The translations under genes and the position numbers were made by a program. DNA of 63,447 nucleotides, filler included, from Collodictyon triciliatum (Eukaryota): assembly GCA_043381765.1 (NCBI GenBank). It is 8 parts of 8 records of this genome, joined end to end, with 100 filler letters (N's around TTAATTAATTAA, not from the genome) between each part and the next. Parts side by side here need not be neighbours in the genome. Positions count along the whole stretch, not along the records: positions 1 to 8,220 come from JBHJMP010000582.1; 7 more parts are not named here. The stretch is one strand, 5' to 3'. Positions 1 through 63,447 of this stretch are shown here, piece after piece. A model generated the notes under the pieces. It did no database searches. It was not told the origin of the DNA and worked only from the letters and a program-made list of their open reading frames with translations. Position 1 is the first letter of the stretch; the number at the start of each line of letters is the position of its first letter.

Positions 1-2614
1 GCAGATTTTCGAGCGGCAGTCGATCTTGGCGCAGGTCCAGCTTGCACTCATCCTTTCGCTACCAACACAGATCGCTTTCTTTTTCGAGCCTTTTTCTTCT
101 CGGCCGCTCTTATGACCCGGCCTTTTTGTGCGACAATAAACCCTCCCTTTGACCTTGCTGTTTGTCCTCTCTTCATTACCAGAAAACCGAGCCTTTCGAC
201 GTGGCCCCGGCCTGCGACCTTTTCTTGGTGGCGTCTTCGAATGGTCTCATTTTTTATTCGACATTAGTGGCTTCTATCCCCCGTCCATGTTTGCTTCGAT
301 GTTGTTCCCTTCGTTCGTCGCGGCTTGATATTCTTCTTCACCTCCAACAAATCTATGCCATTTAGTTAGTTACCATGAAACGTCTGCATTATATGCATCG
401 CCTGACTTATCGCCCTTCTCTCTCTCTCTCCATCTTTCTATATATACATCCACTTTTATTCTGCTCAGGAGTAATTTCTGCGTACTCGGCTACGTCGGCT
501 TCTAACCAATCTGAAAACCGTCTCATGCATCGTTTCCAGGCCGTCCAGCCGTACATTTTGAGTATCCGCTACAATCCTTCAACAGACAGGTTTCTCTTTG
601 GTTTCGCATTCGTTGTTGGTCTGGTTACTTTTTTTTATTTTTGCGATTTGTTTGTTTCTGTAAAAATTCCTTGGACTCTTACTCAACACCCCAATCAACC
701 GCGAAGCATAATCACTCTCGAAAGGGAGGTTGAAGAGCACAGCCGACAAGCAATACGCATATACTCGAATTGGAGAGTTGGAACACCATCTCCAATACCC
801 ATCGCAGGTGTTTAATTGATAGGATATTGGAATAGAGATTTACCTCTGTTGAACCTTCTATTGACCATTATCCAGAAAATTGATTGAGCAAAGTTATTTG
901 CGGGATTCCCTATGAAAACAATCATCTTTGCATAAAAATACACGCACCAGCGGATCACATATTATTTCTGAATTTAACTGTTTTTTTCCCTTTATTCGAT
1001 TCAAAGTCTGAATTTAACTATAAACGAGCCCAGTTCAGGACTCTAGCGCTGTTCCTGAAGGTGTTCCCCAATCGGCCATGCATATTATAGGCTTCACTCC
1101 TGTTCTCGGAGAAACATCCAAGGTAAAAAAAAAAATACTATATTGGTAGGTCACAAAAACCTTATTGCAATCTTTGAAAATATTAGGAAAATATCTCTGC
1201 TTGCATCTTCAAATTGCGTCCATCTTTATACATCTAGACTAAAATCCAAATCAATAGCCTCTGCAGCCAACTCCTCGCGCATACACCCTCCCCCTATCAA
1301 TGTCGGCCACAGCCGTGGCTGTTTGCCAAAGCACAAGCCTCATGGCCATCGCCTGTCACAAGATTGTCACGGTTTGGATGCTCTATCAACACACAATTAC
1401 TCTCAAGAAAACAGCTGTGCAAAAAGAGGATAACACAAGTGCCACACTTCCCTCGAATCTTGCTGGCTCATCACTTCATGCTCGAATGTCTCAACGTGGG
1501 CAACTTTCGTACATGGGCAAATCATATCGCAGCCCCAATGAAAAGAAGGCTGACACCGAAGAAAAGGTTTCCATCACACTGGAATCCTATATTCGTTCTC
1601 TTATTTCCGATATTTTTTTTTAATATTTTCTATCTGCGAGTTACTTAAATGGCGCATTCGTTAAATTTATATTATTATCATAATAACGCTTGAATTATAT
1701 CAATAACGAGTATGTCGAGTCAATAATATTTTATGATTTAAATGACTACAGACGACTATTATAAAAGCACGTCCGGTGTTTGACGTGGAATCTTCATGGG
1801 AAGTCCGCGTTATCTCCTTGGAGGCAAACTACATAAGTGCTTAGAGACAATACTCTTATTTTCTAATGGCATATTTGTTGCTAACATGAAAAGATTTTAT
1901 ATTCCACAGAATTCGGTCTTCCTATTAATTTTTTTTTTAAAAAAAAATTCTACATGTAGCTTACGCTTGCTCTGACCAAGTCCGGGTCCTCAAATTCAGC
2001 ACATCAGAGAATAACATAATTTCGGAGGACGATAGTATGTTTATTTTCATTGTTGTATTGCTATGATAGTATCCTTCTTAACTCCTGAATATCAGCGGTT
2101 CAATATAATGCAAAAACATCAGTAATTTAACAAAAAAAATAATCAATTGTGACAGCCGTTATGAGAACAGAGATTAGTTTTCTCCCTGGTGAGGTAAGTA
2201 TCATAATATAATGGTGAATAACAATGTCATCAATCTATTTCGGCTTAATTTAACAATGGCATATTACAAAGAATGCCCTTTCAATTGATTATATGAAAAT
2301 AAAATATTATTTCCGTTTTTATATCCTTTTTGTTGGATATTAATTTTTTTCAGTATTAAAAACAAATAAAAACTTTCCTCTTTGCTATGTATTTCCACCT
2401 TGGTTTGTAATAATGATAATGATAATAATGATAATAATGATAATAATGATAATAATGATAATAATGATAATAATGATAATAATGATAATAATGATAATAA
2501 TGATAATAATGATANNNNNNNNNNNNNNNNNNNNNNNNNNNNNNNNNNNNNNNNNNNNNNNNNNNNNNNNNNNNNNNNNNNNNNNNNNNNNNNNNNNNNN
2601 NNNNNNNNNNNNNN

Positions 2615-2696
<82 letters not shown>

Positions 2697-5600
2697 GGTG
2701 AGAAATCAAGACAGAGCGTGTGAAGTTGTCCGCGATAGTTACTGCTTCGAATGTGAGTTTGATACCCAAGGCAACTCCATTATACCTGTGAATCCTGATT
2801 CCGTCATGAAAGTCCCAAGGTTTTTAAAACGAAAAGATTCTCGTTCATTGTCATTCTAGATGGCTCCTCATAACTATTTCGTTGTTTTCTTCTTTTTTTC
2901 AAAAAAAGCTAATATTTACCTGTATTTTTGTACATTTATTTGAAATCTTATATTTCATGATTTGCAGTATCCCAGAGGCAAGGGCGGCTAGAAATGCATC
3001 TTTTGAATACTTTGGTCCTGTGACTGACACCGATTGTGGGATGCGAGTGTATGGAAGGTAGTCGTTGAGCATAATAGACGAATAATAATTGCATACATAG
3101 TAAAAATTCTCATTTTAACCATGATATATTTTCTTCCTTTAAGGAGTAAAATCAGTAATTTTTACCCGTTAAACCACTAGTGTTCCGTAATAGTTTTTTT
3201 TGTTTGCTCTCAGATACCAAGTGAACGAGTTTACGCTTCTTGTTTACCGTCGATTTTCAGCATCCTCCAACATCCAATCTCTCTGGTTCATATCTGATGT
3301 ATTGAATTTTTTCCGCATGGACACACGTTCTTATAATTAGAGGCCATGTACGCCACACATGTCGATTTATTTTGTCAATTTGAAGACAAATTTCTTATCA
3401 TCTCTTTCTGGCTGAATATATGATCTGACGTGTCCATGATTTAAAATTGATGAGTCGGTATATTTATACTACACAGCCTTCAGAAAAGAATACAATTAGA
3501 GCTTTAGTTTCTACTGAAAAGCAGGTCTTAGATCTGATCCAAATATTTCTGCTTACTTTTCTGATTTTAAGACTAAAGAAGGACAAATGTGTATTTGTAT
3601 GCGCGTATTTATTTATTTATTTATTTATTTATTTGTTTGTTTGTTTGTTTGTTTGTTTTTATGTTACAGTTGCATGAACTGAGCACATATCCCCGTCTTA
3701 GGCTTTTGTGTATGATCTTCAGGAACCAAAGTTATTTGCAACTTACAACTTCCTCTCGGAATCCAATACCGTCATCCCAAGCCGATTTTTTCTTTACAAC
3801 CTATCACAAACAGGTACGAGCTCATGTTCTTTATCATTTCTTTTTACAAGATAATCCAGCAAACCCGCTTTTGCAGCCATGCATTCTGATACAGCACGTT
3901 GTCATCTATTTCATACGTTAATTGTCAGTGTATTGTATAGCCTTGGAAGTTTACACAATGCGATGGTCATCAGCAGTATCGATAGACTACATACCGGCTC
4001 CATTTATGTTAACAAGGTTTGACATATCGGTTTTTTTTTTTCAATTCGCTTTTGAAGAATAGACTGTCATGAACTAATAATATCTAAACATCATAGTTTC
4101 AATATTTTCAACTCTTCATTTGGACAAGATCTTGTTAGTAATATATGTTTTTTTTTCTATCGTTAGACAGCTATTTATCGGGCTTCTTAACGCTGCAGTT
4201 GTTGATGACCATATTCTTCTATTAAGCAAGTGGGCTTCTATATTTTCGACTCATGTTCAATACTCATATCGATTCGAATACCAGTTTATCATGCTTTTTT
4301 TTCTTTGTGTTGAAAACTGATGCTGAGTAGGCATGTTGGTGATTGATTAATGAAATTCAATAACACCTTCATTTTTCCGTTTTTTAGGCAACTTGACGAC
4401 GGTGTTGATTATGCGCGATTCCGGATTAATAGCTCTGGTTTTTTTTTTTCAACCGTTTTTTTTTTTTTTAACTGTTTGCTCCCATTGATTCACGAATCAA
4501 CTCATTCGATAGGATTAAAAATACCATCATCACCAGCTGGCTCGCTTGGAGGTTCAACGCCGAATTCATACGGGACAAAGAAGCTGACTTCTCGGTCACC
4601 GCATGGATTCTTTCCGTCCGGTTTGGAGGTAATTATAACACAAAATATTCAAAATATCTATACTCAAGTCAGATCCTGCTTTCTTTTTATTTTCTCTACA
4701 TCAAATTGGGCATTAAAACGCTTTGCAAAGCCGCACCAACACATTACAACCACGTAAACCTCACAAACAGACTAACCAGTCCAATGATGAGACTGCGGAA
4801 CCCCAAGCTGCGGGATGGAATCTTTACGTCCTCAGCCACAATCAAATCCCTATGATCTACAACGAATTAATTGCTGCCTCACTTGCCTTTGTAATTCCAT
4901 TACCAATATCGATTTTGTGAATTAAGTTTCATTTGTACTTTTCACATTTCTCCCAATCATTTTTTTTTTATAAACAAATAAGACAACTATACATTTCTTT
5001 CGTGTGTGTATAGAAAGAGGCGATGCCGACGCGCCACCATCAGATGATTCTGGAAGGATTCTTTTTGTTGAAGTCGCGGCTTGTGTATCTTTACGACCAG
5101 AGTAATTCCTAACCACAACATCACCAAACTGCTTATGTTTTCAGTCCCCCAAAAAATAAAAAATAAAAAACAAATCGATATTCACTTTTCCGATAATTTG
5201 AACTCATTCTTCCTTTCCCTGGCATATTAAATGCACATTTTCTCGACTTAATTATTTCCTTTATCAATATTACTCTAACTGATGTCCCGAATATCATCCT
5301 TTTTTTTTTTTTTTTTTGAAAACATAATCTAGACAACAAAACAACCTCGAATGGAAACGCTCTAGACCCGCGGGCAATGGCAAGACAAGTGGACATAGAT
5401 ACCTGCACATCTCTCATTCGAAAATGCTCTTCACAACTCGCATCCGTCTGTCGAAAATATCCACTCAGCATCCCCTCTTATTGCAACCAGCTCATTGTTC
5501 ATCATAACAATTTTTTTAAAAAAATTCTCGTTTTATATCTATTCACAATTACGTTTCTCTCTTTTGATTTCTCACTCTATTGTCAAAATATTTCGCAGAT

Positions 5601-8108
5601 ATATTACGGTGCTGCAGACTATAAGACAGCTGCAAAATACTATGCCATTTCTGATTTGAAAGTCAGCGACGTGATGGATATTTTCATAGATTTAAAAGCC
5701 AATTCTGAAGCCCTCATCTATTATTTGAACATGACCCTATTCGATCCGTCGGTAAGTCCATCTTCGATGACCTCATAGCTTGATATGTCCCTATTATTTA
5801 TTTGTAAGTGATGCCGATTCCGTCTGGTTGTCACGTCAGATGCAAGAATTCGTCGATGATACGCCCGAACTGGCTGACCGCGTCTTGTCCATATATCGCC
5901 AATATGCCCCTCATCAACTGGCCTCTGTGATTCTGAAGTCATCACTCGCGAGTTACAATCAAACGAGCGCTTTGGAGCTTTTTGGTCATTCCCACAATTA
6001 CGTTCATGAATCTCTAGTTTATTTCTTACAGATGACATCATTACACTTTTTTCCCTTTTATTTCATCACATATCTTTGTTTTTGCTCAAATATGTCAAAA
6101 AAAAAAAAACACATCATATTGAATGGAACTTTTGAAACGCAGAGAGTCTGATTGACGAGATAGAGGCCCAAAAAAAGCGAGGAGCAGAGTCTGCTAATAC
6201 CTCGCAGATAGAAAGTGGTCTTGCTGAAGTCAAGTTTGTGCGCGGCCTCTTACTTTTGGACCTGGGTGCAGTGCATGAAGCGGGATTGTGTTTCGAGTCT
6301 CTCGAGCCCAGACTACTCTCTGAGTTGGTCTTGACTCTGAGCTCATGCTTGCATTCTTGTGAAGACGACGCAAATACAGGAAGTATGAAATTGTCAGATT
6401 CGCACCAGTCACTCCATACACTCGCTTCAGAAAATTCTTCATCAAATTGGACACTCAGCGTGGTGGAGGAGGTCAAGGTTGGTTTCACGGAATGATGATT
6501 TCTTGTCTATTTTTCCCCTACATCGTAAATGAATGCGGGGACTATAGAACAATCAATATCCTTTGGAAAAGGACTATTAATGTCATCATTTTGTCCATTT
6601 TCAGGAATCCTCAGACTTCGTCCCATCTTTGTCGGAAGTTCTGCGCAAGTATGCGCCATGGCCTCTCTTGGATGCAGTGATGGTTATGACCGAGGATGAT
6701 TTCGATTGGATTCGTCATCACTCAATTCTCCAAGCACGCCGAGAGGAAAAGTTTCCTTCGTCAAGGTTCTGCACCGTGGTTTCTAACACAAAAGATACTC
6801 TTTTTTCTTACCTGCAATGATTTGTTATCACCTGTCTGTGTCTCTTTCAATTTGTTCTTGTTGTTTATTTGTGCACCCAAACGATAGGCTTCTTCAAGAA
6901 TGCTACTTGGAGGCCATTCTCCTCGGTTGTCCAGGGCTTTGCAGAGACATGAAATCATGGCACCAAATGCTCCGTGAGCGTGATATGGAGTTTGTTTATG
7001 TAAAGTTACTAAGGTTTGGTTATCCCTGAAAAAAAAAGAAAAACATAAAATCAAAACAGAACAGTTCCTATAAATTTATCGCTGGACTGTGATGTGCAAC
7101 CAACCATATTTGAACTTTACTGGATATTGAAAAATTCCTATAGAAAGGCTATGTGAATGTTGATGTCTCTTAATTATCTGTCAGGCTGTACATTACAAGA
7201 CTTCTGCGCGATGATGAAGCCGACTGTGATGCAAAGAAGCTGATTGCATATGTATGTTTCATGCTGGCAAATTAGTTTCATGAGATCGAATGCACATTGT
7301 CGATTATTCTGTTAAATGGACACATGACTGAATATTCTAAAGAAGCAGGGATGTTGTAATTTAACTTGACCAGTATTTTCTTCTCAGATCAACGCATCAA
7401 CCCGAGAAACTGTCGAAAAGCCCGTCCCATCACCTGATGAACTCGAGTGCAAATGGATGCATTTCCACACAACGTATGGGAAAATACGACTTTTTTTCTC
7501 TTCTCTTTTCGCTTTTACTTTCTCCAAAGTAGGATTCTGTACAGAAAAGCATTTTTATCGGGTTCTTGGTTTGCAAACAAATATTAGGACTTTCTCGTAC
7601 TATCCGGAATGGTTTGACCTTATCCACGAGCCCTTGTCATCTGCAAACAAGCCTGTGAAGCAGCTTTATTGTCGCAAACTGCACTCTCTTCTCGTGCACG
7701 TGTATCAGATTGGGCAGCAGAAACTCGCCGACGAGCATTTAGACTATGGGCTTTCTGGTTCTGGTTTCCTCAGCATCGTTAAGGAATTGTCTGCAAAAGC
7801 CATTCACGTTCTCGAATCCGTACCAAAAGTATTTCTTGGAAAGGACCGAGCTATTACGCTTTGTTTGCCCATGTCTGGCAGGTCTGTGCTTTAGGCAAAT
7901 AGTAGGGCGATTTGCATGGCCTCAATATCTTCATATTTGATTGTTTACTAGAAATAAGCCGCAAATTCATCACTTTAACAGTGATTTATATTTTCGATCT
8001 CTTTCTTTCTTTCTTTCCCTGGATTACAGATTGAGCGAGGGAGTCTCTCGAATGATTCCGAATAGCCTGGAGGCAATTGTAGACTACGCGAAATACTGTT
8101 GCAAATCT
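1..8108 (+). CDS. HPS3: HPS3-like (BLOC-2 subunit) multi-exon gene, partial
   Basis: GT-AG spliced exons give ...LFLVASSNGVISAYS...ILSIRYNPSTDSIITLEREVEEHSRQAIRIYSNWR...AYTLPLSMSATAVAVCQSTSLMAIACHKIVTVW...ISLEANYITYACSDQVRVLKF. This follows the recalled HPS3 N-terminal pattern (LAY...DYLVAIE...LRAYVNWR; CISCCPVKGDLLVGC; GYVAVMSDLEVLIVKL). Same-strand exons continue to 8108, but their assignment to this gene is inferred and I did not resolve every exon. Confidence 0.65.
967..1019 (-). mobile_element. Micro-retroposon-like insertion with a perfect 13-bp direct repeat (copy 1, intronic)
   Basis: TCTGAATTTAACT (967-979) + G T7 CCCTTTATTCGATTCAAAG (980-1006) + TCTGAATTTAACT (1007-1019). The minus strand reads CTTTGAATCGAATAAAGGG-A7. 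Confidence 0.75.
2407..2697. repeat. (AATAATGAT)n/(AAT)n microsatellite spanning an N gap
   Basis: Directly visible tandem repeat. Confidence 0.95.
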
Positions 8109-8126
8109 GTACATATCCATCACCAA

Positions 8127-8220
<94 letters not shown>

Positions 8221-8320
8221 NNNNNNNNNNNNNNNNNNNNNNNNNNNNNNNNNNNNNNNNNNNNTTAATTAATTAANNNNNNNNNNNNNNNNNNNNNNNN
8301 NNNNNNNNNNNNNNNNNNNN
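8221..8320. other. Artificial scaffold linker N44-TTAATTAATTAA-N44 (also 17816-17915, 24854-24953, 32825-32924, 42878-42977, 53514-53613, 61017-61116)
   Basis: The same 100-bp spacer with a six-frame stop cassette occurs seven times, and genes are truncated at these points. Confidence 0.97.
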
Positions 8321-8321
8321 A

Positions 8322-8381
<60 letters not shown>

Positions 8382-9197
8382 GGTCGAGAGAATTGGGCAT
8401 CATTACAGATGTCTCCTCCTGGTTTGGGTACGCCACACCGTCGAATCTCTGTCTCATCGTTCCTGCTAGAACTTTTTACCAAAAAAAATGCCGACGGTAT
8501 TGTGCCAAAATATTTTCCTTTTTCCTTTTTCCTTTTTCCTTTTTCCTTTTTCCTTTTTCCTTTTATCGGTTAACTTTACTTTTACCTTTACCTTTTTTTT
8601 TCTTATTCTTTTTTCCTTTTCTTGTTTTTCTTTTTCCCTTTTCCTTTGTTTTTTCTGCACTCTTATTTCTATTTCTTCCTCTCCGCTCACAGCGTGTTCA
8701 CCGACGCACGGCTAACGCCCAGCCCTTCGGGTCAGCTCAGCCAGGCACCAGACTTCCCTTGCTCGCACGCATCACGGCACAAAGGACGCCAAAGGCAGAG
8801 TCCCGAGTGAAAGTCGAGCCATTTTGGTATGAATCACCATTTTCCCCGCTCTTTTTCCTCATTTTTTTTTTCTCTGGTTTATTTTCTTTTCAAAGGGATA
8901 TGCTTGTAACGAAGGAGGAAGAGAGAAAGTTCTCAGGAGGCAGGCAGATCCATGCGGCAGGAGCCTCTTGTACATTTCGTTCATTATAGGGGGCAGACTC
9001 ACGGAGCTGTCCCACGCTTCTAATGGAAGGAGGCGGAAAGTGTTACAGCCGGCAGAGGAAGGGAGACACTTCTTTGGGCGGATGTCGCACTCTCACATAC
9101 GGGGCGCAACGCTGCACAGAAGAGCGGGGAAAAGAAAAAAAGAAAAAAAGAAAAGAGGAGCAACACCTTTGCGAGAAGCGCTCGTCGGCTTGCCTCT

Positions 9198-11838
9198 TTA
9201 CTTGGGGCCAGCAGCCTTGATTTCGGCGGATGCTCCGCTCTCAAACTTCTTGAAGTTCTCTGTGAAAAGACCAGAGAGCTTCATGAGGGTCTTTGAGTAC
9301 TCAGCGTGATCGCCCCAGGTCTTCATGGGGATGAGCACGTTGGGGTCGACGTTGGGGCAGCTGGTGGGGACCTTTGCGGAGCAGAGGCATTTAGAACAAT
9401 ACTTCCAACCGAAGGCAGGTGACATGCGCAAGCTCTTTCATATAATTTGACTACTATTCAATTGCCAGAGCTCAAGAATAGTAGATGTCTGGTCTGTACC
9501 TGCAGATTGAAGACTGGGAAGGTCTCATACTTGGCCCTCTCGAGGCTTCCGTCGTGGATGGCGTCAAGGATGGCGCGGGTCACCTTCAGGCTCATGCGCT
9601 TTCCGACACCGTAGGCACCTCCGCTCCAGCCAGTGTTGACGAGCCAGACGTTGGCGTTGTGCTTGTTGATCTTCTCAGCGAGAAGCTCAGCATACTTGGC
9701 TGGGTGCCAAACCATGAAAGGAGCACCAAAGCATGCAGAGAAGGTGGCCTGGGGCTCCTTCACGCCGACTTCAGTACCGGCGACCTGGTTAGGTGAGGTA
9801 AGAGACCGGATTAGAAGTCTGACTGGCATAATGAGGGTTTCATGGCAATCATCAGCTGTTTTTTTTTTTTTTATTGCTGTTGTTGTTTTTGTTAAAAGAA
9901 ATGTTGCCTGCTATTCAGGGTTACAATTACCAAGTAATTGGTGGACTATTACTAGAATTAGTATCGGAATTATGAGAATAGCCCACGTACCTTGGCAGTG
10001 TATCCAGAGATGAAGTGGTACATGGCTTGAGCAGGGGTCAGCTTGGCGACCGGGGGAAGAACACCAAAGGCATCGCAGGTGAGCATGACAATGTTCTTGG
10101 GGTGGCCACCAACAGCGGGAATCTTGACGTTGGGAATGTGCTCAAGGGGGTATGAGACACGGGTATTTTCAGTGATGCTGATGTTGTTATAGTCGACCTG
10201 CACACACACACACACACACAAAAAAAAAGCATATTAATTCGTCAGCTGACCTTTGGCAAGGAGACAGGGCTGATTGTATCCGCTTGGTATAACATGCATG
10301 AGGTTTGGAGGAAGAAGGAAGACAGGAAGGACTAACATGAAAATAGAATTCTTACGACACCAGTGTGGCGGTCGTAGATGACGTTCTCCAAGAGTGCGCC
10401 GAAGCGAATAGCATCGTAGATTTCAGGTTCCTTCTCACGGGTGAGACCGATGGCCTTAGCGTAGCAGCCTCCTTCAATGTTATAGACTCCTTCATCACTC
10501 CAGGCGTGCTCGTCATCACCAATCAGCTGGCGCTCGGGGTCAGCAGAGAGGGTGGTCTTACCAGTTCCGCTATGGCAAAAGTGGGTCGTCAGGGAATGGG
10601 TCAGCAAGTACAGGATTCTTTTGTGAGGGGGCTCAACGTTGATTCGCTGAGGGCGCGTTGAGGCATGACATAATACGACAAGGAAATAAAATGGCGATTG
10701 GAAGAAATTGAAAAGAATAAAAAAAATGGCGAATGGAAGAAGAAAAAAAGAAATGGGGACGAAAAGGGGGACCAACCTGAGCCCAAAGAAGAGAGTGACA
10801 TCTCCCTTCTTTCCTTCGTTGGCCGAAGCGTGCATGGAGAGGATACCCTTCTTGGGGAGCAGATAATTCATGATGGTGAAGACACCCTTCTTCATCTCAC
10901 CAGCGTATTGAGTTCCAAGGATAACAAACTCTCTGGTGGCAAAGTTGAGGGAGACAGAGGTGGCTGAGGTCATTCCCTCGCTGAAGCGGTTGGCGGGGAA
11001 GGCGCCAGCATTGTAGATGGTGTAGTCGGGATCACCAAAGTTCTCAAGCTCCTCAGGGGTCGGGCGGATGAGCATGTTGTGCATGAAGAGGGCGTGATAT
11101 GCACGAGACGTAATGACGCGGATCTATGACGAGTGCAGAATTCAATGTACTCTTCATGGAAGAGAGGAGCCCGCGTGGGCATTTCGACTGACTCAATAAG
11201 TAAATACAAAAGTGATGGAAGAAAAGCTGTCTGCAAGAGCGGGAAAATCTGAGGGCTGGGTTGCTCTAAGTTTTTTCAAAAGACACTGTTACCTTGTATC
11301 TGTTCTTGGGGTCCCAGTTAGCAAAACCGTCAAAGACGTAGAGTCTGCGGCGAGTGTTGAGGTAGTCAATGGCGCGCTCACGATTGATGCGGAAGACTTG
11401 CGGGCTGAGCTTGACATTGACGCTGCCCCACCAAATGTCGTTGGCCGAGGACGGCTCGTCTACAATACGCTTGTCGAGAGGCGAGCGGCCGGTCTTTGCA
11501 CCGGAGAAGGCAGCCAAGGCGCCGGTGGAGAGAATGGCCGAGCCGCTTTCGTAGTTGAGGGCCTCTTCGTACAGCTTACCAACACTGGCGTTGCGGAAGA
11601 CAACCTCGGTGTTGATGCCGATGTTGGACAGGATCTTCGTGTCGGCATCGTGCTCCTGGTGGACGGAAGGCGTCTGGGAAGGCGCGTCTGTGCCGGGCTT
11701 CGAGCCTTGCAGCGACTTCTTGACAGATTCGAGGACCTTGTCAGGCGAGTTGGAGTTGGACGAAGACTGGACAAAGCGGGCCAGAGCTGCGGTCGTAGGC
11801 GACGGCAGGATTCCGCGCAAGCGGCTCACAAGCGACAT
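9198..11838 (-). CDS. pckA: Phosphoenolpyruvate carboxykinase (ATP), 6 exons: 11838-11293, 11123-10777, 10569-10356, 10197-9991, 9784-9500, 9371-9198
   Basis: Motifs [46 protein letters not shown] (across a splice), [30 protein letters not shown] and WLVNTGW. All introns are GT-AG and preserve frame. Stop TAA at 9198-9200. Confidence 0.97.
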
Positions 11839-12267
11839 AGTGTGTGCTTGATCTAGTGTGTTGGGTTTGACAGGTGGGGAAATGATGAGCACGGGCCACT
11901 GTTTGGAGAGAAGGTTGGGAGAAGGGGGGGGGGGGCTCTTGACAGATGTGGTGTCGACGTCGTGGTGTAGATGGGAGAGGCTGGTAGTGTGGTCAGTGGG
12001 TTCGAGTCGTGTGTGGGGTGGATTACTAGGCTTGGTCACCCCAACAGGGGGTTTCTTTGACCTCCCTTGGAGGATCATGCGGAAGAGAAGGGGCTAGGGT
12101 GAAGATTGACAGCGAACGTGGGAAAGAAAAGGGTGGGGAGAGAGAGAAAAACATAAAGACATCGTAGAGTAATGAGCGGGGGCGGGAGGCGGGGATAGGC
12201 ATTGGTTGGTGTGTTCAACAACTTCCCTTCTCTCGCAGGTAGGAGCAATATTAAATCTAATACGTGT

Positions 12268-12389
12268 GTTTGTTTGTTTGTTTGTTTGTTTGTTTGTTTG
12301 TTTGTTTGTTTGTTTGTTTGTTTGTTTGTTTGTTTGTTTGTTTGTTTGTTTGTTTGTTTGTTTGTTTTGCTTGTTTGCTTGTTTGTTTG
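12268..12389. repeat. (GTTT)n microsatellite
   Basis: Directly visible. Confidence 0.95.
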
Positions 12390-13200
12390 CAACACACAAG
12401 AGCTTCACAAGCCTGCGCGACGATTCGCGCTCGCGGGTTTCTGTCTGGTTGGGATCGTCTCGGGCCTTGTGGCGAAGCGTTGTCTGTGGGCGTGCGCGCG
12501 CGTGTGTGTGTAAGGCTGGCCTGAGCGGCTTTCCTTGGGTGCCCTTGGAGTGGCCTTTGACCGGGCGGCCATTGGATAAAAACCCCTCTCGCTTGGCCCG
12601 GAAGGGCTTATATAGGGCGTGTCCTTTGTGCGCTGCTATCCGCGTGGTCGCCTGGGCGGTTTGAGACGACTCTTGGATCAGCCGCCTGCTGCCGCTTTGG
12701 CCATGGAACATTCGCGCTATATGCCGTGACCACAATGACGAAGTGATGATTCGTGACGTCATGATATTGATGGTGCAGGGTGACGCACGTTCAATTTTCC
12801 TTTTATGGATATGCTTGTTGAATATTCTCCCAAATGTGCCCCTTTGGAATTGTCTCGGGGCCATAAACTAAAGTGAAGTGCAATCTCTGTCCTTTGTATT
12901 ATTTTATTATAATATATATTGCATATTTTGTCTTATATTCTTAAATAATTTGGTAATGGTGGGCCTTATCGATAAAATATAAGTATTCCACATATAGATA
13001 AATTTATTGAAATTTCCTCCTGTGGAATCGACAGCTTCTGAGGGCATTGTGCGGATTTACAGGGCGGGCTGCGCGGAGAGAGGAGCATCCGGGTGCTTGG
13101 CGCCATTGCTGGGGCAGAGACAGGGGATGATATGAAAGAATCCGCAAACCATCTCCGTCAGTATAAATTTTCCAACCAGGAAAAGGTAAAATTACTTTCT

Positions 13201-13222
13201 TTTTCCTTTATTCGATTCAAAG
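13201..13222 (-). mobile_element. Micro-element core copy about 90 nt downstream of the Roco stop; no clear flanking duplication
   Basis: TTTTCCTTTATTCGATTCAAAG, an exact match to the 18-nt core. Confidence 0.55.
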
Positions 13223-13309
13223 TGAACAGCATAAGACAAAATAAAATCTCTTTTTTTTTTTCTTTTTTTCTTCTTTCCTTCTCTTTTAAAAAAAATATAT
13301 ATTTGGCGC

Positions 13310-15635
13310 TCAATCCACTTGGCAGGGGCGAAACTCTCGTGCATGCTCTTCGCACATCCACCTCACAGAGCCAGTCTTCATGCGTACAGGCACAAGACCC
13401 GCCCATGTGTCTGCATGGTCATGTTTCTTCAAAAAGTTCTTCAACTGTCTGTTCTGAACTTCAGAGGCGTGTTGGATGTCTTCGCGCGAACCAATCTGAA
13501 ACATTTTTTTATACTCGGAGACAGCATCGTTAGCTTCCTTGTGGATGTAAGACGTCAGGTTGCCAACAGCCATGCTTGCAATGCCGAAGGAACCAGGAAG
13601 AACTGATGAGATGGCGCCCGAGACAAAACCAACCGCGATGTGATCGAACGCCTTCTGCAAGGTACTGTCATATGTCTGGAAAAACTTTGTGGGCTCCTTG
13701 ATTTCATAGCCTTTGTCTCCAGCGATAAAGTGCGCGCCAGAAGGTGAATCGCACAATAGTTGAAGGCGATACGTTGTAACGAACCAGTTTTGCCTAAGAG
13801 GATAGACAATGAATACGCTTGGACACGGTGGCTCGGTTGTAGTTCTTTGGCGTATACCCGACACGTTGCTTCTCATCGTGGAAAAGAAAGTACCCTTTTT
13901 CAAGTCATCCGTCACAATCATGTGGTGATTACAGCAAAGGACTTCGGTGTCTTTAGTTTCTAGGATCGTTTGCTTCCAGAGGTGCGTGCTTGTGTGCTCC
14001 AGGGCGAGGCACATAGGACATGGGACCCAATCTTCAGGAGGTAGAGTATTCATTTGCTTTGCTATGATGGCTTCTAACAGCTTGAGTGCAAAAACGATGT
14101 TCTGATTTGGTCGAAAACAGCGTATGGTGACATCAGCATACTTTTCGTAGTAGTTAAAAACCAAACGAGCGTGATAATCAAGGCCAGATGATAGACTCTT
14201 TGTTTCTGTGGCGATGTTGAAATAAAAACAGCACTGCGAGTCTGTGTAAAACCCACGATTCTCTCGACCTTTATCTGCCTTTTTATAGCAAAACTCTTGG
14301 ACCTTTGACACAATCAGGCTGTACACTTGCTTGTTTATCTGGTTAGGGGAGCAGTATCGCTTGGTAAATTCGGCTGTGCAGATGGGACTTGGGAATTCAG
14401 ACCAAACTTCCTCGGGCAATTGTCCCTTTTTCAGCATAACTGGGAATGTGGCCCATACATTGTTATGGGAAAAGGATATCTGATACGCCACACAGCATTC
14501 CCATAGGTAGCATGCAAGTTCTTTGGGACTATCCAATGAGAGCTCCTTTCTGAGAATCCCTTCAAAGTCCTCTCGGTTCAAGACCGGGCAGCAGGTCATC
14601 TCCTTTCTCACAGAAAATATGGCCAATATCGCCCGGACGATAAAGTTTGGGTTCAGAGCAACGGTAAGTCGTAGCTTTGGGTATGATGAGTGCCATATAA
14701 TAAAACCTTGGTCTCTAAAAAGAGAGAGAGCTCTCTCGATATTGTATTCATCCATGAGATAGTTTTGTTCTCCAATCAGCAATAATGACCCCAAAGAATA
14801 TATTTGTTGCTGCAAAATCTCTCTCGCCTTTGTAATTTCCTCCAAGAGTCTTGCATAATAGCCTGGTATAGTGAGCTTTACATCCGGAGAGTCTCTTATA
14901 CATTCGTATATAGCCTTTTTTAGTTCAGGAATGCATTCTCCTGTGGTGTTGCTTACAGATATATCTTTTCGGTAAATGAGGAAGTAACCATTGTATTCTT
15001 CATAAAGCTGGTCCAGGTATGAACGAAACGTGGAAAGCAAAACGGGGGCGTGAGGAGAATCCGCATGAGTCCCTACAATAATAACACGACTGTTGCGAAT
15101 GAAGGTATTGATCAGTTGCAACCAATCTCGAAGTCTGCTAGCTGCGGGGCCTGATTCGATATTGTAGACCAATACTATGATGGAATTAGAGGAGGAAAAA
15201 AAAGGATATGTTACTTGAAGCTCATCAGCGCCATTAAGGTCCCATATATTTGCAACAATCTCGTGGTCACCAAACTCTTTGAAGTTTATGAGAGTTTGAG
15301 CCAGAGACGATTTTTCAAATGCAGGAGTTCCAAAAAACAGCCGAGACATGAATCCTCTGTGGGAGTGTTTAAGTGAGTTCCACAATAGGGTTTTGCCACA
15401 CTTTGATTCCCCCATGAATATAACGCGGGATTGGCCCCACCCAACTTCTCCCTCCAGCGAGCTCCGGAGACTTCTTTTAAGCTCTTGGATATTGCTTGGG
15501 TACCTATTTTCAACACAAACGAGATTTCCAGACATGTTGATGCTCTCTAGGGAGTCCAAATATCCAATCGAGTAAGGTAGTTCCAAAATCTATGAGAATC
15601 CTCAATCAGCAAATCTTGAAAAAGAAAAAAAAAGG

Positions 15636-15703
<68 letters not shown>

Positions 15704-17650
15704 NNNNNNNNNNNNNNNNNNNNNNNNNNNNNNNNNNNNNNNNNNNNNNNNNNNNNNNNNNNNNNNNNNNNNNNNNNNNNNNNNNNNNNNNNNNNNNNNN
15801 NNNGAAAAAGGTACAGAAAAAGGTACAGAAAAAGGTACAGAAAAAGGTACAGAAAAAGGTACAGAAAAAGGTACAGAAAAAGGTACAGAAAAAGGTACAG
15901 AAAAAGGTACAGAAAAAGATACAGATAAAAGACAAGAAGAATTTTGAATTGGTAATGAGAGGGATAAAATAAAATACCTATACTATGTTATCATACCCCG
16001 CTGATATTATTATTATTAAAAATTAAATTAACTAACGTAATTATGCTCAAAGTCAAATCGCCTCAGAGAAATCAACATCTTGATTTCTGATGGTATAATG
16101 CTGATCTATGGGCCATACATGAGAAGAGTTGATTATCAAATGTTTTATTGTAATAGTTCATCTACAAATGTTCCACAAATACTCTTACTTTGTTATAGCC
16201 CATGTAGAGCTCTTGTAGATTCACAAGTCTACTAATTTGTGTTGGAAAGATCGATATCTAAATAAAAAGAAAAGAAAAAGGGACGATAAATATTAATCCA
16301 TTATTTGAATCGGGTTTAAGAGATTTTTGAATGAATGAATCCCCTATTTAACTTTACAATAATATCAACATATTTATGATATTGAAGAGGGATTTAGTGC
16401 ATCACTTACTTTATTATGAGATAAATCGAGAATCCTTAACGACACCAGACAAGATACAGATTTTGGAATCGCAGATATCTAGATTTTATTCATTAATTCC
16501 TACCATAAATATGTAAATTATTTTTTTTATTTTCCTTAACTTGATTATGGGCCATCTCTAGTGATATAAGTGTTTTTAACTGTAGTAACTGCGATGGAAT
16601 AATTGAAATCTTGAAGATATATAATGTTAGTAATGAATAAAAATTCAATTGTGATTAATCGATATATATACTTGATATTAAGAATATATCGATATTCTTA
16701 ATCAAATAAATATATGAAATTGTCTTCAAAACTTTTATTTCAGTTTGAATGAGCTGATTCTTTCCTTTATTCGATTCAGATTTTGGGGGAATAATTTAGA
16801 ACAAAATATGTTGATAATAAAAACAAGCAAGCTAAATTTTGCCATTAATAATTAGGCACCATTACAGACCTGACACACCCCAACATTCAACCTTTCAAGA
16901 GTAGAGAGAAGAAGAATAACCTCGGGGACTTCCTTGAGCTATTTACAACACATAGTCTCAAAGTTTGAAAATACTACTGGAACTATGAGAATTGGACAGA
17001 ATACAACGGTGGAAATCTTACTGGGTTCATCCATACATCCAGAACTTTGAGGGATGCTATCAATGACAATTCTACAGGGAGATTGGACAGCTGCATAGTA
17101 GAGGGCATATGGGTATCATAGGGTCTGTATAAAGTGATATACACCACTACATCCACAGAATAACAATTGAATGAAAAAAATATGGGTATGTAATTTGGCA
17201 CTGTTGACCTTATTGCTTCGAATACTGAGGGAGACCATATTTGACAGCATGGAAACGCTTGAAGGGAGTTCGTTGATCTATCAAGCAGTTAAAGTGAGTT
17301 ATGATTTAGGATATGGTGAATCAAGGAATCTATCAACATGCAATTATATTGGTTTTTTTAAAAGATAAAGATAAAGATGAAAATGAAGCAAATACATAAA
17401 TAAGATGACCATTTACATGGTTGTAACTCAAATTAAGTTCATTCAGCTTCCTGAGTAGAAACATATCTGTCGGAATCTGATCGATATCCTTATTTCTCAA
17501 ATCAATACTCCTAGCCTCTTGAACCATCTGGTCATCGCTAAATATTTCTGTGGATCCAACTGGGGACGGTTTCCACCAAAGGGTGTTGCGAATACATTCG
17601 GGCGGGCTTGGTTCATCAGGTGAGGGTTCTCGTGCATCTTGAGAATTCAT
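13310..17650 (-). CDS. Roco protein (LRR-Roc GTPase-COR plus C-terminal Cys/His region, no kinase), about 998 aa, 9 exons
   Basis: Exon 1 17650-17417, seven 69-nt LRR exons, last exon 15589-13310. Roc motifs GESKCGKT (P-loop), IWDLNG, IVLVYN, WL..I, IVGTHAD and VSNTTGECIPEL; COR-like AL.LFRDQGFII and LNPNF. Confidence 0.9.
15804..15925. repeat. 12-bp minisatellite (GAAAAAGGTACA)n in a Roco intron
   Basis: Directly visible tandem units. Confidence 0.9.
16761..16778 (-). mobile_element. Shortened micro-element copy in a Roco intron
   Basis: TTTCCTTTATTCGATTCA: lacks the terminal AAG and has no convincing flanking duplication. Confidence 0.45.
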
Positions 17651-17716
17651 TCTGTGGATCCGCAGATTTTTTTATCAAAATATTTACCGTAAATTCATGA
17701 TGTTTTGAGGAGGGAG

Positions 17717-17815
<99 letters not shown>

Positions 17816-18136
17816 NNNNNNNNNNNNNNNNNNNNNNNNNNNNNNNNNNNNNNNNNNNNTTAATTAATTAANNNNNNNNNNNNNNNNNNNNNNNNNNNNN
17901 NNNNNNNNNNNNNNNAACACAATAAAAAACACAATAAAAAACACAATAAAAAACACAATAAAAAACACAATAAAAAACACAATAAAAAACACAATAAAAA
18001 ACACAATAAAAAACGCGAAGAAAAAACACGAAGAAAACTCACACTAAACATCCAGAAGTTTGATAAAATACGCGAACAATAAAATACATATCCACGAACA
18101 ACAGAGGCCAAACAAATCTCTGGTGGACCAAAAAAA

Positions 18137-24690
<6,554 letters not shown>

Positions 24691-24776
24691 GTACACTATT
24701 TTTGTTTCTGTTTCTTTGTTTTTGTTTTTTGTTTTTTGTTTTTTGTTTTTGTTTTTGTTTTTTGTTTTTTGTTTTT

Positions 24777-24853
<77 letters not shown>

Positions 24854-25942
24854 NNNNNNNNNNNNNNNNNNNNNNNNNNNNNNNNNNNNNNNNNNNNTTA
24901 ATTAATTAANNNNNNNNNNNNNNNNNNNNNNNNNNNNNNNNNNNNNNNNNNNNACAAACAAACAAACAAACAAACAAACAAACAAACAAACAAACAAACA
25001 AACAAACAAACAAACAAACAAACAAACAAACAAACAAACAAACAAACAAACAAACAAAAACAAAATAACACAACATGAAATAACATAAAATTAAATAAAT
25101 AAGTAAACCAAAATAAATAAATAAATCATCCTGTTAGTGAAAAGCAATCACGTATACACTAACGGCACAGGAGTGCGAGAATGAGAAATCGAGCGACATC
25201 ATTTATCAGTCAGTTTTAAATAAACACTGAACGCCAACCTGATCGATCCTCTGCTCATACACAGCCAAGCGTCCCTGGGCAACATGCACTCTTCCTTTGG
25301 CCTCCTGCTCCATCACCCCGAGTGCTGTCCGGTGCTTTGGTGCTTTCTGGCGGAGTAGTCATGGTTTGCGCTCAGCAAGCAAAGAAGAGTAAAGACGAAC
25401 GACAAGAAGAAGAAAAAAGGTGCTGGAAGAAAAAGTCAAGAACAGCGGACACCGTTCATGTTGTTTTGGGAACCTCTTCGAAGCTGTTTTTGAAGGGTTT
25501 CTTTATCGCGCGGATGTTCGGAGATCAAAAAAAAAAAATATTGATGACAGCAAAACCGTCGGAGTCCACAACAAAAAGTGGGATTTATCGAAGCAGCCGT
25601 GGGAAGGAAATGAAGAAAATGAAAAAAGAATAGGAAAAAAAAAAAGAGTCAGGAGTGTACGTTCAGTTGTCCATGTATTGCGACTGAGACAAAGAAAATA
25701 TGCGTCAACTCAATCAATGCTTAAGGGAGTCACAACGATTGCTCGAGGAGCGTGTAAAAGCGGTTGGGGTGTTAATAATGGGTGCGAATCCTTGCTTGAC
25801 CCATGTAGAGAGACGGAAGGTCGGTTCTTTGCGTCTGTGGCGAGTGAAGGCGGATGCGCATTGATGCAAAGTGTGCATTGCTTCATTTTGTTATTCATTA
25901 TGGCTCTTTCCTTTCTCTTTTTAAGCTCTGCGGTTGGACGGC

Positions 25943-26951
25943 TCATGCGCTTTGAAAGGGTTTGGGAACGAGCATGATAACTAAATGCATAACTAATGTG
26001 AGTAGAATTGTTGAAATCGTGATGGAAATAATAAGAGAAGGGAAACGACGAAAGAAAAAATGTTTAGAGAATATAATAATGGTATTTTGATGAGGAAGAA
26101 CAATGAAAGGGTTTGTTGGTGGCAGATCATGCTGCGGTAACAGCAATATAGATATAGTATTCTTGGGGTGTAAGTGGTAATACAAAAATATGTGAAATGG
26201 AGAGGGAACCAGAGATATTATCGGTGCTTTGCTTTGAAAACGAGTCCTTTACGAGCTCGTCACACGCTTTGAATAATGTTTCTAAGAGTTGTTCACGAAT
26301 GAGTGAGAATAGTACCCAAAGCTATGCTAAAGATGACACAATCAGATAGAGTAAATCAAAGTGGTAGATTATGGGCAACCTTGAGTAGAGCTTCCATCTA
26401 ATTGGCCCAAGGAGGACGAGCCTAGCATCGAAGCCGTAGTATCTTGGACTTTATCCCACAAACCATCCGTCGCCATCAAGATAAACTCGTCAGACTGAAG
26501 AGAGGTTGTTTTCAAAAAAAAATTATTTTTTTTTACTGGGATGGATAATTTCTCAACTGACATCGAAAGACATGAAATGTCTTGAAGCAAATTGGATGTT
26601 TTTAATCAAATAATATTTAAAAGTAATGAGAGAAATATATCAGACAGGACTTTCTCGTACTTCATGAAGGAGGCGGGCGTGGATGTGAGGCTCTGGGATG
26701 ACCAAGTCATGGTGGGATGTGCCAAATGCCCTGGATACAGATATCTCGCCACTTACACGCGGCACACTCCCAGGGACTTATAGGAACAAGAATGTATATG
26801 CGTCCAAATGAGTTTAAAAAAGTAAAAAAAAAATAAAAAAAAAAATACAAGCACGAGTGCCTCGTAATATTTTTGGTTTCGTGAAATGGGATATTTTTAT
26901 AAACGATATACGGTCAAAAATACTAATTAAGAGTCAGTAAACGAGTATTTA

Positions 26952-27026
<75 letters not shown>

Positions 27027-27143
27027 NNNNNNNNNNNNNNNNNNNNNNNNNNNNNNNNNNNNNNNNNNNNNNNNNNNNNNNNNNNNNNNNNNNNNNNNNN
27101 NNNNNNNNNNNNNNNNNNNNNNNNNNTTATTATTAATTAATTA

Positions 27144-27203
<60 letters not shown>

Positions 27204-28855
27204 TACTTTGAATGAAATGAAATGAAATGAAATGAAACCTGTGCTTACAGAACCACCATTCTTTTCAATTCGACTGTAATGAGTGGAATATATGATGTAT
27301 TGAGTACAGTAAGAATGAAATATCAGTATATATGAATTATGTTGATAAACTGTTGCAAGTGATTTTTGTAATGAAACATGAGGATTTGATGTGTTTGATC
27401 TCTTTTTTTTAAAACTCGTATACTCAAACATTGGACTTAAGGGAATAGATGCAGAGACTTGATGAGCAAAAATATGAGTATGAAAAAAAGAAGAAAACAA
27501 TGAGGATGAGTTGATTCATTTAACAAACGATTGTTCGCTCGAATCTCCGGGTTTATGGTCCTTGGAAAGTCTGAATGGGTAGCGTTCCTCGCGCCTCCTC
27601 ATGATTGCTCGGGTATCCCCTGCGTTGGCTATCATTAGCACCCGTTTATTGCGGTAAATGACCAAGCCAGTGGAGCCGCCATCGTTCAAGGTCTTATTGA
27701 CCTGCTCTTGTACCCTCCAGAAAGTGCGACGAAGTGCAAGGCCATAAAGAGTGATTTGAAGAGGCGCAGAGTTAACATGGGGAACGTGGAGCTCATCTTG
27801 CTCCACCAATATTTCTGAGTCGATATTTGTGACATAGAATGTATCCCGCTCTCCCTGGTGTGGGCTGTTTGGGTTGCGCGAAATGTTTGACGATAGAATG
27901 GATTTTTTTTCTCCCAAGGCAAAGTAGTGGCGGCCGATGATTTGGTGGTCGCGGGAGATGGTCTCTGATATGTTTGACCTGATTGACAACTTCGGCATTC
28001 CGCCGTGGAAGGGGCTGTGAGATAAAGACGAGTGGTGTGAGGAAGACAGCAAACTGTTGTGGAACGGAGACAAGTGACTGTGTGACCCAGCCATATCGCC
28101 TGTCTTTGATGGCAGAGACCGGATGGATATGGACGGAGATCGGGGTGCAGAATCGTCCACATGAATCGAAACGGGGTTGCGTATATTCGAAGGACGCGAT
28201 GGTGACTGTGATGGACTTGCTGATTTTGAAGGCTTCTTGGGACTTGTGTCCTCAATCCCTTCAAAATCATGCCCCATTATTCCAAAGTTACTGGAATCGT
28301 CGTCTTCGTCTTCGTCTTCGTCACCTGCTGTGCTTGCGGTATCGGAGGTGTTTCCATCCAGATTCTGGCTGTGAAGCCTGTTGTACTCTGCCTCGGCTGC
28401 CCTGAGTTCTTCGTCCAGTATGATTGGAAAGCGTTCCGATGCCATTTTTGCAACATCGATGCCACGATATCCATCGAAGACGCCAATCAAGTCCTCATCT
28501 GGGTTGTTGCGGTAATGGCCGATAACCATTATAACATCTTCCATGTTACCTCGCCGCCCCTGCGTCTGAGAAAATCCCACATGGAAAGCGGCACTTTCGG
28601 TCCACTTAAAGTCCTGTGTGATACCATATGAATTTTGGTTAAATGCTAGCGATACTTTGGTGTAAAGGGAGAAGGAATACTTCGTTAGGTGAGGGTTGAA
28701 GCACTAGTGAATGTGGCAGGGTAAAGATTTTTCTTATCTTCTTTTTTTCAACTATTTATTGGAGCTAGTGATGTGGATGGTTTGGAATATATGCTCCGGA
28801 TTGGTGGATGTGAAAGGATTACTTTGCGATCCAGAATGGTGCACTTCTCAGCCAT
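25943..28855 (-). CDS. PP2C/PPM-family protein phosphatase, 7 exons, with a long low-complexity insert
   Basis: MAEKCTILDRK|DFKW..GFSQTQGRRGNMED..GVFDGYRG..GGSTG..ANAGDTRA..LSKDHKP..RIEKNGG..RVSGEISVSRAFG..PEPHI..DEFILMATDGLWD..STDNISVIML..SA*. Frames are consistent across GT-AG introns. Confidence 0.9.
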
Positions 28856-29325
28856 TTACGTGAGCTAAATTATGAATTGGAATGAGTTATTGAGTGATGA
28901 AATGCTACATTGAGCAAAGTGATCACAATAACACCGACAAATAGGCTATGAGGCCATGCGTCAACTTTGAAGTAAATATTGAGGGGATATGAATATATGA
29001 TATATATGCAAGGAAAAATGAAAAGTGCATATATATTCCGGTGTAAACTGCGCAAATGGAAATACTGCTGATAACTCGTTTGCAATATAGCCCACGAAGG
29101 AGAACAAAGCGTCCATGTTACATACCCACCGTGTGTTTGTATTCTGTGTTGTGTTTTGGCAGAGATTAATGTATGCGAGTGGCTTTCAAGTGCAGAAATC
29201 GTGATCTACTTCGAAAAGGAATGTCAGTCCGGGATATGTAAACCATCATTAAAAATATGCTGACGAGACTTTGCTGCATTTTTGCTTTTATTTACGTATA
29301 GTCAAGAATACTACATTTCTGCCAC

Positions 29326-29388
<63 letters not shown>

Positions 29389-30609
29389 GAAAGAAATGGA
29401 ACACATGGACGTGCCGATCACACTCGATTAACAAGTCATGTAAATTGGAAGAAAAGGGAGTTGTCTACTAACATCTACTGCGAATCCTTGCTCGGGTATA
29501 TGACCTGAAATAACGGCACCGGTGTTTTGTATTTTGACTTTATTCCGGCTCCTAGCGATTTCCCTCTAGGTTTGATTCACAGTCAGGCTTTAGTATCAGC
29601 TGTTTGTTTTAATTATCTGTCAATGGTGGGTGTGAGCTTCAGCCTTACAAAATAGACTCAATCAACTCTGAAGCGTAGAAGGAAACCACTCCTGTTTATA
29701 TGAATGAAGTGGCTTTACTTGTGATGCCTACAGTGCCCTGTGGCCTTGTTCCTGTACACCCGGCTCTACAAATGGCACTGACTCACTTGGGTGCGTTCTG
29801 TTTGCTAGTCTTATTCTTTAACTCTTTTATTCTGCGTGTGTCCTCCTTTCCTTTGGAATGAGTTGGCAAGCGTGTTGATACAAACAAGACTGGACACGTC
29901 GTCACAATTAGGAAAATGAGAAATCAAACGATGCATAGACTTGGCCACGGTTTAAACCAACCCACAAGAAAAAGAAACATTTTAATTCAAAAAAAAAAAA
30001 CTCAAAACCAAAAGACTCTGCAGAAGAGGAGAAGAAAAACAGGGAAAAGTAAAAGAGGCAAAGTCTATACAGAAGAATCGAAGAGAATGCCAATCACCAA
30101 AAACCTCGTGGCGCTGGTGTTCCTTTCAACAAGCGAAGCGAGAACCTCCGGTGGCGATGTTGCATTCATGTGAGTTGCTGTCATTGGCTTTGGTTCTTGC
30201 TAGTGTGCAGATAACAAACTCATAATAGTTACAGAAATTGAATGTCACATACAAATGTCTCATTAAGGATATTGTGCAGAGGATTAACCAAATTATATAT
30301 GGAATTTATATATATATTAATATATTTTATATATTATTGTTATTTTATTATATTTATATTAGATTGTATATACATTATACCAAAATTATTAATTTTATTG
30401 ACATCCAGTTTTCTCTCTACGATATATCATGTCTTGCACCCTTTCCTCATCTCTGGAATGAATGCGACAATATCATGTACAATATTAGATTATTTCTCTG
30501 AATTTTCAAAAAATACATAAAATCGGATGTCAAAATCACAGAACTAGGATGAGAGCAAGAAAAAAAAGCAGAAAAATTATGAAAAAGGAAAAAAAACAAA
30601 CAAGTCACA

Positions 30610-30712
30610 AAACACAGAGCAGCATTTTTTTTTTCCTTTATTCGATTCAAAGCAAACACAGAACAGCATTTTTTTTTTCCTTTATTCGATTCAAAGCAAA
30701 CACAGAACAGCA
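30610..30712 (-). mobile_element. Two tandem micro-element copies separated and flanked by three copies of a 15-bp sequence
   Basis: AAACACAGA(G/A)CAGCA at 30610-24, 30654-68 and 30698-712; T10-CCTTTATTCGATTCAAAG at 30625-52 and 30669-96 (44-bp period). Confidence 0.75.
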
Positions 30713-30819
30713 TAAAACAAGACCGAAGGGCGATGCACGCAACCAAGACAGCGGAAAGGCCCGGCCTGGGGTTACCCACCCGCACCAAACATTACTTATT
30801 TTTCTCGGCCTTTTGGCAG

Positions 30820-31251
30820 ATGATGAACTCCCAGAGATCAAGCTCGTCGCGCTCGTCGGGGTATTCCAACCCTCCCAACTCTTCACTCGATGCCCCAACC
30901 ATGGAGTTGGCCCGACGCGAGGTGAACAAGTTGCAGAGCGCTGACTTGATGGAGCTCCGAGCACTCAGGGTTCCTCCCCCACCCGTGGCCCAGGTTATGG
31001 AGGCCGTGTGTATCCTGCTCGGAGCCGAGCCAACATGGGTCAGTTCTAAGGCGCTGTTAGGCGAGCCAAACTTCAAGAGTAGCCTCCTGGCGTATGATGT
31101 TGCTAGGGTCTCTCCGAGTATGATTGCTAAGCTGCAAAAGTTCATCGACGACCCGAATCTTACGGCCAAAGCAGTTGGCTCGTGGTCATTGACGGGGCGA
31201 ACACTGGCTGTGTGGGTGCGTGCTGTTTTTAGCGAAGCCCAGGACCTCTGA
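30820..31251 (+). CDS. Small protein consisting essentially of a dynein heavy-chain microtubule-binding domain (143 aa; alternative in-frame start at 30733)
   Basis: ARREVNKLQSADLMELRALRVPPPPVAQVMEAVCILLGAEPTWVSSKALLGEPNFKSSLLAYDVARVSPSMIAKLQKFIDDPNL...LAVWVRAV matches the dynein stalk-tip pattern. Stop TGA at 31249-51. Confidence 0.85.
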   Translation: MMNSQRSSSSRSSGYSNPPNSSLDAPTMELARREVNKLQSADLMELRALRVPPPPVAQVMEAVCILLGAEPTWVSSKALLGEPNFKSSLLAYDVARVSPSMIAKLQKFIDDPNLTAKAVGSWSLTGRTLAVWVRAVFSEAQDL

Positions 31252-32324
31252 GTTGGGTAGCTTTATCTTCGACACATCTGGGCCAACAAGATATTCCTAA
31301 TCACCCCCTATGCACCGTGCTGTAGCGCTGATAAAATATAAAAAAAAAATGACCAAGATTAGATGTCGGTGGGGGACTATTGTCTATTTTTCTTTTGCCC
31401 TAACAAAACTGTTGGTATTTCGGCTATTGTACCAAAAAAAAAAAAACTTATCTATTTCCTCAGGGGATGTAGGTAGAATTTCTTTGCCTGTCACGGCGCG
31501 TTTGAGGCGGTGATGCTTGGAGGGAGCGCCTCCAGCCGAGAAAATTGGAGTTAAGGCTCTCCCAAGAAAAATAATAAATAATATGGTTTGGTTCCCTAAT
31601 ATAAACCCAGAGGATTACCAGGCTGGCGTTCCCGTGCAGCTCCTCGTCCTAAAAGTGCATAGCATTCTCGGGCTGACCCGCCATATTGTGCAAGATGATT
31701 CGTGGTTCTCTCAACATTAATACTATGGCAAAATGCTTTTCTTCTCATGTCATCTCGAGTGCCATTTGGAAATACTTCCACAAATCCCTGTAGTGCGACG
31801 ATTGGCCAATACACCACGACAAAATACTGATTATTGATGCAGCCTGGGCTGGCACCGAACCACTGCATTTAGAGCACAGCACGCCTTGTGGGACGAAAGC
31901 AGAGAAAGTCATGCGACCATTACCGGAATTTAGTGAGAATTTTACGCAGCATCCACTATGTGCTTACTATTCAGTACATATTGATATAATTACATAATAT
32001 TATATTTTTATCTTATTAAATTAGTATATGTAGCTATTTGATTTGAGCATGATGACTAACTGTAGCAATTTGTATTATTTCCAGAAAAGAATTTGTTCAG
32101 GTGGAGCCTTTAAAGCAGGATGTTGCCACTAACTCCGATCTGCCACATCACGCAGCCGTTGCATCGGCGCCTGTGTATCGATATTCGCAACAAAGAGACT
32201 AACAAGAGAACATAGAACGTTTTCGCTGCCTCCTTTGCCCCATTTTTCCTTTTCTCCTCCTTTGTCTCATCTCTTCTTTTTTTTTCTTTTCCTTCCTCCC
32301 AGTAATATAAACATCTACACAGGA

Positions 32325-63447: not shown

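What the first reader, a model, noticed from the sequence alone, without database searches (positions are those of the whole stretch)
967..1019. Ultra-short poly(A)-tailed retroposon-like element with a shared 5' end and target-site-like duplications
Seen: the 18-mer CCTTTATTCGATTCAAAG preceded by a T-run recurs at 980-1006, 13201-13222, 21412-21435 (decayed), 30625-30652 and 30669-30696, with a shortened copy at 16761. These lie on four different scaffolds. On the other strand it reads CTTTGAATCG-AATAAA-GG-An, i.e. a poly(A) signal plus tail. At this locus it sits between perfect 13-bp direct repeats. Established: a poly(A) tail with 10-20 bp TSDs is the signature of target-primed reverse transcription by LINE machinery. 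Inference: five copies share the same 5' boundary, which random 5' truncation would not predict. This suggests a discrete ~20-nt template, such as a minimal SINE, a processed small RNA, or a strong RT stop or cleavage site in a LINE 3' end. It is much shorter than typical SINEs. An alternative reading is a spliced-leader-like or acceptor-like sequence on the T-rich strand (polypyrimidine...AAAG).
Basis: partly seen in the sequence, partly recalled or inferred. Interest (0 to 1): 0.8.

Follow-up and report, generated by a model that had tools for sequence, protein, structure and literature searches.

The report
Tail-only stubs of a LINE retrotransposon
The repeated 18-letter motif with a short poly(A) tail is the very last piece of a jumping gene (a LINE retrotransposon) whose copying usually broke off almost at once, leaving tiny dead stubs in a freshwater microbe's genome, which is an ordinary process with an unusually sharp break point.

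Summary
CCTTTATTCGATTCAAAG behind a T-run occurs 7 times at up to 3 mismatches, against 0.17 expected. The copy at 980-1006 lies between perfect 13-bp repeats. The copy at 30625-30696 is a 44-bp tandem of insert plus 16-bp target repeat.

The motif is not a free-standing element. On metagenome contig L008 the same 18-mer plus A10 lies 75 nt downstream of the end of a retrotransposon ORF2. That ORF carries a zf-RVT motif, and its distant full-length relatives have endonuclease, RT and zf-RVT domains. Two runs that also hold window DNA gave 295 and 286 contigs on this LINE. Depth falls about tenfold towards the 5' side, break points are scattered, and flanks beyond the T-run are unrelated.

The window copies are therefore tail-only, 5'-truncated LINE insertions made by target-primed reverse transcription. 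The shared boundary 18 nt from the tail recurs in at least four independent window loci and two run contigs. It looks like a real truncation hot spot, and its cause is unknown. The spliced-leader, adaptor, SINE and 3'-UTR-signal readings are not supported. Interest is low to moderate.

The parts
967..979 (.). Left target-site duplication TCTGAATTTAACT (13 bp)
   Evidence: Exact repeat of 1007-1019 and directly abutting the insert. It is one of only 4 such repeats left in the window.
980..1006 (-). Focal insert of 27 nt. On the minus strand it reads the LINE 3' terminus (18-mer plus one extra G), then A7, then C.
   Evidence: It aligns to L008 at 100-130.
1007..1019 (.). Right target-site duplication (13 bp)
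13196..13222 (-). Tail-only copy: exact 18-mer with a decayed tail (TTTCTTTTT on the + strand). It lies in sense orientation about 87 nt downstream of the stop of the Roc-COR gene (13310-15589, minus strand).
   Evidence: There is no exact TSD; at most a decayed one, judged by eye.
16761..16781 (-). Shorter or decayed copy. The first 15 nt of the 18-mer are exact (16764-16778) behind TTT.
   Evidence: The flank beyond the tail resembles the flank of L008.
21412..21435 (-). Decayed tail-only copy (2 mismatches in 18) behind T6. It lies antisense within or next to a + strand C2-domain gene.
30609..30712 (-). Tandem: a 16-bp target copy with 2 mismatches, then [T10 + 18-mer + 16-bp target copy] twice. 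This is one insertion with a 16-bp TSD whose 44-bp unit was later duplicated. It lies antisense upstream of a + strand dynein-stalk exon.
48223..48332 (-). An 86-nt insert (48235-48320) between exact 12-bp repeats CACATGATTAAG. On the minus strand it ends in a 14-nt match to the LINE tail, then AGAGAG, A9 and C. Its 5' 52 nt resemble neither L008 nor anything else in the window.
   Evidence: The insert begins 39 nt after the stop of a + strand Methyltrn_RNA_3 gene.

Best explanation
The 18-mer, read on the minus strand as CTTTGAATCGAATAAAGG followed by an A-run, is the extreme 3' end of an L1-like non-LTR retrotransposon with an APE-type endonuclease. This LINE is abundant and recently active in this freshwater eukaryote or a very close relative.

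Each window copy is a dead-on-arrival insertion made by target-primed reverse transcription. The element's endonuclease nicked the target, and the freed 3' end primed on the poly(A) tail. The reverse transcriptase copied only the last 13-19 nt of the RNA. The short cDNA was then joined to the other side of a staggered break, which produced the 12-16 bp target-site duplications.

Shown:
- the sequence matches a LINE 3' terminus;
- TSDs are present at three loci;
- LINE copies in sequencing runs show a 5' truncation gradient, scattered break points and unrelated flanks.

Inferred:
- the TPRT steps themselves;
- that the repeated break exactly 18 nt from the tail reflects a position-specific stop, template switch or RNA end in the LINE 3' UTR, for example the edge of the RNA segment held by the RT complex.
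For: 1. L008, the only one of 35 exact metagenome hits that has the T-run, carries T10 plus the 18-mer at 102-129. On its other strand two ORF pieces align consecutively to P0121 residues 79-121 and 127-250 at 53-54% identity. They end at a stop codon 75 nt before the 18-mer.

2. The upstream ORF piece hits zf-RVT at E 3.9e-5. P0121 has PF13966 on record. Three distant full-length relatives (P0129, P0133, P0140) carry Exo_endo_phos + RVT_1 + zf-RVT. P0143 has the first two of these domains. P0141 has RVT_1 + zf-RVT.

3. In one search, X1 gave 295 contigs, X2 286, X3 7 and X4 0 on L008. In X1, 109 of the 295 are at least 99% alike to L008.
- Summed depth is about 3000 over 101-275 and falls to 114-360 over 626-729.
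- Contigs X1 rec 1 and rec 2 and X2 rec 9 run from the T-run through the 18-mer into the UTR and ORF (102-236, 105-218, 102-226).
- Loose ends start at the outer edge of the T-run (places 101, 102, 105) in 10 X1 and 9 X2 contigs, with poorly agreeing flanks (0.55-0.64 where 2 or more contigs are pooled).
- The shown 5' break points lie at 127, 146, 154, 269/270, 309, 368 and 509.

4. TSDs: 13 bp at 967/1007, 16 bp at 30653/30697 and 12 bp at 48223/48321.

5. Relative to neighbouring genes, one copy is in sense orientation (13205) and four are antisense (21418, 30635, 30679, 48251). The motif is therefore an inserted sequence and not a gene signal.

6. X1 and X2 also hold 47% and 29% of the sampled words of window 9000-15600.
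Against: - No copy in the 63-kb window extends from the 18-mer into L008-like LINE sequence, and none of the 114 window ORFs scanned has an RT or endonuclease domain. The link to a LINE rests on L008 and on contigs from runs, not on the window's own assembly.
- L008's own zf-RVT score (24.7 bits) is below Pfam's cutoff of 27.5. L008 shows no RT domain because the contig is too short.
- The contigs that cross from tail to UTR have only 25-28 letters on the tail side, below the tool's 31-letter rule for bridging.
- X1 and X2 are of uncertain kind (RNA or DNA). Their summed depth is not a copy number, and they could hold more than one organism.
- Random 5' truncation does not predict four independent copies ending at the same base, so the simple model is incomplete.
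- Exact TSDs are missing at 13205, 16764 and 21418.
- The 3' junctions at 989 and 48251 carry an unexplained extra G before the T-run.
Confidence: 0.85

Rival explanations
1. A discrete mini-template. An 18-nt poly(A) RNA, made by cleavage of LINE transcripts or otherwise, is retroposed in trans and behaves as a fixed-length minimal SINE-like family.
For: The same 5' boundary is seen at 989 and 30635/79 (TSD-defined) and at 13205 and 21418. An X1 contig joins place 129 to place 230 with GGG in between. An X3 contig matches only 96-127 and then continues with unrelated G-rich sequence. X1 depth is roughly flat over 101-275, so few long copies break close to the tail. The window has six short copies and no long one.
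Against: Eighteen nt cannot hold a promoter, so the copies cannot found a lineage. No tRNA-like head is present. Rfam finds no ribozyme or other RNA family in L008. The 3' UTR fold is no better than shuffles (z = -0.51). The copies at 16764 and 48251 share only 15 and 14 nt, so the boundary is not absolute. Short-read assembly may simply drop long repeat copies.
Confidence: 0.12
2. A signal on the T-rich strand: a spliced leader, a trans-splice acceptor, or the 3' end of tiny (introner-like) introns.
For: The + strand reads as a polypyrimidine run ending in AG. At 980-1006 (27 nt), 13185-13222 (38 nt) and 21406-21435 (30 nt) the stretch from a GT to the motif's final AG has intron-like ends. 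Four of the five copies beside an identified gene are antisense to it.
Against: At 30625 the T-run is preceded by GCA, not GT. The motif runs on into a LINE UTR and ORF in L008 and in run contigs. Nothing in the window reaches an Rfam gathering score. The one intron I could size, in the PEPCK gene, is about 140 nt. The 40 bp of insert plus TSD at 989 fits an insertion, not a conserved splice signal. No RNA was laid on the window, so splicing was not tested.
Confidence: 0.03
3. An artefact: a library adaptor or assembly chimera.
For: The window is a concatenate of small unplaced scaffolds. All 7 copies are on one strand. From recall only, a 14-nt stretch inside the 48235-48320 insert resembles a commercial small-RNA adaptor.
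Against: The same 18-mer and tail occur in an independent metagenome contig and in contigs of three runs from two studies, each time next to different flanks. Exact TSDs surround three inserts. One copy has decayed by 2 of 18 positions.
Confidence: 0.01

Closest known systems
5'-truncated LINE-1-type insertions made by target-primed reverse transcription
   Same: Poly(A) tail, TSDs of 12-16 bp, a relative family whose ORF2 has APE endonuclease, RT and a C-terminal CCHC (zf-RVT), a depth gradient rising towards the 3' end, and occasional extra nucleotides at 5' junctions. Passages of PMC2912911 read state that most human L1 copies are severely 5'-truncated, that TSDs of 10-17 bp are typical, and that 14.6% of 5'-truncated L1 insertions carry extra nucleotides.
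   Different: Here the window copies are only 13-19 nt long and four independent ones stop at the same base. The two TSD-defined nick sites (…AACT^ATAAAC and …AGCA^TAAAAC on the primed strand) are not the TTTT/AA of human L1. The LINE clade was not determined, because no RT domain of this family was available.
Stringent-type LINEs and their partner SINEs, which share only a short 3' tail recognised by the RT (recalled examples: eel UnaL2/UnaSINE, CR1 and L2 tails)
   Same: A short conserved 3' terminal sequence is shared by otherwise unrelated inserts: the 86-nt insert at 48235-48320 shares only 14 nt with the LINE tail.
   Different: No structured 3' stem-loop was detected. The tail is a plain A-run and not a short tandem repeat. 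Recognition of the 18-mer by the RT has not been tested.
Chimeric or template-switched retrocopies (recalled example: L1-U6 chimeras) and R2-type template jumping
   Same: An X1 contig joins the 18-mer to LINE place 230 through three extra letters. The 48235-48320 insert could be LINE tail plus another RNA.
   Different: There are only two such cases here, and the second RNA is unidentified.

Membership tests
Non-LTR retrotransposon (LINE) copy, 5'-truncated | 3' end is an A-rich tail directly followed by target DNA | tested here: met
   The tails are A7, A10, A10, A9 (behind AGAGAG), A6 and a decayed A-rich run. In runs, flanks diverge at the outer edge of the T-run in 19 contigs.
Non-LTR retrotransposon (LINE) copy, 5'-truncated | Target-site duplications of variable length flank the insert | tested here: met
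   TSDs of 13, 16 and 12 bp at three loci. Two of the only 4 qualifying repeats in the window flank copies. Three older copies have none.
Non-LTR retrotransposon (LINE) copy, 5'-truncated | Sequence is colinear with the 3' end of an element that encodes RT (and endonuclease) | tested here: inconclusive
   L008 has the ORF2 C-terminus (zf-RVT at E 3.9e-5, below the Pfam cutoff; 54% identity to P0121, which has zf-RVT), then a 75-nt UTR, the 18-mer and A10. RT and EN domains are seen only in distant relatives at about 30% identity. The RT of this family itself was not recovered.
Non-LTR retrotransposon (LINE) copy, 5'-truncated | Copies share the 3' end and differ in their 5' end | tested here: met
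   Depth is about 3000 near the tail and falls to 114-360 at 515-618 nt from the tail. Break points lie at 127, 146, 154, 269/270, 309, 368 and 509.
SINE | Internal Pol III promoter or a tRNA/7SL/5S-derived head | tested here: not met
   The TSD-bounded inserts hold 18-19 nt plus the tail. ARAGORN finds 0 tRNA-like genes in the window, and nothing reaches an Rfam gathering score.
SINE | 3' tail shared with a partner LINE | tested here: met
   The 18-mer equals the L008 LINE terminus.
Spliced leader / SL RNA gene | Leader followed by a GT donor and an Sm-binding intron part; leader found at mRNA 5' ends | tested here: not met
   Each of the 7 copies continues with different letters after the motif, and none begins with GT. 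There are no Rfam matches. Presence at mRNA 5' ends was not tested.
Spliceosomal intron / introner | GT...AG ends and removal from RNA | tested here: inconclusive
   GT...AG ends can be drawn at 3 loci but not at 30625.

The most novel reading that the evidence does not exclude
The break exactly 18 nt upstream of the poly(A) is a built-in property of this LINE's reverse-transcription complex or of its RNA, such as a fixed abortive product, a template-switch point or an RNA end. In that case tail-only stubs form a distinct class that outnumbers longer copies in assembled DNA, at roughly one per 10 kb in this window. This class would be a natural record of where first-strand synthesis fails. Its antisense T-run plus AG could also seed splice acceptors, and its sense AATAAA could seed poly(A) sites, in nearby genes.
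Probability: 0.35. Interest if true: 0.5.

Novelty: new member of a known kind. Interest (0 to 1): 0.3.

Why it matters
The main value is in annotation. A motif that looks like a mysterious 27-nt mobile element, a spliced leader or an adaptor can be masked as LINE debris. It also flags a young, abundant and poorly sampled LINE family: only 24 proteins at E up to 0.001 among 1.84 billion representatives. If the 18-nt hot spot holds up genome-wide, it would give an unusually sharp natural marker of abortive target-primed reverse transcription. It would also be a source of ready-made poly(A) signals and polypyrimidine-AG tracts scattered through genes.

Tried and rejected
- Whole genome of the window: none is held.
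- Literature search for the motif, its reverse complement, sub-words and a U-letter form: 0 papers.
- Rfam on the window at gathering thresholds, and on L008 at E up to 1: nothing.
- Fold of the L008 3' UTR plus tail: z = -0.51, so there is no sign of a stalling hairpin.
- Metagenome scan: 34 of 35 exact hits lack the T-run and look like chance matches, mostly in unrelated contigs.
- Viral scan: the 1 hit is unrelated. Prokaryote-genome scan: the 2 hits are unrelated sequence without a T-run, in two flavobacterial MAGs.
- The search for related loci with P0121 in viral contigs: no relative.
- PEPCK homologue search to place the organism: no close named relative. The protein atlas only repeated zf-RVT.
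- Pfam on 114 window ORFs: no RT or endonuclease.
- blastn and tblastx of L008 against the window: only the tail matches.
- X4 gave 0 contigs on L008. This is no proof of absence.
- A common 3'-UTR signal was considered and dropped, because orientation relative to neighbouring genes is mixed.
- A decayed TSD at 13205 and 21418 was judged by eye only and is not claimed.

Full report
**What the window is**

The 63,447-base window is a string of small scaffolds joined by N44-TTAATTAATTAA-N44 spacers, with 100-N gaps inside them. Most pieces end in microsatellites or homopolymer runs. It is eukaryotic. Pfam finds:
- an ATP-type PEPCK (9461-12093, minus strand);
- a Roc-COR GTPase (13310-15589, minus strand);
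- PP2C;
- two dynein stalk fragments;
- a C2 domain;
- peptidase M1;
- an RNA methyltransferase and a kinase.

No whole genome is held for it. Words from 9000-15600 occur in two small runs of uncertain kind, X1 (0.47 of the sampled words) and X2 (0.29). They also occur at about 0.2 in freshwater and lake metatranscriptomes.

**Checking the observation**

The 18-mer CCTTTATTCGATTCAAAG occurs 7 times at up to 3 mismatches, all on the + strand, against 0.17 expected. None of 100 shuffles reached 7. Shorter sub-patterns recover the same seven sites. Every copy is preceded by a T-rich run.

At the focal locus the 27-nt insert at 980-1006 lies between exact 13-bp repeats at 967-979 and 1007-1019.

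At 30609-30712 the order is as follows:
- a 16-bp target copy with 2 mismatches;
- T10 plus the 18-mer;
- the 16-bp target copy;
- T10 plus the 18-mer;
- the 16-bp target copy.

This fits one insertion with a 16-bp duplication whose 44-bp unit was later doubled.

As a control I scanned the whole window for exact direct repeats of 12 bp or more at offsets of 27-112. Repeats as long as their own offset (arrays) were set aside, and a low-complexity filter left 89 rows. All but 4 of those rows are overlapping rows of four microsatellite tracts. Two of the 4 are the repeats around the 989 and 48251 copies. The flanking duplications are therefore real. The copies at 13205, 16764 and 21418 have no exact duplication.

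**What the motif is**

A scan of metagenome contigs gave 35 exact hits. Thirty-four lack the T-run and look like chance matches, mostly in unrelated contigs. The exception is L008, which has T10 plus the 18-mer at 102-129.

On the other strand of L008, two ORF pieces lie upstream of the motif. They align one after the other to protein P0121, at residues 79-121 and 127-250, with 53-54% identity. The first piece contains a C-x2-C-x8-H-x4-C motif and hits Pfam zf-RVT at E 3.9e-5. That score of 24.7 bits is below the cutoff of 27.5, and the piece is cut by the contig end. The second piece ends at a stop codon 75 nt before the 18-mer.

P0121 carries PF13966 on record. An exhaustive profile-free search with P0121 found only 24 proteins at E up to 0.001 among 1.84 billion representatives. 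I scanned 7 of these with Pfam:
- P0129, P0133 and P0140 have Exo_endo_phos + RVT_1 + zf-RVT;
- P0143 has Exo_endo_phos + RVT_1;
- P0141 has RVT_1 + zf-RVT;
- P0135 has RVT_2 + zf-RVT;
- P0132 has none of these.

The 18-mer plus A-run is therefore the 3' terminus of a non-LTR retrotransposon whose ORF2 layout is L1-like.

**The LINE in sequencing runs**

X1 gave 295 contigs, X2 286, X3 7 and X4 none. In X1, 109 of the 295 are at least 99% alike to L008. L008 therefore comes from the same or a very close organism, and the family is young.

Summed depth is about 3000 over places 101-275. It declines through about 1400-2000 at 300-450 to 114-360 at 626-729. This is the 3'-heavy profile expected of 5'-truncated LINE copies.

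Listed contigs run from the T-run through the 18-mer into the UTR and ORF: X1 rec 1 (102-236), X1 rec 2 (105-218) and X2 rec 9 (102-226). Only 25-28 of their letters lie on the tail side, which is under the tool's 31-letter bridging rule.

Loose ends begin at the outer edge of the T-run (places 101, 102, 105) in 10 X1 and 9 X2 contigs. Their flanks agree poorly (0.55-0.64 where 2 or more contigs are pooled), which means many different insertion sites. On the 5' side, the break points shown lie at 127, 146, 154, 269/270, 309, 368 and 509. A further 123 loose ends and 568 pieces were not shown.

An extra G behind place 593 is present in all the covering depth of X1 and X3 and in 154.5 of 253.5 in X2. 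It removes L008's frameshift.

Caveats apply. X1 and X2 may be RNA or DNA. Depth is summed word depth, not copy number.

**How the copies arose**

The anatomy fits target-primed reverse transcription, which is established for L1-type elements (background passages of PMC2912911):
- a nick in the target;
- priming on the poly(A) tail;
- first-strand synthesis;
- joining at a staggered second break, which leaves a TSD.

In the window, synthesis stopped after 13-19 nt.

The two best-defined target sites read …AACT^ATAAAC and …AGCA^TAAAAC on the primed strand. This differs from the TTTT/AA preference quoted for human L1. At 989 and 48251 one extra G lies between the TSD and the T-run, and I cannot explain it.

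No RT or endonuclease ORF is found among the 114 window ORFs scanned. blastn and tblastx of L008 against the window match only the tail.

**The shared 5' boundary**

Four independent window loci stop at or within a few bases of the same position: 989 and 30635/79, both TSD-defined, and 13205 and 21418. In the runs, one X1 contig joins place 129 to place 230 with GGG in between. One X3 contig matches only 96-127 and then continues with G-rich unrelated sequence.

X1 depth is roughly flat over the first 165 nt or so, so few long copies break near the tail. A smooth truncation model therefore does not predict a cluster at 18 nt.

I found no cause. The 3' UTR does not fold better than shuffles (z = -0.51), and Rfam sees no ribozyme. 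The copies at 16764 (15 nt) and 48251 (14 nt, then unrelated sequence) show that the boundary is a preference, not a rule.

Assembly bias is a serious alternative for the absence of long copies in the window, because high-copy repeats are hard to assemble from short reads. It does not explain the coincident end points.

My best guess is a position-specific stop or template switch of the RT complex, or an RNA end at that base. I hold it at about one in three as a distinct built-in property.

**Rival readings**

Minimal SINE or independent small RNA. This is unlikely as a lineage, since 18 nt cannot carry a promoter and no tRNA-like head exists. A cleaved LINE RNA fragment used as a template remains possible.

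Spliced leader. This is rejected, because the motif is colinear with a LINE UTR and ORF, no donor follows it, and Rfam finds nothing.

Intron or acceptor. GT...AG frames of 27, 38 and 30 nt can be drawn at 989, 13205 and 21418 but not at 30625. Whether any stub is spliced was not tested.

3'-UTR signal. This is rejected as the origin. The copy at 13205 is in sense orientation about 87 nt after the Roc-COR stop, but the copies at 21418, 30635/79 and 48251 are antisense to their neighbouring genes.

Adaptor or artefact. This is rejected on three grounds: the independent occurrences with different flanks, the TSDs, and a copy that has decayed by 2 of 18 positions.

**Novelty and verdict**

The process is the well-known 5' truncation of LINEs. 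The LINE family itself is poorly sampled, and no paper in the searched library contains the motif.

I file the finding as a new member of a known kind, with an unexplained truncation hot spot that deserves a genome-wide census. Interest is 0.3.

Noticed in passing
window 8221-8320, 17816-17915, 24854-24953, 32825-32924, 42878-42977, 53514-53613, 61017-61116: Scaffolds are joined by N44-TTAATTAATTAA-N44 spacers. The window is therefore a concatenate of unplaced scaffolds, and neighbourhood across a spacer means nothing. Most pieces end in microsatellites or homopolymers.
   Followed up: partly
window, all 7 motif copies: All 7 copies, on 5 scaffolds, have the T-run strand on the + strand. With arbitrary scaffold orientation this is about a 1 in 16 event. 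I found no cause.
   Followed up: no
L008 82-111 versus window 16738-16763: The DNA just beyond the poly(A) tail is similar at L008 and at the 16764 copy (TTTCTGTTTGTAATGA versus TTTCAGTTTG-AATGA). The stretches TGATTC or ATGATT lie before the T-run at three sites. This may reflect a target-site preference or nesting in an older stub.
   Followed up: partly
window 980, 48235: At both clean 3' junctions a single G lies between the left TSD and the T-run. On the element strand the tail therefore ends …AAAC.
   Followed up: no
window 13185-13222 and 21406-21435: Two copies lie 9-12 nt after an AAG|GTAA motif, so GT...AG frames of 38 and 30 nt exist. The 30-nt frame keeps the open frame 21265-21528 intact. 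A LINE stub may have been taken up as a tiny intron or acceptor. This was not tested with RNA.
   Followed up: no
window 13205-13222 (minus strand): A sense-oriented stub with AATAAA lies about 87 nt after the stop codon of the Roc-COR gene and might serve as its poly(A) signal.
   Followed up: no
window 48300-48313: A 14-nt stretch inside the TSD-bounded 86-nt insert resembles, from recall only, part of a commercial small-RNA sequencing adaptor. Given the TSDs I take it as coincidence or as part of an unknown co-copied RNA.
   Followed up: no
window 55722-57928: A 2-kb island of 68% G+C in a window of about 35% G+C has long open frames on both strands and a PRK/uridine kinase domain (E 1.2e-19). 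It may be a contaminant or a foreign segment.
   Followed up: no
window 30583-31251 and 32133-32876: Two + strand ORFs hit the same part of the dynein microtubule-binding stalk profile (positions 89-205 and 90-216). They are either paralogous fragments or a local duplication.
   Followed up: no
L008 place 593: L008 lacks a G that is present in all the covering depth of X1 and X3 and in 154.5 of 253.5 in X2. The ORF2 frameshift in L008 is therefore private to that copy or is an assembly error.
   Followed up: partly
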